A DNA stretch of 64,000 nt from a bacterium (GCA_016708315.1 JADJGC010000004.1:2000-65999), one strand, 5' to 3'; shown: positions 1-64,000, numbered from the stretch's first letter. Numbers and translations are program-made. Notes: generated from the sequence alone by a model not told the origin.

Positions 1-2
1 AC

Positions 3-896
3 AACGTGCATTGGTACAAGTGGCGCAAAATTGCTTCGGGAAGCGAGTGGGGTGTCTTCGGGGTGACAACGTTTGGCCCGCAGATTGCTTGTGTTGACAG
101 TGACTCCGACGGATACGGAGATCCAGAGCAGGCCGGCAATCAGTGTCCTGACGATAACTGCCCGGCAATTGCCAATTCTGACCAGGGCGATGTCGATGGC
201 GACTTGCTGGGCAACTCCTGCGATCCTGACGCCGACGCCGACGCAATCGCCAATGCTCTCGACAACTGCTGGTTAGTGAGCAATCCCGAACAGGAGGATA
301 CGGATGCTGACTCGGTCGGCAACCTGTGTGACAATTGTCCAAACGTTGGCAATTCTCAACAGCGCGATGAAGACTATGATGGCGTGGGCGACCTCTGTGA
401 CGGCAAGCTCCACATCTATTCTCGGTCCTGTCCCGACGCATATCTTGGAAAACCTTACTACTTCCAACTCGATGGCGCCGGCGGAGTCTATCCGTTAACA
501 TGGACTTTCTTGGGCGGGGATTTGCCATTCGGAACTTCGTTCACAGGTCCGGGAGGAACTATTAGCGGTACGCCGACTTACAAAGCCATTTACTACTTCA
601 CGGTCGAGTTATCCGATTCCGACAACCCAGCCCGACGCTCGACGTTAAACACTTCCATTCTCGTTACTGATCCTCCGCCCCCACCACGGCCATGCGGTGA
701 TGCCGACAACAATCTGCAAGTTACGATCTCTGATGCTGTATACCAAATCAGCTACGTCTTCTCCGGAGGTCCGGCGCCAACGCCGTTGCAATACGGCGAC
801 ACCAACTGCAGCGGACAGGTTAGTATCTCGGATGCGGTATACTTGATAAATTACATTTTTGCCGGCGGACCTATTCCTTGCGCTGCATGTCCATAA
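3..896 (+). CDS. secreted protein, 5-prime end outside window: thrombospondin-type-3-like Ca-binding repeats + Ig-like domain + C-terminal double dockerin-like repeat ending PCAACP
   Basis: The frame is open from the window edge to a stop at 894-896. It carries Asp-rich repeats (DSDSDGYGD, DVDGDLLGNSCD, DTDADSVGNLCDNC, DEDYDGVGDLCD), an Ig-like segment (YPLTWTFLGGDLPFG..GTISGTPT), a PPPPP linker, and two dockerin-like EF-hand repeats (GDADNNLQVTISDAVYQISYVF and DTNCSGQVSISDAVYLINYIF). Confidence 0.8.
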   Translation, partial: NVHWYKWRKIASGSEWGVFGVTTFGPQIACVDSDSDGYGDPEQAGNQCPDDNCPAIANSDQGDVDGDLLGNSCDPDADADAIANALDNCWLVSNPEQEDTDADSVGNLCDNCPNVGNSQQRDEDYDGVGDLCDGKLHIYSRSCPDAYLGKPYYFQLDGAGGVYPLTWTFLGGDLPFGTSFTGPGGTISGTPTYKAIYYFTVELSDSDNPARRSTLNTSILVTDPPPPPRPCGDADNNLQVTISDAVYQISYVFSGGPAPTPLQYGDTNCSGQVSISDAVYLINYIFAGGPIPCAACP

Positions 897-1063
897 GCAG
901 AAATTGTGCTTCGATCGAACAATGGCCGCAATTGTCATCTATTGGCAAATCGCTTGATTTTGGGAGGCTTTTGTCGATTTTAGGATCAAACCGAACATTA
1001 CATCGTTAGCGCCTGCAATTGTGTCTTTTACACCTATGTTTCAACTGATTCCGGAGGAGTATC

Positions 1064-2668
1064 ATGTCTTCCTTACTATCCTTGCTCAACCTTGTTAAGT
1101 CCGTGGCATTACTGGTCTGCTTATTGACATCAGTGGCGCAAGCCAGCGTCCCCAGTTCCTTCACGTACCAAGGACGACTGACTGATGCTGCCGGCACAGC
1201 GCTTAATGAAGTTGTTGCACTGACATTTGGCATCTACTCTGATTCGCTCGGCACAAAGCTAATCTGGAGTGAGATGCATCCGACAGTAACCGTTACAGAA
1301 GGACTGTTCACAATAGTGTTAGGGCAGGCGAATCCACTGACCGTAGCAGTGTTTGATGGGAGTATTCGGTGGATTGGCGTCAGTATTGATGGCGAGGCGG
1401 AACTGCGACCGTTGCGGCCGCTGTTGAGTGTACCCGGGGCGTTTCAGGCAATCGAGTCTGATACTGCCGGGCACGCAAAGACAATAGCGGACAACTCTGT
1501 CACCACAAGTAAGATCGCTAATGGTACGATCGCATTTACCGACATCGGCCAGAATGGCGCGACGAGCGGACAGGTCATGAAGTGGAACGGATCGAACTGG
1601 GCGGCTGCCGCGGACGCGGTCAGCAGTAATACTTCGGGCTGGACCGATAATGGCACGGTGGTGAGCTTAACAAATCCGATTGATACTGTTGCCCTCAATA
1701 CGAGTTCACGCCTGGGCAAATTGAACTTCAGCGGCGATCTGGGGATGTCAGGTCAATCAGCGATCTACTTCGGTTCCGCTAATGCGCGACTGGAATCACT
1801 GGTCGGCAATGACATGAAGTGGGTTGGCGCCGACTTGAGTTTGCTATCGACGGAGAGTGTTTACTTCACGGAACTCGGTGTTGATACATGGGCAGAGTTT
1901 GACAATGTCAACCGGAGGGTTGGAATCGGCACGATCAACCCGGATGACAGGCTTCATATAGAGAATTCCGAGGCGGGCACTTGCTGGTTAAAGATCCAGG
2001 GTTCACATCCGACCAATTGGGGGCAGACGGGCTTAAGGATTCAGACCCCGGCAAACACCTGGCATTTGCGGCAGGATCTCTACACCCATGCAAATTTCCC
2101 GGAAGGTGCGTTGTCGCTCTACTCCTCGGCGATGAGCGAGGAGGCGATGACTTGGTTAGAAAATGGTAATGTCGGGATCGGCACAGCCAACCCGACGCGA
2201 AAACTGCAAGTAGATGGCAGCATTCAAGTCGATGACACGCTTTATGCCGGTGCGATCAAGCCGTCGTTGATGGCGGCGTCGAGGTTACCGGACGAGGCGG
2301 GATTTGCAACGAGCTTCTTCTTCTCCCCGGCTAAAACCATCACCTCGGATCCGCATACAGTGCTCACGGCAGAGATTGTTGTCCCAGCCAGTGGCTATGT
2401 GCTTGGAGTAGGTTTCTGCGAGTTTCAAATTGACCATACATGGGGAGACGTTGACGAGGTATACGCCTCAATAGTCGAGGACACAACGTACTACTGGGTA
2501 TCAACGGCCTTTGGATATGACGACGACGTCGAAAGCGGCAACTTTAAGGTAACAGCCTCACCAAATTCTGTCTTTTGGGTTTCGGAGCAGGATCACACAC
2601 ATTTCGCATTATGGCGTCCAAATGGTGACCTGCGGTTACCAAATCAGCCAGAGCCAGCCTTGTCTTAA
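1064..2668 (+). CDS. secreted tail-fibre-like / adhesin-like protein (paralogue of 42474-43706); C-terminal coiled-coil tail appears detached (see findings)
   Basis: This is a 534-aa ORF with GGAGGAG just upstream and a signal peptide. The N-terminal motif FTYQGRLTDAAG..LTFGIY is shared with the 42474 protein. It has repeated VGIGT-x-NP-x-x-(R/K)L motifs (RRVGIGTINPDDRLHI, NVGIGTANPTRKLQVDG) typical of tail-fibre-like proteins. Confidence 0.75.
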   Translation: MSSLLSLLNLVKSVALLVCLLTSVAQASVPSSFTYQGRLTDAAGTALNEVVALTFGIYSDSLGTKLIWSEMHPTVTVTEGLFTIVLGQANPLTVAVFDGSIRWIGVSIDGEAELRPLRPLLSVPGAFQAIESDTAGHAKTIADNSVTTSKIANGTIAFTDIGQNGATSGQVMKWNGSNWAAAADAVSSNTSGWTDNGTVVSLTNPIDTVALNTSSRLGKLNFSGDLGMSGQSAIYFGSANARLESLVGNDMKWVGADLSLLSTESVYFTELGVDTWAEFDNVNRRVGIGTINPDDRLHIENSEAGTCWLKIQGSHPTNWGQTGLRIQTPANTWHLRQDLYTHANFPEGALSLYSSAMSEEAMTWLENGNVGIGTANPTRKLQVDGSIQVDDTLYAGAIKPSLMAASRLPDEAGFATSFFFSPAKTITSDPHTVLTAEIVVPASGYVLGVGFCEFQIDHTWGDVDEVYASIVEDTTYYWVSTAFGYDDDVESGNFKVTASPNSVFWVSEQDHTHFALWRPNGDLRLPNQPEPALS

Positions 2669-2915
2669 ACTATAGCCCAACTTATTACGGAACCTTCAAA
2701 AGCCCTGAAGAGTCGAATAAGGCAAATGACCACTTCGATCCGAGTAATAGTGCCCGATCCGCGGACACAATGTCCGGGAACGGCTGCCCGATTGACGGAG
2801 CAGATTAACACTCTTAAATCTGAAGTGGAAGCTCTCAAGGCACAAATGGCAGCGGCGAAGAAATGATCCTCGCCGCTCGACCATTCGCGATTGGGAATGG
2901 TGTAGTCGGTTGGAG

Positions 2916-3437
2916 TTAGACTACCGGAGTGGGCATTCCGTAGTTGCCCCATTCTTCGAGCGAGGGGCCGTAGATTCCCGGAATCTTCAAACCCGCTTGA
3001 CGCATTAATACTGTCATCTGACCGCGATGATGGACCTCGTGGCCGATCAGGACAAAGAGGGTGAAACTGCGCGTCCAGATTGAGCCGTACATGTCATCCT
3101 CCTGGAGGAGGGTTTCGTCTTTCCAGTTCGCCTTGATTGTCGCCAAGAGCGAGGTTGCGGCTTTGTCGTACGCCTGCTGGATGGCAGCGGCGCTGGTGGG
3201 AACCGGAGCGTGTTCATCGGGTGCGTCGATCTTCATGCCAAGGCGGGTCGGCATCTCGCCCATAGTCTGGATGATATGCCAAGCCATCCGGCCTAAGGTG
3301 CGGTGGTCTTTGGCTACGGACTGATTTAGCGAGGCGTCGGTAAGTGCCCCAAGAATTTTCCGAGTCGCTGTTGTTTCGTTATTCCACCATTTTTCGAAGT
3401 CTGCGATTGTGCGAATCAGCACGAAGCCTTCTGACAT
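2916..3437 (-). CDS. DinB-family (DinB/YfiT-like) metal-dependent protein
   Basis: This is a 173-aa ORF with a DinB-superfamily pattern, including HIIQTMGEM and HEVHHRGQMTVLMRQAG near the C-terminus. Confidence 0.75.
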   Translation of the reverse strand: MSEGFVLIRTIADFEKWWNNETTATRKILGALTDASLNQSVAKDHRTLGRMAWHIIQTMGEMPTRLGMKIDAPDEHAPVPTSAAAIQQAYDKAATSLLATIKANWKDETLLQEDDMYGSIWTRSFTLFVLIGHEVHHRGQMTVLMRQAGLKIPGIYGPSLEEWGNYGMPTPVV

Positions 3438-3589
3438 AATGTCTCCTTGACGACTCTCAGTCGCTACGGTCTATAGGTTCAGCAAATATCTTTGGGTAAA
3501 ATGGACATTAGGCGGCTTGTCGTCAATCACATTTCTGGGGCATAGGTTTTCGGTTGCGCGGAGGCTGTGCGAGGAATATATTCTCGTCA

Positions 3590-3674
3590 GGAGAGTTGGC
3601 AGAGCGGTCTAATGCGGCGGTCTTGAAAACCGTTGTCCTGCAAGGGACCGGGGGTTCGAATCCCTCACTCTCCG
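3590..3674 (+). tRNA. tRNA-Ser (anticodon TGA)
   Basis: The cloverleaf is readable by eye: acceptor GGAGAGT/ACTCTCC plus discriminator G, anticodon loop CT-TGA-AA, a long variable arm, and T-loop GGTTCGAATCC. CCA is not encoded. Confidence 0.93.
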
Positions 3675-4222
3675 TATTTATATTGCACTCCGACCGCGCA
3701 GAATCTTGACATCTAATTTACTGCCGACATTGTTCTCTCCAATAATCGTAGTTTTCCAAGTATGTCAAATTTAGAGCCGAACAATGCGGAATGTCAGGCA
3801 CCGGACCATCCTAACTTCCTATTGAGCCACCTTAAGCCCTAGACAATCTCGATAGCACGTATCGTAATTCAAGCACCGGATTCAGTGTTTTGCTGACAGC
3901 GAACAGGCCATCGAACGTGGACAAGAGCAGTGTCGTTTCGGTATGGCACGAGTTTCTCCAACAATCGCTGCCGGATCGAATGGCAGATTCGCAGAATGAA
4001 GATTGTGTGCGAATTTCCTGATAACATGGACTCGCTAGTTTAAGTTTTGTATCTCGCAGCCGAACCAAGTTGATATGTCACGCGCAGATGACTGCGAGTG
4101 CCTCGACTTAAGCGATCAGTGCATCTGTATCATTACACACCCAGGGCCTCCTAGAATGCAATGCGATCGTCCAAGGTTGACGGATAAAGAATATATCTCG
4201 AGGAAGGGAGCCTCTTAATCAT

Positions 4223-5200
4223 ATGATGCAAGACTTGACGTTAGCAGCCAGGGCGTGCCGTTGTCCGGGCGATTCGAGAAACGGTTGCGGTAGTAGGAAA
4301 GAGAAATCTACTCGATTGGCCGGTCTAATCGTTACAATATGTCTGTTGGTTCTCTCCACGGTTTTCGAGACGGCAACAGCCGAAAGGCCTGAGCGAGGTG
4401 ATAATGCGGCGCTTGATCTGACCGAATTGAGTCTCGAGGACTTGATGAACGTTGAAGTTTCATCGGTGTCAAAGAAATCCGAACCGATTTCGGAAGCGGC
4501 TGCCGCTATCTATGTCCTGACAGCCGAAGATATACGCAAGTCTGGTGCCATGTCGATACCTGATGCACTAAGGATGGTGCCGGGCGTACAGGTAGCACAG
4601 ATTGATGCAAACAAATGGGCGGTGACGGCACGCGGGTTCAATGGGAGCTTTGCCAACAAGCTCTTGGTCCTGGTTGACGGTCGGTCAGTATACACGCCCT
4701 TGTACTCCGGGGTCTACTGGAATGTCCAGGATGTGTTACTTGAAGATATCGATCGCATCGAGGTCATCCGTGGTCCCGGCGCAACTCTTTGGGGTGCCAA
4801 TGCCGTCAATGGGGTCATTAATATCCTGACGAAGTCGGCTGCAGAAACGAAGGGCGTGTTCGTCAGCGGTGGTTCAGGATCGTATGACCGCGCCAACGGG
4901 GAAATTCGATATGGAAGATCCCTTAAGGGAAACGGCGCATTTCGCGCCTACGGCAAATGGTTTGAAAAAGACGGGTTTGATGATGCATCAGGCAAATCGA
5001 CGCTAGACGCCTGGAAGATGCTCCGCGGCGGTCTGCGTGCGGATTGGGAACTCGGCTCCAATTCCAATCTGACCCTGCAGGGTGATGCTTATGATGGTGA
5101 AGCCAACACTGTCTATCACTTGCCCAGCATTTCATTTCCTTATTCGCAAACCCTGCATTCGGTTGCTCCGCTACGGGGACGAATACTCTGGCGCGCCTGA
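4223..5200 (+). CDS. TonB-dependent receptor, fragment 1 of 3 (signal region + plug domain); gene interrupted by frameshifts
   Basis: Plug-domain motifs are present: DLMNVEVSSVSKK, IPDALRMVPGVQV, ARGFN, LVLVDGRSVY, IDRIEVIRGPGATLWGANAVNGVINI. The homologous reading continues in another frame from about 5165. Confidence 0.8.
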   Translation: MMQDLTLAARACRCPGDSRNGCGSRKEKSTRLAGLIVTICLLVLSTVFETATAERPERGDNAALDLTELSLEDLMNVEVSSVSKKSEPISEAAAAIYVLTAEDIRKSGAMSIPDALRMVPGVQVAQIDANKWAVTARGFNGSFANKLLVLVDGRSVYTPLYSGVYWNVQDVLLEDIDRIEVIRGPGATLWGANAVNGVINILTKSAAETKGVFVSGGSGSYDRANGEIRYGRSLKGNGAFRAYGKWFEKDGFDDASGKSTLDAWKMLRGGLRADWELGSNSNLTLQGDAYDGEANTVYHLPSISFPYSQTLHSVAPLRGRILWRA

Positions 5201-5238
5201 CCACAGGGCAGCCTGATCAATCAACATGGACATTCCAA

Positions 5239-5571
5239 ATGTACCACGATTGGTATGAGCGACATGATCGTTTCATTGGAGAGTCCCGGCACACCTACGA
5301 CATCGACGTTCAGCACAATTGGACATTGTCCCGTCGATTCAATCTGACGTCTGGTGTCGGATACCGCCGCAGTACGGATAATGTAGACTCAACCGATTTT
5401 TCCGGAGTCGAAGATCCGAGCCGTAGTTCAAACCTGTTCAGTGCTTTTGCGCAGACCACAGCACTGCTGATTCATAATCGAGTTCAACTTACATTCGGTT
5501 CGAAGCTTGAGCACAACGACTACACGGGCTACGAGTTTCAGCCCAGTCTTGTTTGTTTGGGCGCTCAGTGA
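5239..5571 (+). CDS. TonB-dependent receptor, fragment 2 of 3 (barrel)
   Basis: This frame-1 segment is open from about 5134 and reads ..LARLTTGQPDQSTWTFQMYHDWYERHDRF..TYDIDVQHNW..GSKLEHNDYTGYEFQPS, which is typical TBDR barrel sequence. Confidence 0.65.
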   Translation: MYHDWYERHDRFIGESRHTYDIDVQHNWTLSRRFNLTSGVGYRRSTDNVDSTDFSGVEDPSRSSNLFSAFAQTTALLIHNRVQLTFGSKLEHNDYTGYEFQPSLVCLGAQ

Positions 5572-6331
5572 GCGCCATTCGGTTTGGTCATCAGTATCGC
5601 GGGCGATACGTACTCCTTCACGCGGAGAGAACGATGGGCGTGCCTGGCTGTACGTTGTTCCACCGCTTACAACGGCCAATCCTACAGACCTGGCGATGAA
5701 GGTTGAATACCAGGGGTCACCAGAATTCAAGAGTGAGACTCTGGTCAGTTATGAGTCCGGCTATCGTGGAAATCTGACAAACCGATTCTGGATTGATGCA
5801 GCAGCATATTACAACATTTACGATGGCATCATTATGGGCCAAGTGGGTCAGCCCGTACCTCCTGATGCGCAGCACCCTTATATCACAATTCCATTTAGAC
5901 CATATAATGGTGGCAGTGTAAAGTCATACGGCATGGAGATTACCGCCGACTTCCAACTGTCTCCATCGATTCGAACCAAGATGGCCTACTCCTATGGCCA
6001 CGGTGAGAAGCTAAAGGCGGTTTCCGAGATAAGCGCAGGATCCTTCTATCTGCCGCGCCATCAACTTAGCCTGCAACTAAACACCAGCCCAGCCCGTTGG
6101 ATCGAGCTCGGATATTGGATCCGTTTTGTGGACGAGATTGCCGAAGGGCCGGTTCCGAGTTACTGGACGCTAGATTCGCGGCTGGCAATCAGCTTAACCA
6201 AGCAGCTAGAATTCGCACTGATCGGCAAAGATCTGCTTGAAAAACAACATCAGGAGTTTCAATCGGATCTGAACAACGTGTATTCAGAACCCGAACGAAG
6301 AATTGTCGGATCACTTACCTGGAGATACTAG
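5507..6331 (+). CDS. TonB-dependent receptor, fragment 3 of 3 (C-terminal barrel)
   Basis: The reading returns to the frame of fragment 1 near 5555. It contains WSSVSRAIRTPSRGE and ends in the aromatic terminal residue expected of TBDRs (..GSLTWRY). Confidence 0.75.
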   Translation: MSTTTTRATSFSPVLFVWALSERHSVWSSVSRAIRTPSRGENDGRAWLYVVPPLTTANPTDLAMKVEYQGSPEFKSETLVSYESGYRGNLTNRFWIDAAAYYNIYDGIIMGQVGQPVPPDAQHPYITIPFRPYNGGSVKSYGMEITADFQLSPSIRTKMAYSYGHGEKLKAVSEISAGSFYLPRHQLSLQLNTSPARWIELGYWIRFVDEIAEGPVPSYWTLDSRLAISLTKQLEFALIGKDLLEKQHQEFQSDLNNVYSEPERRIVGSLTWRY

Positions 6332-6429
6332 CTTCATGCATAGATTCTGGCTTTGGCTCGCAACGGTGTTACTGTTGTCTGGAGTCAGTCAAGGTAACAT
6401 CGGCGCAGGAGAAAGCCTCCGAGACCGAC

Positions 6430-6867
6430 GTGAAAGCGGCGTTCCTTTATAACTTCGCGAAATTCGTTGAGTGGCCGAATTCGCCAAATCGTACACTGGA
6501 CTCCACGTTTCGCATCGGAGTAGCAGGCAGAACTGCGATCAATAAGGCTATCAAGGCTGCTGTTGATAACAAACAAGTAGCAGGCCGACGTGTTGAGATC
6601 GTTGAGTCCGATGATGCCAAGGAGCTGCTTGACTGCAACATTGTATTCATCAATTCCTCTTCGCCTACCACGATGGAGGCTATGCTGACTGCCCTGCGCG
6701 GACATCCAGTTCTCACGGTGAGCGAGCATGAAGAGTTCATTTCCTACGGTGGGATGATTCGGTTCTTTGTCGCAGACGGAAAAGTTCGTTTCGAGATATC
6801 ACCGAAAAGGCGCGCGAGAGAGGCTCAATATCAGCTCAAAGTTGTTGAAACTGGCAGTAATAGCTGA
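6430..6867 (+). CDS. YfiR-like periplasmic protein (DUF4154 family), N-terminal signal peptide in a different frame
   Basis: The KAAFLYNFAKFVEWP motif is characteristic of YfiR/DUF4154. A matching signal peptide, MHRFWLWLATVLLLSGVSQG, starts at ATG 6336 in another frame and stops at about 6450, implying a frameshift between about 6390 and 6430. Confidence 0.75.
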   Translation: MKAAFLYNFAKFVEWPNSPNRTLDSTFRIGVAGRTAINKAIKAAVDNKQVAGRRVEIVESDDAKELLDCNIVFINSSSPTTMEAMLTALRGHPVLTVSEHEEFISYGGMIRFFVADGKVRFEISPKRRAREAQYQLKVVETGSNS

Positions 6868-6883
6868 CAGTTACGGGGACTGA

Positions 6884-7726
6884 ATGATCCAAACATTCCT
6901 GAAAGACCTGACGATTCGCGGCAAGCTGATTGGAATCGTCATGATCAGCTCTGCTCTGGCGTTGTTACTCGTTGGAATCGCCTTCATCGCATACGATTAC
7001 TCGAGTGCAAGGGCGGATTTGTTTCGTTCGATGGCGACCTTGACCGATGTCATCGGAATCAACTGCACTGCGTCGGTGCAGTTTGATAACAGCAATGATA
7101 CAAAAGGCACGTTGGTCAGTTTGCTTGCTGAGCGGCAAGTAGTTTCGGCGGGTGTGTATTCTCGCACCGGCGAGATCTTTGCCTCCTTCCCCTCAGATGA
7201 TAGCCTTTGTCCGCGTGTGTTTCGTCTCGAAGATTCCACGACGCAGATCGCCAAAGACGGGTTACTCATCACTTCTCGTCCCATTAGACTGGATGACGAA
7301 CCGATCGGGTTCATAACGGTTCGCGCCGACATGCGTGAACTGTCGGCACGATTGAAGCGTGATTTCCTGATGGTGGGATTGCTTATCGTGCTGGCTCTGT
7401 TGTTTGCATTTCTCGTCGTCAGTCGTCTCCAACGAGTAATCTCCGAGCCGGTGTTGCATCTGACGTCGGTTGCTAAGGCGGTTTCAAGGGACAAAGACTA
7501 CTCGATTCGGGCCGTGCCCTCCGGAGCCGATGAGATCGGGTACTTGGTTGGTACATTCAACGAGATGCTCACACAAGTGCAGGATCGCGATCGGGAGTTG
7601 CTCGACGCACGAGATTTTCTGGAACAACGCGTGAGGAGCGGACTTCTGAATTGGAGTCGGAAATCACCGAACGAGTCCTGGCAGGATAAAATCACTGCCT
7701 CGTTGCGGGAAGGAAGTCCTGCTTAA
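6884..7726 (+). CDS. sensor histidine kinase, N-terminal part (TM - CHASE8-like sensor - TM - HAMP); gene interrupted by frameshifts
   Basis: The ORF has an N-terminal TM ([23 protein letters not shown]), an extracytoplasmic segment, a second TM ([19 protein letters not shown]), and HAMP ([29 protein letters not shown]). It sits next to TBDR and DUF4154 as in the conserved triad. Confidence 0.75.
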   Translation: [280 protein letters not shown]

Positions 7727-7772
7727 AGAAGTCCATCACCGCGTAAAGAATAATCTCCAGATTATAACCAGC

Positions 7773-8348
7773 TTGCTCAATTTACAGGCGGGCAAGATCA
7801 AAGATAAGAAACTCGAGGCAATGTTCCGCGATAGTCAGGGGAGGGTAAAGACAATGGCTTTGATTCATGAAAAGCTCTACCGCTCGGAGAATCTTAGCGA
7901 AGTCAATTTCCCGGACTACGTTGACAGTCTCACGAGTTACATGATGAGCACGGTCTCCGGTAATCGGGAGAGAGTCAACATCAGACGTGAGATTGACCCC
8001 ATTAATCTCGGCGTTGATGTTGCCATACCGTGCGGTCTGATTATCAATGAACTCGTCACAAATTCGCTGAAGTACGCCTTTCCGGACGGCAGGCGAGGGG
8101 AAATCACAATCCGTTGCCGTAAGTCGATGAATGCGACACTCATCCTGGAAGTTGCCGACGACGGAATTGGAATTCCGGATGTGGTTGATATTCAAAATAG
8201 CGGGACGTTGGGAATGCAGTTGGTCCATGGGCTGATCGGCCAGTTGGACGGAACGATCAAGATCGAACGAGAACGCGGCACCAGTTTCATTCTTGAATTC
8301 GCCGCTTCCCGGCGCGAGGAGAAAGAGAGACAACTTGTCAGCGCATAA
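7773..8348 (+). CDS. sensor histidine kinase, C-terminal part (HisKA_2-type H-box + HATPase_c)
   Basis: The same frame upstream of the first start codon encodes the H-box [21 protein letters not shown] from 7725. ATPase boxes are IINELVTNSLKYAF, DDGIGIP and GTLGMQLV. Confidence 0.8.
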   Translation: MLNLQAGKIKDKKLEAMFRDSQGRVKTMALIHEKLYRSENLSEVNFPDYVDSLTSYMMSTVSGNRERVNIRREIDPINLGVDVAIPCGLIINELVTNSLKYAFPDGRRGEITIRCRKSMNATLILEVADDGIGIPDVVDIQNSGTLGMQLVHGLIGQLDGTIKIERERGTSFILEFAASRREEKERQLVSA

Positions 8349-10812
8349 GATTCTGGTAGTTGAAGACGAGTCGATTGTTGCTTTAGACATTCGGCAGCGA
8401 CTTGAAATCATGGGTTTTGAAGTAGTCGCGACAGTCGCCACCGGTGCTGCTGCCATCGAGAAAACATTGTCGGAAAAGCCTGATTTGATTCTAATGGATA
8501 TTCAAATCAAAGGAGAGATCGATGGTATCCAGACAGCCGATCAGATAGCTCAATTAGTCGACGTACCGATCATCTTTCTCACGGCTAACTCCAGATCGAG
8601 TTACTATCGACCGGGCAAAGAACTCAGGTCCGCTCGCGTATCTTTGAAACCTTTCGAAGATCGGGAACTTCAAACCGCTATCGAAATCGCTCTCGAACGA
8701 CACCGCTTAGAGCGCAAGCTGAAGGAGCACGAACAGTGGCTATCAGTGACTCTCGGCAGTATTGGTGATGCCGTTTTGGCATTTGACACGAAAGGCAATG
8801 TCACCTATCTAAATTGTATAGCGGAACAGCTTACAGGTTGGACAAACGATGAAGCACTCGGGCGACCAGCAAGAGAGGTCCTGAGACTCACGCTCAGCGA
8901 AGCGGCGGCATTCAAACCGATTGAACCAATCGCAAAGGTGTTGGATTCAGGGACAACCTTCCATCTGAGTGAATTCGCCCTTTTGACTCGGCGTGACGAA
9001 GTGCAAATCGCGATTGAAGACAGCGTTGCTCCAATTCGGCTCGAGTCGGGCGAATTGATCGGTGCTGTCATGGTCTTCCGTGACGTTACTGCTCGTATCC
9101 TCACTGAGAGGAAATTGCGAGATTCCGAGATGCACATCAAACGGATCTTTGAAACTGTGCAGGAAGGGTTGGGAGTGGTCGATGAACACGAGCAGATACT
9201 GATCTGCAACCCCGCCTTTGCTGCGATTCTGGGTGAAGACGATCCCAAAGCGGTCATCGGAAAGAAAATTGTAGACTACATGAGCCCGGAATCACAACTG
9301 GAAATCTTGGCACAGACAAACATCCGGCAGACGGGCGTCAGCAATGAGTACGAGTTGAGCGTTGCGACTCCGGCCGGCGAAGCAAGAATTGTAGATGTGA
9401 ATGTCGCGCCGCTCGTAGATGAATTGGGCAAATACTGCGGCGCTGTTAGCACGATGGTTGATATTACCCATCGCAAGCAATTGGAACTGGAGCTGAGCCA
9501 GCATCGTGATCACCTCGAGAAGTTAGTGCAGGCACGCACCAAAGAACTAACGGTGACACTCAAGACTCTTCAAAGCGAAATCGATGAGCGCAAGCGCCTT
9601 GAAACTGAACGCGAGGCGATGAAAGGTAAGTTACAAAAGGCCGAGAAGATGGAAGCCTTGGGGATGCTCGCCGGCGGCGTCGCTCATGACCTAAACAACA
9701 CCTTGGGACCCCTTGTCGGATATCCCGATTTGATTCTTGAGTTCCTGCCGAATAATCCCGGAGTCCGAAGAATGGTTGAGCGGATAAAGCTTGCCGCGGT
9801 TGACGCGGCCAGCGTGGTTAACGATCTCCTTACCCTCGCCCGACGGGGCCGGTATGAGATGTATCCGATGCGAATGAGTGACGTTCTTCGCGAATATCTT
9901 GATTCGCCTGGCTTCTTACGGCTCCAAGCTGAACATCCGAAAATCAAGACTGTGACCGACCTTGACGACGCCGCTGATCTCATAATGGGCTCAGCTCCAC
10001 ATCTGGCCAAGGTGCTGATGAACCTGGTGATCAACGCATTTGACGCCATCAAGGCAGAAGGAACTGTGACTGTTAAAATCGCCAAGGTTAGCTTGACAAG
10101 ACTGGATTCCGGCTACGACAAAATCAATCCGGGCGACTACGTTATGGTTCGAGTATCCGATACCGGATGTGGAATCTCCGAGGAAGACCTCACCAAGATT
10201 TTTGAGCCTTACTACTCGAAGAAGAAAATGGGTCGTAGCGGTACGGGACTGGGACTTTCGGTGGTCTACGGGATTGTTCAGGACCATGCTGGTTACTACG
10301 ATGTTCTCTCCGAAGTCGGACGAGGGACTGATTTTGTACTGTACTTCCCGGTAACCGAAAAGGCCATTTCCAAGACTCCGAATCAAGAAGTCAAGCAGGG
10401 TTCTGAATCACTTCTTGTGGTTGATGACAACGAGGAGCAGCGAGAACTTGCCAGCGAAATTCTTGGCAGCATCGGTTATCGCGTCAGTTCCGTTGCCAGT
10501 GGACGTGAAGCAGTAAGATACCTACATGACAACTCCGTTGATTTAATCTTGCTCGACATGATTATGGAACCTGACTTCGACGGGCTCGATACTTACAAAG
10601 AAGTGCTTAAGTTGAGACCGCAACAAAACGCAGTCGTCGTGTCCGGATTCTCTTCGAACGAACGTGTTGAGGAACTTCTGCGTCTCGGTGCGTCGGGGTA
10701 CCTTCAAAACCATACTCGGTGGAACAGATCGCATCGGCAGTTTATGCCGCTCTACATCCATGCTCCTCAAATCCTGAACACGACACAAACAGTTCAGTCT
10801 CACCGATGCTGA
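8335..10812 (+). CDS. hybrid sensor histidine kinase/response regulator (REC - PAS - PAS - HisKA - HATPase_c - REC)
   Basis: A TTG at 8335 is preceded by GAGGAG; the ORF itself is open from 8293. Motifs are REC (ILVVEDE, DLILMDI, KPF), PAS segments, HisKA (GGVAHDLNNTL), HATPase_c (NLVINAFDA, DTGCGI, GTGLGLS), and a second REC (LLVVDDNE, LILLDMIMEPDFDG). Internal and terminal frame anomalies are described in the findings. Confidence 0.85.
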   Translation: MSAHKILVVEDESIVALDIRQRLEIMGFEVVATVATGAAAIEKTLSEKPDLILMDIQIKGEIDGIQTADQIAQLVDVPIIFLTANSRSSYYRPGKELRSARVSLKPFEDRELQTAIEIALERHRLERKLKEHEQWLSVTLGSIGDAVLAFDTKGNVTYLNCIAEQLTGWTNDEALGRPAREVLRLTLSEAAAFKPIEPIAKVLDSGTTFHLSEFALLTRRDEVQIAIEDSVAPIRLESGELIGAVMVFRDVTARILTERKLRDSEMHIKRIFETVQEGLGVVDEHEQILICNPAFAAILGEDDPKAVIGKKIVDYMSPESQLEILAQTNIRQTGVSNEYELSVATPAGEARIVDVNVAPLVDELGKYCGAVSTMVDITHRKQLELELSQHRDHLEKLVQARTKELTVTLKTLQSEIDERKRLETEREAMKGKLQKAEKMEALGMLAGGVAHDLNNTLGPLVGYPDLILEFLPNNPGVRRMVERIKLAAVDAASVVNDLLTLARRGRYEMYPMRMSDVLREYLDSPGFLRLQAEHPKIKTVTDLDDAADLIMGSAPHLAKVLMNLVINAFDAIKAEGTVTVKIAKVSLTRLDSGYDKINPGDYVMVRVSDTGCGISEEDLTKIFEPYYSKKKMGRSGTGLGLSVVYGIVQDHAGYYDVLSEVGRGTDFVLYFPVTEKAISKTPNQEVKQGSESLLVVDDNEEQRELASEILGSIGYRVSSVASGREAVRYLHDNSVDLILLDMIMEPDFDGLDTYKEVLKLRPQQNAVVVSGFSSNERVEELLRLGASGYLQNHTRWNRSHRQFMPLYIHAPQILNTTQTVQSHRC

Positions 10813-10987
10813 CTTTGTAGCCAGCCTGAGCGGCGAGAGATTAATGAGTTATTACAGAGTCAAACAGGTGCGGCGAGATGAGAAAAATGCGCCCACTGCC
10901 CTTCCGAACTCACTTTCCAAGTTTGACCGAGTGTTCAGCAGCGTCTAAACATGTAGCATGATTGGACCGCTCGATTCAAGTGCGCTA

Positions 10988-11185
10988 CTACTTCACCGAC
11001 TGCCACGAGTCGGTTTTCTTGTAGTCGAAGAGCAACAACAACGGAATCACCAGCCAAATCAACAGCGCCAATCCTGTCACTGACAGTGTCACTGCGCTCT
11101 TCGTTGAAATCAGGAAGATGAAGCTTCCGCCCCAGACGAATATATTGATGGCGACAATCGTCAGTGTCACTCTGAGATTATCCAT
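10988..11185 (-). CDS. small membrane protein (2 TM), hypothetical
   Basis: This 65-aa ORF has two clear hydrophobic helices. Its start overlaps (ATGGATAA) the end of another small, frame-disrupted membrane ORF at 11186-11418. Confidence 0.4.
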   Translation of the reverse strand: MDNLRVTLTIVAINIFVWGGSFIFLISTKSAVTLSVTGLALLIWLVIPLLLLFDYKKTDSWQSVK

Positions 11186-11492
11186 CGTCCAGCCAGAGCT
11201 TGATTAGGATCTTCATCGACATGGCAAATGCCAAAAACAGTAGCCCGGCAACGCGGAGAATGCTGACGGCGACAAAGTAGGTGCTGTCGGTTACGATCCG
11301 GCCGGAACGTTCGCCCAGGAAATCAGGGCATCATTGACGATCAAGTGGGGAACCATCAACGCAAACACCGCAGGCAAACGTAAACCAGATTGAGAAGTTG
11401 ATCAGCCGCCAAGTCATGGAATGAATCTACCTCCTACGTTATCAAACTGCAACACATCATCACCGAAGTTGCCTGAATAGGAAATCAACTGC

Positions 11493-11876
11493 CTAAACCT
11501 TTGCCGTCAACCATCGGCCGCGGCGATAATAGAAGTAGAACAGTATCGTTGTCAGGATTCCCGAGCCGGTAAGAACCCACCAGACGGCGGTTTCATTGAA
11601 ACCAAGCAGCTGCGTCAACATGACTGCAGGCAGTACCTGGAAAAGCCACGAATGGATAATGCTGAATACCATGTATGGCGCATTGAGTCCGACGCCAAGA
11701 TGAATCTGTTCAAGCATCAAGAACGCTCCAAAGAACGGGAAACTGATTGCCGTAATACGCAGAATATTGACACCGTGGCGCACCGTTTCTTCGCTCTCAA
11801 AGAATACCCGCATGTACGCTCCGGCAAAGACAAAAGTCAGAATTCCCATCGCAGCCATAACTCCGAACGACAACAA
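11493..11876 (-). CDS. MATE-family efflux transporter, fragment 3 of 3 (C-terminal)
   Basis: This hydrophobic multi-TM segment continues the MATE reading from 11837-12268. The junction lies at a 5-nt homopolymer (plus-strand T run 11912-11916); restoring one base gives HNIGAQKIDRAKATADHAVLLSFGVMAAMG. Confidence 0.7.
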   Translation of the reverse strand: MLSFGVMAAMGILTFVFAGAYMRVFFESEETVRHGVNILRITAISFPFFGAFLMLEQIHLGVGLNAPYMVFSIIHSWLFQVLPAVMLTQLLGFNETAVWWVLTGSGILTTILFYFYYRRGRWLTAKV

Positions 11877-12268
11877 AACAGCATGATCGGCAGTCGCTTT
11901 GGCGCGATCGATTTTTGGGCGCCGATATTATGCCCAATCAGCGATGACAGCCCGAGTCCAATCCCGACAATGATCGACATACCAAATCCGATCACCTGCA
12001 TACTTGCTCCATAGGCCGCAACCACTGTCGTGCCGAAGCCGGCGACGATCGGCGTAATCAACAAGCGGGATAAAGAGAATGACAGTTCTCCCAACCAGGC
12101 CGGGACGCCAAGCCAGATCATGGTCCACATAGAGGCAATCGAAATCGGTACTTTGCTGCGAAGGTGGAGCCGGACATTTACTTTGCTCGAGAAGAACAGA
12201 GCAATGCCAACAATAAACGTGACTGTGACGCTGATCACCGTCGCCCACCCCGCTCGGCAATGCCCCAC
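11837..12268 (-). CDS. MATE-family efflux transporter, fragment 2 of 3
   Basis: The multi-TM sequence ATVISVTVTFIVGIALFF..GASMQVIGFGMSIIVGIGLGLSSLIGHNIGAQK is typical of the MATE central region. Confidence 0.7.
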   Translation of the reverse strand: MGHCRAGWATVISVTVTFIVGIALFFSSKVNVRLHLRSKVPISIASMWTMIWLGVPAWLGELSFSLSRLLITPIVAGFGTTVVAAYGASMQVIGFGMSIIVGIGLGLSSLIGHNIGAQKSIAPKRLPIMLFCCRSELWLRWEF

Positions 12269-12864
12269 TGCGGAAGACCCATCCAGCCGAACATCAGAAG
12301 CGGCGCCAAAATTATGTTGAGGATGTTTGAACCCAGCATCAGCGCCATCGCCAAATTCGGATTCGCCACACAGCGGAGGGCCGTAAAAATCGTATAAACC
12401 GAATACATAATCGGCAAACCAATGATCATGATCCGGCCATACACTATTCCCATCTCTAAAGCTTGCCCCTTTGCACCGAGGAGTTCGAGAAAGTCCGGAA
12501 GGAAAAACAGTCCTGTGAGGTTAAGCAGTATCCCAAAGAACAGTTTCAGAATCAGTGTTTCCTTAATTGCTGTTTCTGTCCGGTCGAAGTCCTTTTCGCC
12601 ATATCGCCGAGAGATTATCGCAACAGAGCCAGGCCCAATGAGGCTGTTGAAGGCAAAAAGCATCCAGAGCAGGTTCATGAAGAAAGTCACACCGGCAACA
12701 CCATTCTCGCCCTCCGGAAGACGCGACACCCAGAACATGTCGGCTACCGAATAGAGATGCTGGGCTAGGAACCCGATCATCGACGGCAACCCCATCTTCA
12801 GCACGGAGGCTGCAACGGAGCCTTCGGTAAAGTCGGTACGTTTCTGCTCGGTGGTTTCTAACAT
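12235..12864 (-). CDS. MATE-family efflux transporter, fragment 1 of 3 (N-terminal)
   Basis: The N-terminal MATE pattern is present (SVAASVLKMGLPSMIGFLAQHLYSVADMFWVSRL, ISRRYGEKD). The frame breaks near 12240-12265. Confidence 0.75.
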   Translation of the reverse strand: MLETTEQKRTDFTEGSVAASVLKMGLPSMIGFLAQHLYSVADMFWVSRLPEGENGVAGVTFFMNLLWMLFAFNSLIGPGSVAIISRRYGEKDFDRTETAIKETLILKLFFGILLNLTGLFFLPDFLELLGAKGQALEMGIVYGRIMIIGLPIMYSVYTIFTALRCVANPNLAMALMLGSNILNIILAPLLMFGWMGLPQWGIAERGGRR

Positions 12865-12955
12865 GGTTTAGCTATACGATAATATCGCAAGAATGTTCGT
12901 AACCGGTTACGCAAATTTGCTCTCTCAATTGGATGGTAGTCGTTACAGGCCGCCT

Positions 12956-13648
12956 TTACTTTCTCGCGTGGCCGAATATAATGTACTTATGGTGATCTTT
13001 CAGAATGGGGTCAATGAATTTGTCTATGTGATGGAGAGACTTTCTTTGAAACTCATTGCGCCCGAACGTGCCGAGGAATCCAAAGGTCGCATAATTGAAG
13101 TGAGAAAACCCTCCATGAAATTGCTGCATCTCATCAATCGTGACATAGCGCCAATATCCTCCCCATTTAGTCATCCTTCGGAAAAATCGATGAAGTGCAG
13201 TACCGGCAAGGTTTTCAGCAAAAAGCAGGATGCCGCCCGGCTTAAGAACCCGGTACATTTCGCTGATAGCATTTGCCTGATGGTTTATTTGGTCGTTGCG
13301 GCCAATGGTACCAAGAATCGACTTAAATGCGACTACATCGAAACGGCCACTATCAAACGGTAATCGCGTCGCGTCAGCAGCAGCGTAATTGATCAGATGA
13401 GAAACGCAGTGGCGCTTGTGGCGAATCTCTGCCGTCACTCGTGGGTTTTCGACATCGCTGCAGATTACATGGAAACCTTTGAGCGCAAAGTAGAGGGACA
13501 AACCGCCTTCCCGAGCGCCGACTTCCAGCGCCGAGGCTCCTTGCGGGACTTGAGAAAGTACCTTGTCCCACGTTCTGAGCGCGACGCTCCAGTTCTTTAT
13601 GTCCCAGCCTATTATGTCCTGGAGAGTTGATCCCGGGTACTTAGTCAT
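12956..13648 (-). CDS. class I SAM-dependent methyltransferase
   Basis: This 230-aa ORF has SAM motif I ALEVGAREGG, followed by FDVVAF and LKPGGILLFAEN. Confidence 0.75.
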   Translation of the reverse strand: MTKYPGSTLQDIIGWDIKNWSVALRTWDKVLSQVPQGASALEVGAREGGLSLYFALKGFHVICSDVENPRVTAEIRHKRHCVSHLINYAAADATRLPFDSGRFDVVAFKSILGTIGRNDQINHQANAISEMYRVLKPGGILLFAENLAGTALHRFFRRMTKWGGYWRYVTIDEMQQFHGGFSHFNYATFGFLGTFGRNEFQRKSLHHIDKFIDPILKDHHKYIIFGHARK

Positions 13649-13955
13649 TTGGAGAATACTGTTAGGGCCTTGAAATCTGTTAGATTAGTGAGTACTATAT
13701 TGTCCACGAACTTATTGAGAAACAACAGTGAGTCTCTCCGAGTATACGATACAGGGAACCAGATCTGCAAGTCGAGTGTTAGAGGGTGGGGTAATTTAGA
13801 AAGAATTATATACCTCAGGAGTTTTTTTGTATACTGCGAACGGGTCAGGCAATTTGGAATGAAGTGGTACCACGGTGACCTCCTGTTTCCCACAACAGCA
13901 CAGTTTTGCCGCACCCTTGCAGAGCAGTAAAAAATGTACAGTAGAAGGAATTGGA

Positions 13956-14705
13956 ATGAAGTTCAATCGTCTACATTCTTGGACAGACGATGTAAAAGAG
14001 GCCGAGCGTCTTCAAGAAAAACATGCTCCCTTGGTGAGCACTAAACCGGAGAAGACCTCTTTTCGTCTCGTAGGCGGAGTTGATGTCGCCTACTCAAAAA
14101 AGGACAACACCGCGTTTTGCACGGTCGTTGTCATGAAAGTTCCCGAGATGGAACTACTCGAAAAAGTTCGCGCGCAAGCGGAGATCACTTTCCCGTTTGT
14201 ACCCGGGCTTTTTTACTTTCGAGAGGGTCCCGTCATCTCAAAAGCCCTGAGCAGGCTCAAATTTGTGCCAGATGTCTTTATCTTTGACGGTCACGGCATC
14301 GATCACCCGCGTGGTATCGGTATGGCGTCGCACATGGGTGTGATGCTTGAGATGCCGACGATCGGCTGTGCCAAGAAGATTCTTGTCGGCAAAGTCGATG
14401 CTCTTGGAAATGAAGTCGGCGAAACGGCAGCCATTTATCTTGGCAATATTGAAGTCGGGCGCGCCATCAGATCACGCGAGAATGTCAAACCGCTCTTTGT
14501 CTCACCCCGTCACAAGATCGATGTTGAGACGGCAGTCAAGACGGTTATCGACCTGTTGCGCGGATATCGTCTTCCCGAGCCATTGCGTTTGGCTCACATC
14601 ATGGTCAACAAACAGCGTCGCAACTATGATATGAATTTACCGGGTGGAAACGCCCCATCCCGCGGACGCCAGCGTGATGATGACGATGATGATGATCGCG
14701 AGTAA
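13956..14705 (+). CDS. nfi: endonuclease V (deoxyinosine 3-prime endonuclease) with an acidic poly-Asp C-terminal tail
   Basis: Motifs are GGVDVAY, FYFREGP and FDGHGIDHPRGIGMASHMG. ATG 13956 lies within the longer ORF that starts at 13875. The tail reads RDDDDDDDRE. Confidence 0.85.
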   Translation: MKFNRLHSWTDDVKEAERLQEKHAPLVSTKPEKTSFRLVGGVDVAYSKKDNTAFCTVVVMKVPEMELLEKVRAQAEITFPFVPGLFYFREGPVISKALSRLKFVPDVFIFDGHGIDHPRGIGMASHMGVMLEMPTIGCAKKILVGKVDALGNEVGETAAIYLGNIEVGRAIRSRENVKPLFVSPRHKIDVETAVKTVIDLLRGYRLPEPLRLAHIMVNKQRRNYDMNLPGGNAPSRGRQRDDDDDDDRE

Positions 14706-14750
14706 CTCTATCGAACGACAGTAAACGATTCGTTCAGTTTCCGCTAATGC

Positions 14751-14780
14751 ATTAAGGGCGACCTACCGGTCGCCCTTAAT
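14751..14780. terminator. bidirectional intrinsic terminator hairpin between convergent nfi and M28 peptidase genes
   Basis: There is a perfect 13-bp stem, ATTAAGGGCGACC / GGTCGCCCTTAAT, with loop TACC, followed by GTTTGT. Confidence 0.7.
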
Positions 14781-14813
14781 GTTTGTGATCCGAAATTCGA
14801 TTTGTTGTTGGTG

Positions 14814-16520
14814 CTAAGGCAGACACGCGGCACAAGGCACTGGTCCGCCGGAAAAGATGTGACTGATCAGATAGACTACGTCGGAAATCGTCACGCTCGA
14901 GTTGCAATCAACATCTGCCGATTCGAGCGGATCCGGCATTGTACCCCCGGAAAAGATGTAATTGATAATTCTTACGACGTCGGAGATATTGACCGACCCG
15001 CTGTTGTCTGCATCACCGCAAATATAGTCTGGAGGCGGCGCATCAGTAACGGCCATATGCAGGCTCAACGTGTCTGATTTAGCTGGACTACCGGCGTCCG
15101 TCGCAGTTATTGTGAAGTAGTAATCGGCATTAAATGTCGGAACGCCTGTGAGTGTACCCTGAGGGCTGTTGAATGTCAGACCAAAGGGAAGATCTCCACC
15201 GAGGAAAGCCCAGCTATAAGACCCAACTCCGCCGATTGCTTCCATTTGGCAGAAGTAACTCTCCATCCGATAGGCTGGCGGCATATTATAGCTTAGAATG
15301 TGCACTCTTCCATCGCAGTAGTCCCCGATACCGTCATTATACTCATCTTCCTGAAGCGGATTGTAAACATCAGGGCAGTTATCGCAGGAACTGCCGACTG
15401 CGTCGAGGTCGGGGTCGGCTTGCGAGGCATTTGCGACATAGATGCAGTTATCGACACCATTCAGAACTCCGTCGTTGTCAAAGTCACCTGAGTTGGCGCC
15501 TTGGACGACTGTCGCCAATGATGCGCGCACCATCCGCGTCATGTACTCGAAATTCATATATGTGGTGCTGTCGCGTGCTGAGTGATAGACGCTTGAGAAG
15601 TTGTATTCTATGATGAAGACTGCTGTATACCCGTTCTGCGTAAATGGATAGTGGTCCGATCCGCTCGAGTTGCCGCTAAGATACCCAGTGATGCCATAGC
15701 TTGCTTGAGCAATACCGTTCCACATGCTGGCGTACGTCGTGTTGGCACCGCTATATACTGTCGCCCGATTCGTGTTTGAGATGTTCGCGATCATGTCCAT
15801 ATTGAACATAAACAGAATCTGATCACCGTTGGCAGCCGCGGCATTGGCATAGTGGTACGAGCCGTAGAGTCCCCATTCTTCTGCGTCAAAAGTAATAAAC
15901 TTGATTGTGACTTCTGTCGGCGTGTCGGAAAGAGCGCGGGCAATTTCCAGCACTCCTGCCGTTCCTGAGCCATTGTCGTCTGCGGCGGGCGAGGTTGTTA
16001 CTCCGTCATAGTGAGCGCCGACAATAATCTCAATCTCCGGATAGACTGTTCCAACCTTGGTCGCCACGACATTGTAGCACTGGTTTGTCTTTCCATTGAA
16101 ATACTGACTCCAGCCATCGAGATAAACCGAATCATAGCCGAACGACTCGAATTTTGCCTTGATCCAATCCCTCGCAAGGAAAATGCTTGGCGAACCGGCA
16201 ACACGACGATAATATGATTGCAGGCGAGCAGTGTATGAATAGAGCGAATCCTGCTGGATCGTTCCCAAGAATTTCTCCATAGTCGTCGACTGATCAGGCG
16301 CCACGAATTCTTTCAAGCTCGTCTCTTCAAAAACTATCCTGAGCGGCTGATCCGGCAAGGCGAGCAATGTCGGTTGAACCTCTCGGAGTCGGATCAAATC
16401 CACCCGGTACCCGATAGACGCGAATAGCGCCTTCGGAGAAAACAATTGGATATCTCGACTGGTTGTAGTTATCGAGACGAAGGTCAAGCGCAAGCTCGTC
16501 GCGGTTGACTGCTGAGGCAC
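14814..16520 (-). CDS. secreted M28-family aminopeptidase with C-terminal TSP3-like repeats, Ig-like domain and double dockerin-like repeat ending PCAACLP; N-terminal region frame-disrupted
   Basis: M28 zinc-ligand motifs are GAHYDG, DDNGSGTAGVLE, FDAEEWGLYGS and SDHYPF. The C-terminal 224 aa are homologous to the tail of the 3-896 protein. The signal peptide MRTTLKFVTILTLLLSTAIS starts at 16740 in another frame. Confidence 0.85.
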   Translation of the reverse strand: MPQQSTATSLRLTFVSITTTSRDIQLFSPKALFASIGYRVDLIRLREVQPTLLALPDQPLRIVFEETSLKEFVAPDQSTTMEKFLGTIQQDSLYSYTARLQSYYRRVAGSPSIFLARDWIKAKFESFGYDSVYLDGWSQYFNGKTNQCYNVVATKVGTVYPEIEIIVGAHYDGVTTSPAADDNGSGTAGVLEIARALSDTPTEVTIKFITFDAEEWGLYGSYHYANAAAANGDQILFMFNMDMIANISNTNRATVYSGANTTYASMWNGIAQASYGITGYLSGNSSGSDHYPFTQNGYTAVFIIEYNFSSVYHSARDSTTYMNFEYMTRMVRASLATVVQGANSGDFDNDGVLNGVDNCIYVANASQADPDLDAVGSSCDNCPDVYNPLQEDEYNDGIGDYCDGRVHILSYNMPPAYRMESYFCQMEAIGGVGSYSWAFLGGDLPFGLTFNSPQGTLTGVPTFNADYYFTITATDAGSPAKSDTLSLHMAVTDAPPPDYICGDADNSGSVNISDVVRIINYIFSGGTMPDPLESADVDCNSSVTISDVVYLISHIFSGGPVPCAACLP

Positions 16521-16872
16521 AAGTTTCGACTTTCAACCAGATGCCGAAAGTTGTGCGGTGGTTGAAGGCTCTGCAATCAACAGATAGCCGGAATTCATCT
16601 TGAGTACAGCGTCGGGACTTAACTCCTGAGCAATTGTGCGTCATCCCGGTTGCTGAGCGTGACTTTCACAAGGTCCGAGGCGATATTGCAGTTGACAGTA
16701 AAAGAGTTAGAATTGTGACAAATTTTAACGTGGTTCTCATGGCAGGTAACTCCAGAGTAAGAGATCTAAAGAAATAGCGTTGATAATATAGTCTTAAATC
16801 TAATTTAGTAAAGCCCAAAAAGCGGTCAATTATGAGGGTCGATATGAACTGAAAGGAATTGAGGAAGGTTTT

Positions 16873-17199
16873 TTACCGAGGACTGCCAACCCGAAACAGT
16901 CGGATTTCGTACTCGGTCGATCCGGAGACGATCAAAGAATCAGTATACAGCTGGTAACCCGACTTGTATGCTGAGATTTGATAAACCCCCGCGGAAACTA
17001 CAGAGAAGCTGAATTGTCCATTAGTTACGGTCGTAAATGAGTAATCACCCAACTTCACTTCGACCTTCGGAATCGTAAATTCTGTATCCTCAAGCAGGAC
17101 CCTGCCGGTTACCCGACCTACTTCGCGACCATTGTCGACCGCATTCGAGCAAGATATTGCTGCCACTGCAATCGCGATAATTGAGAGCAGATTCCGCAT
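16873..17199 (-). CDS. small lipoprotein with carboxypeptidase-regulatory-like beta-sandwich domain
   Basis: The lipobox is IAVAAISC. The sequence GRVTGRVLLED..VEVKLGDYSFTTVTNGQFSF..AGVYQISAYKSGY resembles CarboxypepD_reg folds. Confidence 0.6.
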   Translation of the reverse strand: MRNLLSIIAIAVAAISCSNAVDNGREVGRVTGRVLLEDTEFTIPKVEVKLGDYSFTTVTNGQFSFSVVSAGVYQISAYKSGYQLYTDSLIVSGSTEYEIRLFRVGSPR

Positions 17200-17370
17200 G
17201 TAACACAACTTCCCGAATTGATATGGTGCTTATCATAATTTCTACGAGTTGATATATGCCGATTTTTGCCACATTACACCTAATCTGACCATCGCGAGAG
17301 AGTCGCAAGTTCACCTTGTCCTAATTCGCTTGACTTAAATTCGCCAAATCCCTAACCTTTATGATTCACT

Positions 17371-17652
17371 ATGGCTACTAATTCTGAACTGCGATACGAT
17401 TTCTGGGACATTCTCAAAGCCCCACGTATGGCTTTGTCCGGCAAGTGCTTGCTTGCTCAGGCACAGCCGCTGGCATTCGGCTACGCAGCTTACTTCGTGT
17501 TCGCTTACCTTGCCCTGCTAATCGACGGGCAACAACTATCCTCAGTCATGGAGCCAGTTCAGGCTCTTTCCCGTTCTTTCTTTGGGCTTGGAACATTGGT
17601 ACAGCTGCGCAATTTGGATTGTCGGAATTATCGCATTCATTGTCATGTATGA
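17371..17652 (+). CDS. polytopic membrane protein, hypothetical, fragment 1 of 2 (frameshift near 17545)
   Basis: The N-terminal part has a TM helix (PLAFGYAAYFVFAYLALLI). The hydrophobic reading continues in the frame of 17582-18547 (..[32 protein letters not shown]). Confidence 0.55.
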   Translation: MATNSELRYDFWDILKAPRMALSGKCLLAQAQPLAFGYAAYFVFAYLALLIDGQQLSSVMEPVQALSRSFFGLGTLVQLRNLDCRNYRIHCHV

Positions 17653-18547
17653 CTACGGCAACCTCACTGTAGCCAAGCTTGGTTTCGAGCATCTTCGCGG
17701 AAACCACTTCTTCTCGAAGCGGGATGCAGCGAATGACGCTCGTTCTAACTTGATGCCCATGTGGGTTTCAGGCGGGTTGGTACTGCTTTTGATAGCAGTT
17801 TTGACGCTGGTTCAAGGTGTAGTCAGCTTGGTATCGCTGATTCCGGGAATCGGTGAACTTCTCTATGCAGTGCTCTACATCGTTCCATTCTTTCTGTGGT
17901 CGCTCTTCCTCGTCTTCCTTGCTTTTGGATTGGCGACGTCTTGCCTGACACTCCCGGCAATCATTGTCGCCCGCGAGAAAGAAACCTTCGGAGCGACATT
18001 CTATATTTACAATGTCATCTGGACGCAGCCCTTGCGCTGGTTGGGAATGACCATTTCCGGTCTGGTTCTTGCCAAGATTGGCATCTTCGTCATAGGCTAT
18101 TTCTTTGCTCGTGCTCTGCAGTTAACCAATTTCCTTGCCGCATGGTTTGGCGGCGAAAAGATAAACAGCATCATCGTCAGCGCCTATAGCGCCCTCGACC
18201 CAATCCAGAACGTGATTCGCTTCTTCACGACTCTGTATCCCGGTTCGTGCATCAGCTATGACCCCAAAATGCCTATCGCATACAACCTCAAGCACTTCGA
18301 CTGGCTCTCTTCAGTTTCCGGAACCGAGCAAGTTGCCGCATTGGTAATCGCTATTGGCGTGTTGGGAATCCTGTTTCTGATGATTTCTTATGGTATCAAC
18401 ATCGTCACTAACTCGCAGTTATTGGCTTTTTTGCTGGTAGCATATTCTGAGGACAAGGTCAAACTTACCGAAGATGCCTCCAATCGTGCAGCCGAACCGA
18501 ACGAAATTCTTCCCGAAAAACCGCAATCAGACAGCACGAACTCTTGA
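17582..18547 (+). CDS. polytopic membrane protein, hypothetical, fragment 2 of 2
   Basis: This 321-aa ORF has at least 6 hydrophobic helices and no motif I can assign. Confidence 0.65.
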
Positions 18548-18578
18548 CATTACCCCTCTTTGCACCGTAAATAGGCCG

Positions 18579-20384
18579 ATGGAATTAGTAAAGAACATAC
18601 GCAACTTCTCGATTATCGCACATATCGACCACGGCAAGTCAACTATAGCGGACCGCTTGCTCGAAATGACGCGCACAATCAACGTCACTCACAAGCAAAT
18701 GCTCGACAATATGGACCTCGAGCAAGAGCGCGGAATCACGATCAAAGCACATGCGATCCGAATGCACTATCACGCCAATGACGGGCACAAGTACATCCTT
18801 AATCTGATCGATACACCCGGACACGTCGACTTCTCCTATGAAGTCTCGCGCTCGATTGCCGCTTGCGAGGGTGCGCTCTTGGTTGTTGACGCTTCACAGG
18901 GAATCGAAGCGCAAACGCTGTCAAATCTCTACAAAGCGCTCGACCAGAATCTGGAGATCATTCCGGTACTCAATAAGATCGATCTCCCCCACGCCGAACC
19001 GGAGCGAGTCGCCGAGTCGATTCTTAACCTCATTGGCGGCAAGAAGGAAGATATCCTCCATACCTCCGCGAAGATGGGAATCGGGATTCACGAGATTCTC
19101 GAAGCCATCGTTCAGCGCATTCCGGCTCCGACCACAGATCCCAACGGAACTCTGAAGGCGATGGTGTTCGATTCCAAATTCGACAGTTATCGCGGTGCAG
19201 TCCCGTATCTGCGTGTCGTCGATGGCGAAGTCAAGAAGGGCGATGTCATCAAGTTTTTCTCCACCGGAATCGAATACGAAGTCGACGAGGTTGGCCACTT
19301 GATCATCGACCGCAAGCCGGCCAAGAAACTCACCGCAGGGGAGGTCGGCTACATCGTCTGCAATATCCGCCACCTTGCTGATGCCAAGGTCGGCGACACA
19401 ATCACCTATGCCAAAGATGGTGCACCAACGCCGCTGCCGGGCTTCAAAGAAATCAAGTCGATGGTCTTTTCCGGTATTTATCCCGCGACCACCGAACGCT
19501 ACGAACAGCTCCGCGAAGCGCTGGAGAAACTACAGCTTAACGATGCGTCCTTAACCTTCGAGCCGGAATCGTCGCTGGCATTGGGATTCGGTTTCCGCTG
19601 CGGGTTCCTTGGGCTGTTGCATCTCGAGATCGTGCACGAACGCCTCGAACGCGAATACGGTGTCACGATTGTCAACACGGTGCCCAACGTCGAGTACCAC
19701 GTTTATACTAAGAATAGTGAAATCGTCAAGGTCGATAACCCGGCCAAGATGCCTTCACCGATGTTGATCGACCATATCGAAGAGCCGTTTGTCGCGGCTC
19801 AAATCATCACGCCGGTGGAATACATCGGCGGTATCATGAAGATCATCGCCGAACGACGCGGCGAATTCAAGGCGACACATTATCCCGACCCGGCGCGTGC
19901 AACTTTGGAATTCAACTTGCCGTTGTCGGAGATCATCTTCGATTTCCACGACAAACTCAAATCGATTTCGCGCGGATATGCTTCGCTCGACTACGATTTC
20001 CTCGAAATGCGCACCAGCAAATTGCAAAAGCTCGATATCCTGCTCAATTCCGAGCCGGTCGATGCGCTGTCCTGTTTGATTCATCAGGACCGCGCCCAAG
20101 TCTGGGGCCGCAAACTTTGTGCAAAACTGCAGGAGTTGATTCCGCGACAGATGTTCGAGGTCATCATCCAGGCGGCAATCGGCTCCAAAGTCGTCGCGCG
20201 CGAGACAGTCCGCGCCATGCGCAAGAACGTTACTGCAAAATGCTACGGCGGCGACATTACCCGGAAACGCAAACTGATCGAGCGTCAAAAAGAGGGCAAG
20301 AAGAAGATGAAGCAGATCGGCAGCGTGGAATTACCGCAGGAAGCATTCCTGGCGGTACTGCAAATTGACCGGGACGGGGAGTAG
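18579..20384 (+). CDS. lepA: translation elongation factor 4 (LepA)
   Basis: G-domain motifs are [22 protein letters not shown] and NKID, and LepA-like sequence runs full length. ATG 18579 lies within the longer ORF. Confidence 0.95.
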
Positions 20385-20468
20385 AATCTACCGTCCTGCC
20401 CGCAAAGTCGTCTTCTCGGTCCGCTTGAGAGACCCTCTTAATATAGCAATCATGGCTCCATATTTTTA

Positions 20469-20496
20469 TTGACACAACTATAAGTGCTCCTAAATT
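20469..20496 (+). promoter_or_regulatory. candidate sigma-70 promoter of cytochrome c gene
   Basis: TTGACA (20469-20474), a 16-nt spacer and TAAATT (20491-20496) lie about 30 nt upstream of ATG 20527, which has RBS AAGGAG. Confidence 0.4.
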
Positions 20497-20526
20497 TACG
20501 ACCGTAACATTCACAAGGAGTACCTT

Positions 20527-21126
20527 ATGCGACTGACAAAAGTCAAAACCGTCCTTTCACTTTCTCTTCTTACTGCAGCTTTGATTGTTGCGAACTGCGC
20601 CCAAAACAGCGCCGACAAGCCGCTCACCAAGGAAGAAATGATCAAACGCGGGTCATACTTGGTAAATTCCGGCTCGTGTAATGACTGCCATTCACCCAAG
20701 AAGTATGGCCCGAAGGGACCAGAACCGGATCAGTCAATCTTGCTGTCTGGCCACAGAGCGAATCTGCCGGTCGCAGCGATTCCGGCTGGATTGCCCGATC
20801 CTAATGGCTGGGTCGTAATGGGTAATGCCGACTTCACTGCGTGGGCAGGTCCCTGGGGAGTTTCTTTTGCGGCCAACCTGACACCCGATCCGAATACGGG
20901 CATCGGCAAGTGGACCGAAGACGACTTTGTCAATGCGATGCGCAACGGCAAACACATGGGCACCGGTCGCGAGATTCTTCCGCCGATGCCGTGGCAGATG
21001 ATCGGTCAGATGACTGATGAGGATCTCAAGTCGATGTTTGCTTACTTCATGTCATTGCCTGCCGTGCCCAATCTGGTGCCGGGACCGATCCCGCCGCAGG
21101 CTGCGCCTCCGGCGACAGCAGAATAA
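20527..21126 (+). CDS. lipoprotein mono-haem c-type cytochrome (paralogue of 23856-24449)
   Basis: Evidence is a signal plus lipobox (LIVANC), a single haem motif CNDCH, the motif REILPPMPWQ, and the tail TDEDLKSMFAYFMSLPAVPN. Confidence 0.8.
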   Translation: MRLTKVKTVLSLSLLTAALIVANCAQNSADKPLTKEEMIKRGSYLVNSGSCNDCHSPKKYGPKGPEPDQSILLSGHRANLPVAAIPAGLPDPNGWVVMGNADFTAWAGPWGVSFAANLTPDPNTGIGKWTEDDFVNAMRNGKHMGTGREILPPMPWQMIGQMTDEDLKSMFAYFMSLPAVPNLVPGPIPPQAAPPATAE

Positions 21127-21155
21127 CAAAGAGCGACCTGCAATAGAATCTCTGG

Positions 21156-22931
21156 TTACTCAACCGGAGATTCAATTGACGGAAGTATATACTTCGGGAT
21201 GTACTCTTGTTGGGGGATCAGGCCCGCACGGTCGGAATAGTTTCCGCCATAGAAACCGATCAGTAAATCAAGTTCTGGAATTCCCAGCACAAGTTGACCG
21301 CCGTTGCCGCCGGCAAAGAATGCTCTAATCGTGCGACCGCGAAAGGGATATTCAACAACCCACCACAAATATCCATAACCGTGCCCTTCAATCTCCACGA
21401 GTGCCGACGTCGACCTGCGCGCATATTCTGCACTGACAATCTGACGACCTTGCCACTTGCCGTCATCGAGTATCATCTGGCCGAGCTTCATGAAATCGCG
21501 AAGTGTGAAGTGTCCACCACCACCCATGTAAGCATCGCCGGTTGGAGTCAAATTCAGGGCGTAGTTGCGAATTTGCAGGGGCTCGGCGATCAGTTCGCGA
21601 AACAGGTCTGGAAGCCATCTGCCGGTCGTCTTCGCGAGCACGCCTCCAAGCAGATTCGGATTCGCACTGCCATAAACAGCCTTCTCCCCCGGATTGCGCA
21701 CCATGTCGAGGTCGAGAGTATAGCGATACCAGTCGGGCTGAACAGCTTGCTCTTGCATTGTGTCCTCGTTGCCGCGGGAATCGGAATTGGAATCGTCACA
21801 ATCGAGACCGGAGGACATGGTCAGAAGATGTTCAACTTTGAGTGCTTGCTTGCGCGGATCGAGATGAATCAAGGCGGACGCGCCGTCCATAACCTCAAAG
21901 ACGCCGGTCGAAATTGAAATCGTTTGATTGTCAAGCATTGCGGCGCCGAAAAGCGCTGAAGTCATGCTCTTTGAAGCGGACCTTGTATCGTGAAGCTGAT
22001 CGCGTGAATAGCGATGGAAGTATTCCTCCAGCACGAGTTTGCCGTGGCGGGCGATCAGTAATGCGTGAATGTCCGAAGTCTGAACCGATTCAATCGGCAT
22101 TTTGATTAGCATCTCGACGAATTTAGCAATTGTGTCTCTTGAAATGCCGACATCGGCAAGATTCGCGACTGGCCAACCGTCGTCCAGAAGCGGAGGCGCA
22201 TGATATGTGTATGGCGCGGGCGATTTGCTGCGCGGATAGAACCCAAGCTCTTCAAACTCCGACGCGCGGTGGAAATCATAGGTTCCACCCCGCCAAGGCA
22301 GCGATAGAGAAAACATCTCATGCTCAGTATTGAACGATCCCACCATCAACAACTCTTCCGGCTGATCTGATGAGCGACGGCCAAAAAGGGATACCTTATT
22401 TGTATCAAGCGAGATCCGATCAACTCTCATGAATCTGCCGGAGTTGCGTTCCGGATTGCGCAGGAACGTAGCAAACGAGCCATCCTCATTGCGTTTGACG
22501 GGCAAGTAGAAAGTCATGTGATCATCGAGGGGACTTACTTCGCCGAGCCAACGGTTCGGACCTTGCTGGCTCAAGATCACCGGCGTCGCATATCGACAGC
22601 CATTGACGACTGTGTGCGGTTGAATCCAATGGCCAATGATTTGGTCGCCAGTGAAGCGACCGCGAAAGCCCCCTTGTTCTCCCGAAATCTCGAACGAGAT
22701 TTGATTGTCACTGACGGTTACGAATTCCGTTACGCCACCAATCTCCGCGATCCAATAGTCTCCGCGATGTTGAATCGCCAAGTCGCCTTTTAGCTCAGGA
22801 CCGAAATGACGCTTGGCGCACCACAGACCGACAGGGTCTCGTGCTGTAGCCAATGAATCTGAGCGCAGGGGTTCAGCCGTCAGAGCGTGTACGAACAAAA
22901 GTATTGCGAGTAGCAGTGTCTTAGTTTTCAT
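21156..22931 (-). CDS. beta-lactamase-family serine hydrolase with an extra N-terminal domain, secreted
   Basis: It has signal peptide MKTKTLLLAILLFVHALTA, S-x-x-K motif SASKSMTS, and downstream YGSAN and HGYGYLWW segments. ATG 22931 lies 11 nt after the GntR stop. Confidence 0.75.
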   Translation of the reverse strand: MKTKTLLLAILLFVHALTAEPLRSDSLATARDPVGLWCAKRHFGPELKGDLAIQHRGDYWIAEIGGVTEFVTVSDNQISFEISGEQGGFRGRFTGDQIIGHWIQPHTVVNGCRYATPVILSQQGPNRWLGEVSPLDDHMTFYLPVKRNEDGSFATFLRNPERNSGRFMRVDRISLDTNKVSLFGRRSSDQPEELLMVGSFNTEHEMFSLSLPWRGGTYDFHRASEFEELGFYPRSKSPAPYTYHAPPLLDDGWPVANLADVGISRDTIAKFVEMLIKMPIESVQTSDIHALLIARHGKLVLEEYFHRYSRDQLHDTRSASKSMTSALFGAAMLDNQTISISTGVFEVMDGASALIHLDPRKQALKVEHLLTMSSGLDCDDSNSDSRGNEDTMQEQAVQPDWYRYTLDLDMVRNPGEKAVYGSANPNLLGGVLAKTTGRWLPDLFRELIAEPLQIRNYALNLTPTGDAYMGGGGHFTLRDFMKLGQMILDDGKWQGRQIVSAEYARRSTSALVEIEGHGYGYLWWVVEYPFRGRTIRAFFAGGNGGQLVLGIPELDLLIGFYGGNYSDRAGLIPQQEYIPKYILPSIESPVE

Positions 22932-22942
22932 AAGTATAGTCG

Positions 22943-23605
22943 TTACTTTCGCGTTTGTCGGTTTTTCAACCATTCGACGATGGGATCCTTACCGCTCTCC
23001 ATATTCTCCTGAAGTGCGGTGCAGGCAGCATCCAAGTCGCCGCGATTGAGGGCTTCGATAATGGTCTGGTGACCCTGCAGAGTTCGGTTGACGTTGCGGT
23101 TTTCTCGCATTAGTGCAATTTCATAGCGCCGGGTTCGTCGCATGAATTGTTCAATCAGCTCAATCAGGACGCGATTGGGACATTGAGACAACAATTCGAG
23201 ATGCCAAGAATCATCGAGCGAAGATGCAGTCGCAGGCTCGGTGGCTTTCTCGATCTTCTTATTCATGGCCTCTAACCGCGAGAGCTGTTTGCATGTTGGC
23301 AAGCCGGCAAGCCTCAAAGCGTGAGGATCGAGTATTGCACGGATGGGGTAGATCTGCTCGAATTCTTCGAGCGTGAGTGGGCACGCAACAAAACCGATTC
23401 GCGGGCGACTTATGATTGCGCCTTCAGCAACAAGGCGAGTGAGTGCCTCTCGAAGCGGAGTTCGACTAATGCCAAGTTTCTCGGCTAAATGTACTTCGTT
23501 GATCCGCTGACCGGGCGGAAAAACCCCGTCGACGATCATTTGCCTGACAAGAGTTACAGCAGAATCACTGAGATTGGACCTATCTAGCAAACGCACCACT
23601 TTCAT
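22943..23605 (-). CDS. GntR-family transcriptional regulator (FadR/FCD-like C-terminal domain)
   Basis: The winged HTH is GQRINEVHLAEKLGISRTPLREAL, followed by a helical C-terminal domain. Confidence 0.85.
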   Translation of the reverse strand: MKVVRLLDRSNLSDSAVTLVRQMIVDGVFPPGQRINEVHLAEKLGISRTPLREALTRLVAEGAIISRPRIGFVACPLTLEEFEQIYPIRAILDPHALRLAGLPTCKQLSRLEAMNKKIEKATEPATASSLDDSWHLELLSQCPNRVLIELIEQFMRRTRRYEIALMRENRNVNRTLQGHQTIIEALNRGDLDAACTALQENMESGKDPIVEWLKNRQTRK

Positions 23606-23855
23606 AAGTGTATACAGTATAATAAATATATGTTATTTGTCAATATGTTACTGTGAAAGTTTACAATTTCATCCAGCCAGGCCGTTTGCGACGGTCCAAG
23701 GTCTGAGCCTCGGTATTCGGACCGGTAACTGGGAACCGTCGCGGCTGTGGGCCACGTATTTCGGACCGCGTGCTCGGATAATATGTATCCATATTATGCT
23801 TGACAAATCACCCGACATCTTTAGATATAGCAGCAAATCTTGAAAAGGATAATGC

Positions 23856-24449
23856 ATGAAGCCAGCTACTACTAAAATCGTTCTGTTCGTTTCGCTTGTC
23901 GGTGCCTGCTCGCTGCTGGTCATGTGCGCACAAGCTGAGAAAGATGTCGCCATGACCCCGGAGCAAATGGTCAAGCGCGGTGAATATCTGGTGAACCTTG
24001 GCGGATGCAACGACTGCCATTCGCCCAAGAAGTTTACTGAGAAAGGCCCTGAGTTTGATCAGTCGATCCTGCTCTCTGGTCACCCGGCCAATGCCCCGAT
24101 TCCGGATATCCCGGAGGGACTACCCAATCCAATGGGATGGATGGCGATGTGCAATGGTCACATGACTGCTTGGGCAGGACCGTGGGGAATCAGTTTCGCC
24201 TCGAATCTGACTCCCGATCCGCAGACCGGTTTGGGCGACTGGGATGAAGAGGCTTTCATCAACACGATGCGCACCGGTCAGCACTTGGGGATGGGCAGAG
24301 AAATTCTCCCGCCAATGCCGTGGCAGTCTCTTGGCAAAGCAACGGATGATGATCTCAAAGCTATCTTCGCCTACTTGAATTCGCTTCCTGCTGTACCGAA
24401 CCTGGTCCCGGGTCCGATTCCTCCGCCGTCAGCGCCGGCGCAACCGTAG
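23856..24449 (+). CDS. lipoprotein mono-haem c-type cytochrome (paralogue of 20527-21126)
   Basis: It has lipobox LVGAC, haem motif CNDCH, REILPPMPWQ and TDDDLKAIFAYLNSLPAVPN, and is collinear with the first copy along its whole length. Confidence 0.8.
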   Translation: MKPATTKIVLFVSLVGACSLLVMCAQAEKDVAMTPEQMVKRGEYLVNLGGCNDCHSPKKFTEKGPEFDQSILLSGHPANAPIPDIPEGLPNPMGWMAMCNGHMTAWAGPWGISFASNLTPDPQTGLGDWDEEAFINTMRTGQHLGMGREILPPMPWQSLGKATDDDLKAIFAYLNSLPAVPNLVPGPIPPPSAPAQP

Positions 24450-24471
24450 TCTGTATTCTTTCCAGCAAAGA

Positions 24472-24502
24472 AAAATGGCAGGTATCAACTACCTGCCATT
24501 TT
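24472..24502. terminator. bidirectional intrinsic terminator between convergent genes
   Basis: The stem is AAAATGGCAGGTA / TACCTGCCATTTT (13 bp) with loop TCAAC, flanked by A-run and T-run sequence. Confidence 0.75.
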
Positions 24503-24532
24503 CATTTCTGCTCCAATTTGATTTTCTAATCT

Positions 24533-24901
24533 CTACTCACACGCGGCACATGGCGCGTTGCCGCCGAGGAAGATGTAGTTAACCAAATAAACGCAGTCAG
24601 TGATGCGAATCAAACCGTCGCAGTTGACATCGGCATCTTCCGCATTGATAGGGTCGAAGCTGACACCAAAGATGAAGTTGATGAGCCCGACAGCGTCGAC
24701 AATATTGACATCCCCTGATTGATTCACGTCACCGCACTCAAATCCTGTTGAGAATTCGAAAATATCAAAAAAACCGTTAAGTGCCGCAGCGTCGATTACC
24801 AGCATTTGGCCGTCGGCCAACTCGGTTGCGGGATTGTGTCCGGGACGCACGCGCGGCCAAAGTGAATAGAGGACGTCCATCGACATAGCGTCGTTCAACA
24901 A
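24533..24901 (-). CDS. large secreted protein, C-terminal fragment with double dockerin-like repeat ending PCAACE
   Basis: Dockerin-like repeats are GDVNQSGDVNIVDAVGLINFIF and DVNCDGLIRITDCVYLVNYIFLGGNAPCAACE. The same frame is open further upstream (EYLFVTNSTYTGTPNANYTNKNLL). Confidence 0.7.
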   Translation of the reverse strand: MLNDAMSMDVLYSLWPRVRPGHNPATELADGQMLVIDAAALNGFFDIFEFSTGFECGDVNQSGDVNIVDAVGLINFIFGVSFDPINAEDADVNCDGLIRITDCVYLVNYIFLGGNAPCAACE

Positions 24902-25087
24902 ATTCTTGTTCGTGTAGTTCGCATTCGGTGTTCCGGTATACGTGCTGTTGGTTACGAACAGGTACTCACGTTACCAACCTCATCGCAGGGCAGCCAGGTG
25001 GACATCGAAGGCCGGCTTTCTGTTGTCACAATCAGGCGTTCAGTTGACGTTCTGGATTTGCTAACATCCCAAGCAGTAAACGGAACA

Positions 25088-26464
25088 TCAAAGAAGCCAT
25101 AATAGCAGTAGCTGGCCGGTCCTCGCAGTAAAAATGCCCTTCTGTGTCGCCGTCAAGCTCAAGCGAATCTCGACGTCCTTGTAGTCATTGCGGCCAACGT
25201 TAGAACCAAAGAAATCAATACCGTTTCCAAGCCCGCCAAAGAACTGCGGCAGACTAGCATCGACTCCCGTCATCCAACGATCCCCGATCCACGACCAGCC
25301 CGAAATGCCGGGCTCAGGTCCGAAAACGCGCGGCATAAATCCATCAACCACTGGATAGTTGTAGTCGCCCGATTGGTTTGTCTGGTTGTTCAAAATGGTC
25401 AAACCCGTCGTCAGGTCGATCAAGTCCCAGGTTCCATTGTCGGCAAATGTGATGCGATAATCGTGTCCCGTGACAGCTGCTTGATCGATTGTCTCAATAA
25501 TGACCCGACCTTCACTCTGTCCGGAAATGTGTACCGCCGTATCGGTAACCGAGCCAGGGCTTGCTATGGGCACTTCTTCAATTTTGACAATCGGTGACTC
25601 AAGAACTGGAGTCAAATATCCGAGGAAGTTTCCGCCTAGGTCGGTGAATTCGACCATGTGGTTTACATCGTAGTGATATCCGGAAACGCCAAAATGGTAA
25701 GTATGACCATTTACAAGCGGCTGATCGGTAAAAGTATCGTAGCCGACTAACCGTTGAAATTGTAGGCCGGAGTTCGTGCCATTCTGTATGATTATCCTTT
25801 GTGTCCCGCCAGCGATCGGATCGACGACATCGGCATAAATGAGTGCGACCTCATTGACCACATCGTATGTAGCAATCTTCTCCCACGGACCGACTTCAGT
25901 TTGTCCCTGGTAAACATTGAACCCTTCGAAATGATACTCTTCATTTAGGAGGCTACTGTATTGAACATCTCCCACAAGTTCTCCGCTCCAGAATAACTCA
26001 ATCTGGCTGTCGAGCCCGCGAGAGTATACTGATGCAATCTGATCAGCGCTTGGAATGTCAAAGCCCAAATCGTAAGTGGTTTGAGCAGTTACGGATGCCG
26101 CCTTCAAGGCCGAGATTGAATTTATCGGGTTGCTCCCTTGCGCTACTACTACTGCAACGACGACTTCCTGCGTATCACCCGGTGCCATATTAAATGGTCC
26201 CGCAGAAAGCATCAACCGTCTGTCGGCAGCGGCAGCATCAACCCAACCGATCTGATTGACCGGATCTCCGGAGACGGCGAACTTCGTCGTCATGCCTGTT
26301 GACGGATTCACCATTGGCACCATCTGGCCCGAAATCGGATCCTTTACCAGACCACGCATGTAACCGTATGTTTCAACCGGACTAGCAGGGTCCGTACCGT
26401 TGATGTACTTATTGAATGAACTCATCGGCAGATTTCTGAATCCGTGTCGCCAATTTCCATTCAC
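25088..26464 (-). CDS. large secreted protein, central fragment (frame-disrupted gene)
   Basis: This is a 458-aa beta-rich sequence (LSAGPFNMAPGDTQEVVVAVVVAQG). The reading continues in other frames at both ends (..YYGFFDVPFTAWDVS.. downstream). Confidence 0.65.
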   Translation of the reverse strand: MNGNWRHGFRNLPMSSFNKYINGTDPASPVETYGYMRGLVKDPISGQMVPMVNPSTGMTTKFAVSGDPVNQIGWVDAAAADRRLMLSAGPFNMAPGDTQEVVVAVVVAQGSNPINSISALKAASVTAQTTYDLGFDIPSADQIASVYSRGLDSQIELFWSGELVGDVQYSSLLNEEYHFEGFNVYQGQTEVGPWEKIATYDVVNEVALIYADVVDPIAGGTQRIIIQNGTNSGLQFQRLVGYDTFTDQPLVNGHTYHFGVSGYHYDVNHMVEFTDLGGNFLGYLTPVLESPIVKIEEVPIASPGSVTDTAVHISGQSEGRVIIETIDQAAVTGHDYRITFADNGTWDLIDLTTGLTILNNQTNQSGDYNYPVVDGFMPRVFGPEPGISGWSWIGDRWMTGVDASLPQFFGGLGNGIDFFGSNVGRNDYKDVEIRLSLTATQKGIFTARTGQLLLLWLL

Positions 26465-27137
26465 CAGAGCAGAATCTTTTCGGTTCGGCGGGAACGATCG
26501 GCCCTGGAAAGAAATCGAATCCTACGGCCGGTGGCGCTGCACCATACCGGTTCGTCAGGCCTTCATTGTAGCAATATCCTAGTGACAGAAGGGTGTCGCA
26601 TCCAACCAAGTCGTCGCTAGCACTACCCAGATCAGGATCCACCCAAATCGACACGTATGTGTCCTCGAGGTTATTCCCGCCTTTGTTAATAATCTTGTAC
26701 TTAATGATATAGGTATTACCGAGAGCGCCGCCGCGCGCATATCCGAATGTCGTCTGCTGTATCTCAAGTCCAAGTGGCTGCGTGTCGGCGGCATCATTTA
26801 TGTGACCGTCCGGATTGGCATCGTTAAAGACAGACCAAGTCATCTGATCTCCGGTCACTAACGGATCGCCGTTCTCGTCGACCGGTGCTCCCTGATCAAC
26901 CGGCCAATTGGCATAATCAGGATTGGATGCAGGCGTATCGCCATCTTGTATCTTGTAGACGCGAAAGTCAAAATTGTCCGGCGAAAATGTGCCACCTTCC
27001 ATCGGTCCAGGAACAAACTCGGAAGAGTATTCGGCGATAGCCAGGCGGACAAGAATCCTTGCATAAGACCTCCCGTTTTGGTTTCTGGAGCGGCCCAATA
27101 TCTGCGGTTGGAAGTAATAGTCGTAAGCAATTAACAC
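26409..27137 (-). CDS. large secreted protein, N-proximal fragment; no signal peptide visible
   Basis: This 242-aa ORF is collinear with 25088-26464 and overlaps it in another frame. It begins only 45 nt downstream of the preceding gene and has no signal sequence. Confidence 0.6.
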   Translation of the reverse strand: MLIAYDYYFQPQILGRSRNQNGRSYARILVRLAIAEYSSEFVPGPMEGGTFSPDNFDFRVYKIQDGDTPASNPDYANWPVDQGAPVDENGDPLVTGDQMTWSVFNDANPDGHINDAADTQPLGLEIQQTTFGYARGGALGNTYIIKYKIINKGGNNLEDTYVSIWVDPDLGSASDDLVGCDTLLSLGYCYNEGLTNRYGAAPPAVGFDFFPGPIVPAEPKRFCSGEWKLATRIQKSADEFIQ

Positions 27138-27182
27138 TGTATGGATGATTTTGTCAATTTCTTATCGGCTATAGGTCCATGA

Positions 27183-27536
27183 TTATTGAAGAGCACTTGT
27201 CCCGCGAAACATAAAATATGCGGCCCCGACCAGACATAACCCTGCCCACAAGAAGTCCAACTTCAGTTCCTGTTTCATGTACAGCACTGAGAAGAGAGCA
27301 AACACGCACATGGTGATTACTTCTTGCATCACTTTGAGTTGTCCAAGCGAATAGTGCTGATATCCGATCCGATTGGCCGGCACCTGCAGACAATACTCAA
27401 AAAACGCTATCCCCCAGCTGATAAGTATTACCATCAACAAGGGCTTGTTCTTGAAGTCTTTCAAATGCCCGTACCAAGCATAAGTCATGAAGAAATTGGA
27501 AGCAGTCAGCAATACCACGGTCCACAGTCTTCCCAT
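27183..27536 (-). CDS. DMT-superfamily small membrane protein (DUF486 family)
   Basis: Motifs are SNFFMTYAWYGHLK, WGIAFFEYCLQVPANRIG and QLKVMQEVITMCVF, with 4 TM helices. Confidence 0.75.
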   Translation of the reverse strand: MGRLWTVVLLTASNFFMTYAWYGHLKDFKNKPLLMVILISWGIAFFEYCLQVPANRIGYQHYSLGQLKVMQEVITMCVFALFSVLYMKQELKLDFLWAGLCLVGAAYFMFRGTSALQ

Positions 27537-27751
27537 TGTCTTTCCTCGCAGTCTATCGGTAGAAAAAGATCAACTCAAGTTCATCGTCGCTGCAATTTCG
27601 CGCCTCTTTTCTCCTTCGGCAACGGGAAAAGACTTGCTGAAAGTGATGCTCACACGCTATCTTGAAGTTCGGAAGAATCATCATCGCGGATTCAAATACT
27701 CCACATCATAATCGTGAATATAAGATTTGTTTATATGGAAGAGGAATAACT

Positions 27752-28954
27752 ATGCATGGACATGTAGACGACTTGGAAGTCGCTGCGACAAAAGGGCTGA
27801 ACTTCGAACTGCCATCTGTTGTATTCTCCGGTATCGTTGCCGTCCGTGATCGATTGCTGCAACTGCCAAATCCTCTGCGCCTCGAATCGGGCGACCCGAA
27901 TTTCGATACTCCGGATCACATCAAAGAGGCCGCCGCCAAGGCTATCCGCGACAATCACACCCACTACGCGCCGTCGACGGGAATAAAACCGCTTCGAGAT
28001 TCAATCGTCAAGAAAGTCGCTCGCAAGAACAAGATTACTAATATCACAAACCCGGATCAGGTTTTGGTGACCAACGGCGGCATGCACGGGCTATATTGCG
28101 CCTTCCGCACCATTCTCAATCCGGGCGACGAAGTTCTCATCCCCCAACCAAATTGGACTTCGACTGCGTGGATCATACGGATCGCCGGCGGCGTTCCCGT
28201 TACAGTTCGTCTTCATCGTGAATTCGAATATCGCTGGGATATCAACGAGCTAAAATCGAAGATCACCGACAAGACCAAAGCAGTTCTTATCAACTCTCCT
28301 CAAAATCCAACCGGTGCTGTGATGTCGCGGCAGGACTTGATTGACTTGCTCGATGTCGCCGCAGAGCATGACCTCTTCGTCATCGGTGATGAAGCCTATG
28401 AAGACATCATTTTTGAGGGCGAGCACAATTGCATTGCAGCACTTGCTTGCGAGTATCCGCGCCGGGTGCAGGACAAGATGATTTCCTGTTTTACATTCTC
28501 CAAGAGCTATGCGATGACAGGATGGCGTCTCGGCTATCTCACCTGCACCGATGCTGAATTCAACGAGAATGCCAAGAAGATGATACTCTATACCATCAAC
28601 GGCGTTTCTACTCCGACGCAATATGCCGGACTTGCCGCCCTCGAAGGTCCGCAAGACGCCATCGGAAAGATGGTCGCCGAGTATAAACTTCGTCGCGACA
28701 TTCTCTTCGATGCCGTCAATGCAACCGAGTTCATGCATTGCGACATGAAGCCCAAAGGCGCAGTCTATTTGTATGCCCGAATTACTGACAAGTGGCAAGG
28801 CACCGAATGGGATCTTGTGAACTACCTGATCGAGCACTACTCCCTCGGATCAGTGCCGGGCGAAGAGTTTGCCGACGACGAGAAGTCGATTCGCTTTGCC
28901 TACGCGTGTTCGACCGACATGGTTCGTCGCACTATTGAGGCGCTAAAGAAGTAG
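27752..28954 (+). CDS. pyridoxal-phosphate-dependent class I aminotransferase (aspartate aminotransferase-like)
   Basis: Motifs are SGDPNFDTP, NSPQNPTG and SKSYAMTGWRLGY (PLP lysine). ATG 27752 is preceded by GGAAGAGGA and lies within the longer ORF. Confidence 0.88.
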   Translation: MHGHVDDLEVAATKGLNFELPSVVFSGIVAVRDRLLQLPNPLRLESGDPNFDTPDHIKEAAAKAIRDNHTHYAPSTGIKPLRDSIVKKVARKNKITNITNPDQVLVTNGGMHGLYCAFRTILNPGDEVLIPQPNWTSTAWIIRIAGGVPVTVRLHREFEYRWDINELKSKITDKTKAVLINSPQNPTGAVMSRQDLIDLLDVAAEHDLFVIGDEAYEDIIFEGEHNCIAALACEYPRRVQDKMISCFTFSKSYAMTGWRLGYLTCTDAEFNENAKKMILYTINGVSTPTQYAGLAALEGPQDAIGKMVAEYKLRRDILFDAVNATEFMHCDMKPKGAVYLYARITDKWQGTEWDLVNYLIEHYSLGSVPGEEFADDEKSIRFAYACSTDMVRRTIEALKK

Positions 28955-29043
28955 ACATCGCAGATACATATTGACAGCGGTCGATTTCGCAGTACTTTAG
29001 AAAGTGGCTGGTCCTCCAGGAACTTTCTAAAGGCGAACACAAA

Positions 29044-29673
29044 ATGCGGATTCGATTCCAACTTCTTATTGCCATTTTGATTCTCGGCCCGTTGCCATTT
29101 GCGAGTCCGTCTCTAAACTCGGCAGCGGCCAGAGCAGAATCGGTCGCCTCCGAAAATTCCTACCGAGGGTTTTCGCTTCAAGCAAAACCCAGGCAATTCT
29201 GTTCATCATATCTTGTAACTGAACTTGCGCTGCTGTTTCGTGCGGTCAATTCGCAAGTCACTACCAACTTGCTTCGACGCGACGGCACACACCGCTACGG
29301 TGAAGACTTCGGTTTGCGATTCGGCGCCCAGGGAAATCTCGGACTGATGATCAACGTATCGCGATCAGCATCTTTGGGATTGGTTGGATTTGGTGTCATC
29401 GAAGAGCATCGTCCCCGAGCTGGGGTAAAACTTCGGTACCGTTTCTGGGAATGGGTCGGCACAGCAATAGACCTTGAGGGAGGATTGGTTGTCGATCTCG
29501 CCAAGGATGATTTTTCCACGGATCTCAATCGGCGACAATGGGTTGTTACCGGACTCTCATTAAGCCATACTCAATTCGTACACTTTGTATTTCAAGTAGA
29601 ATCGTGGCTTCAGGATTATCCGCCCAATCGCCGCACGTCTGCCGCCTACCTCGGATTAAGATTTGGATATTAA
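29044..29673 (+). CDS. small outer-membrane beta-barrel-like protein, hypothetical
   Basis: It has a signal peptide, alternating hydrophobic strands, and a C-terminal aromatic ending (LGLRFGY). Confidence 0.55.
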   Translation: MRIRFQLLIAILILGPLPFASPSLNSAAARAESVASENSYRGFSLQAKPRQFCSSYLVTELALLFRAVNSQVTTNLLRRDGTHRYGEDFGLRFGAQGNLGLMINVSRSASLGLVGFGVIEEHRPRAGVKLRYRFWEWVGTAIDLEGGLVVDLAKDDFSTDLNRRQWVVTGLSLSHTQFVHFVFQVESWLQDYPPNRRTSAAYLGLRFGY

Positions 29674-29745
29674 GGTAGAGATTCCACTTTTCACTGATTA
29701 TATTTCCCGCAGATATTCTGACGATTTCGCCCGAGGTATGATTGT

Positions 29746-30459
29746 ATGTCAACTGAGATCAACATCCTGCTCATAACCGCCGCTTCAATCGGATTTATTC
29801 ACACCCTCATTGGTCCTGACCACTACCTCCCCTTCATCATGATGTCCAAAGCCAGAGGCTGGTCGGTCACCAAGACCATGTGGATCACCTTGGCCTGCGG
29901 AATTGGCCATGTTGCAAGCAGTGTTGTGCTTGGATTCCTGGGCATAGCTCTTGGCATGGCAGTTGGCGAACTCGAGGCAATTGAGTCAATTCGTGGCGAC
30001 CTCGCTGCCTGGGCGTTGATAGCCTTTGGCTTGGTCTACGCTGTCTGGGGATTCCGTCGCGCTATGCGCAACCATCCACATACCCACACTCACTTGGCTG
30101 GCAAGCTAGCGGGCATAACGCATGTTCACTCTCATTCAGCCGGCGAAATTCACGAGCACCCGGAAGGGAACAAAGCCAACATCACTCCTTGGGTGCTATT
30201 CACCGTATTCGTCCTTGGACCGTGCGAGCCCCTCATTCCAATCCTGATGTATCCGGCGTCACAGCACAACTTCGGCGGCGTCGCTGCCGTAACATTGACT
30301 TTTGGTCTGACTACAATCGCAACCATGATGACAATAGTCCTCGTGACATCCTATGGATTCAAGCTGCTGCCCATGGGAAAACTTGACCGCTTTTCGCACG
30401 CCATTGCCGGTTCGACAATCGCGCTCAGTGGCCTAGCGATCAAGGTATTAGGCATATAG
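29746..30459 (+). CDS. metal-ion transporter-like membrane protein with His-rich loop (HupE/UreJ- or NicO-like H-x5-DH motif)
   Basis: It has 6 TM helices, the motif GFIHTLIGPDHYLPF in TM1, and the cytoplasmic loop HPHTHTHLAGKLAGITHVHSHSAGEIHEHPEG. Family assignment is uncertain. Confidence 0.5.
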   Translation: MSTEINILLITAASIGFIHTLIGPDHYLPFIMMSKARGWSVTKTMWITLACGIGHVASSVVLGFLGIALGMAVGELEAIESIRGDLAAWALIAFGLVYAVWGFRRAMRNHPHTHTHLAGKLAGITHVHSHSAGEIHEHPEGNKANITPWVLFTVFVLGPCEPLIPILMYPASQHNFGGVAAVTLTFGLTTIATMMTIVLVTSYGFKLLPMGKLDRFSHAIAGSTIALSGLAIKVLGI

Positions 30460-30467
30460 GAGGGAAT

Positions 30468-30998
30468 TTGGGATTCCTAAAAAATAACAGCGGCGCATCC
30501 AAAATCGACCGTCCCAAGATTGAAGTCCCCCGAACCAGAATAGACTACGCCCTGGAAATTCTGGCAGCAATCGGAGTCTTCTTGGGACTGTACGAGTTGC
30601 TTGTCAACTATTCCGCATTGCCGGCTTCGATTCCCACGCATTTCAATTTCAAGGGTGAGGTCGATTCCTGGGGTAGCAAAGAGACAATACTGATCCTTGG
30701 CGCTGGAATCATTGTGGTTCATGTCGTATTGACCTTCGTCAGCCGGATTCCCAACATGTACAATTTCCCATGGGAGATCACCAAAGAGAACGCCCCGCGT
30801 CAGTATCGACTCGCCCGCACCTTCATTACTTTGCTAAAAACAGAGATCGTCTGGCTCTTCGCCGCAATAGTCAGCGAAACCGTCAAGGTTGCTCTCGGAC
30901 AATCCAATCAAATGCAACCATCAAACCTGTACCTGTTTCTTGGACTCATAACCACTTCGGTGGTAGGTTACTTTATCGTCTCTTACAGAGCTCGCTGA
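30468..30998 (+). CDS. DUF1648-domain membrane protein
   Basis: The TTG start lies after GGAGGGA. The motif LPASIPTHFNFKGEVDSWGSKE after the first TM is typical of DUF1648, and there are 4 TM helices. Confidence 0.65.
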   Translation: MGFLKNNSGASKIDRPKIEVPRTRIDYALEILAAIGVFLGLYELLVNYSALPASIPTHFNFKGEVDSWGSKETILILGAGIIVVHVVLTFVSRIPNMYNFPWEITKENAPRQYRLARTFITLLKTEIVWLFAAIVSETVKVALGQSNQMQPSNLYLFLGLITTSVVGYFIVSYRAR

Positions 30999-31026
30999 GC
31001 AAAATCGGCTACTGCACTGAAATCAT

Positions 31027-31635
31027 CTATTCGCCTTCTGGGCGTGGCTTACGTTCCCTCGGCACAATACCGTGGCTCGCCAGCATCGTCAGGGAATTAT
31101 TGACAAAGCTCGCAATTGAATCCTTTTCTTCTTGCGACAATGAAGCGCTCCAATGCATGAACTTATACTTGCCCGGAGGCATGGCACCCTCTTCGACCTC
31201 GCGCGCGAGCTTTTTTAGATCATCAACCGGAGCTCGGTTGCTTACGAATGGAAACCCTTTGGACATATCGAGCTCGGCGCGAGCTTCTTCTATGTCATGG
31301 TCAATCATTCCCTTTACGAATGGCAGCTTGTAGTACCACGGATAATCTGTCCGGTCCGTATGGCAGTCGTTGCAGGCTTTCTGCCAGATAGGTTCGAGTT
31401 TCACGAATTCCTGCTGTACGATCGCATACAGCGAATCAACATTCACTTCTGCCTGCCCTGAGATTGCATTTTCGGCAACAGAATCTTCAATTTTCTCATT
31501 GTCTGCCAAAATTGATGCAGAGTAGACCAACTGACAGATCGCGAAAACAACAACGGCAAACATCAGCCACATACGGGCGAATTTTGAAGACAAAACTACC
31601 TCCGGAAAGTTTGGTTTATGCACGCAACTTAACAT
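31027..31635 (-). CDS. haem-binding-domain (Haem_bd family) membrane-anchored protein
   Basis: Motifs are CNDCHTDRTDYPWYYKLPFVKGMIDHDIEEA, MPPGKYKFMHW and LSQEEKDSI. The start may be the internal MWLMF. Confidence 0.7.
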   Translation of the reverse strand: MLSCVHKPNFPEVVLSSKFARMWLMFAVVVFAICQLVYSASILADNEKIEDSVAENAISGQAEVNVDSLYAIVQQEFVKLEPIWQKACNDCHTDRTDYPWYYKLPFVKGMIDHDIEEARAELDMSKGFPFVSNRAPVDDLKKLAREVEEGAMPPGKYKFMHWSASLSQEEKDSIASFVNNSLTMLASHGIVPRERKPRPEGE

Positions 31636-31773
31636 GTAACATCAACTGCGACAAGATGGTTTCCCCGACTCAGCACAATTTTGGTCGAGATAAAGGATTT
31701 GACAATTGTTGACAATGTCGTAACTTTAGCGCCGTTTTTGATTAAGCTGTAAACCTGCGGAGGAGCCGTGAAT

Positions 31774-32196
31774 ATGCTGTTCAGAGCCATTATGATTTGT
31801 CTTGCTGTGCTGATGGTCGGTGCGCTGGTATCTTGTGCGTCAGAGGCACCCGAAACTCAGAAACTTTACACTGATGCCAAGCAGATGTGGGACGAGCTAA
31901 ACAGAGCGTTCACTCTCGAAAAAGGCCAGGCGCGCATCGATCTGATGGGTAAGATTTTGAACGAAGAATGGGACGTCAAGATCATCACCAATCTCGAAGC
32001 TTATCTCAAGGCCGCGCCAACAGGAAAGTTCGCATCCGAGGCTACGGCACTCTTGAGCGAAGCGAAGAATTCCGACAGACTTAAGATGCTCGGACAGACG
32101 AGGCCGATGCTGCAGATGATTGGTGGAGCGCCTAAGACTCCCGAACAAGTTGACTCTCTTGCCAAACAGGCGGCGCCGCCAGACACAACAAAATAG
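31774..32196 (+). CDS. small lipoprotein, hypothetical
   Basis: GGAGGAG lies 10 nt upstream of ATG 31774, and the lipobox is GALVSC. Confidence 0.6.
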   Translation: MLFRAIMICLAVLMVGALVSCASEAPETQKLYTDAKQMWDELNRAFTLEKGQARIDLMGKILNEEWDVKIITNLEAYLKAAPTGKFASEATALLSEAKNSDRLKMLGQTRPMLQMIGGAPKTPEQVDSLAKQAAPPDTTK

Positions 32197-32238
32197 TCAA
32201 CTTCGGTCCCTGCCAGCGTATATAACATTGACACTTCC

Positions 32239-32266
32239 AGCCGCCGGTGAAACAGAGCCGGCGGCT
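32239..32266 (+). terminator. GC-rich hairpin after lipoprotein gene, just upstream of secA
   Basis: The 9-bp stem is AGCCGCCGG / CCGGCGGCT with a 10-nt loop. There is no T-tract. It lies between a TTGACA and a TATAAT hexamer. Confidence 0.35.
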
Positions 32267-32303
32267 CCGTAGTATAATCACCAAGGAAAACAAAGAGCAT
32301 AGA

Positions 32304-35402
<3,099 letters not shown>

Positions 35403-35438
35403 CACGATCTCATTATTCAGAATCGCTTAGTGAGTTAA

Positions 35439-35469
35439 CGGCAGGGTGAAGACCCTGCCGTTTTCATTT
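35439..35469 (+). terminator. intrinsic terminator of secA
   Basis: The stem is CGGCAGGGT / ACCCTGCCG with loop GAAG, followed by TTTTCATTT. Confidence 0.8.
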
Positions 35470-35506
35470 AGGGGATATCTGTAGATATGCGGAAGAAGCG
35501 AAAACC

Positions 35507-36811
35507 CTATTTGAACTGATAAGTCAGATTACCACTCAGCAAGTACAGAAATACATCATCTTCTTTATCGTCGTGGTATTCAAAACTCGAACCACCGACT
35601 ACGGAAAAACGTATCCGGTCCGACAGATTGAGATCCGCAAGCAAATCCAGATTCACGAACCAGTGGTCAGTATAGAATTCAGAATCATTGTTCAGGTAGT
35701 TGCGCCATCCAAGTTGACTGTCCAGACTGAATGAATATTTCCGCGAAGAGAGATTCTCATATCCGGCGAGCAGTTTTGTTGCCTGATAATCTTGTTCGTT
35801 GTAAATAGAATCAGCTGCCTGAAAGCGCTCGCGCGCAATACCAATGCTGAATGTTGACAGAAGATTGTAGCGATAATCCAACTCCATTTGCGTCATCACG
35901 CGCCAGTGTGAGAATGTCGCGAGCCCCTGAACATCAAAATCATAGTATTGCACTTCCAACTGGGGTGAGAGCTCTAATTGCTCTGCAACTGAGAATGAAG
36001 CATCGAAGTATGGTCCGAAGAAGTAGTAATTGTCATCTGAGCTGTCCCACGAGTAGCTCTTTCTTTCCAGATAGATTCGTGATTGAATCGACCGCGAGGC
36101 ACCAATGTAGTCCAATCCAATTTCAGCAATGCCCTTGCTAAAGTCGAGCAACGACGAATCATAGCTGTCGCGTCTGTCGTATCGCAGCGCAAACTCCAAT
36201 GCCGAGAAATCCGCAATGTTGCGGGTTATCCGCACCCGTGATTCATGCTGGCGGTATCCATAAACCGACTCTGAGCGGTTGTCGTATCCTGTGTACTCAA
36301 ACTCTTGAGAGATTTCCGCCTCCCAGTCTTCGTTCTTGAAAAATGCAAATCCGAGTCGCGAACTGTTTTGGAAGCGGCTGTCATAGATGTTGAAATCATC
36401 TGAACCGGCATATGACTTGAACTCGGCATCCGAGGTGAGCTTCCAAGCACCCCATTCAATTCTGAAGTTGATCTGATTGCGAAGCTTCTCGTCAGAAAGG
36501 AAAGTGTTGTTCGTAAAGACGACCTTCGCGGGACCTTTTCGCTGAAGTTCGAGACGGAGATTTACACCCCTTTCGTCCAACCGATCAGAGTAGCTTCGCA
36601 ACTCCGCCAACGAATCGTCGCTGATTCCAAGTGTGTCGATATCGCGAAGATAATAATCCTGCGAAATGAAATCGTAGTTTAGCCCCGCCTTTCCTTTCCA
36701 TTCCCAACTTCCGGCATAAACCGGCACTGAAATGAAAACAAGAACTAAGAAAAGAAAAAGTCTCTTCGGCGCAGCGCTGAAGAGACTCCGCTTAGCAAAA
36801 ATATCCTGCAT
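35507..36811 (-). CDS. predicted outer-membrane beta-barrel protein, uncharacterised; translationally abutting the upstream helical-repeat gene
   Basis: This 434-aa ORF has a signal peptide (LFLFLVLVFISVPVYAG), Tyr/Asp/Ser-rich alternating strands throughout, and the C-terminus ..GNLTYQFK. Its ATG follows directly after the TAG of the preceding gene. Confidence 0.7.
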   Translation of the reverse strand: MQDIFAKRSLFSAAPKRLFLFLVLVFISVPVYAGSWEWKGKAGLNYDFISQDYYLRDIDTLGISDDSLAELRSYSDRLDERGVNLRLELQRKGPAKVVFTNNTFLSDEKLRNQINFRIEWGAWKLTSDAEFKSYAGSDDFNIYDSRFQNSSRLGFAFFKNEDWEAEISQEFEYTGYDNRSESVYGYRQHESRVRITRNIADFSALEFALRYDRRDSYDSSLLDFSKGIAEIGLDYIGASRSIQSRIYLERKSYSWDSSDDNYYFFGPYFDASFSVAEQLELSPQLEVQYYDFDVQGLATFSHWRVMTQMELDYRYNLLSTFSIGIARERFQAADSIYNEQDYQATKLLAGYENLSSRKYSFSLDSQLGWRNYLNNDSEFYTDHWFVNLDLLADLNLSDRIRFSVVGGSSFEYHDDKEDDVFLYLLSGNLTYQFK

Positions 36812-37876
36812 CTACCAGGCTCCGAGAATCCTGGCAGCCTGTTGGTTGAGTTCGATAACGACGCGCACTATTACCAGAGCACGCTGCTCCTCGCCGCGTT
36901 CGTGCAAAGTGCGTGCCTGATCCAGTTTCTCGGTGGCCTCATCAAGCAGTTTGTCAGCATCGTGACTGCCGGTTTCCTGCGCGCGCTCACGCAATCGCTC
37001 GAGTTGCGATTGAGCCGTAGCGATGGCACGCTCGGAATCGGTTATCGCACCTGATTCTCCACACATCTGCACGGCGCGTCGCACTCGGGTGACTCCGCTT
37101 GCCAGCAAACGAATCGACTCTTCGAAACTGCCAGACTCGTATGCTTGATCCGCCTTGTCAATCTGCTCCTCACCGGAATCGAAAAGCCTCTTTGCCGATT
37201 CATCCTTGCAGGAATTCATAGTTTCTGAATTGTCCGAAACGAAGTCCTGTGCCCGATCGAGGTTGAGTCGAAGATTTTCCCTCCGCCGTTCGCCTCCGCC
37301 CACATACTCGGTAAGGTTGCGACAGATATCCTGCGCACGGCGAGTAAACTGCAATGATTGACGAAGATTATTTTCGCTGAAGAAATCACGCGCCCGGTCC
37401 TGAAGCCGCTGAGCCTCCTGCAATCGCAGATCAAGAATCGGAGTTTCACCGCTTTGCGCGACCGCACGAATCTGTTCAATTAGTTCGTCTGTACGGTCAA
37501 GCTGCTGTTCAACCAACGAGCGATCTTCATCAGAACGCACCATTGAGCCGATGCAGCGCCTTGCCGCTTCCCGCGCTCGCAGTGTCGACTGCAACGCCAA
37601 TGCCAGACGTCCTCTCTCGAGAAGCTCTAATGCCCGATCTTGGGATTGCTCAGCCTGACGCAACAATGCTGTCGTCTTCTGGTCTCGCGATTGGTCGACT
37701 GACTTACGCGCTTGCTCAATGATATTGTCAGTCTGCTCAATCTCCTGCTTCACGCGATCCCGGTCAAGAACCTGTCCGTAGGCACTACCGCTCAAGACCG
37801 CTATCGAAAAGAGCAAAACGGTGACGGCTATCCACATGGTCGATTGTATTTTCATTTCTCGTAAGCTTCTCTTCAT
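36812..37876 (-). CDS. secreted all-helical protein made of four ~72-aa repeats, uncharacterised
   Basis: GAGGA lies upstream of the ATG, and the signal peptide is MWIAVTVLLFSIAVLSGSAYG. Four repeats align by eye (see findings). Confidence 0.7.
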   Translation of the reverse strand: MKRSLREMKIQSTMWIAVTVLLFSIAVLSGSAYGQVLDRDRVKQEIEQTDNIIEQARKSVDQSRDQKTTALLRQAEQSQDRALELLERGRLALALQSTLRAREAARRCIGSMVRSDEDRSLVEQQLDRTDELIEQIRAVAQSGETPILDLRLQEAQRLQDRARDFFSENNLRQSLQFTRRAQDICRNLTEYVGGGERRRENLRLNLDRAQDFVSDNSETMNSCKDESAKRLFDSGEEQIDKADQAYESGSFEESIRLLASGVTRVRRAVQMCGESGAITDSERAIATAQSQLERLRERAQETGSHDADKLLDEATEKLDQARTLHERGEEQRALVIVRVVIELNQQAARILGAW

Positions 37877-37897
37877 AATATCCTCGAATTGGATATT

Positions 37898-37913
37898 CTC
37901 AAAATCCGTGCCG
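37898..37913 (-). promoter_or_regulatory. candidate sigma-54 (-24/-12-like) promoter of the helical-repeat/beta-barrel operon
   Basis: The minus strand reads CGGCACGgattTTGAG, against the consensus TGGCACG-N4-TTGCW. The -12 GC is GA here. It lies about 22 nt upstream of ATG 37876 and directly downstream of a GAFTGA-type activator gene. Confidence 0.4.
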
Positions 37914-38027
37914 GAATTGCGGATTTCACGAGTTTTCCTAAGGCGTTCATTTTGAGGATGTTAGAAACACCGGAAACTGCACCTTCCAACCCTGACAAAA
38001 ACGCACGGCCGGAGTGTACCATTAGGT

Positions 38028-39368
38028 TCATTTATATGTACCATCCGGTCCAGAATTGATGCCGTAGATCTTCATTCGCGAGTACAGACGCCTGCGTGTA
38101 ATCTTGAGCTTCTCCGCCGCGACTGTCTTCCTGCCGCCGCTTTGATTAAGCGCATCCACAATCATCCTGCGTTCAGTGTCATTTATCCCGCCCGGCTCGT
38201 GTTCCAACACTTGTTCGTCAGCCTGAATTCCAAGCAGATCCGGACTCAAAGGTTCACCATCGGCGAGTATCACGGCACGCTCGATGATGTTTTTCAATTC
38301 CCGAACATTGCCGGGGTATGCATAGCGCTTGAGTGTTTCCACGCAGTCGTTAGACAATCCGCCATGAGTATAGCTATGACGCTTAAGAAAGTACTCTGCC
38401 AACGGCACAATGTCATCCTGCCTCTCGCGTAACGGCGGAATTGCCATAGGAAAGACACTCAACCTGAAGAACAAATCTTCGCGAAACGACCCGTTCTCCA
38501 TCAGCGCCTTAAGGTCTCGATTCGTTGCAGCAATTATGCGAGCATCGGAACGTAAGGTCTCTGTCCCGCCGACACGCACGAATTGCCCCAGTTCCAGCAC
38601 ACGCAGCAGTTTGGCCTGCATCGATTGTGAGATTTCGCCGATTTCATCGAGGAACAGAGTCCCTCCCTGTGCCAGCTCGAATCGCCCAGGCTTGCGTTTC
38701 ACCGCGCCGGTGAATGCGCCTTTTTCATGGCCAAACAGTTCTGACTCCAACAATGTCTCGCTCAGTGCGGCGCAGTTAAGTGCAATAAACGGTCCCGATT
38801 GGCGCGGCGACCGCTTATGAATCATATTGGCGACCAGTTCCTTGCCGGTACCTGATTCACCAAGCAGAAGCACCGTGGATTCCCGCTTGGCGACCTTGTC
38901 TATCATCTCAAAAAGTTGTTTGACGCCTGCCGACTTGCCGACAAACTCTCCAACTGCAAACTGCTCATAGTCGGCGACAAACTGCTCATTGAGTACCTTG
39001 ATTCGCCGATTGTCCAGAAAGCGGTCAACCAATATTGTCAGTTCGTCCAATGAGAACGGTTTGATCAAGTAATCATACGCTCCATTCTTCATCGCCATAA
39101 CTGCTGACTCTGCTGTTGCGTAAGCCGTCATCAAGATGACACCGGTATCCGGCGCGATTTGACTCGCCTGCTTGAGAATCTCCAACCCATCCGGCGGGGA
39201 CATTCGGAGATCGGAAATCACGAGATCGTACGATCCGCCGTTAAGCGCCTTAATCGCAAGGTCGCCTGAATTGTGTACTGTGACTGTGTGACCGGCATCC
39301 TCCAGTGTGGAAGCAACCAGCATCGCCATTTTGGCTTCATCATCAACTACGAGAATCTTCGCCATCAA
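38028..39368 (-). CDS. sigma-54-dependent response regulator (NtrC/AtoC class: REC + AAA+ + Fis-type HTH)
   Basis: Motifs are REC (ILVVDDE, DLVISDLRM, KPF), Walker A GESGTGKE, the sigma-54 contact loop EKGAFTGA, and C-terminal HTH AAEKLKITRRRLYSRM. Confidence 0.92.
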   Translation of the reverse strand: MMAKILVVDDEAKMAMLVASTLEDAGHTVTVHNSGDLAIKALNGGSYDLVISDLRMSPPDGLEILKQASQIAPDTGVILMTAYATAESAVMAMKNGAYDYLIKPFSLDELTILVDRFLDNRRIKVLNEQFVADYEQFAVGEFVGKSAGVKQLFEMIDKVAKRESTVLLLGESGTGKELVANMIHKRSPRQSGPFIALNCAALSETLLESELFGHEKGAFTGAVKRKPGRFELAQGGTLFLDEIGEISQSMQAKLLRVLELGQFVRVGGTETLRSDARIIAATNRDLKALMENGSFREDLFFRLSVFPMAIPPLRERQDDIVPLAEYFLKRHSYTHGGLSNDCVETLKRYAYPGNVRELKNIIERAVILADGEPLSPDLLGIQADEQVLEHEPGGINDTERRMIVDALNQSGGRKTVAAEKLKITRRRLYSRMKIYGINSGPDGTYK

Positions 39369-40680
39369 TCCGTTCCGGGAAAGTTACTGTTACTGATGTC
39401 CCAACTCCCACTTGAGAGTTGATACGAATTTCGCCTTTCATATTATCGACCAAACGCTTCACAACAAAGAGCCCGAGCCCCGTTCCCTGCGATTTGGTTG
39501 TGAAGAATGGATCAAAAATGTGCTTCATCACTTTCTTCTCGATGCCAGCGCCTGTATCGCTGATTGTGATCGACAGTATTCCCGAACGTGCCGTGCCCGC
39601 CGTCACATTGACAGTTGCACCTTCAGGCGAAACATCGAGTGCGTTCTTCATCAAGTTCACAAGTATCTGGCGAACCTTCTGTGAGTCGACCTTGCAACTT
39701 GTTATTGATGACTCGCAATCCGCGTGCAGCTTTACGCCCTTCTGCTCAAACTCTTTGCTCATTCCTTGGACAACTGATTCCACTACCTCACTGAGGTTCT
39801 GTACCTTACCTGGGGCATCAATCGGCGATGCAAATTGAAGATAGTGCGTTGTAATCGTGTTGAGCCGGTCTACCTCTTCGGGAATGAAATCAAATAGCTG
39901 CGCATCGCTCGATTCACCAGAAGCGTACTTCTTTTTCAATCGTTCAGCGGTCGCCTTGATAATCGCCAGCGGATTGCGCACCTCATGCGCGATTACCGCC
40001 GCCATTTGACCCATTTGCGAAAGAGCCGCTTGCGACACCAACATCTTCTCCGCTTGTATGAGTCTGCGATTTAGTATGACGACTACTATAGAAACAAATA
40101 ACAGAAACCCAATCGCCGCCGCGTTGACAACAATCATATACTGCTTGAAGTCTTCGAACTCCGTGAAGAATTCAAAATTGCTTTCGATCAATAGTACGCC
40201 ATAGACCGGATCCTCGCCGACCGGCTGATACGCCGACTTGAAGTAGCGGTTGCCGGCACGATTCAACTCGGAGACTCCGGCATTGCCCAAAGCGGCGCGG
40301 CTCAACCCCTCGATGTGCAACGGCAAGAACAACTGCACATTTGAGATTGAATCATCCAGTGAGAGCATATCACGATGCTCTGCATCGAGAAGATATATGG
40401 CAGACAACGCATCCGAATCCCGAATTCGAACAAGATAATCCTGGAGCCTGACCACTGTCGCCAAAGACAAAGGATCTTCCGGCGTTTCGTATTGCAGTAC
40501 GCCTTCGATTTCCGGCGCGATTGCGCGTCCGACCGACAGAAGACGGTCGCCGAGCGAACGATCAAGTGTATCCAGCGAGCGCGTGTACAATAAGTATAGC
40601 GCAATGTTGAATCCCGCCACCAGCAACAGAAGGAGAGCAATAATAAGTATGGAAACGAGTTTGCGATTGTCACCGATCAT
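39343..40680 (-). CDS. membrane sensor histidine kinase (TM - extracytoplasmic domain - TM - HisKA - HATPase_c), partner of the NtrC-type regulator
   Basis: It has two TM helices, H-box IAHEVRNPL, and ATPase boxes LVNLMKNALD, DTGAGI and GTGLGL. It overlaps the regulator gene by 26 nt. Confidence 0.9.
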   Translation of the reverse strand: MIGDNRKLVSILIIALLLLLVAGFNIALYLLYTRSLDTLDRSLGDRLLSVGRAIAPEIEGVLQYETPEDPLSLATVVRLQDYLVRIRDSDALSAIYLLDAEHRDMLSLDDSISNVQLFLPLHIEGLSRAALGNAGVSELNRAGNRYFKSAYQPVGEDPVYGVLLIESNFEFFTEFEDFKQYMIVVNAAAIGFLLFVSIVVVILNRRLIQAEKMLVSQAALSQMGQMAAVIAHEVRNPLAIIKATAERLKKKYASGESSDAQLFDFIPEEVDRLNTITTHYLQFASPIDAPGKVQNLSEVVESVVQGMSKEFEQKGVKLHADCESSITSCKVDSQKVRQILVNLMKNALDVSPEGATVNVTAGTARSGILSITISDTGAGIEKKVMKHIFDPFFTTKSQGTGLGLFVVKRLVDNMKGEIRINSQVGVGTSVTVTFPERIDGEDSRS

Positions 40681-40882
40681 TGCTTATAACTGCCGCCTGA
40701 TTGTTACACATTTGTGCCCTCGGATTTCGTACCTCGTGGTTCGAGATCGTACTTCGATGTACCATGTGGTACGCATCGACAAATAGTCGTCATCAATGTC
40801 GATTGCTTGAGACATTTACACAAGGGGTCTAAGCCGCGTTACGGCAAATGGTTGTCTCTTGTCTCGACCTCCCTGCGAAAGT

Positions 40883-40898
40883 TGGCACGACATTTGAC
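40883..40898 (+). promoter_or_regulatory. candidate sigma-54 (-24/-12-like) promoter of the divergent lipoprotein gene
   Basis: The element reads TGGCACGacatTTGAC, a perfect -24 half with a -12 half of TTGA instead of TTGC. It lies 53 nt upstream of ATG 40951. An inverted repeat, TGTACCAtgTGGTAC, lies at 40758-40772. Confidence 0.45.
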
Positions 40899-40950
40899 TA
40901 TACCCTCAGTAAGAGATCATTGCAGATCAGACCTAAATGAAGGAGAAATT

Positions 40951-42015
40951 ATGAAGTCCAAAATCAGAATCCTGCTATTCGGAGTACTCGCGTTGTTGGT
41001 AGTTGGCCTAATCGGCTGCAGCGACAATAACGTCACTCCCGAACAAGGCGACGATGAGTCAATCAATCTGACCGATAACTTCGGCGGTTACAAAGCAACT
41101 GACGAGCAACCTGCATTCGGCGATCCCGATATTGCCAGCCTCGAAGGCAGCGCTGAGGCAAACGATCCGATCATGTTGAATCCCGATGTCGATTCAATCA
41201 CCAAGCTTCTTGACATCGGCGTCTATTCGGTCGAATTCCTTTGGGGACACCTTGAACTCGATTCCACTGAAGTTGCCGTCACCGATTGGTCCGGCTCACT
41301 GACTCTAGAACGCGGCGCAATTGTTGCCGTCCGCCTGATCCGCTTTGAAGCCGGCGACTTTATCGTTCGTCCGCGTCTATCGCGTACTGTTCTCGAGTTC
41401 GAAAGCAAGACCCGTCCGAGTTTTGATGGAATGCTCGTTTACATCTATGATCCAACCCCTTCCGTTTTTGATACCGAGAACACTCTGACCTTCACGTCCG
41501 GACCTATCACCCAGACTTTCACTATGTCCGAACTGGCGTCAATTAGCACCGTAACTGACGTCGGCAGTAACCAGTTCTCAGTTAATGGATTTAAGATCGA
41601 GCGCCTTGCTTGCGGCGAGGGCTATCTCGAAGGAAGATGGATTCGTCCGGCATCAGTACGCGGACAGGGCACTTTCGTCGGCCGGTGGATCTCCGAAGAT
41701 GGCCTGATGTTGGGTCATGTGCGCGGGCACTTCGGTAACCGTGAAGATGACGTTCAGGTGCTCTTCGGCAAGTGGATCTCAGTAGCTGGCCTCTTCCGTG
41801 GCTTCCTCAAGGGAGAATGGGGATACGGTACTGATGATGATCCGAGCGCGACTGACAAAGGCTGGTTGTCGGGAGACATCTTCAATCGCGAAGCTGTCGC
41901 TGTTGGTGAATTTGATGCCAACTGGGTCGCGAGAGAACGTCCCGGAAATGGCAATAATGACCGCGCCGCAAAACACGGTTACTTCCGCGGTCAATGGTCG
42001 CAGAACTGTGAATAA
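40951..42015 (+). CDS. lipoprotein with C-terminal Gly/Trp-rich short repeats, uncharacterised
   Basis: AGGAGA RBS precedes the start, and the lipobox is LIGC. Repeats are of the form G-x-(F/W)-x-G-x-W (EGRWIRP, VGRWISEDG, FGKWISVAG, LKGEWGYG, FRGQWSQ). Confidence 0.7.
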   Translation: MKSKIRILLFGVLALLVVGLIGCSDNNVTPEQGDDESINLTDNFGGYKATDEQPAFGDPDIASLEGSAEANDPIMLNPDVDSITKLLDIGVYSVEFLWGHLELDSTEVAVTDWSGSLTLERGAIVAVRLIRFEAGDFIVRPRLSRTVLEFESKTRPSFDGMLVYIYDPTPSVFDTENTLTFTSGPITQTFTMSELASISTVTDVGSNQFSVNGFKIERLACGEGYLEGRWIRPASVRGQGTFVGRWISEDGLMLGHVRGHFGNREDDVQVLFGKWISVAGLFRGFLKGEWGYGTDDDPSATDKGWLSGDIFNREAVAVGEFDANWVARERPGNGNNDRAAKHGYFRGQWSQNCE

Positions 42016-42054
42016 CACCCATCCGTAAAGGCGTTTGCAATCGCCTTCCTGAAG

Positions 42055-42091
42055 ATCAGGCGCTCGACAATTGTCGGGCGCCTGATTTGTT
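42055..42091 (+). terminator. intrinsic terminator after lipoprotein gene
   Basis: A long hairpin, ATCAGGCGC-t-CGACA-at-TGTCG-g-GCGCCTGAT, is followed by TTGTT. Confidence 0.7.
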
Positions 42092-42473
42092 AAGAGCTTG
42101 ATACAAAATAGGATACTCGAAAACCCGTAGTTGCCGATCCTCGACGGCAAAACCCCGACAGACACCAACTTTGTGATCGAATGTTCTGATGATCAAATCC
42201 AGTTTCAGTACCGATGATTGTGGCGCACAAATTCTAACATCGTCGTGGTTTGTCCTAACAAAAAATTAACAATCACGATAGTGGTGTTTGTCTGTCCACA
42301 AACTTCATTTTTACTTGCTTTTAAGCGCCTTTTCGTTTCATTGCCTGTAACAACCCCAAAACCCGAGCCGCTTGATTAGCCGATGTGAAACTTGCCAAAC
42401 GCTGATATGGGCAAGCCGATCACTGCACCATTGCACGGCTGACACGAGCAGCAGTTTTAATTAAGGAGAGCGT

Positions 42474-43706
42474 ATGACCAGTCGATTCGGTTTGTTGATG
42501 ATGCTTGCCGCATTCATCTTGTGTCTTGGTGCTACTGCGTACAGCGGCGTTACGCCATCACGTCTCAACTATCAAGGGTTGTTGACGGATGCAAATGGCC
42601 AGCCAATGAACGCCACCGGCGTGCAGATGACATTTCGCATTTGGAACCATCCTATTCAAAGCGACATCGCTAATCTGAAATGGGAAGAGACACTCCTGGT
42701 CGATGTCACCAACGGACTCTTCAACGTCATTCTTGGCGACAATATCCAAATTGAACCCGAAGTATTCGATTCATCTGCCAGCTATCTTGGCATCCAAATC
42801 GGAACTGACCCGGAAGGCGAACCGCGCACCAGATTGGTGTCGGTCGGTTACTCAACCAGAGTTGAAACCCTCGATGGTGCCCGCGGCGGCGTGATCTCCG
42901 GAACGATCGGATTGCAGCCATCAACCGGCACAAAAGATGGCGACATCGAACAGCTCCGCTACGAGATCTTCGACGAACAAGACAGCATCAAGTTCTGGGC
43001 GAGCGAGACCGAGGTCTTCGCTCCCTGTGTACAATTCTCCGGCGACGACAGCCGTCAATGCACTGCGGCAATGAGCTCCGGCGCAGCGCAAGTTGAAGAT
43101 AGCGATGTAACAACCACTATTGGTAACACACCGGTGGTGCTTGCTCAACAGACTATCGATTGCCCGAGCGATGGCTATGTCCTCGTATTGGGCTCCTGTG
43201 AAGCTTCATTCGATCTGACCGGATCAGATATCACGGCAGTGGCGCCCGGTACTATTCCGACTTATGCAGCGGAATTTGGCGTCGTTGCCAATGAGACCGA
43301 ACAACCCGACGATCAGCGCAAGAGCTGGCTGATTCGTGGTATTGAACCATTCTTGCAGGCGAAAAATGTAATAAGTCTCCAAAAAGTCTTCGCGGTCGAA
43401 GCCGGTGCTTCGACATTTTTCCTCGTAGCCGAACGTACTGCCGGTGATGCTGAATTCACAGCTTCCGATAAAACACTGACCCTGGTCTTCATACCGACGG
43501 CATATGGCGACGTTAGCTCCACATCTACGACCGCGGCGCCCACGACTGCTGTCACGAGCACAGTCGGAGTTAGCAAGGCAGCATCAAGAACAGTGCTGTC
43601 AACAACTGAAAACGGCTCGAATAGTGAGATTGCGAGACTCAAGACCGAGATCAACGAACTGAGATCACTTCTGCAGCAAGTCGTTGCCGAAAAGAACAAA
43701 CAATAA
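42474..43706 (+). CDS. secreted tail-fibre-like / adhesin-like protein with C-terminal coiled coil (paralogue of 1064-2668)
   Basis: It has AAGGAGAG RBS, a signal peptide, the N-terminal motif LNYQGLLTDANGQP..MTFRIW, a shared C-terminal domain (DGYVLVLGSCEA), a Ser/Thr linker, and the coiled coil SEIARLKTEINELRSLLQQV. Confidence 0.75.
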   Translation: MTSRFGLLMMLAAFILCLGATAYSGVTPSRLNYQGLLTDANGQPMNATGVQMTFRIWNHPIQSDIANLKWEETLLVDVTNGLFNVILGDNIQIEPEVFDSSASYLGIQIGTDPEGEPRTRLVSVGYSTRVETLDGARGGVISGTIGLQPSTGTKDGDIEQLRYEIFDEQDSIKFWASETEVFAPCVQFSGDDSRQCTAAMSSGAAQVEDSDVTTTIGNTPVVLAQQTIDCPSDGYVLVLGSCEASFDLTGSDITAVAPGTIPTYAAEFGVVANETEQPDDQRKSWLIRGIEPFLQAKNVISLQKVFAVEAGASTFFLVAERTAGDAEFTASDKTLTLVFIPTAYGDVSSTSTTAAPTTAVTSTVGVSKAASRTVLSTTENGSNSEIARLKTEINELRSLLQQVVAEKNKQ

Positions 43707-43729
43707 CGGACCGAAATCGGAGGTAACTT

Positions 43730-44149
43730 ATGACAAAGGTCCGAGTGATTGTTAGAGTGGCACTGTTGATAGTCGTGATGCTCTCTTCCACTTTGTTGGG
43801 GGACGACTACACGATCAAGTGGCATGTGGTATCGACCGGCGGTACCCAAAGCACATACTCTGACGGGAAGACGCTTCATGGTACGGTGGTACAGACCGCC
43901 ATTGGCACCGTTTCGTCATCCAACTACCGCGTCTACCAGGGGTTCTGGCAAGAGTTTACTTCGTGCCGTGCCGGCGATGCCGACGGCAGCGGCAATGCCA
44001 ATATTTCTGACGCCGTTTATATCATCAGCTTCATCTTCCTTGGTGGCCCCGAACCGGTCACCGCTTGCGGCGGAGATGCTGATGGCAACGGCTTCGTTAA
44101 TGTCTCGGATGCGATCTGGTTGATTCGATACATCTTCCAGTCGCCATGA
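43730..44149 (+). CDS. small secreted protein with double dockerin-like repeat
   Basis: It has a signal/anchor helix, the motif YTIKWHVVSTGG..SSNYRVYQGFW, and then GDADGSGNANISDAVYIISFIF and GDADGNGFVNVSDAIWLIRYIF. Confidence 0.7.
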   Translation: MTKVRVIVRVALLIVVMLSSTLLGDDYTIKWHVVSTGGTQSTYSDGKTLHGTVVQTAIGTVSSSNYRVYQGFWQEFTSCRAGDADGSGNANISDAVYIISFIFLGGPEPVTACGGDADGNGFVNVSDAIWLIRYIFQSP

Positions 44150-44175
44150 TTTGAACACAGTCGATTCAACGCTGG

Positions 44176-44216
44176 AGAGCCGATCGCATTGTTGCGACCG
44201 GCTCTTCTGCATTTTG
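44176..44216 (+). terminator. intrinsic terminator after dockerin-protein gene
   Basis: The hairpin AGAGCCG-a-TCGC-attgtt-GCGA-c-CGGCTCT is followed by TCTGCATTTTG. Confidence 0.55.
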
Positions 44217-44303
44217 ATTGTCAGATTTCACAGTATTTGCTATCCTCAGACCGTTAGCAGTGCGAATTGAACCCGTAGAAATGAATGGCCCCGACAAATT
44301 GCC

Positions 44304-46901
44304 ATGAGCGATTCTGAAGAACAAGATAACCTCGAAAAAACCAAAGTAAGCCGAAACGACGGCAAGATCGCAACCGTCGGCAGATATCGCGTTATTGAAA
44401 AAATCGGCGCTGGTGGTATGGGAGAGGTTTATCTTGCATTCGACCCGAAACTACAGCGCAATGTCGCAATCAAACTACTACCGCCCACACTGGCCGAAGA
44501 TCCGGAGACCAAAGCGCGCTTCATTCGCGAGGCTCAAACCGCTGCCGCGCTAAACCACAACAACATTGTCACCATCTACGAAGTTGACGAAAGCGAGGGA
44601 AGACAATTCATCGCTATGGAGCTTGTTGAAGGTGTGCCGCTCAAAGACCTAATCAAAGCTCAGCGACTACCACTGGAAAATTGCATCGACTTGATCTTGC
44701 AAGTCTGCGACGGCCTTGTCGCCGCTCACGAACGCAGTATCGTTCACCGCGATATCAAACCGGCAAATATACTTGTCAGTGGCAAAGGCAAAGTCAAAAT
44801 CCTCGACTTCGGTCTCGCCAAGCTTCAAAGCGTTTCCGGTTTGACCAGCACTGGCGTTCGACTTGGTACAATTGCCTACATGTCGCCAGAGCAGGCCCAA
44901 GGCGTTGAAGTCGACCAACGTTCCGACATCTTCTCGCTCGGAGTTGTCATCTATGAGATGCTTTCAGGGCAGACTCCATTTAAGAAGGATTCCGAAATCG
45001 CCACGTTACTGGCAATCCTTCAGCAGATTCACGTTCCGCTTCTGCAACTCACCCCTGAGGTTGGAGAGAAGATTAGCGCAATTGTTGATCGCGCACTTCA
45101 AAAAGATCCCGCTTTGCGCTACCAGAATGTGGAAGACCTCGCCCGGGAACTTCGGCTTGTCATGAAACGTGCCGAGCCGCAGCCATCGCAATTTCCAAAC
45201 GTTGCATCGGCGCCTCTACCGATGCCGTCAGCAGGCTTGGAATCCAGTACTGTAACTCGCACTTCCGTTGGACTCAAGAAAGCCATCGCAATTCTTCCCT
45301 TCGAGAATCTTGGTCCGACCGAGCACGATTACTTTGCTGATGGTATCACGGATGAAATCACCACCAGCCTCGCCAAAATCAAGCTGCTCAAGGTCATCTC
45401 CAACAACAGCGCGCGCCAGTTTCGCGACAAGAATAAGAGTCTTGTCGAAATTGCGGGCGAGCTGGGAGTAGAGTTCTTGCTGACCGCAACGATCCGCTGG
45501 GACAACAGCCAGACACCTTCTCGGTTTCGACTAAGCTGCAAGCTTGTCGACACTAAAGATGAATCATATCTCTGGGCGGAATCATACGATCGTGTTCTCG
45601 ACCAGATTTTTGTGCTCCAATCGGAGTTGGCATCGGAGATCACCAAGGCGCTCGGTGTTGCATTGGCAACTCCTGAATTGGATAGTCTCTCGCGCATTCC
45701 TACAACGAATCTCGAAGCCTACGACTTCTATCTCCGCGGAAATGAATTCTATCCTCGCAGCACTCAGCCAGCCGACATCAGCAAGGCCATCGAGATGTAC
45801 GAAAAGGCTGTCGAGCTCGATCCTGATTTCGCATTAGCTCACGTGAAATTGAGCCAGGCAAACCTCAGTATGTATTGGTTCTTCCATGACCGGACACAGG
45901 CACGTATTGCCCGCGCCAAATTGTCGGTAGATGCTGCAGTTCGCGTGGCGCCGCAGTTAGCTGAGACCAATCTGGCAATGGGGTACTACTATTACTATGG
46001 CTGCAAAGAATACATGTTGGCGCTTGAGCAATTTGTTGTCGCCGGTAAGAGCCGTCCTAATGACAGCAGTCTATTGGCCGCAACTGGATTTATCCAGCGG
46101 CGGCTCGGGTTCTGGAACGAAGCCCTTCGCAATATACGCAAAGCAGCCGAACTCGACCCCAAATCGTCGTTGCTTGCTTCAGAACTCGGCAATACGCTAA
46201 TGCTTTTGCGGCAGTATGACGCGGCGTTGATACAATTTGACCGCGCCATTTGGCTCGTGCCTGATTGGATAGATATTTACGCTCGAAAAGCCCAAACGAT
46301 TCTTTTGCGCGACGGCAACGTCGCCGCAGCAGCACAGATATTCCGTGAGGCCGAATCACGTGTGCCGCCCGGCGAGATGGTCATGGAATTTATGCTGCTC
46401 GATGTCTTTGTCGAATACTGCGATCGCGATGTCCAGAAGGCGATGGATAGACTCGCCATCGACGAAGTTGAAATGGAGCTGTACTTCATAAACAAAGGCC
46501 GGTTGGCGCAGCGCCTCGGACGTGAATCAGAGGCAAGATCATATTTCGAATCCGCACGCGTAATGCTCGAATCCAAACTCAAAACCAGCCCCGATGACGC
46601 CCGCTATCTCGCTAATTTGGGCATAGCCTACGCCGGACTTGGTCAGGCAGACAAGTCGATTAGTCACTGTGAAAAAGCGCTGGAGTTGTTTCCACATGAC
46701 CGCGACCACGTCTTCAGTATTGTTTACATGGAAACCTTCGCAATCGCTTTGACGATGCTTGGCCGCACCGACCAGGCAATCGAACAACTGAAGTTCCTCC
46801 TCGGCGTGCCGTCCTACATTTCGCGACCGCTCCTAATGGTGGCCGAACATTTCGCGCCGTTGCGGGGCCTCCCCGGATTCCAGAAGCTATTGATCGGTTA
46901 A
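44304..46901 (+). CDS. Ser/Thr protein kinase with TolB-N-like middle domain and C-terminal TPR repeats
   Basis: Hanks kinase motifs are GAGGMGEVY, VAIK, HRDIKPANIL, DFGLA and YMSPE. They are followed by KAIAILPFENLG..DYFADGITDEI and multiple TPR-like helices. Confidence 0.9.
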   Translation: MSDSEEQDNLEKTKVSRNDGKIATVGRYRVIEKIGAGGMGEVYLAFDPKLQRNVAIKLLPPTLAEDPETKARFIREAQTAAALNHNNIVTIYEVDESEGRQFIAMELVEGVPLKDLIKAQRLPLENCIDLILQVCDGLVAAHERSIVHRDIKPANILVSGKGKVKILDFGLAKLQSVSGLTSTGVRLGTIAYMSPEQAQGVEVDQRSDIFSLGVVIYEMLSGQTPFKKDSEIATLLAILQQIHVPLLQLTPEVGEKISAIVDRALQKDPALRYQNVEDLARELRLVMKRAEPQPSQFPNVASAPLPMPSAGLESSTVTRTSVGLKKAIAILPFENLGPTEHDYFADGITDEITTSLAKIKLLKVISNNSARQFRDKNKSLVEIAGELGVEFLLTATIRWDNSQTPSRFRLSCKLVDTKDESYLWAESYDRVLDQIFVLQSELASEITKALGVALATPELDSLSRIPTTNLEAYDFYLRGNEFYPRSTQPADISKAIEMYEKAVELDPDFALAHVKLSQANLSMYWFFHDRTQARIARAKLSVDAAVRVAPQLAETNLAMGYYYYYGCKEYMLALEQFVVAGKSRPNDSSLLAATGFIQRRLGFWNEALRNIRKAAELDPKSSLLASELGNTLMLLRQYDAALIQFDRAIWLVPDWIDIYARKAQTILLRDGNVAAAAQIFREAESRVPPGEMVMEFMLLDVFVEYCDRDVQKAMDRLAIDEVEMELYFINKGRLAQRLGRESEARSYFESARVMLESKLKTSPDDARYLANLGIAYAGLGQADKSISHCEKALELFPHDRDHVFSIVYMETFAIALTMLGRTDQAIEQLKFLLGVPSYISRPLLMVAEHFAPLRGLPGFQKLLIG

Positions 46902-47003
46902 CCCACGCCGTCTGTATCTCAGAATTCCTTTCTCGAAAATCGGTAGAGAATCCTCACGCTAAGGTTATCTTTCTGGCGCTGATTTCTAGAAGGGAATATC
47001 CTC

Positions 47004-47858
47004 ATGCGACCTGCTGACATAACCCGCTTGATACTCCTTGCCGCAATCTGGGGAAGCTCTTTCATATTCATGCGTGTCCTCGCCCCTGTCCTCGGCGCTA
47101 TCACGACGGCAGATTCACGTTTGCTGATCGCCGGTGTGGCAATGTTGGCTTATTTCGCCGTTATCCGCTTTGACCTTGCCTGGCGCGAGAACTGGAAACA
47201 ATATGCCATCATCGGAGTCGTCAATTCCAGCATTCCATTTTCACTTTACGCCTTCGCAGCCCAACACATTCCAGCGTCATACTCAGTCATCTTCAATTCA
47301 ACCTCGCCACTATTCGGCGCGGTCTTTTCGGCGATCTGGCTAAACGATAAACTCACTCTTCGTAAGATAGCCGGCCTGATTTCCGGAGCCGTTGGAGTTG
47401 CCTTGGTCAGCAAAGTCGGCGGTGCGCAGGTCGACGCCATGTTCGGCTGGTCATTAGCAGCCTGTCTCGCCGCGCCCATGTGTTATGGTCTGGCGGGAAT
47501 TTATACCAAGAAGAAGGCATCCAAAATCAAGCCAATGGCGATTTCCGGCGGCAGTCAGATCATGGCCGGACTCGCACTCCTGCCTCTCGCATTGTTGTTC
47601 CCTCCGACCGGTGAGATCAATTCGAGAATAGTAATCTACACCATCATCCTTGCGGTTCTTTGCGGATCAATCGCCTATGTGCTCTACTACCGCCTTGTCA
47701 GTGATGTCGGCCCAACCAAAGCTCTCAGCGTCACATTCCTGATGCCCGCCTTCGGTATGCTCTGGGGAGTCATTTTCCTGCATGAATCGGTGACACTTCC
47801 AATGATTGCCGGCTGCCTCATGATCATTGCCGGTACAGTACTGATAGCTCGCAAATAG
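47004..47858 (+). CDS. DMT-family transporter (EamA-like, 10 TM)
   Basis: There are two EamA-like halves (LLAAIWGSSFIFMR..; ..YYRLVSDVGPTKALSVTFLMPAFG). Confidence 0.8.
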   Translation: MRPADITRLILLAAIWGSSFIFMRVLAPVLGAITTADSRLLIAGVAMLAYFAVIRFDLAWRENWKQYAIIGVVNSSIPFSLYAFAAQHIPASYSVIFNSTSPLFGAVFSAIWLNDKLTLRKIAGLISGAVGVALVSKVGGAQVDAMFGWSLAACLAAPMCYGLAGIYTKKKASKIKPMAISGGSQIMAGLALLPLALLFPPTGEINSRIVIYTIILAVLCGSIAYVLYYRLVSDVGPTKALSVTFLMPAFGMLWGVIFLHESVTLPMIAGCLMIIAGTVLIARK

Positions 47859-47999
47859 AATTCGCCTCACTCACTTTCTTTAGCTGGCGAGCTTTACCAC
47901 TTCTTCAATTTGTCATGTGTCATTCTGAGTGCTTGCTTATTGCCTCGATTTGCGGCAAATTGGAGTTTAGTCACCGTTGTCTTCGGAAAGGAAGTTCAA

Positions 48000-48434
48000 T
48001 TGTCGGAACAAAATTTCTCTAATCACGCCCGCTATGTCCCGGGTTTCCATATCGTCCTGTTTGGAATGCTATTTCTCTCGCTTATCGGCGCATCCGTCAA
48101 CCTTTACCATTCACTTGACGACCACACAAGGCTCTACTCTGCTTCACTATTAGTCGTCGTGTTTGTCTCCTTGTTGATGCTGTTCTTCTATGCTCGTTCA
48201 TTTGCTCTCAAGGCACAAGACCGCGCCATCCGGGCCGAAGAAAACCTTCGTCACTTCGTAATGACCGGAAGGATGCTTGACTCCCGACTCACCATGCGCC
48301 AGGTCATCGCATTGCGTTTTGCCTCCGATGGTGAATTTGTCAAGCTTGCCATGCGTGCCGCCAGCGAGGATATGTCGAGCGTCGACATCAAGAAAGCTAT
48401 CACCAACTGGCGCGCCGACAATTACCGCGTCTGA
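48000..48434 (+). CDS. small membrane protein (DUF6526-like)
   Basis: TTG 48000 lies after GGAAAGGAAG. The N-terminus SEQNFSNHARYVPGFHIVLFG and two TM helices match my recollection of DUF6526. The upstream part of the ORF is probably not translated. Confidence 0.5.
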   Translation: MSEQNFSNHARYVPGFHIVLFGMLFLSLIGASVNLYHSLDDHTRLYSASLLVVVFVSLLMLFFYARSFALKAQDRAIRAEENLRHFVMTGRMLDSRLTMRQVIALRFASDGEFVKLAMRAASEDMSSVDIKKAITNWRADNYRV

Positions 48435-48453
48435 GAAGAATCAGGGAGCATCA

Positions 48454-49404
48454 ATGCAAAAACGAAAGATCGGGAAGTCCGAACTCGAAGTCGCACCTTT
48501 GGCACTTGGCGGCAATGTCTTCGGCTGGACAATCGACGAACCAACATCGTTTGAGATTCTCGATCGTTTCGTCGGGGCTGGATTCAATTTGATTGACACT
48601 GCCGATGTCTACTCCCGCTGGAAACCGGGACACGTCGGCGGCGAATCGGAGACGATTATCGGCAAATGGCAAAAAGCGCGCGGCAATCGCGACAAGATCA
48701 TCATTGCTACAAAAGTCGGTATGGAAATGGAGTCGGATCGGAAAGGTCTTTCGAAGGTTCACATCTTGCGTTCCGTCGATGAATCCCTGAAGCGACTGCA
48801 AACCGACTACATCGATTTGTACCAATCACACACCGACGACAAAGATACACCCATTGATGAAACCCTCGAAGCATTCTCACAGCTTGTGGCACAAGGCAAG
48901 GTTCGCATCATTGGCGCGTCAAACTACACTGCCGAACGACTGAGCGAGTCATTGACTATCAGCGAGCAACATTCCTGGCCGCTCTACCAATGCCTCCAAC
49001 CGTGTTACAATCTCTACGAGCGAGCAGACTTCGAAACCAATCTCGAACAGCTCTGTCTCAAGCGCGATCTGGGCGTCATACCATATTTTTCGCTCGCACG
49101 AGGTTTCCTAACCGGCAAGTACCGCTCCGAGGCTGACCTCTCCAAAAGCCCGCGCGGGAAGGGTGTTGCGAAATTTCTTGATGATCGTGGATTTCGTATT
49201 CTTGCGGCGCTCGACAACCTGGCCGAGAAGCTTGGCTCTACACCAGGCAGGCTCGCTATCGCCTGGCTGATTGCACGTCCAAGTATCACTGCGCCAATCG
49301 CCAGCGCCACAACTATCGAGCAACTCGATGACTTGATTGCTGCAACCCGACTCGTCTTGAGCGATGCCGATATTGCGTTGTTGAATCAAGCCAGCGCCTA
49401 TTAG
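48454..49404 (+). CDS. aldo/keto reductase
   Basis: The sequence reads MQKRKIGKSELEVAPLALGGNVFGW, DTADVY, ATKVG, DLYQSH and GASNY, which is AKR-like along its full length. Confidence 0.9.
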   Translation: MQKRKIGKSELEVAPLALGGNVFGWTIDEPTSFEILDRFVGAGFNLIDTADVYSRWKPGHVGGESETIIGKWQKARGNRDKIIIATKVGMEMESDRKGLSKVHILRSVDESLKRLQTDYIDLYQSHTDDKDTPIDETLEAFSQLVAQGKVRIIGASNYTAERLSESLTISEQHSWPLYQCLQPCYNLYERADFETNLEQLCLKRDLGVIPYFSLARGFLTGKYRSEADLSKSPRGKGVAKFLDDRGFRILAALDNLAEKLGSTPGRLAIAWLIARPSITAPIASATTIEQLDDLIAATRLVLSDADIALLNQASAY

Positions 49405-49459
49405 CCGCATTCCGTCCGCTTTAAGAACAGCGGCTTACCTGCCGATAAATTCAGAGACT

Positions 49460-50506
49460 ATGAAATCGAACTCTCTAAAGGCTACTACTGGTTCAGCGCT
49501 GTTTTGTGCTTTGTTCGCCGTTTGCCTCACCATTGGCTCATGCGGCGAAGACAAATCGACCGAGCCAAAATCGCCATACGAAGAAAACACCGACCCGGCC
49601 ATCTTCACCGTTTCGCCGGTCGCTATCGACAAGATCACCGACCTTGAGCCGCTCGGTGCAATGAATCCATCGGGTCATACGATTCCGACTGATCATGTGT
49701 ATTTCTATACCAGTTGGACATATGGTCAACAGCCGATCTATCCAGCCGAGATTCTGCCTGTTTATGCACCGGGCTCAGGTGTCGTGACTTGGATATTACA
49801 AGGCGATGGCCGCGATGCCGATGCCAAGATCATGCTGAGGATGAACAAATGGGTGCTTTACTATCTTGACCACGTGGTCCTTGACTCTGCGATCAAAGTC
49901 GGCTCCATAGTTACTGCCGGACAAATCATTGGTGAGAGCCGTGGAATCGCTATCGACCTTGGCGTGGTCAATGAGCAGGCCGCGTTGACCGGATTTGTCA
50001 ATCCCCTTCGCTATGGCTGGCAGACACTGTATACAGATTCGCCTTACAAGTACTTCTCTGAGCCGCTTCGTTCGCAACTCTATGCTATGGTACGCCGAAA
50101 CGCAGTCGACAAAGACGGCAAGATCGATTATGACGTTCCCGGCACACTCATCGGTAACTGGTTCCACGAGAGCGTCGAGGTGGCCGAATCGATGATGCCG
50201 CCCGCCTGGCCCAAGCATCTTGCCTTCTGCCCCGACTCGAATGAACCGGAAGAAATGCGAATCTCAATCGGCGGCACTGTCTCCACACCGGGCAAGTTCA
50301 AACCTTCACCAACAGACCCCGCCTTTACCGATGTGACTCTGCAAAGCGGTCGCGTCGTCTACCACTTGAACTACACCGAATTTGGTTACTTCGGCATCAT
50401 GCTGGTACAGCTACTCGACAGCCTCCATTTGAAAGTCGAAGTCTTCCCAAACAGCACCGACCTCAATCAACAGTTTACCGACAACGCCAAGGTCTATTCG
50501 CGATAA
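49460..50506 (+). CDS. lipoprotein, hypothetical (possible M23/LytM-like fold, weak)
   Basis: The lipobox is LTIGSC. The segments GHTIPTDHVYFY and VTAGQIIGES faintly recall M23 motifs. Confidence 0.55.
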   Translation: MKSNSLKATTGSALFCALFAVCLTIGSCGEDKSTEPKSPYEENTDPAIFTVSPVAIDKITDLEPLGAMNPSGHTIPTDHVYFYTSWTYGQQPIYPAEILPVYAPGSGVVTWILQGDGRDADAKIMLRMNKWVLYYLDHVVLDSAIKVGSIVTAGQIIGESRGIAIDLGVVNEQAALTGFVNPLRYGWQTLYTDSPYKYFSEPLRSQLYAMVRRNAVDKDGKIDYDVPGTLIGNWFHESVEVAESMMPPAWPKHLAFCPDSNEPEEMRISIGGTVSTPGKFKPSPTDPAFTDVTLQSGRVVYHLNYTEFGYFGIMLVQLLDSLHLKVEVFPNSTDLNQQFTDNAKVYSR

Positions 50507-50530
50507 GTGCAGATTCAGAAAGGCCGGTAC

Positions 50531-50563
50531 CCCACCCGAAGCGAAGCGCAGGGTGGGACTTTT
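50531..50563 (+). terminator. intrinsic terminator after 49460-50506
   Basis: The stem is CCCACCC / GGGTGGG with a 13-nt loop, followed by ACTTTT. Confidence 0.55.
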
Positions 50564-50620
50564 GGCTCAACCAGTAGAGTCTATCGAATATCCAGAGAAT
50601 CACTGCCGACCGAGGATACG

Positions 50621-51181
50621 TTAGATAGCAGATTGCAGCCTGCTCAGCCCTGCGGGTACACGTGCATCTTCTACTCGCTGCCAACGATCCGATGAAAATG
50701 GATACTTATAACTCTGCCCCTTTACCTGCGCAAAGACTACGTCAAAGTCTTTGTCGTCAGTCGGAACATAAAGCAGAATGCTCTCTCCAATAACGCTTTG
50801 ATCGGACGGAAGAAAGTCGGAAGCCACTGTTGCCCTGCCCGCATTGAGGATTGTTCGCGACTTCAGATCAAACCCATTCGGATATGTTGTGTAATTTATG
50901 AGGTAACAGAACAAGCGTGGCTCAATACCAGCTGGAAATCTGACCCGCCGAACCCATCCCGAACTTGCGTGAATCTCGGTAGAGAAGTTCTTGGGCAGCT
51001 GGTAACTATACATCTGCTGAAAATCGCCGATGATCTGCCTTAGCTCTGAATCGTTCCAACCTTCCACGAGCAATTCCATTTCACTGATTTCGAAACTGAC
51101 TTTGGGCTGCTTGCTGCAGCCGCCAAATAGAAGTGAAAAGATGCTCATGATCCACCAGATATGGCAATATGACTTTCTCAT
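50621..51181 (-). CDS. lipoprotein, hypothetical
   Basis: The start at MRKSYCHIWWIMSIFSLLFGGC includes a lipobox. The longer ORF extending to 51331 runs into the tRNA gene and is rejected. Confidence 0.6.
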   Translation of the reverse strand: MRKSYCHIWWIMSIFSLLFGGCSKQPKVSFEISEMELLVEGWNDSELRQIIGDFQQMYSYQLPKNFSTEIHASSGWVRRVRFPAGIEPRLFCYLINYTTYPNGFDLKSRTILNAGRATVASDFLPSDQSVIGESILLYVPTDDKDFDVVFAQVKGQSYKYPFSSDRWQRVEDARVPAGLSRLQSAI

Positions 51182-51250
51182 GGCGTTTTTGGTAGGTACC
51201 CCACCCAGAGCGAAGCAAAATGTGGAACTCTTAGTACCACCAATAAAAAT

Positions 51251-51337
51251 CGGAGAGGCAGGGATTCGAACCCTGGATACCCTCGCGGGTATAACGGTTT
51301 TCGAGACCGCCGCTATCGACCACTCAGCCACCTCTCC
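51251..51337 (-). tRNA. tRNA-Ser (anticodon CGA)
   Basis: The reverse complement reads GGAGAGGTGGCTGAGTGG..GCGGTCTCGAAAACCGT..long variable arm..CAGGGTTCGAATCCCTGCCTCTCCG. Confidence 0.93.
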
Positions 51338-51398
51338 AAAATCTTCAAAGAACGAACGCCCACAAGGGGCTAGACTACCGTGATGTTGCCAGGCTAAG

Positions 51399-51884
51399 CT
51401 ATCTTGGTATCGCTAGTTTGGCTTCAGCATCACGAGCCAAATCGCGAACTGTGCTCTCGGTAGGTCGAAAGAACAGATACGCAATTGGCGAAATGCAAAT
51501 CAAGACGCTCGCAAGAGTTGCGTTGTGCGTCACCAGAAATATCACCATCCCGAACACCGCGGGACAAATTGCGAAAGCATAACCTACCAGATGTCCGACA
51601 AAGATGCCCTGCGAGACATTGCCCTGTACGCTTCGGGCGGCTACTGCATCAGCATTGAGCTGACGCTTGCGCAGCACGTACCCGATCACCGGTTCGGCGA
51701 TTGACATTGCCGAGAGTATCCAGATAAACATCTCGGTGTCATCACCAGCTGGCGGTTCTATATTTTCACCCGGAGCCAAGACGGTCCAGATGAGAACAAG
51801 AAACACGATTGGTGCTGCGAAACACATTAGATATCCCAGCAGTTTGAGTCTTGTCTCAAGGCTGGTAACATCGCTCTGATCCAA
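51399..51884 (-). CDS. 4-TM membrane protein, hypothetical (tandem paralogue of 51888-52376)
   Basis: This 161-aa ORF has the same helix layout and the same LRKR and (F/K)-(R/P)-x-ES landmarks as its neighbour. Confidence 0.6.
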   Translation of the reverse strand: MDQSDVTSLETRLKLLGYLMCFAAPIVFLVLIWTVLAPGENIEPPAGDDTEMFIWILSAMSIAEPVIGYVLRKRQLNADAVAARSVQGNVSQGIFVGHLVGYAFAICPAVFGMVIFLVTHNATLASVLICISPIAYLFFRPTESTVRDLARDAEAKLAIPR

Positions 51885-51887
51885 GTG

Positions 51888-52376
51888 CTAATCCTCGCTC
51901 CCCGGAAGTTCGCTCTCCAACTGCTCGATTTCCGATTCTCTCGGCTTAAGTATCATTAAGCCAGCCGGACAAAATACGGAAATGAGTACATACGTGTCAA
52001 GGTCGCCGCCGAGAAAATAGAAAATTAATCCGATTGCTGCGGGAATTGCGGCTATAAAGAACAACGGATAGAGCTGATTCGAGAGAATTTCGGCAATATT
52101 GGCAGGATGTGAGCGAATTTCGGCTATGAGCTTCTCGGATTTGAGAATGCTTCGTTTTCGCAAGAAGACGAAGGCAAGGACCGCGAGTGCTACAGTGATC
52201 AAAGCAAACCCGGCGATCTTGAGATTCTCTGCGCCCGTAACTGGAGTTTCAAGGAATTCAAGGTTCGCTCGAGCCAACAACGCGATTGCCAAAAGAGCTG
52301 CCGGTAACCCGATGCAGATATTGAAGCCTCTTTGGGCAATTGCGCCTTGAACGGCGCGCGCGTCAATTTTGCTCAT
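51888..52376 (-). CDS. 4-TM membrane protein, hypothetical (tandem paralogue of 51399-51884)
   Basis: This 162-aa ORF overlaps the end of tadA by 14 nt. Confidence 0.6.
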   Translation of the reverse strand: MSKIDARAVQGAIAQRGFNICIGLPAALLAIALLARANLEFLETPVTGAENLKIAGFALITVALAVLAFVFLRKRSILKSEKLIAEIRSHPANIAEILSNQLYPLFFIAAIPAAIGLIFYFLGGDLDTYVLISVFCPAGLMILKPRESEIEQLESELPGSED

Positions 52377-52899
52377 TGCCGCTTTTCCTGCGCTTTTCGC
52401 GAATACTCTCGAAAAACTCGGTAATCAGGGTCGCACATTCGAAGTCTTTCACTCCGCCCACGACTTCTACTTGATGATTTAGTCTTGGATCCTGAACAAG
52501 ATTGAAAACCGAGCCACAAGCGCCTGCTTTGGCATCGCGTGCCCCAAACACCAAACGCGGCAGACGCGCCAGGACAATCGCGCCGGCACACATCGAGCAC
52601 GGTTCGATTGTGACGTACAGGGTCGCGGATTCGAGATATCGAAGCTGGATTTTGTTACACGCCGCCGTGATGGCAATCATCTCCGCGTGCGCGGTAGGGT
52701 CGATTAGTGTCTTGTTCTGATTATGCCCCCGCCCGATGACCTTGCCGTCCAAAACAACGACCGCGCCAATCGGGATTTCTTCCTTGGATTCGGCGATCAT
52801 CGCCTCGCGAATGGCCATTGCCATGAAGGCTTGGTCAATTTCTTCCTGTGTCGCGTCGGGATTGAGGTTCAACATAACCGTCAGTATATACGAGAACAC
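52363..52899 (-). CDS. tadA: tRNA adenosine(34) deaminase TadA
   Basis: Deaminase zinc motifs are HAEMIAI and PCSMCAGAI. The start may be the internal ATG at 52875. Confidence 0.9.
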   Translation of the reverse strand: MFSYILTVMLNLNPDATQEEIDQAFMAMAIREAMIAESKEEIPIGAVVVLDGKVIGRGHNQNKTLIDPTAHAEMIAITAACNKIQLRYLESATLYVTIEPCSMCAGAIVLARLPRLVFGARDAKAGACGSVFNLVQDPRLNHQVEVVGGVKDFECATLITEFFESIREKRRKSGNEQN

Positions 52900-53029
52900 T
52901 CGATTTCAAAGAGGAAATCGCAGTCATAAATCAAGTAGTCCGGCATTCTGTCGGAAAATCTTCGTTGCGATCAGAAGGTTCTTCGTCGATGTCATTGTCG
53001 ATTTACAGGTTGGGAATTATCATATTTGA

Positions 53030-53848
53030 ATGAAGCTGCTTGATCTAACCGGATTCTACTGCCGAACCGTCGCCACTAACGGCGCTTGGCGCGATTATGA
53101 AGAACAATGTCCCGAGCTGTTTCGACATTATTTTCGATTTTGGGCAAAGCGCTCATATCCTGATGTCAAGATTCCCGTGAACATGCTGTTGTCGAGATCA
53201 GCCCGGATCACACGGCGCCTGCCGCAACTTCTGCGGAAGTTCAAAGAAAAGGGATTCGATACCAGCGACCTGTGCATCGTGCTATTCGTTGGCAAGAACT
53301 GCACCAACGGGCATGCATTTCGAGGTGAAAGTGGCTGGGTAGTTTGGATTCCGGTCGAGTCCTATGCAACCGATCTGCTAATAGATGTATTCGTTACACA
53401 CGAAATCGCCCATGCACTGCATTATGAAAGTTCATCGAAATTCTATTTCACTTCAAAACCCGAGCATCGCGATTTCGCTCGATTGCTGTTAACGGAAGGC
53501 ATTGCAACGTACCTGACGACAGTGATACTTGGCTGTACCGATGATGTGGCGCTGTGGGGTGACTTCTTGACCGCAAAACAGATTTCCAATTGGCGGGTCA
53601 ACTGCGAACGAAGCTGGTCCTTGATAAATGACATTGCTGTGCGGAAGTTCCGCTCAAATGCACCGACCGAGCTGTTTCAGGCAAATGACTCCAATGATGT
53701 ATTCAAGTTCCGAGCAGGATATCTACTTGGCTTGGAATTGGTCAAAGAAGTCTCCAGTGTTGAGAATATTGCGCCTAACGAGCTTGTTGCTCTTTCCCGA
53801 AAGCGTTTCGAGCGGCTTGCCCTCAGTTACTTGAAGACTCAGAGTTGA
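53030..53848 (+). CDS. putative zinc-dependent peptidase (HExxH; DUF2268-like)
   Basis: This 272-aa ORF has HEIAHALHYE, followed by LLTEGIATYL. Confidence 0.5.
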   Translation: MKLLDLTGFYCRTVATNGAWRDYEEQCPELFRHYFRFWAKRSYPDVKIPVNMLLSRSARITRRLPQLLRKFKEKGFDTSDLCIVLFVGKNCTNGHAFRGESGWVVWIPVESYATDLLIDVFVTHEIAHALHYESSSKFYFTSKPEHRDFARLLLTEGIATYLTTVILGCTDDVALWGDFLTAKQISNWRVNCERSWSLINDIAVRKFRSNAPTELFQANDSNDVFKFRAGYLLGLELVKEVSSVENIAPNELVALSRKRFERLALSYLKTQS

Positions 53849-53884
53849 TGGCTGCCGAAAATCTGAAGCAGCGAGAAAACTAGG

Positions 53885-54310
53885 CTAAACTGTTCCGATG
53901 CGCTCGGCTTCGTGCTCGATGAAGCTCTTCAGTCCGATCAGGTCGTCCTCGTAGACATCCACAAACTTCGCTGCAACCTCGTAACTTCCGGTCGCTACTT
54001 GCTTACTGCGGATGATCTGACAAATGGCCATGATCGTCGAGTTCACATCGTCTTCATCCACACGGAAGAATTGTGGGTGATGTTTCTTCCAAGTCGGCAA
54101 AGAGATCGTCATTTTCACCAGCTCATTGCGGTGGTAATCGCGGCCGGCACTGAAGAGCACACCGCCAGCGCCGATATTTTGCGCCTGGCCAGTTGACTCT
54201 GAGTCAGCTTTTGTGCTGAAGAGGATTTTCTGCGTGGTGAGTTTGCAGCTTGACGGAATTCGAATGAACTTCCGCCGATTCGTCGTCGTGGTCTGAGTTT
54301 CTGCTACCAT
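53885..54310 (-). CDS. PilZ-domain protein (c-di-GMP receptor-like)
   Basis: It has the RxxxR motif NRRKFIR and the downstream motif QNIGAGGVLF. Confidence 0.7.
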   Translation of the reverse strand: MVAETQTTTTNRRKFIRIPSSCKLTTQKILFSTKADSESTGQAQNIGAGGVLFSAGRDYHRNELVKMTISLPTWKKHHPQFFRVDEDDVNSTIMAICQIIRSKQVATGSYEVAAKFVDVYEDDLIGLKSFIEHEAERIGTV

Positions 54311-54464
54311 GGTAGTCCCTTAGTCCTATTATCGTCCCAATCGAGACAAGATTGTTTAAACATCTAACATTTTGATTATCGGAAGCTTAGGGGAAATTTC
54401 GAGCATTTTAGCCCGAAAATGTTCTTGATCAACGATACAGCCTTTCGTATCGTATCAGACTTAT

Positions 54465-55337
54465 ATGAGTACTGAGCGGCTCGCCAAGCCAAAATGGCTT
54501 ATGATGAACGCCAACTTCGGCTCCGGCTACCGCCGCGTCCGCAGTTTGCTCAAAGAACATGGTTTGCATTCCGTTTGCCAGGAAGCTTCCTGCCCGAACA
54601 TGAGCGAATGCTTCGAGTCGGGAACGGCGACTTTCCTGATTTTAGGCCATGTTTGCACCCGTGGTTGCGGATTTTGCGACATCCTCAAGGGGAAGCCTAA
54701 AATCCACGATCTCGGTGAGCCACAGCGTCTTGCAAGCGCGGTTGCCAAACTTGGACTGAAGCATGTCGTGATAACTTCGGTGACTCGCGATGATCTCGAC
54801 GACGGTGGTGCGGCGATCTTTGCTGCCACAGTCGTCAAACTCCGTGAATATGATCCGGGTATTCAGATTGAGCTGCTGGTCCCCGATTTCCAGGGAGCAA
54901 AGGCTTCTGTTGACCTCATTTTAGAGGCGGCTCCGGAGATATTTAATCACAACATCGAGACAGTTCCGCGTCTTTACAAGACAGTCCGGCCCAGAATGGG
55001 CTATAAACGCAGTTTGTCTATTCTCAAATACGCCAAGGGTTCCGGCAAAGTAAAGCTGGTCAAATCCGGCATATTTGTCGGAGTAGGCGAGCGCGAAGAT
55101 GAAATCAAGCAGACGATGCAAGACATTTGCGATACGGGCGTCGATATCCTGACAATCGGTCAGTATTTGTCGCCGTCGGAACTGCATTTGCCGGTTCTAA
55201 AGTACTATCCGCCAGAGGATTTTGTGAAGTTCAAGCAGTGGGGCAATGAGATGGGCTTCAAGCATACTGAATCTGGTCCGCTGGTACGGAGTTCATACAA
55301 GGCGTCGCATCAAAGCGCAAATTTGATTGAAGTTTGA
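54465..55337 (+). CDS. lipA: lipoyl synthase
   Basis: Cluster motifs are CQEASCPNMSEC and the radical-SAM motif CTRGCGFC. Confidence 0.93.
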   Translation: MSTERLAKPKWLMMNANFGSGYRRVRSLLKEHGLHSVCQEASCPNMSECFESGTATFLILGHVCTRGCGFCDILKGKPKIHDLGEPQRLASAVAKLGLKHVVITSVTRDDLDDGGAAIFAATVVKLREYDPGIQIELLVPDFQGAKASVDLILEAAPEIFNHNIETVPRLYKTVRPRMGYKRSLSILKYAKGSGKVKLVKSGIFVGVGEREDEIKQTMQDICDTGVDILTIGQYLSPSELHLPVLKYYPPEDFVKFKQWGNEMGFKHTESGPLVRSSYKASHQSANLIEV

Positions 55338-55392
55338 TTTCAGTCGATTCTTTTTTTCGCACTATTCGTTGATTCAATTGTAAGAAAGACCA

Positions 55393-56322
55393 ATGATTAA
55401 GATTTTCTTCGCCAAAGAGCTGGGATTTTGTTGGGGTGTTGAACGGGCAATCAATTTGGCCGCTCAAGCCAAGAATGAGTATTCCGGCGAAGTTACCATT
55501 CTCAAGGAAATCGTCCACAACCGTCAAGTTGTCGACTTCTTCAAGAAGAAGGGTGTTGGTCAGGAAGATACGCTGGACAAGATTGAAAGCGGAACTCTGG
55601 TCATATCCGCCCACGGATTGAGCCCAAAGTTGAAAGAGGAAGCCCAACAGAAGGGACTTCGCATCGTCGATACCACTTGTCCCTTGGTCGAGAACGTACA
55701 CAGCTTCACGCGCGAACTGCTTCGCGACGGCTATCAGGTGATTCTCTATGGAGAGCCGGGTCACGATGAAGTACACGGCGTGATGGGGATTGACGAAGCC
55801 AACATTCACTTGCTTGCTGAGTATGAGGATATCGACCATTTACCGCGCTTTGAACATGGAAAGGTGGCTCTAATTACTCAGACCACTCGCGGCGTCAAAG
55901 CCTTCCAGCAAGTCTGCGACAAGATGAAAGAAATCTATCCCGAGATCAAAATCGTCAATACCATCTGCGACGCGACCGACACCCGGCAGGCAGCCATTCA
56001 CGAATTGGCGCCGAATGTTGATCTGGTGTTGGTAATCGGTTCGCAAAGCTCCGGCAACTCGCAGCGACTTCGCGATATCGCCGAGTCGATCTGCGGCAAA
56101 GCCTATCTCGTCGACCATCCGACCCAGATCGATTGGGGTTGGTTTGAAGGTGTCGAGAAGGTTGGCATCACGGCGGGCGCATCAACACCAAGTTTCGCCA
56201 TCGAGGGCATGCTCAAAGCGCTTCAGGCCGGCGTGGGAATCGATGTCGCCAATTCCGATGCAAAGTTATTCGAATACAAATCTTTTGCCCCATATAAGAA
56301 GAATGTTCAACAAACAGCGTAG
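55393..56322 (+). CDS. ispH: 4-hydroxy-3-methylbut-2-enyl diphosphate reductase
   Basis: Motifs are ELGFCWGVERAI, IVHN and TCPLV, and the sequence is LytB-like along its full length. Confidence 0.92.
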   Translation: MIKIFFAKELGFCWGVERAINLAAQAKNEYSGEVTILKEIVHNRQVVDFFKKKGVGQEDTLDKIESGTLVISAHGLSPKLKEEAQQKGLRIVDTTCPLVENVHSFTRELLRDGYQVILYGEPGHDEVHGVMGIDEANIHLLAEYEDIDHLPRFEHGKVALITQTTRGVKAFQQVCDKMKEIYPEIKIVNTICDATDTRQAAIHELAPNVDLVLVIGSQSSGNSQRLRDIAESICGKAYLVDHPTQIDWGWFEGVEKVGITAGASTPSFAIEGMLKALQAGVGIDVANSDAKLFEYKSFAPYKKNVQQTA

Positions 56323-57415
56323 AAAATCACATCAGGTCAAGGTCGGCAATGTGCTGGTCGGCGGCGATGCCCCGGTTTCAGTTCAGTCGATGACCACAAC
56401 TCAGACTCGCGACATCGATGCTACGGTCGCACAGATTAAGCGCCTCGAGGATGTCGGCTGCGATATCATTCGCGTGGCCGTACTCAACAAGGAAGATGCT
56501 CAATCGCTCGGCGAGATCAAGAATCAGATCAAGATCCCGCTCGTCGCTGACATTCACTTCCATTACAGATTGGCTTTGATTGCCGCCGAACAAGGTGTAG
56601 ACAAGATTCGCACCAACCCTGGTAACATCGGCGATGATGTCAAAATGGAAAGCGTCGTCGAGATCTGCAAGGAACGCAAGATTCCGATTCGCATCGGCGT
56701 CAACACCGGTTCGCTGGAATGGGATCTCGTCAAATCAATGGGGCGCTATAACCCTGACGCGTTGGTGGAATCAGCGATGCGCAAAGTACGCTTGCTTGAA
56801 GAGATGGACTTTCACGATATCTGCATTTCGATGAAGTCCTCCGAAGTCCCTGGCATGGTCGAGGGATATCGGAAGATTGCCCAGCTTGTAGACTACCCGC
56901 TTCATCTCGGCGTTACCGAAGCCGGTCCCCTTATGGGCGGCACGATCAAGTCATCGGTAGCATTTGGATTGCTTCTTCACGAAGGCATTGGCGACACGAT
57001 TCGAGTCTCGCTTTCTACCGACCCGGTCGAAGAAGTGAAAGTCGGCAAGAAGATTCTCCAATCGCTCGGTCTCTTCAGCAATATGCCTGATCTTGTCAGT
57101 TGCCCAACTTGCGGCAGACTTCAGACCGATCTCTTCGGACTTATCAGCCGCGTCGAGAAGGTACTTGAAGGTATCAAGAAGCCGATCAAGGTTGCCGTGA
57201 TGGGCTGCAATGTCAATGGTCCCGGTGAAGTTGGCGATGCCGATCTCGGCGTCGTCGGTTCGGCGGACTATCTCTCGCTTGTCCGCAAAGGCAAGGTCAT
57301 CGGCAAGTTTCCGCCGGAACAGCTCGAGGTCGAGTTGCTCAAGGAATTGCAGGCTTTCCGCGATGACGAAATTGGCGCGAATGCCACGCAACCGATAATG
57401 GTGCCGACAGAGTAA
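56303..57415 (+). CDS. ispG: 4-hydroxy-3-methylbut-2-en-1-yl diphosphate synthase
   Basis: The sequence reads VKVGNVLVGGDAPVSVQSMTTT, NPGNIG and SCPTCGR. ATG 56303 overlaps the end of ispH by 20 nt. Confidence 0.92.
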   Translation: MFNKQRRKSHQVKVGNVLVGGDAPVSVQSMTTTQTRDIDATVAQIKRLEDVGCDIIRVAVLNKEDAQSLGEIKNQIKIPLVADIHFHYRLALIAAEQGVDKIRTNPGNIGDDVKMESVVEICKERKIPIRIGVNTGSLEWDLVKSMGRYNPDALVESAMRKVRLLEEMDFHDICISMKSSEVPGMVEGYRKIAQLVDYPLHLGVTEAGPLMGGTIKSSVAFGLLLHEGIGDTIRVSLSTDPVEEVKVGKKILQSLGLFSNMPDLVSCPTCGRLQTDLFGLISRVEKVLEGIKKPIKVAVMGCNVNGPGEVGDADLGVVGSADYLSLVRKGKVIGKFPPEQLEVELLKELQAFRDDEIGANATQPIMVPTE

Positions 57416-57440
57416 AGACTTCCGCACAGGCAATTTCTGA

Positions 57441-57471
57441 ACGGCTGAGAAGTTCCTCGGCCGTTTTTTTT
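57441..57471 (+). terminator. intrinsic terminator of the lipA-ispH-ispG operon
   Basis: A 9-bp stem (ACGGCTGAG / CTCGGCCGT, with one G-T pair) has a 6-nt loop and is followed by a run of eight T. Confidence 0.8.
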
Positions 57472-57521
57472 CGTCCATTTCTCATTGACGAACGTGGCTG
57501 CAGTTTTTTTATTTATCAGCC

Positions 57522-57869
57522 ATGTCGCAGAAGATCTGCATAGTCAACAAAGAGCACACGCCGCCTTCGTATGCTCCCGTCGTTTTCGCCAAAGGCGACC
57601 GCGTTATTATCGACAAGCGCGACACTGAATGGCCGGAATTTCTATGGTGTGTAAATGATGATGGCGAAGGGGCGTGGATACCGGAAAGCTATCTTGATCG
57701 CGACGATGACGTGGGAATACTAAATACTGTCTACTCTTCGATTGAGTTGAAGGCCGATAAGGACGAGCGCATGAGTATCATCAAGTCCGTCGCAGGCTGG
57801 CATTGGTGCCGCAACTCAAAAGGGAAACTCGGCTGGATTCCCGAAAAGAATGTGCAAGTAATTGAATAG
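57522..57869 (+). CDS. small protein with two SH3-like motifs, hypothetical
   Basis: The motifs are WCVNDDGEGAWIPESYL and WCRNSKGKLGWIPEKNV. Confidence 0.55.
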   Translation: MSQKICIVNKEHTPPSYAPVVFAKGDRVIIDKRDTEWPEFLWCVNDDGEGAWIPESYLDRDDDVGILNTVYSSIELKADKDERMSIIKSVAGWHWCRNSKGKLGWIPEKNVQVIE

Positions 57870-57901
57870 AGCGAAAATCTGCTGTCTCCGCAGATACTAC
57901 T

Positions 57902-60394
57902 TTACTCCTGCCACTTGACGACTTGCTCGCAATACTTCTTGGCCAGCACTTCGGCCTGCTTTTTGTCTTCCGATTCTGCGACCACTGTGAAATATGCCGC
58001 ATTGCGATCCGGAGCAATCCAGACCCAGCTGTCGCCATCCTGGAAGCGTGCACCGTCCACGAGCTGTCGGTTCTTGCCTTCGGTGTTTTCCATCAAGAGG
58101 CGCATGACTTGGCCCTTCTTGGACCATGAGCAAGGGACCTGTTCTTCCACACTGTGAAAGCGTTCAAACTCCGAGCGCATTTCGGCAAGGTCGGCATTCT
58201 GTTTTGCGAGCATTTCCAACAACTTAATCGTGGCAAACATACCGTCGGCACCGAGTTGGAAACTCGACAACATGAATCCGCCGCGTGTTCCGCCAACAAA
58301 ATCGATGTCCTCTGACTTGTAGGCTTGCATCATTGCCAAATGGTCGCTGCGTACGCGCGTAACTTGCACGCCGTATTGTTCTGCAATCTTCTCTACGCCC
58401 ATGCTCGCCATTACCGGAACGGCGATTTTTCGCGTTTGGTAACTGCTTAGAAAAAGCGAGGTCACAATCAGCAGAAGCAACTGATCGGTTATCACGGCGC
58501 CGTTGCGATCAACAACAGTAATCTTCTCAGCACTGCGCGAAAGTTGAATACCGACATCGGCGCCAAGAGACTTTACGATTGAGGCCATTGTATTGAGTGA
58601 ACGACGGCTGTCGGCTACCAACAGATTTGGATCAGGGTAGGCATTGAGAGAAATCAGTTCGGTGTTAAGTGAACTGAAAATCCCGCCGAAAATTTCCGAT
58701 GCGCCGCCATGCGAGAAGTCGATTACTAATTTGAACTTCTTGGCGGCTATCGCCTCGGAATCGACGTGCTTCAAAAAATCAGTACGATAAGACTCAACGG
58801 TTCTTGTCGGATAGTCAAGATGCCCCACCTGCTCGACTGGTGCACGACGGAAATCTTCTCGGGCAAACAGTGTCTCGATGGAACGGGTCTTGCGCGTGGG
58901 CAAATCCATTCCATCGGGACCGAGGAAAATCATATCGGTAATGTGATACTGCGATGGATTCTGACGCACGTGCACGCCACCGCCATGCTTTCCCTGCTTC
59001 AGTTCGTAACGCATGATCGGAATCGGCAGCGTCCGCAAATCGACTACGTTGATGCCGCAAGACAACAGGCCGGAGATGAAACTCCGCGAGAATACTCGAG
59101 ATGCCGAGGACACACCACGGCTGACGACGATCGACTCGCCTTTCAGAAGTGTGGCTCCAAATGCACATCCCAATTTTGCGGCGAATTCCGGTGTGACCTC
59201 AATATTTCCGAGGCCGGATACTTTGGAATCAGAGAACAACTCGCGATTCCATTTCTCGCCCCAGATAAGCGACGACGATACGGTAGCCCCAGCCTCAATC
59301 TCTTTGCCCGGCCAGATCTTGCAGTTCGCTTTGACGGTGGAACCTTGACGCAATTTGACATGGTCGCTGACCACAGCTTCTTCGTTGATGGAGACGTTCT
59401 TCTCGACAGTTACATCATTGCAGACAATCGCCTGTGTGATCTGCGCACCTTCACCAACAGTCGTGTCGTGCCAGATGACGCTGCTTTCGATGGTCGCATT
59501 GGCGGCAATTTTACAGCGATCGCCAATGACGGAATTGCTGATATGAGCTCCAGCCTCGATCTCGGCTCCGTCTCCAACGATGACCGCTCCCGAGAAATGA
59601 GCATTCTCATCGACGTGGAATTCGCGGTTAATCCAAATCGTTGCATTCTCGCGATGGAGCTGATTGTATGTTGTCTCGATCTTAACTTGTTCATTCAGAA
59701 TGTCCAGATGTGCTTTCTGGTACTCGGAGAGATTGCCGATATCGCGCCAGTATCCGGGGGCAATGTAGCCATACAGGCGTTCATTGTCTTTGAGCATGCC
59801 GGGAAAAAGATTCTGCGAGAAGTCAAAGTTCTGCCCTTTGGGGATGCGCTCGAATACCTTCGGCTCCAGGATGTAGATGCCTGTGTTGATTGTATCTGAG
59901 AATACTTCACCCCAAGTGGGTTTTTCGAGGAATCGCGATATCTTTCCATCGGCGTCTGTAATGACCACGCCGTACGCGAGCGGGTTTTCCATTCGTGTCA
60001 GTATGATAGTAGCTGCCGCTTGCCGCTCTTCATGGAACTTGATTGCCGCCGTGAGATCGAAATCGGTAAGCACATCGCCACTGATAACCATTACCCGGTT
60101 GCCCTGATAGAAATCCTCGGCGGCTTTGACTGCACCGGCAGTGCCAAAATCATCCTCGGCGAGCAAGTACTTCATATTCACTCCGAATTCGGAGCCGTCT
60201 TTGAAGTAGCTCTTGATCTCCTCCGGCTGGAAATACAGAAGTGTGACGTAATCTTTGAGGTCGTGCTTCTTGAGGAGATTAACAATATGGTGGAGCATCG
60301 GGAGATTTGCTACCGGCACCATCGGCTTCGGCAGACTCTGAGTTAAAGGACGCAGCCTTGTTCCAAAACCTCCGGCCATAATAACTGTTTTCAT
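57902..60394 (-). CDS. fused sugar-1-phosphate nucleotidyltransferase (left-handed beta-helix tail) / phosphomannomutase-phosphoglucomutase
   Basis: The N-terminus is MKTVIMAGGFGTRLRPLT..PKPMVPV, followed by hexapeptide repeats and a PGM/PMM-like C-terminal half. Confidence 0.85.
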   Translation of the reverse strand: MKTVIMAGGFGTRLRPLTQSLPKPMVPVANLPMLHHIVNLLKKHDLKDYVTLLYFQPEEIKSYFKDGSEFGVNMKYLLAEDDFGTAGAVKAAEDFYQGNRVMVISGDVLTDFDLTAAIKFHEERQAAATIILTRMENPLAYGVVITDADGKISRFLEKPTWGEVFSDTINTGIYILEPKVFERIPKGQNFDFSQNLFPGMLKDNERLYGYIAPGYWRDIGNLSEYQKAHLDILNEQVKIETTYNQLHRENATIWINREFHVDENAHFSGAVIVGDGAEIEAGAHISNSVIGDRCKIAANATIESSVIWHDTTVGEGAQITQAIVCNDVTVEKNVSINEEAVVSDHVKLRQGSTVKANCKIWPGKEIEAGATVSSSLIWGEKWNRELFSDSKVSGLGNIEVTPEFAAKLGCAFGATLLKGESIVVSRGVSSASRVFSRSFISGLLSCGINVVDLRTLPIPIMRYELKQGKHGGGVHVRQNPSQYHITDMIFLGPDGMDLPTRKTRSIETLFAREDFRRAPVEQVGHLDYPTRTVESYRTDFLKHVDSEAIAAKKFKLVIDFSHGGASEIFGGIFSSLNTELISLNAYPDPNLLVADSRRSLNTMASIVKSLGADVGIQLSRSAEKITVVDRNGAVITDQLLLLIVTSLFLSSYQTRKIAVPVMASMGVEKIAEQYGVQVTRVRSDHLAMMQAYKSEDIDFVGGTRGGFMLSSFQLGADGMFATIKLLEMLAKQNADLAEMRSEFERFHSVEEQVPCSWSKKGQVMRLLMENTEGKNRQLVDGARFQDGDSWVWIAPDRNAAYFTVVAESEDKKQAEVLAKKYCEQVVKWQE

Positions 60395-60423
60395 ATTCTA
60401 TCGAGTTCCTGTTCCACGAAGCA

Positions 60424-61104
60424 TCATGTTAGCAGATTAGCATCAAAATATCTTATCACATCATAAAAGTCGGCAAATTTCTGCCAGTCAACCGCTTTTT
60501 CCTGTGCGAGTTTGATTAAATCGCCGCGGGCAAAGAGGACATCAGCGACCCCGACTGCACAGCGATCCGAGAAACCGTCGCCGATATAAACAGTCAGCTC
60601 ACCATCTTTTCGAAGGGACTTTACGCGTTCACCCTTGCAGGTACCGCAGAAACCGCAGCCATTAGCGAAGTAGGGGAAAGTCGGGTACAGACTGCCATTT
60701 ATGAAGTTTGCTTTATTGGCGTGGATGTCCAGATCCGCGAACCCTGCCTTGCCAAGAAAGGCGTCGATGTAGAAATCGAGTCCATCGGAACAAATATGAA
60801 GCGGGATTTGGTGCTGTCCGAGAAGGTCGACGAACTCCTGAAAACCCCTCTCGACTTCAATGCGGCTAAGAGCTTCGATCATCTCTTCGCGGCTGGCTTT
60901 GATGTAATGACATTCGCGCCACAAACATTCACGCGAATTGATCTTTTGCTCAATCCAGAGCTTGACTGTTCCGTGATTTCGTTTGCCGGAGAAGTGATTA
61001 AACAGCGAGGCGCCAACGTCCTTGGCGGAGATAGTGCCATCAAAATCCGAGAAAACCCGAATTGGGCGAGGTTTCGTTAACCGATCCATTTGAATATCAG
61101 CCAA
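60424..61104 (-). CDS. HAD-IB family phosphatase (MtnX-like)
   Basis: It has motif I FSDFDGTIS, a Cys cluster CGFCGTCKG, and motif IV YIGDGFSD. Confidence 0.75.
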   Translation of the reverse strand: MADIQMDRLTKPRPIRVFSDFDGTISAKDVGASLFNHFSGKRNHGTVKLWIEQKINSRECLWRECHYIKASREEMIEALSRIEVERGFQEFVDLLGQHQIPLHICSDGLDFYIDAFLGKAGFADLDIHANKANFINGSLYPTFPYFANGCGFCGTCKGERVKSLRKDGELTVYIGDGFSDRCAVGVADVLFARGDLIKLAQEKAVDWQKFADFYDVIRYFDANLLT

Positions 61105-61349
61105 AGCAGCGATAGAATCAAACCGGCGATGGCGAGGTTCATTACTCGCCGGACGAACATCGTTATGGTAAACGCCATGAGTACTGCGGGAATGACTAAG
61201 AGGTAGAACTTGATTGCCAGCGCCGAGACCGGCAGGTTCTGTATCGAAATATCGAAGAACGAAGCGACTGAAGCTGAAATGAGCAGTAAGATCATGATGA
61301 CAAGAGCGCTCTTGTACATTTGAGCCATGATCTGTTCTGGAGATTTCAT
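61077..61349 (-). CDS. small 3-TM membrane protein, hypothetical
   Basis: The start at MKSPEQIMAQMYK lies immediately after the TauE-like stop. The upstream part of the ORF overlaps the TauE-like gene and is not credible. Confidence 0.5.
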   Translation of the reverse strand: MKSPEQIMAQMYKSALVIMILLLISASVASFFDISIQNLPVSALAIKFYLLVIPAVLMAFTITMFVRRVMNLAIAGLILSLLWLIFKWIG

Positions 61350-61351
61350 TC

Positions 61352-62104
61352 TTAGCCTTTCACTGCTGACATGATCATGGTAACTGCGGTATAGAGCAAA
61401 ATCGCCGCAAAGAGAATCTTGATATAGAGAGAATCGATCTTGTGAAACACCCTCGCGCCAAGAAAGGCTCCGGCAACCGTACCAAGAGTTGCAAACGGCA
61501 CCCACTCGACGGGAAGATCCCCTCTGGTCACGTAAGGGATTGAAGCTACCGCGGCACTGATTCCGACCATCATCGTGGAAGTTGCGACTGCTTCCTTCAC
61601 TGGCTTGCCGAGAATGATCTGGAGAATCGGCACTTTGACAATACCGCCGCCAATTCCCAGCAGTCCAACTAATCCGCCCGCGAATACCGAGGCTCCCATT
61701 GCCACCGGATAGGCGTTCTTTATTCCGCCGGCATTTTTGGCATCCGATCTCCCGAATAACATTACTACGGCTGAAAACACCAGGATTACTGCAAAGACTA
61801 TTGCCAATCCTTGTTCAGAGACGTGACCCGCCAAACTCCCGGCTGCGTAAGAACCGACGATTGTCGTGGTTTCCAAGTACAATACTGCCTTGAGATCGAC
61901 CAGGCCGCTCTCCAGATACTTTGTCGCTGAGGTCACCGAGGTCGCCATCACGCAACAGAGCGAAAGTGCGACAGCTTGGTGGATCGGCAGTTTGAGAATC
62001 AGCGTGAAAATCGGAACGAGCAGGACGCCGCCGCCAAGACCAAGTATTGATGATAGCGCACCGACAATTGCGCTGAGGGCGAGAATAACTGCGGAATCTT
62101 GCAT
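61352..62104 (-). CDS. TauE/SafE-family anion exporter-like membrane protein
   Basis: This 250-aa ORF has 7-8 TM helices and Gly-rich repeats LGLGGGVLLVP and LGIGGGIVKVP in the two halves. Confidence 0.75.
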   Translation of the reverse strand: MQDSAVILALSAIVGALSSILGLGGGVLLVPIFTLILKLPIHQAVALSLCCVMATSVTSATKYLESGLVDLKAVLYLETTTIVGSYAAGSLAGHVSEQGLAIVFAVILVFSAVVMLFGRSDAKNAGGIKNAYPVAMGASVFAGGLVGLLGIGGGIVKVPILQIILGKPVKEAVATSTMMVGISAAVASIPYVTRGDLPVEWVPFATLGTVAGAFLGARVFHKIDSLYIKILFAAILLYTAVTMIMSAVKG

Positions 62105-63540
62105 TACTGGGCTGCCTTCTTGACGATTGCCAAAGCCTCAGCGAGACACGGATCATCGGTGCGAGCGCTGAACTCCAACGATGGCTCGCCACCGATCTTG
62201 ACCCGGTGAATTGTCTTCAACAAGGTTCGGACGATCTCGAATCTGTACTCACCGAGCGAAACATCGCCAATATCTCGATGTGTCTCACGCATATGGCGAT
62301 AGATCGGATCCATTTCCTTGTTCATGTCGTTAAGGCTCATATCGCTCAGAGCCCGGCCGAGCGGGTCATAGCGAAATCGTCTGTCGCGCAAATAGTTTTC
62401 GAACTGCGCCAAGAGCGAGTCTTCGTCTTCAGATCGAGGAAAGTCGGGAAATTTGTTCGCGGTGACGAAGTCGAGCAGATAACCGCCATGAATCAACTCA
62501 AATAGCAGTGAGCTCATGCGCGGTTTCCGACACTCAATCGAAGGAATTACTGCAGTCGAAGGTTCGGACGTCTTGGTCGAGTCGAGCAAAGTATCAACAA
62601 CCTCACTGAATCCGTGATCGATTCTCTCGTCGAGTGAGACATAGAGCCGTTGACCGCTGCGCAGTAAAATCTCGTCGACCTCGGCGAGTGAACCGGCCGT
62701 GGATGCTCCAATTGTGGTTGCTTCGTCGATTGTTGCGAGATTTCGGGCGATTTCTTCGGTAGCGCCCTTGGTCGTGCGATCGATCAGGATGGCAAGTGGT
62801 TTACCTTTGACCGAATCTTCAATCAATTTTGAAATGCGTTGAGCCATCTTATGGTCATCACCGCCTGAATCGCGCAGGTCAACGATGAAACCACGAGCAC
62901 TGTTTGTGTTCAACGTCTTTATCTCTTGCTCTATATCTAGTGCTGCTGGCAGTCGCAAGACAATGAAGCATATAGAATCTTCGAATGCAACCCGTGCACC
63001 ATCGGCCGATTCAATCGCCGCAATTTGAACGGTGACACTGTCATCACGACCTTCGCGCTCGAAGAATATCTGCGTTGCTCCCTCGGAGCGCGAATTCAGA
63101 TAGTCGATGAAGTCGATTACGACTTGATTTCGAAGCGTATCTACACCGGTAATCTTGTCTTGGGGAAGAAGGAAGCCGCTGAACGGCGAACTCTCAGCGA
63201 TATCAGCGACAACAACGGCACTGTCTTGCGGTCTAAGTGTTAGTCCCCAGTTTCGCGGGCGGTTCGTTATCGTTGGTCGGTCAGCACCGCCGTCCGATAG
63301 TTCTACTCTGAACGGAATGGCGCTTTGCATTCCTCGCCAGGCGTCTGCAAAAACTTTGTCTGGTGCGACCTCGCCAAAGTACCTGCTCGACAATAACTCC
63401 GACTGTTGTGCCAACGCGATCATCACCTTGAAGAGCGAATCATTGACGCATAGATACGCTGCGCCAAGAACGAGCAGTACCGTTAGCGTGAAGAACGAAA
63501 GTGTAGCAACAGACTCACTTCGTGCGTTTCTGCGGTCCAA
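62104..63540 (-). CDS. membrane-anchored S41 (C-terminal processing peptidase)-like protein with PDZ-like segment; catalytic residues apparently substituted
   Basis: It has an N-terminal TM helix and FIVDLRDSGGDD (compare DLR-x-N-x-GG). Where S41 enzymes have SASASE and TFGKG, this protein has ILIDRTTKGATEEIA and TIGASTAGSLAE. An extra domain of about 150 aa sits at the C-terminus. Confidence 0.6.
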   Translation of the reverse strand: MDRRNARSESVATLSFFTLTVLLVLGAAYLCVNDSLFKVMIALAQQSELLSSRYFGEVAPDKVFADAWRGMQSAIPFRVELSDGGADRPTITNRPRNWGLTLRPQDSAVVVADIAESSPFSGFLLPQDKITGVDTLRNQVVIDFIDYLNSRSEGATQIFFEREGRDDSVTVQIAAIESADGARVAFEDSICFIVLRLPAALDIEQEIKTLNTNSARGFIVDLRDSGGDDHKMAQRISKLIEDSVKGKPLAILIDRTTKGATEEIARNLATIDEATTIGASTAGSLAEVDEILLRSGQRLYVSLDERIDHGFSEVVDTLLDSTKTSEPSTAVIPSIECRKPRMSSLLFELIHGGYLLDFVTANKFPDFPRSEDEDSLLAQFENYLRDRRFRYDPLGRALSDMSLNDMNKEMDPIYRHMRETHRDIGDVSLGEYRFEIVRTLLKTIHRVKIGGEPSLEFSARTDDPCLAEALAIVKKAAQ

Positions 63541-64000
63541 TTTTTCTCCTGTTCAGAAACGCCTGACTCACAGCAAGAATCTCGGTAAAAATTTCTTCTG
63601 GTGTGTTTCGTCCGTCCACAACTTTGACGCGACGCGGCTCAGCCTTGGCGATTTTTAAGAATCCGTTACGCACGCGCTTATGGAAGTCACTTGCCGCTGA
63701 TTCCATCCGGTCTTTATTGGCCTTGAGACGAACATGCGCTTTCGCGATCTCCAAATCGACAATGAATGTCAGGTTGGGTTTGATCTTCGCGGCGGCAAAC
63801 TCGTTGGTGTCCTTGACGACCTTGGCCGGCAATTTGCGACCGTCGATTTGATATGCAATTGTGGAATCGGAGAACCGGTCGGTGATAACGATCTTGCCTT
63901 GCTTTAATGCCGGCTCGATAACCTTGTCGACTAATTCGGCGCGGGCAGCCAGAAACAAGAGCAGTTCGGCTCGGGCGCTCATTTGTTTGTGGGAGTTATC
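63515..64000 (-). CDS. tmk: thymidylate kinase, N-terminus beyond window end
   Basis: The sequence ELLLFLAARAELVDKVIEPALKQGKIVITDRFSDSTIAYQ is typical Tmk. The frame stays open to position 64000. Confidence 0.85.
   Translation of the reverse strand, partial: DNSHKQMSARAELLLFLAARAELVDKVIEPALKQGKIVITDRFSDSTIAYQIDGRKLPAKVVKDTNEFAAAKIKPNLTFIVDLEIAKAHVRLKANKDRMESAASDFHKRVRNGFLKIAKAEPRRVKVVDGRNTPEEIFTEILAVSQAFLNRRKIGPQKRTK

Follow-up and report, generated by a model that had tools for sequence, protein, structure and literature searches.

Related systems and comparison with the locus

E. coli has a sigma-54 two-component system, ZraSR, with a periplasmic helical protein under its control. The locus described here lies in a window of 64 kb, the whole stretch of DNA that was analysed. 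As in ZraPSR, its kinase is a membrane protein with the sensor in the periplasm, its activator is of the NtrC type, and a putative sigma-54 promoter precedes the gene for a secreted helical periplasmic protein; likewise, one of the target genes diverges from the kinase operon. However, the regulators fall far short of the equivalog cut-offs for ZraS and ZraR, the helical protein does not belong to the ZraP/CpxP type, and the module adds a barrel and a lipoprotein family under what appears to be the same control.

The combination predicted here, of a helical-repeat periplasmic element, a barrel and a genetically associated lipoprotein with a beta-rich C-terminal domain, is also found in Slam (type XI secretion) systems. 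In contrast to these, the module shows no DUF560 or TPR_Slam similarity, its helical part is a separate protein rather than a fused N-terminal TPR domain, and its barrel is predicted to comprise ~20 strands, whereas the Slam barrel has 14. Moreover, to our knowledge sigma-54 control is not a feature of Slam systems. With LptDE and MtrCAB the module would share the overall topology, namely a large barrel with a proposed filling partner and a lipoprotein component, provided that the proteins associate as proposed below. It has no sequence homology to them, however, and its barrel is smaller (~20 versus 26 strands); unlike the multihaem MtrCAB partners, the three effector sequences contain no CXXCH heme motifs. 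Finally, the exporters AlgK/AlgE, BcsC, PgaA and PelBC are likewise built from a periplasmic module of helical repeats plus a barrel in the outer membrane, and AlgE and BcsC are among the generic fold matches of the barrel, but the module lacks the Pfam matches of the exopolysaccharide exporters (AlgE, BcsC, PgaA, PelB) as well as nearby synthase genes. Polysaccharide synthase or glycosyltransferase genes were found close to the cassette in none of the loci examined.

Gene content and conservation of the locus

A sequence-only reading had described the region as an uncharacterised sigma-54-controlled envelope module of five genes. This observation is confirmed as a whole, with all five ORFs found where they had been placed, apart from a moved activator start and a corrected repeat period. 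For the barrel, helical, kinase and lipoprotein genes the coordinates are borne out by the ORFs. The genes and terminators are as follows:

35437..35462, no strand assigned: hairpin terminator, 11-bp stem, where the secA and barrel genes converge
35507..36811, minus strand: outer-membrane beta-barrel, 434 aa, signal peptide with predicted cleavage after VYA
36812..37876, minus strand: periplasmic helical-repeat protein, 354 aa, signal peptide with predicted cleavage after AYG
38028..39365, minus strand: NtrC-type sigma-54 enhancer-binding response regulator (EBP) with receiver, AAA+ domain with GAFTGA, and Fis-type HTH
39343..40680, minus strand: membrane sensor histidine kinase (HK) with HisKA, HATPase_c and two membrane segments
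40951..42015, plus strand: lipoprotein, 354 aa, lipobox LIG/C (L-I-G-C) followed by a short linker
42053..42088, plus strand: intrinsic terminator 3' of the lipoprotein gene, 16-bp GC-rich stem, then UUUGUU

Inspection of the sequence verified that the TAG of the helical gene is followed by the ATG of the barrel gene with zero bases between them. Both terminators that had been claimed at the borders are real. The 16-bp stem past the lipoprotein gene has a dG of -32 kcal/mol (z -6.4), and the 11-bp stem on the secA side is accompanied by a U-tract that is clear toward secA and weak toward the barrel.

The activator ORF had been given as 38028-39368. The ORF is present, but translation most likely starts at the ATG at 39365 and not at 39368. 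Correspondingly, the overlap of the kinase and activator genes stands, whereas its length of 26 nt does not: with the ATG at 39365 it amounts to 23 nt, as it does in relatives. Pfam domains of the activator are Response_reg (1.3e-24), Sigma54_activat (1.1e-69) and HTH_8 (3.6e-10). Its GAFTGA motif, noted before, occurs only once in the window, and in 33/33 activator orthologues the loop that contacts sigma-54 is either GAFTGA or GSFTGA. In the kinase, TM1 (residues ~8-32) precedes a periplasmic sensor domain of ~150 aa (~33-181), TM2 (~182-203), and then HisKA and HATPase_c. Neither a HAMP nor a PAS domain was detected in the kinase, and its sensor domain has no relative among solved structures. 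AtoS and ZraS are its best named matches, with scores far under their curated cut-offs. An identity as PEP-CTERM PrsK/PrsR was rejected, given scores of 393.1 bits for PEP_resp_reg (cut-off 502.6) and 94.8 for PEP_his_kin (cut-off 300).

The five-gene arrangement was checked for synteny. The HK-EBP-helical-barrel genes are colinear in ~45 species-level genomes, mostly Zixibacteria/GN15 (CP070766.1 and CP070631.1 are among the genomes carrying the module), while the lipoprotein gene is often unlinked. Colinearity was seen in every locus with enough flank, down to a barrel identity of ~20%. The deep core accordingly consists of four genes, and the lipoprotein would be a frequently unlinked member of the regulon. 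For instance, one MAG carries the cassette on contig L064 and the lipoprotein gene on contig L102. On a Latescibacterota chromosome the lipoprotein gene directly adjoins the helical gene, with a similar promoter in front, and no barrel gene is present within 10 kb of the cassette; therefore, the barrel is not always linked. Across the loci the cassette is flanked by secA, holB, clpB, ftsEX or a gene for a T9SS cargo protein.

Profile searches of the effectors (Pfam, NCBIfam, PADLOC, PDB sequence/profile and Foldseek) returned no family for the barrel or the lipoprotein. For all three effectors nothing exceeded the threshold in Pfam, NCBIfam or PADLOC, with up to 51 family members scanned, and sequence and fold searches of solved structures gave no specific relative. 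Judged by these searches, none of the three effectors belongs to a described family. The absent family matches and the strong synteny support the earlier designation as an uncharacterised sigma-54-controlled envelope module, which would comprise the two-component pair and three secreted envelope proteins and which recurs throughout the uncultivated phylum Zixibacteria. The analogy to Slam-like or envelope-stress systems that came with that reading may hold, although it gained no support.

Candidate promoters and activator sites

Two -24/-12-like elements had been noticed before the helical and lipoprotein genes, and both exist. Together with the candidate activator sites they are:

37900..37912, minus strand: GGCACGgattTTGA, conserved sigma-54-type -24/-12 promoter ahead of the helical-barrel operon, ~24 nt from the ATG
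38015..38052, no strand assigned: two tandem candidate activator palindromes TGTACC-N4-GGT(T/C)CA, 22 nt apart, straddling the activator stop codon
40758..40773, no strand assigned: candidate activator palindrome (TGTACCatgtGGTACG) in the divergent intergenic region, with equivalent sites in relatives
40884..40896, plus strand: sigma-54-type -24/-12 promoter of the lipoprotein gene (GGCACGacatTTGA), conserved in close loci

The lipoprotein promoter (TTGGCACGacatTTGAc, 40884..40896) is located 67 nt before the ATG. The tandem palindromes precede the promoter of the helical gene by 118 and 140 nt; the palindrome TGTACCatgtGGTACG is placed 126 nt before the lipoprotein promoter and ~80 nt before the start codon of the kinase. 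Within the 64-kb window the motif GGCACG-N4-TTG occurs three times (0.46 expected), and there are three matches to the palindrome (0.22 expected). A third, canonical-looking -24/-12 site (aGGCACGcactTTGCA, 36917-36905) precedes the barrel gene from inside the helical one; relatives lack it, and it is probably fortuitous.

The element GGCA(C/T)-N5-TTG was found at the same position before the helical gene in 38/38 loci, with GG, CA and TTG invariant. Its -12 part reads TTGA in both window promoters, the canonical form being TTGC; across loci it is TTG(A/T/C), mostly TTGA or TTGT rather than TTGC, with C in only 4/38. The lipoprotein promoter is kept in 6/6 close loci and ahead of unlinked copies of the gene. 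The palindrome TGTACC-N4-GGTACA is present in 36/36 distinct loci, 89-157 nt upstream of the promoter (0.018 expected per region), with one or two copies per orthologous locus, often as a tandem pair spaced 21-22 nt.

In all barrel loci and in the whole window, the signature of promoter plus palindrome precedes only helical and lipoprotein genes, and unlinked lipoprotein genes retain it. The predicted regulon in the sequence examined amounts to exactly two transcription units, namely the operon of the helical and barrel genes and the gene for the lipoprotein.

The activator has the domain set of the NtrC family, and its putative targets combine -24/-12 elements with candidate activator sites ~100 bp upstream, a feature for which the 38/38 promoters and 36/36 palindromes provide comparative evidence. 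The RpoN-box motif is absent from the window and from all fetched loci, and a literature search returned nothing on rpoN in the host. Since the -24/-12 element is kept in every locus and the GAFTGA/GSFTGA loop in every orthologue, a host lacking sigma-54 nevertheless appears very unlikely.

Effector proteins and possible roles of the module

In our assessment, the locus probably encodes a dedicated two-component regulon under sigma-54 control, and its products would form an inducible assembly in the outer membrane. By analogy with the regulator family, an extracytoplasmic signal would cause the kinase to phosphorylate the activator, which would then bind the palindromes, oligomerise and remodel the sigma-54 RNA polymerase held at the -24/-12 elements. 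With two signal peptidase I signals and one lipobox, all three effectors are predicted to be exported from the cytoplasm. Because the helical and barrel genes abut or overlap, these two proteins are probably translationally coupled and made in a fixed proportion.

The helical protein had been assigned a repeat period of 72 aa; the self-match offsets of 80, 160 and 239 correct this to ~80 aa. In line with this period, its AlphaFold model consists of four units of ~80 aa, each a three-helix bundle. A word-indexed search yielded a family of 27 members with only scattered sub-threshold similarities to TPR, YfdX and DUF4398 and a weak MIT-like one. Two members gave a weak match to YfdX (16 members scanned), which is a periplasmic helical family. 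Together with the appearance of ZraS and ZraR among the best named matches of the kinase and the activator, and with the fact that every target is an envelope protein, this would fit a ZraPSR- or CpxP/Spy-type response to envelope stress, in which the helical protein serves as a periplasmic chaperone with feedback on the kinase, and the barrel and the lipoprotein are repair or maintenance factors. We regard such a response as unlikely, as the scores of 184.5 bits for ZraS (cut-off 479) and 369.8 bits for ZraR (cut-off 760) are far too low, and neither the 16 members nor the window protein has a ZraP/CpxP/Spy-type Pfam match. Moreover, the protein with its four three-helix units exceeds those chaperones more than twofold in size, and the helical and barrel genes adjoin so tightly that a stoichiometric pair is suggested.

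The AlphaFold model of the barrel, computed from an alignment with only 8 barrel homologues, shows ~20 long strands with short loops throughout and no N-terminal plug; the mature protein opens with strand 1. A single highly conserved insert of ~30 aa separates strand 1 from strand 2, and the C-terminal beta-signal reads Y-x-F-K. The family (137 representatives) has no Pfam model; scans gave no hit for the window protein (E<=1) or for 34 members (E<=0.05). TonB-dependent receptors consist of an N-terminal plug domain and a 22-strand barrel; this identity was rejected, as Plug and TonB_dep_Rec Pfam matches are missing, no domain precedes strand 1, and the fold likeness concerns the barrel part only (TM ~0.3).

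Foldseek returned only generic large outer-membrane barrels (TM 0.3-0.5, rmsd mostly >10 A), including DcaP, OccK, AlgE, CymA, BcsC and MtrB. The substrate channels among them (DcaP, OccK, AlgE, CymA) could point to an inducible, substrate-specific porin for a nutrient sensed by the kinase, with the helical protein and the lipoprotein as binding or accessory factors and a logic like that of DctBD or MifSR; many sigma-54 two-component systems with periplasmic sensors indeed induce uptake systems. This explanation is decidedly unlikely, given that the matches are so generic and that no inner-membrane transporter, enzyme or catabolic gene with the promoter and palindrome signature was found in the sequence examined. 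Besides, ~20 short-looped strands would be too open for a specific channel unless plugged.

An empty plug-less barrel of this kind would be a dangerously wide pore. For the proposed outer-membrane assembly we therefore infer that a co-induced partner fills or gates the lumen; this could be the helical protein, acting from the periplasm, or one of the lipoprotein domains, and the three effectors may be physically associated. A fused helical-barrel model reached a pTM of 0.44 and is therefore uninformative on the relative placement of the two proteins.

The lipoprotein family is characterised by the conserved motif FGGY..TDE.PAFGD. The AlphaFold model of the window protein (mean pLDDT 87) contains a beta-sandwich-like domain (~90-216) and a C-terminal 8-strand beta domain (~223-351) with G-x-F-x-G-x-W hairpin repeats of ~29 aa each. 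None of 51 members matched Pfam. The fold search gave no significant structural neighbour; small 8-strand barrels came out on top (E=3.8e-3), and neither TbpB nor fHbp was matched. Slam cargos are known to end in an 8-stranded barrel, and the predicted C-terminal domain would fit a split Slam-like translocon, in which the co-regulated lipoprotein would reach the cell surface by means of the barrel and the helical protein of the periplasm. Acidic residues, which often follow the lipid-modified Cys among lipoprotein members (CSD...), and a regulon of exactly one barrel, one helical-repeat periplasmic protein and one lipoprotein agree with it. Yet a translocon of this kind is very improbable: in addition to the missing DUF560 or Slam TPR similarity in any member, the strand number of the barrel and the lack of a TbpB- or fHbp-type match, the three-helix-bundle units sit on a separate polypeptide, and in Latescibacterota the lipoprotein gene has the helical gene as its neighbour but lacks a barrel gene in the vicinity.

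Returning to the inducible outer-membrane assembly, our best guess is that it serves, on induction by a signal, to transport or translocate material across the outer membrane. Against this, the regulon as observed contains neither an inner-membrane transporter nor an enzyme, and no hint of a substrate emerged. More specifically, though only tentatively and with considerable doubt, we propose a tripartite outer-membrane-spanning machine specific to Zixibacteria and neighbouring FCB candidate phyla, in which a periplasmic rod of three-helix bundles is inserted in the plug-less ~20-strand barrel and complemented by the lipoprotein, serving as a new lipoprotein-to-surface route or as a new gated conduit for import or export. 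If true, this would be a previously unrecognised machine that is switched on by its own sigma-54 two-component system.

That the GGCA-N5-TTG element is instead the promoter of another sigma factor or a repressor operator, with the adjacent activator acting elsewhere, would explain the rarity of C at the -12 position but is extremely improbable, as GG and TTG are invariant at the exact sigma-54 spacing, the element always lies beside the gene for a GAFTGA activator and always has, ~90-160 nt upstream of it, a palindrome that would suit a Fis-type HTH binding as a dimer, and some loci read the canonical TGGCAC-N5-TTGC, TCGC or GTGC.

Gene content and the effector families

All five open reading frames of the module were confirmed at the coordinates proposed in a sequence-only reading of this DNA, and three unannotated effector families, a conserved promoter and palindrome, and synteny lend support to its description of an uncharacterised envelope module under sigma-54 control. 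The features are as follows.

35507-36811, minus strand: outer-membrane barrel
36812-37876, minus strand: helical protein
37900-37912, minus strand: -24/-12 element
38015-38030 and 38037-38052: candidate activator palindromes, overlapping the activator stop codon (motif search of the window)
38028-39365, minus strand: NtrC-type activator
39343-40680, minus strand: sensor kinase
40758-40773: candidate activator palindrome (motif search of the window)
40884-40896, plus strand: -24/-12 element
40951-42015, plus strand: lipoprotein

Reading of the sequence showed that the barrel ATG directly abuts the TAG of the helical gene, and both terminators bracketing the unit gave strong predicted folding. 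The kinase and activator genes overlap by 23 rather than the previously claimed 26 nucleotides, the activator probably starting at the ATG at 39365, with the same overlap in relatives. Pfam assigns to the activator a receiver, a sigma-54 AAA+ domain, an AAA lid and a Fis-type HTH; its GAFTGA motif is the only one in the window. The kinase comprises HisKA and HATPase_c domains following two hydrophobic segments that flank a stretch of ~150 amino acids, a sensor domain for which no relative was found among solved structures. An rpoN gene was found neither in the window nor in any fetched locus. In one relative (L008), a run of N at ~6100-6300, an assembly gap, breaks the kinase gene, and the barrel gene at 10049-11530, missing from the public annotation, was recovered by HMM.

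The lipoprotein carries a clean lipobox (LIG|C). Its automatic, longest-ORF call (GTG at 40714, 40714-42015) begins too early and engulfs the sigma-54 promoter; calls for some helical genes likewise begin early and take in the promoter, and the over-long calls include two in relatives (L002, 8854-9996; L004, 8903-10000). The true starts are downstream ATGs, preceded by a ribosome binding site and followed by a signal peptide. Gaps between helical and barrel genes were taken from ORF coordinates, as the first-Met estimate is unsound: it gives 306 nucleotides for L004, where the two genes abut.

The effector half of the module consists of three unannotated protein families. Searches of Pfam and NCBIfam returned zero matches for the barrel and the lipoprotein and sub-threshold noise for the helical protein. 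Likewise, sequence and profile searches of all PDB chains yielded no relative of the barrel or the lipoprotein, and for the helical protein the matches were limited to the MIT three-helix bundle of VPS4 and to helical bundles made by design. When whole family alignments were scanned, a meaningful Pfam match was obtained for 0 of 51 lipoprotein and 0 of 34 barrel members, while members of the helical family gave scattered weak matches to TPR_1/2, YfdX and DUF4398. Anti-phage defence was rejected, as PADLOC gave no matches, and a genomic island was rejected on the even base composition over the region. Literature searches on Zixibacteria turned up nothing relevant on sigma-54, rpoN or outer-membrane two-component control, and no mention of the module.

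Distribution, promoter and regulon

Word-indexed searches returned 9 clusters for the barrel, 27 for the helical protein and 60 for the lipoprotein, every named source being Zixibacteria. With an exhaustive profile search the barrel family grew to 137 representatives, almost all of them 410-450 amino acids long. On contigs of relatives the lipoprotein gene lies divergent from the kinase-activator-helical-barrel cassette with varying flanks; one locus retains all five genes at only 27% barrel identity. More distant loci were collected by scanning species-representative genomes with hand-written degenerate DNA motifs, followed by filtering with custom HMMs. This added ~35 genomes, titled Zixibacteria or GN15 apart from one Calditrichota, one FCB and several auto-titled Ignavibacteria. 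The complete chromosome CP070766.1 (Zixibacteria bin25) also carries the cassette, in locus L035. In all of these the cassette is tightly spaced and colinear, and the lipoprotein gene is usually non-adjacent to it. Module contigs titled "uncultured Ignavibacteria/Ignavibacteriales" include L010, L011, L013-L015 and several scan loci; since their module proteins share 55-79% identity with the counterparts from named Zixibacteria, these titles look unreliable. As judged from these sequences, the module is a signature of the whole phylum Zixibacteria, and neighbouring candidate phyla contain relatives of it.

The -24/-12-like elements noted earlier are indeed present before the helical and the lipoprotein genes of the window, although with TTGA as the -12 element in both. 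The stretch from the activator gene to the helical gene carries GGCA(C/T)-N5-TTG at a near-fixed position in 38 of 38 loci. At the fourth base of the -12 element, 23 of these loci have A, 10 have T, 4 have C and one has G, so that TTGA or TTGT occurs in 33 of the 38 and canonical TTGC in only 4. This bias may reflect a lineage-specific preference of sigma-54 or a deliberately weak -12 element, and its consistency adds a little to the record of how sigma-54 promoters vary in a phylum with sparse sampling. A near-canonical sigma-54 element within the 3′ end of the helical gene (aGGCACGcactTTGCA, 36905-36917, minus strand), ~95 nucleotides before the barrel ATG, was considered as a separate barrel promoter and rejected because no relative has it; the match, within coding sequence, is probably due to chance.

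Moreover, a palindrome, (T/C)GTACC-N4-GGTACA, was detected at -89 to -157 from the promoter in every one of the 36 distinct regions (match at 10 or more of 12 positions; chance expectation 0.018 per region), often with a second copy 21-22 nucleotides from the first. Over all barrel loci and the whole 64-kb window, palindrome and promoter together mark the helical gene and, in loci that have one, the lipoprotein gene, and no other gene. Unlinked lipoprotein genes bear the same pair; in a wider scan with automatic start-finding, the signature was present at 23 of 38 lipoprotein loci. In one MAG the cassette and a signature-positive lipoprotein gene reside on separate contigs (L064 and L102). On a complete Latescibacterota chromosome (CP070631.1, bin977), the kinase and activator genes are followed by a partial palindrome, the element CTGGAAC-N5-TTGC, the helical gene and a directly abutting lipoprotein gene; a relative of the barrel was not found within 10 kb. 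From the varied linkage of lipoprotein and barrel across genomes, we infer a regulon of three effector families with variable linkage.

Fourteen distant loci encode, downstream of the barrel gene and on its strand, a large protein with a T9SS C-terminal sorting domain; it is ~570 nucleotides away in L043, the only locus with a measured gap. As a regulon member it was rejected: it lacks the palindrome and promoter signature, and is treated as synteny only.

T9SS-tailed proteins downstream of the barrel
L043 3864-6449, L047 3779-6364, L063 2694-5276, L076 4543-7125 and others: He_PIG Ig-like domain in all five scanned
L007 27-3041: Peptidase_S8

Two unlinked lipoprotein genes (L091, 7133-7624; L092, 1841-2332) are divergent from rubrerythrin and convergent with a TPR protein. 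As the activator palindrome lies in the shared lipoprotein/rubrerythrin intergenic region, rubrerythrin might also answer to the activator.

Predicted structures and proposed mechanism

The helical and barrel proteins were modelled as one fused chain with unpaired homologue rows (mean pLDDT 72.8, pTM 0.44), which gave both folds with an unusable interface. The helical protein folds into twelve helices forming four three-helix units, with a repeat period of ~80 rather than the 72 residues claimed before. The barrel is predicted to have ~20 long strands, most 10-residue blocks exceeding a pLDDT of 70 and many reaching 80-93, and no N-terminal plug. Its connections are all short except for a low-confidence insert of ~30 amino acids between strands 1 and 2, which the family alignment reveals as the most conserved part of the barrel family. 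Foldseek matched only generic large outer-membrane barrels, namely TonB-dependent receptors, MtrB, DcaP, OmpG and AlgE (TM ~0.3-0.5, rmsd mostly >10 Å, identity 7-17%). The lipoprotein model is confident (pLDDT 87) and all-beta: a sandwich-like domain is joined by a C-terminal domain of eight strands, built of hairpin repeats of ~29 amino acids. Its best Foldseek neighbours were small soluble barrels of eight strands, whose E of 3.8e-3 is not significant.

These data support a dedicated NtrC-type circuit with a defined predicted binding site, in which two transcription units would deliver three exported envelope proteins. By analogy with the regulator family, the kinase would transfer phosphate to the activator, which would then remodel sigma-54. 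We consider this regulatory part very probable, and the rival reading of a promoter that is not of the sigma-54 type very unlikely; the regulatory half belongs to an ordinary type, here resolved in unusual detail. The helical protein, the barrel and the lipoprotein may further assemble at the outer membrane, for which we see an even chance. This assembly is suggested by the conserved helical/barrel abutment, the strict co-regulation, the helical/lipoprotein abutment in Latescibacterota and the geometry of the barrel model, where a lumen of 20 strands with short loops and no plug would need an occupant. If the barrel is a wide sheath with a partner inside, it would be a new architecture among the few plug-and-barrel outer-membrane machines. 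Any specific physiological role is rated below the assembly; as competing explanations of the module we considered an envelope-stress system like ZraPSR, a lipoprotein exporter like Slam and an inducible nutrient channel.

Zixibacteria and their neighbours are uncultivated, and knowledge of them comes mostly from metabolic gene inventories. The module is among the few complete regulatory circuits of these lineages, with sensor, activator, binding site, promoter type and full local regulon read from sequence alone, and its regulon comprises three envelope protein families that are unannotated anywhere. As the circuit is so well defined, it is testable outside its native host.

Neighbouring genes outside the module

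An 865-residue Ser/Thr protein kinase, whose long C-terminal region is rich in TPRs, is encoded 2.3 kb past the module (44304-46901); no evidence links it to the module. Past the lipoprotein terminator lie genes for a 410-residue secreted protein that weakly matches the N-terminal part of a mosaic adhesive fibre protein from Bdellovibrio (42474-43706) and for a 139-residue dockerin-domain protein (43730-44149). The same pair occurs in L004 (120-1792), there separated from the lipoprotein by clpB, a clpB-sized indel between the two loci. In L006 (12817-19158), a lone lipoprotein paralogue has in its neighbourhood a second two-component pair of the sigma-54 type, divergent from a CusCBA/Czc-type metal efflux operon; FUR and TerB genes are also close by.
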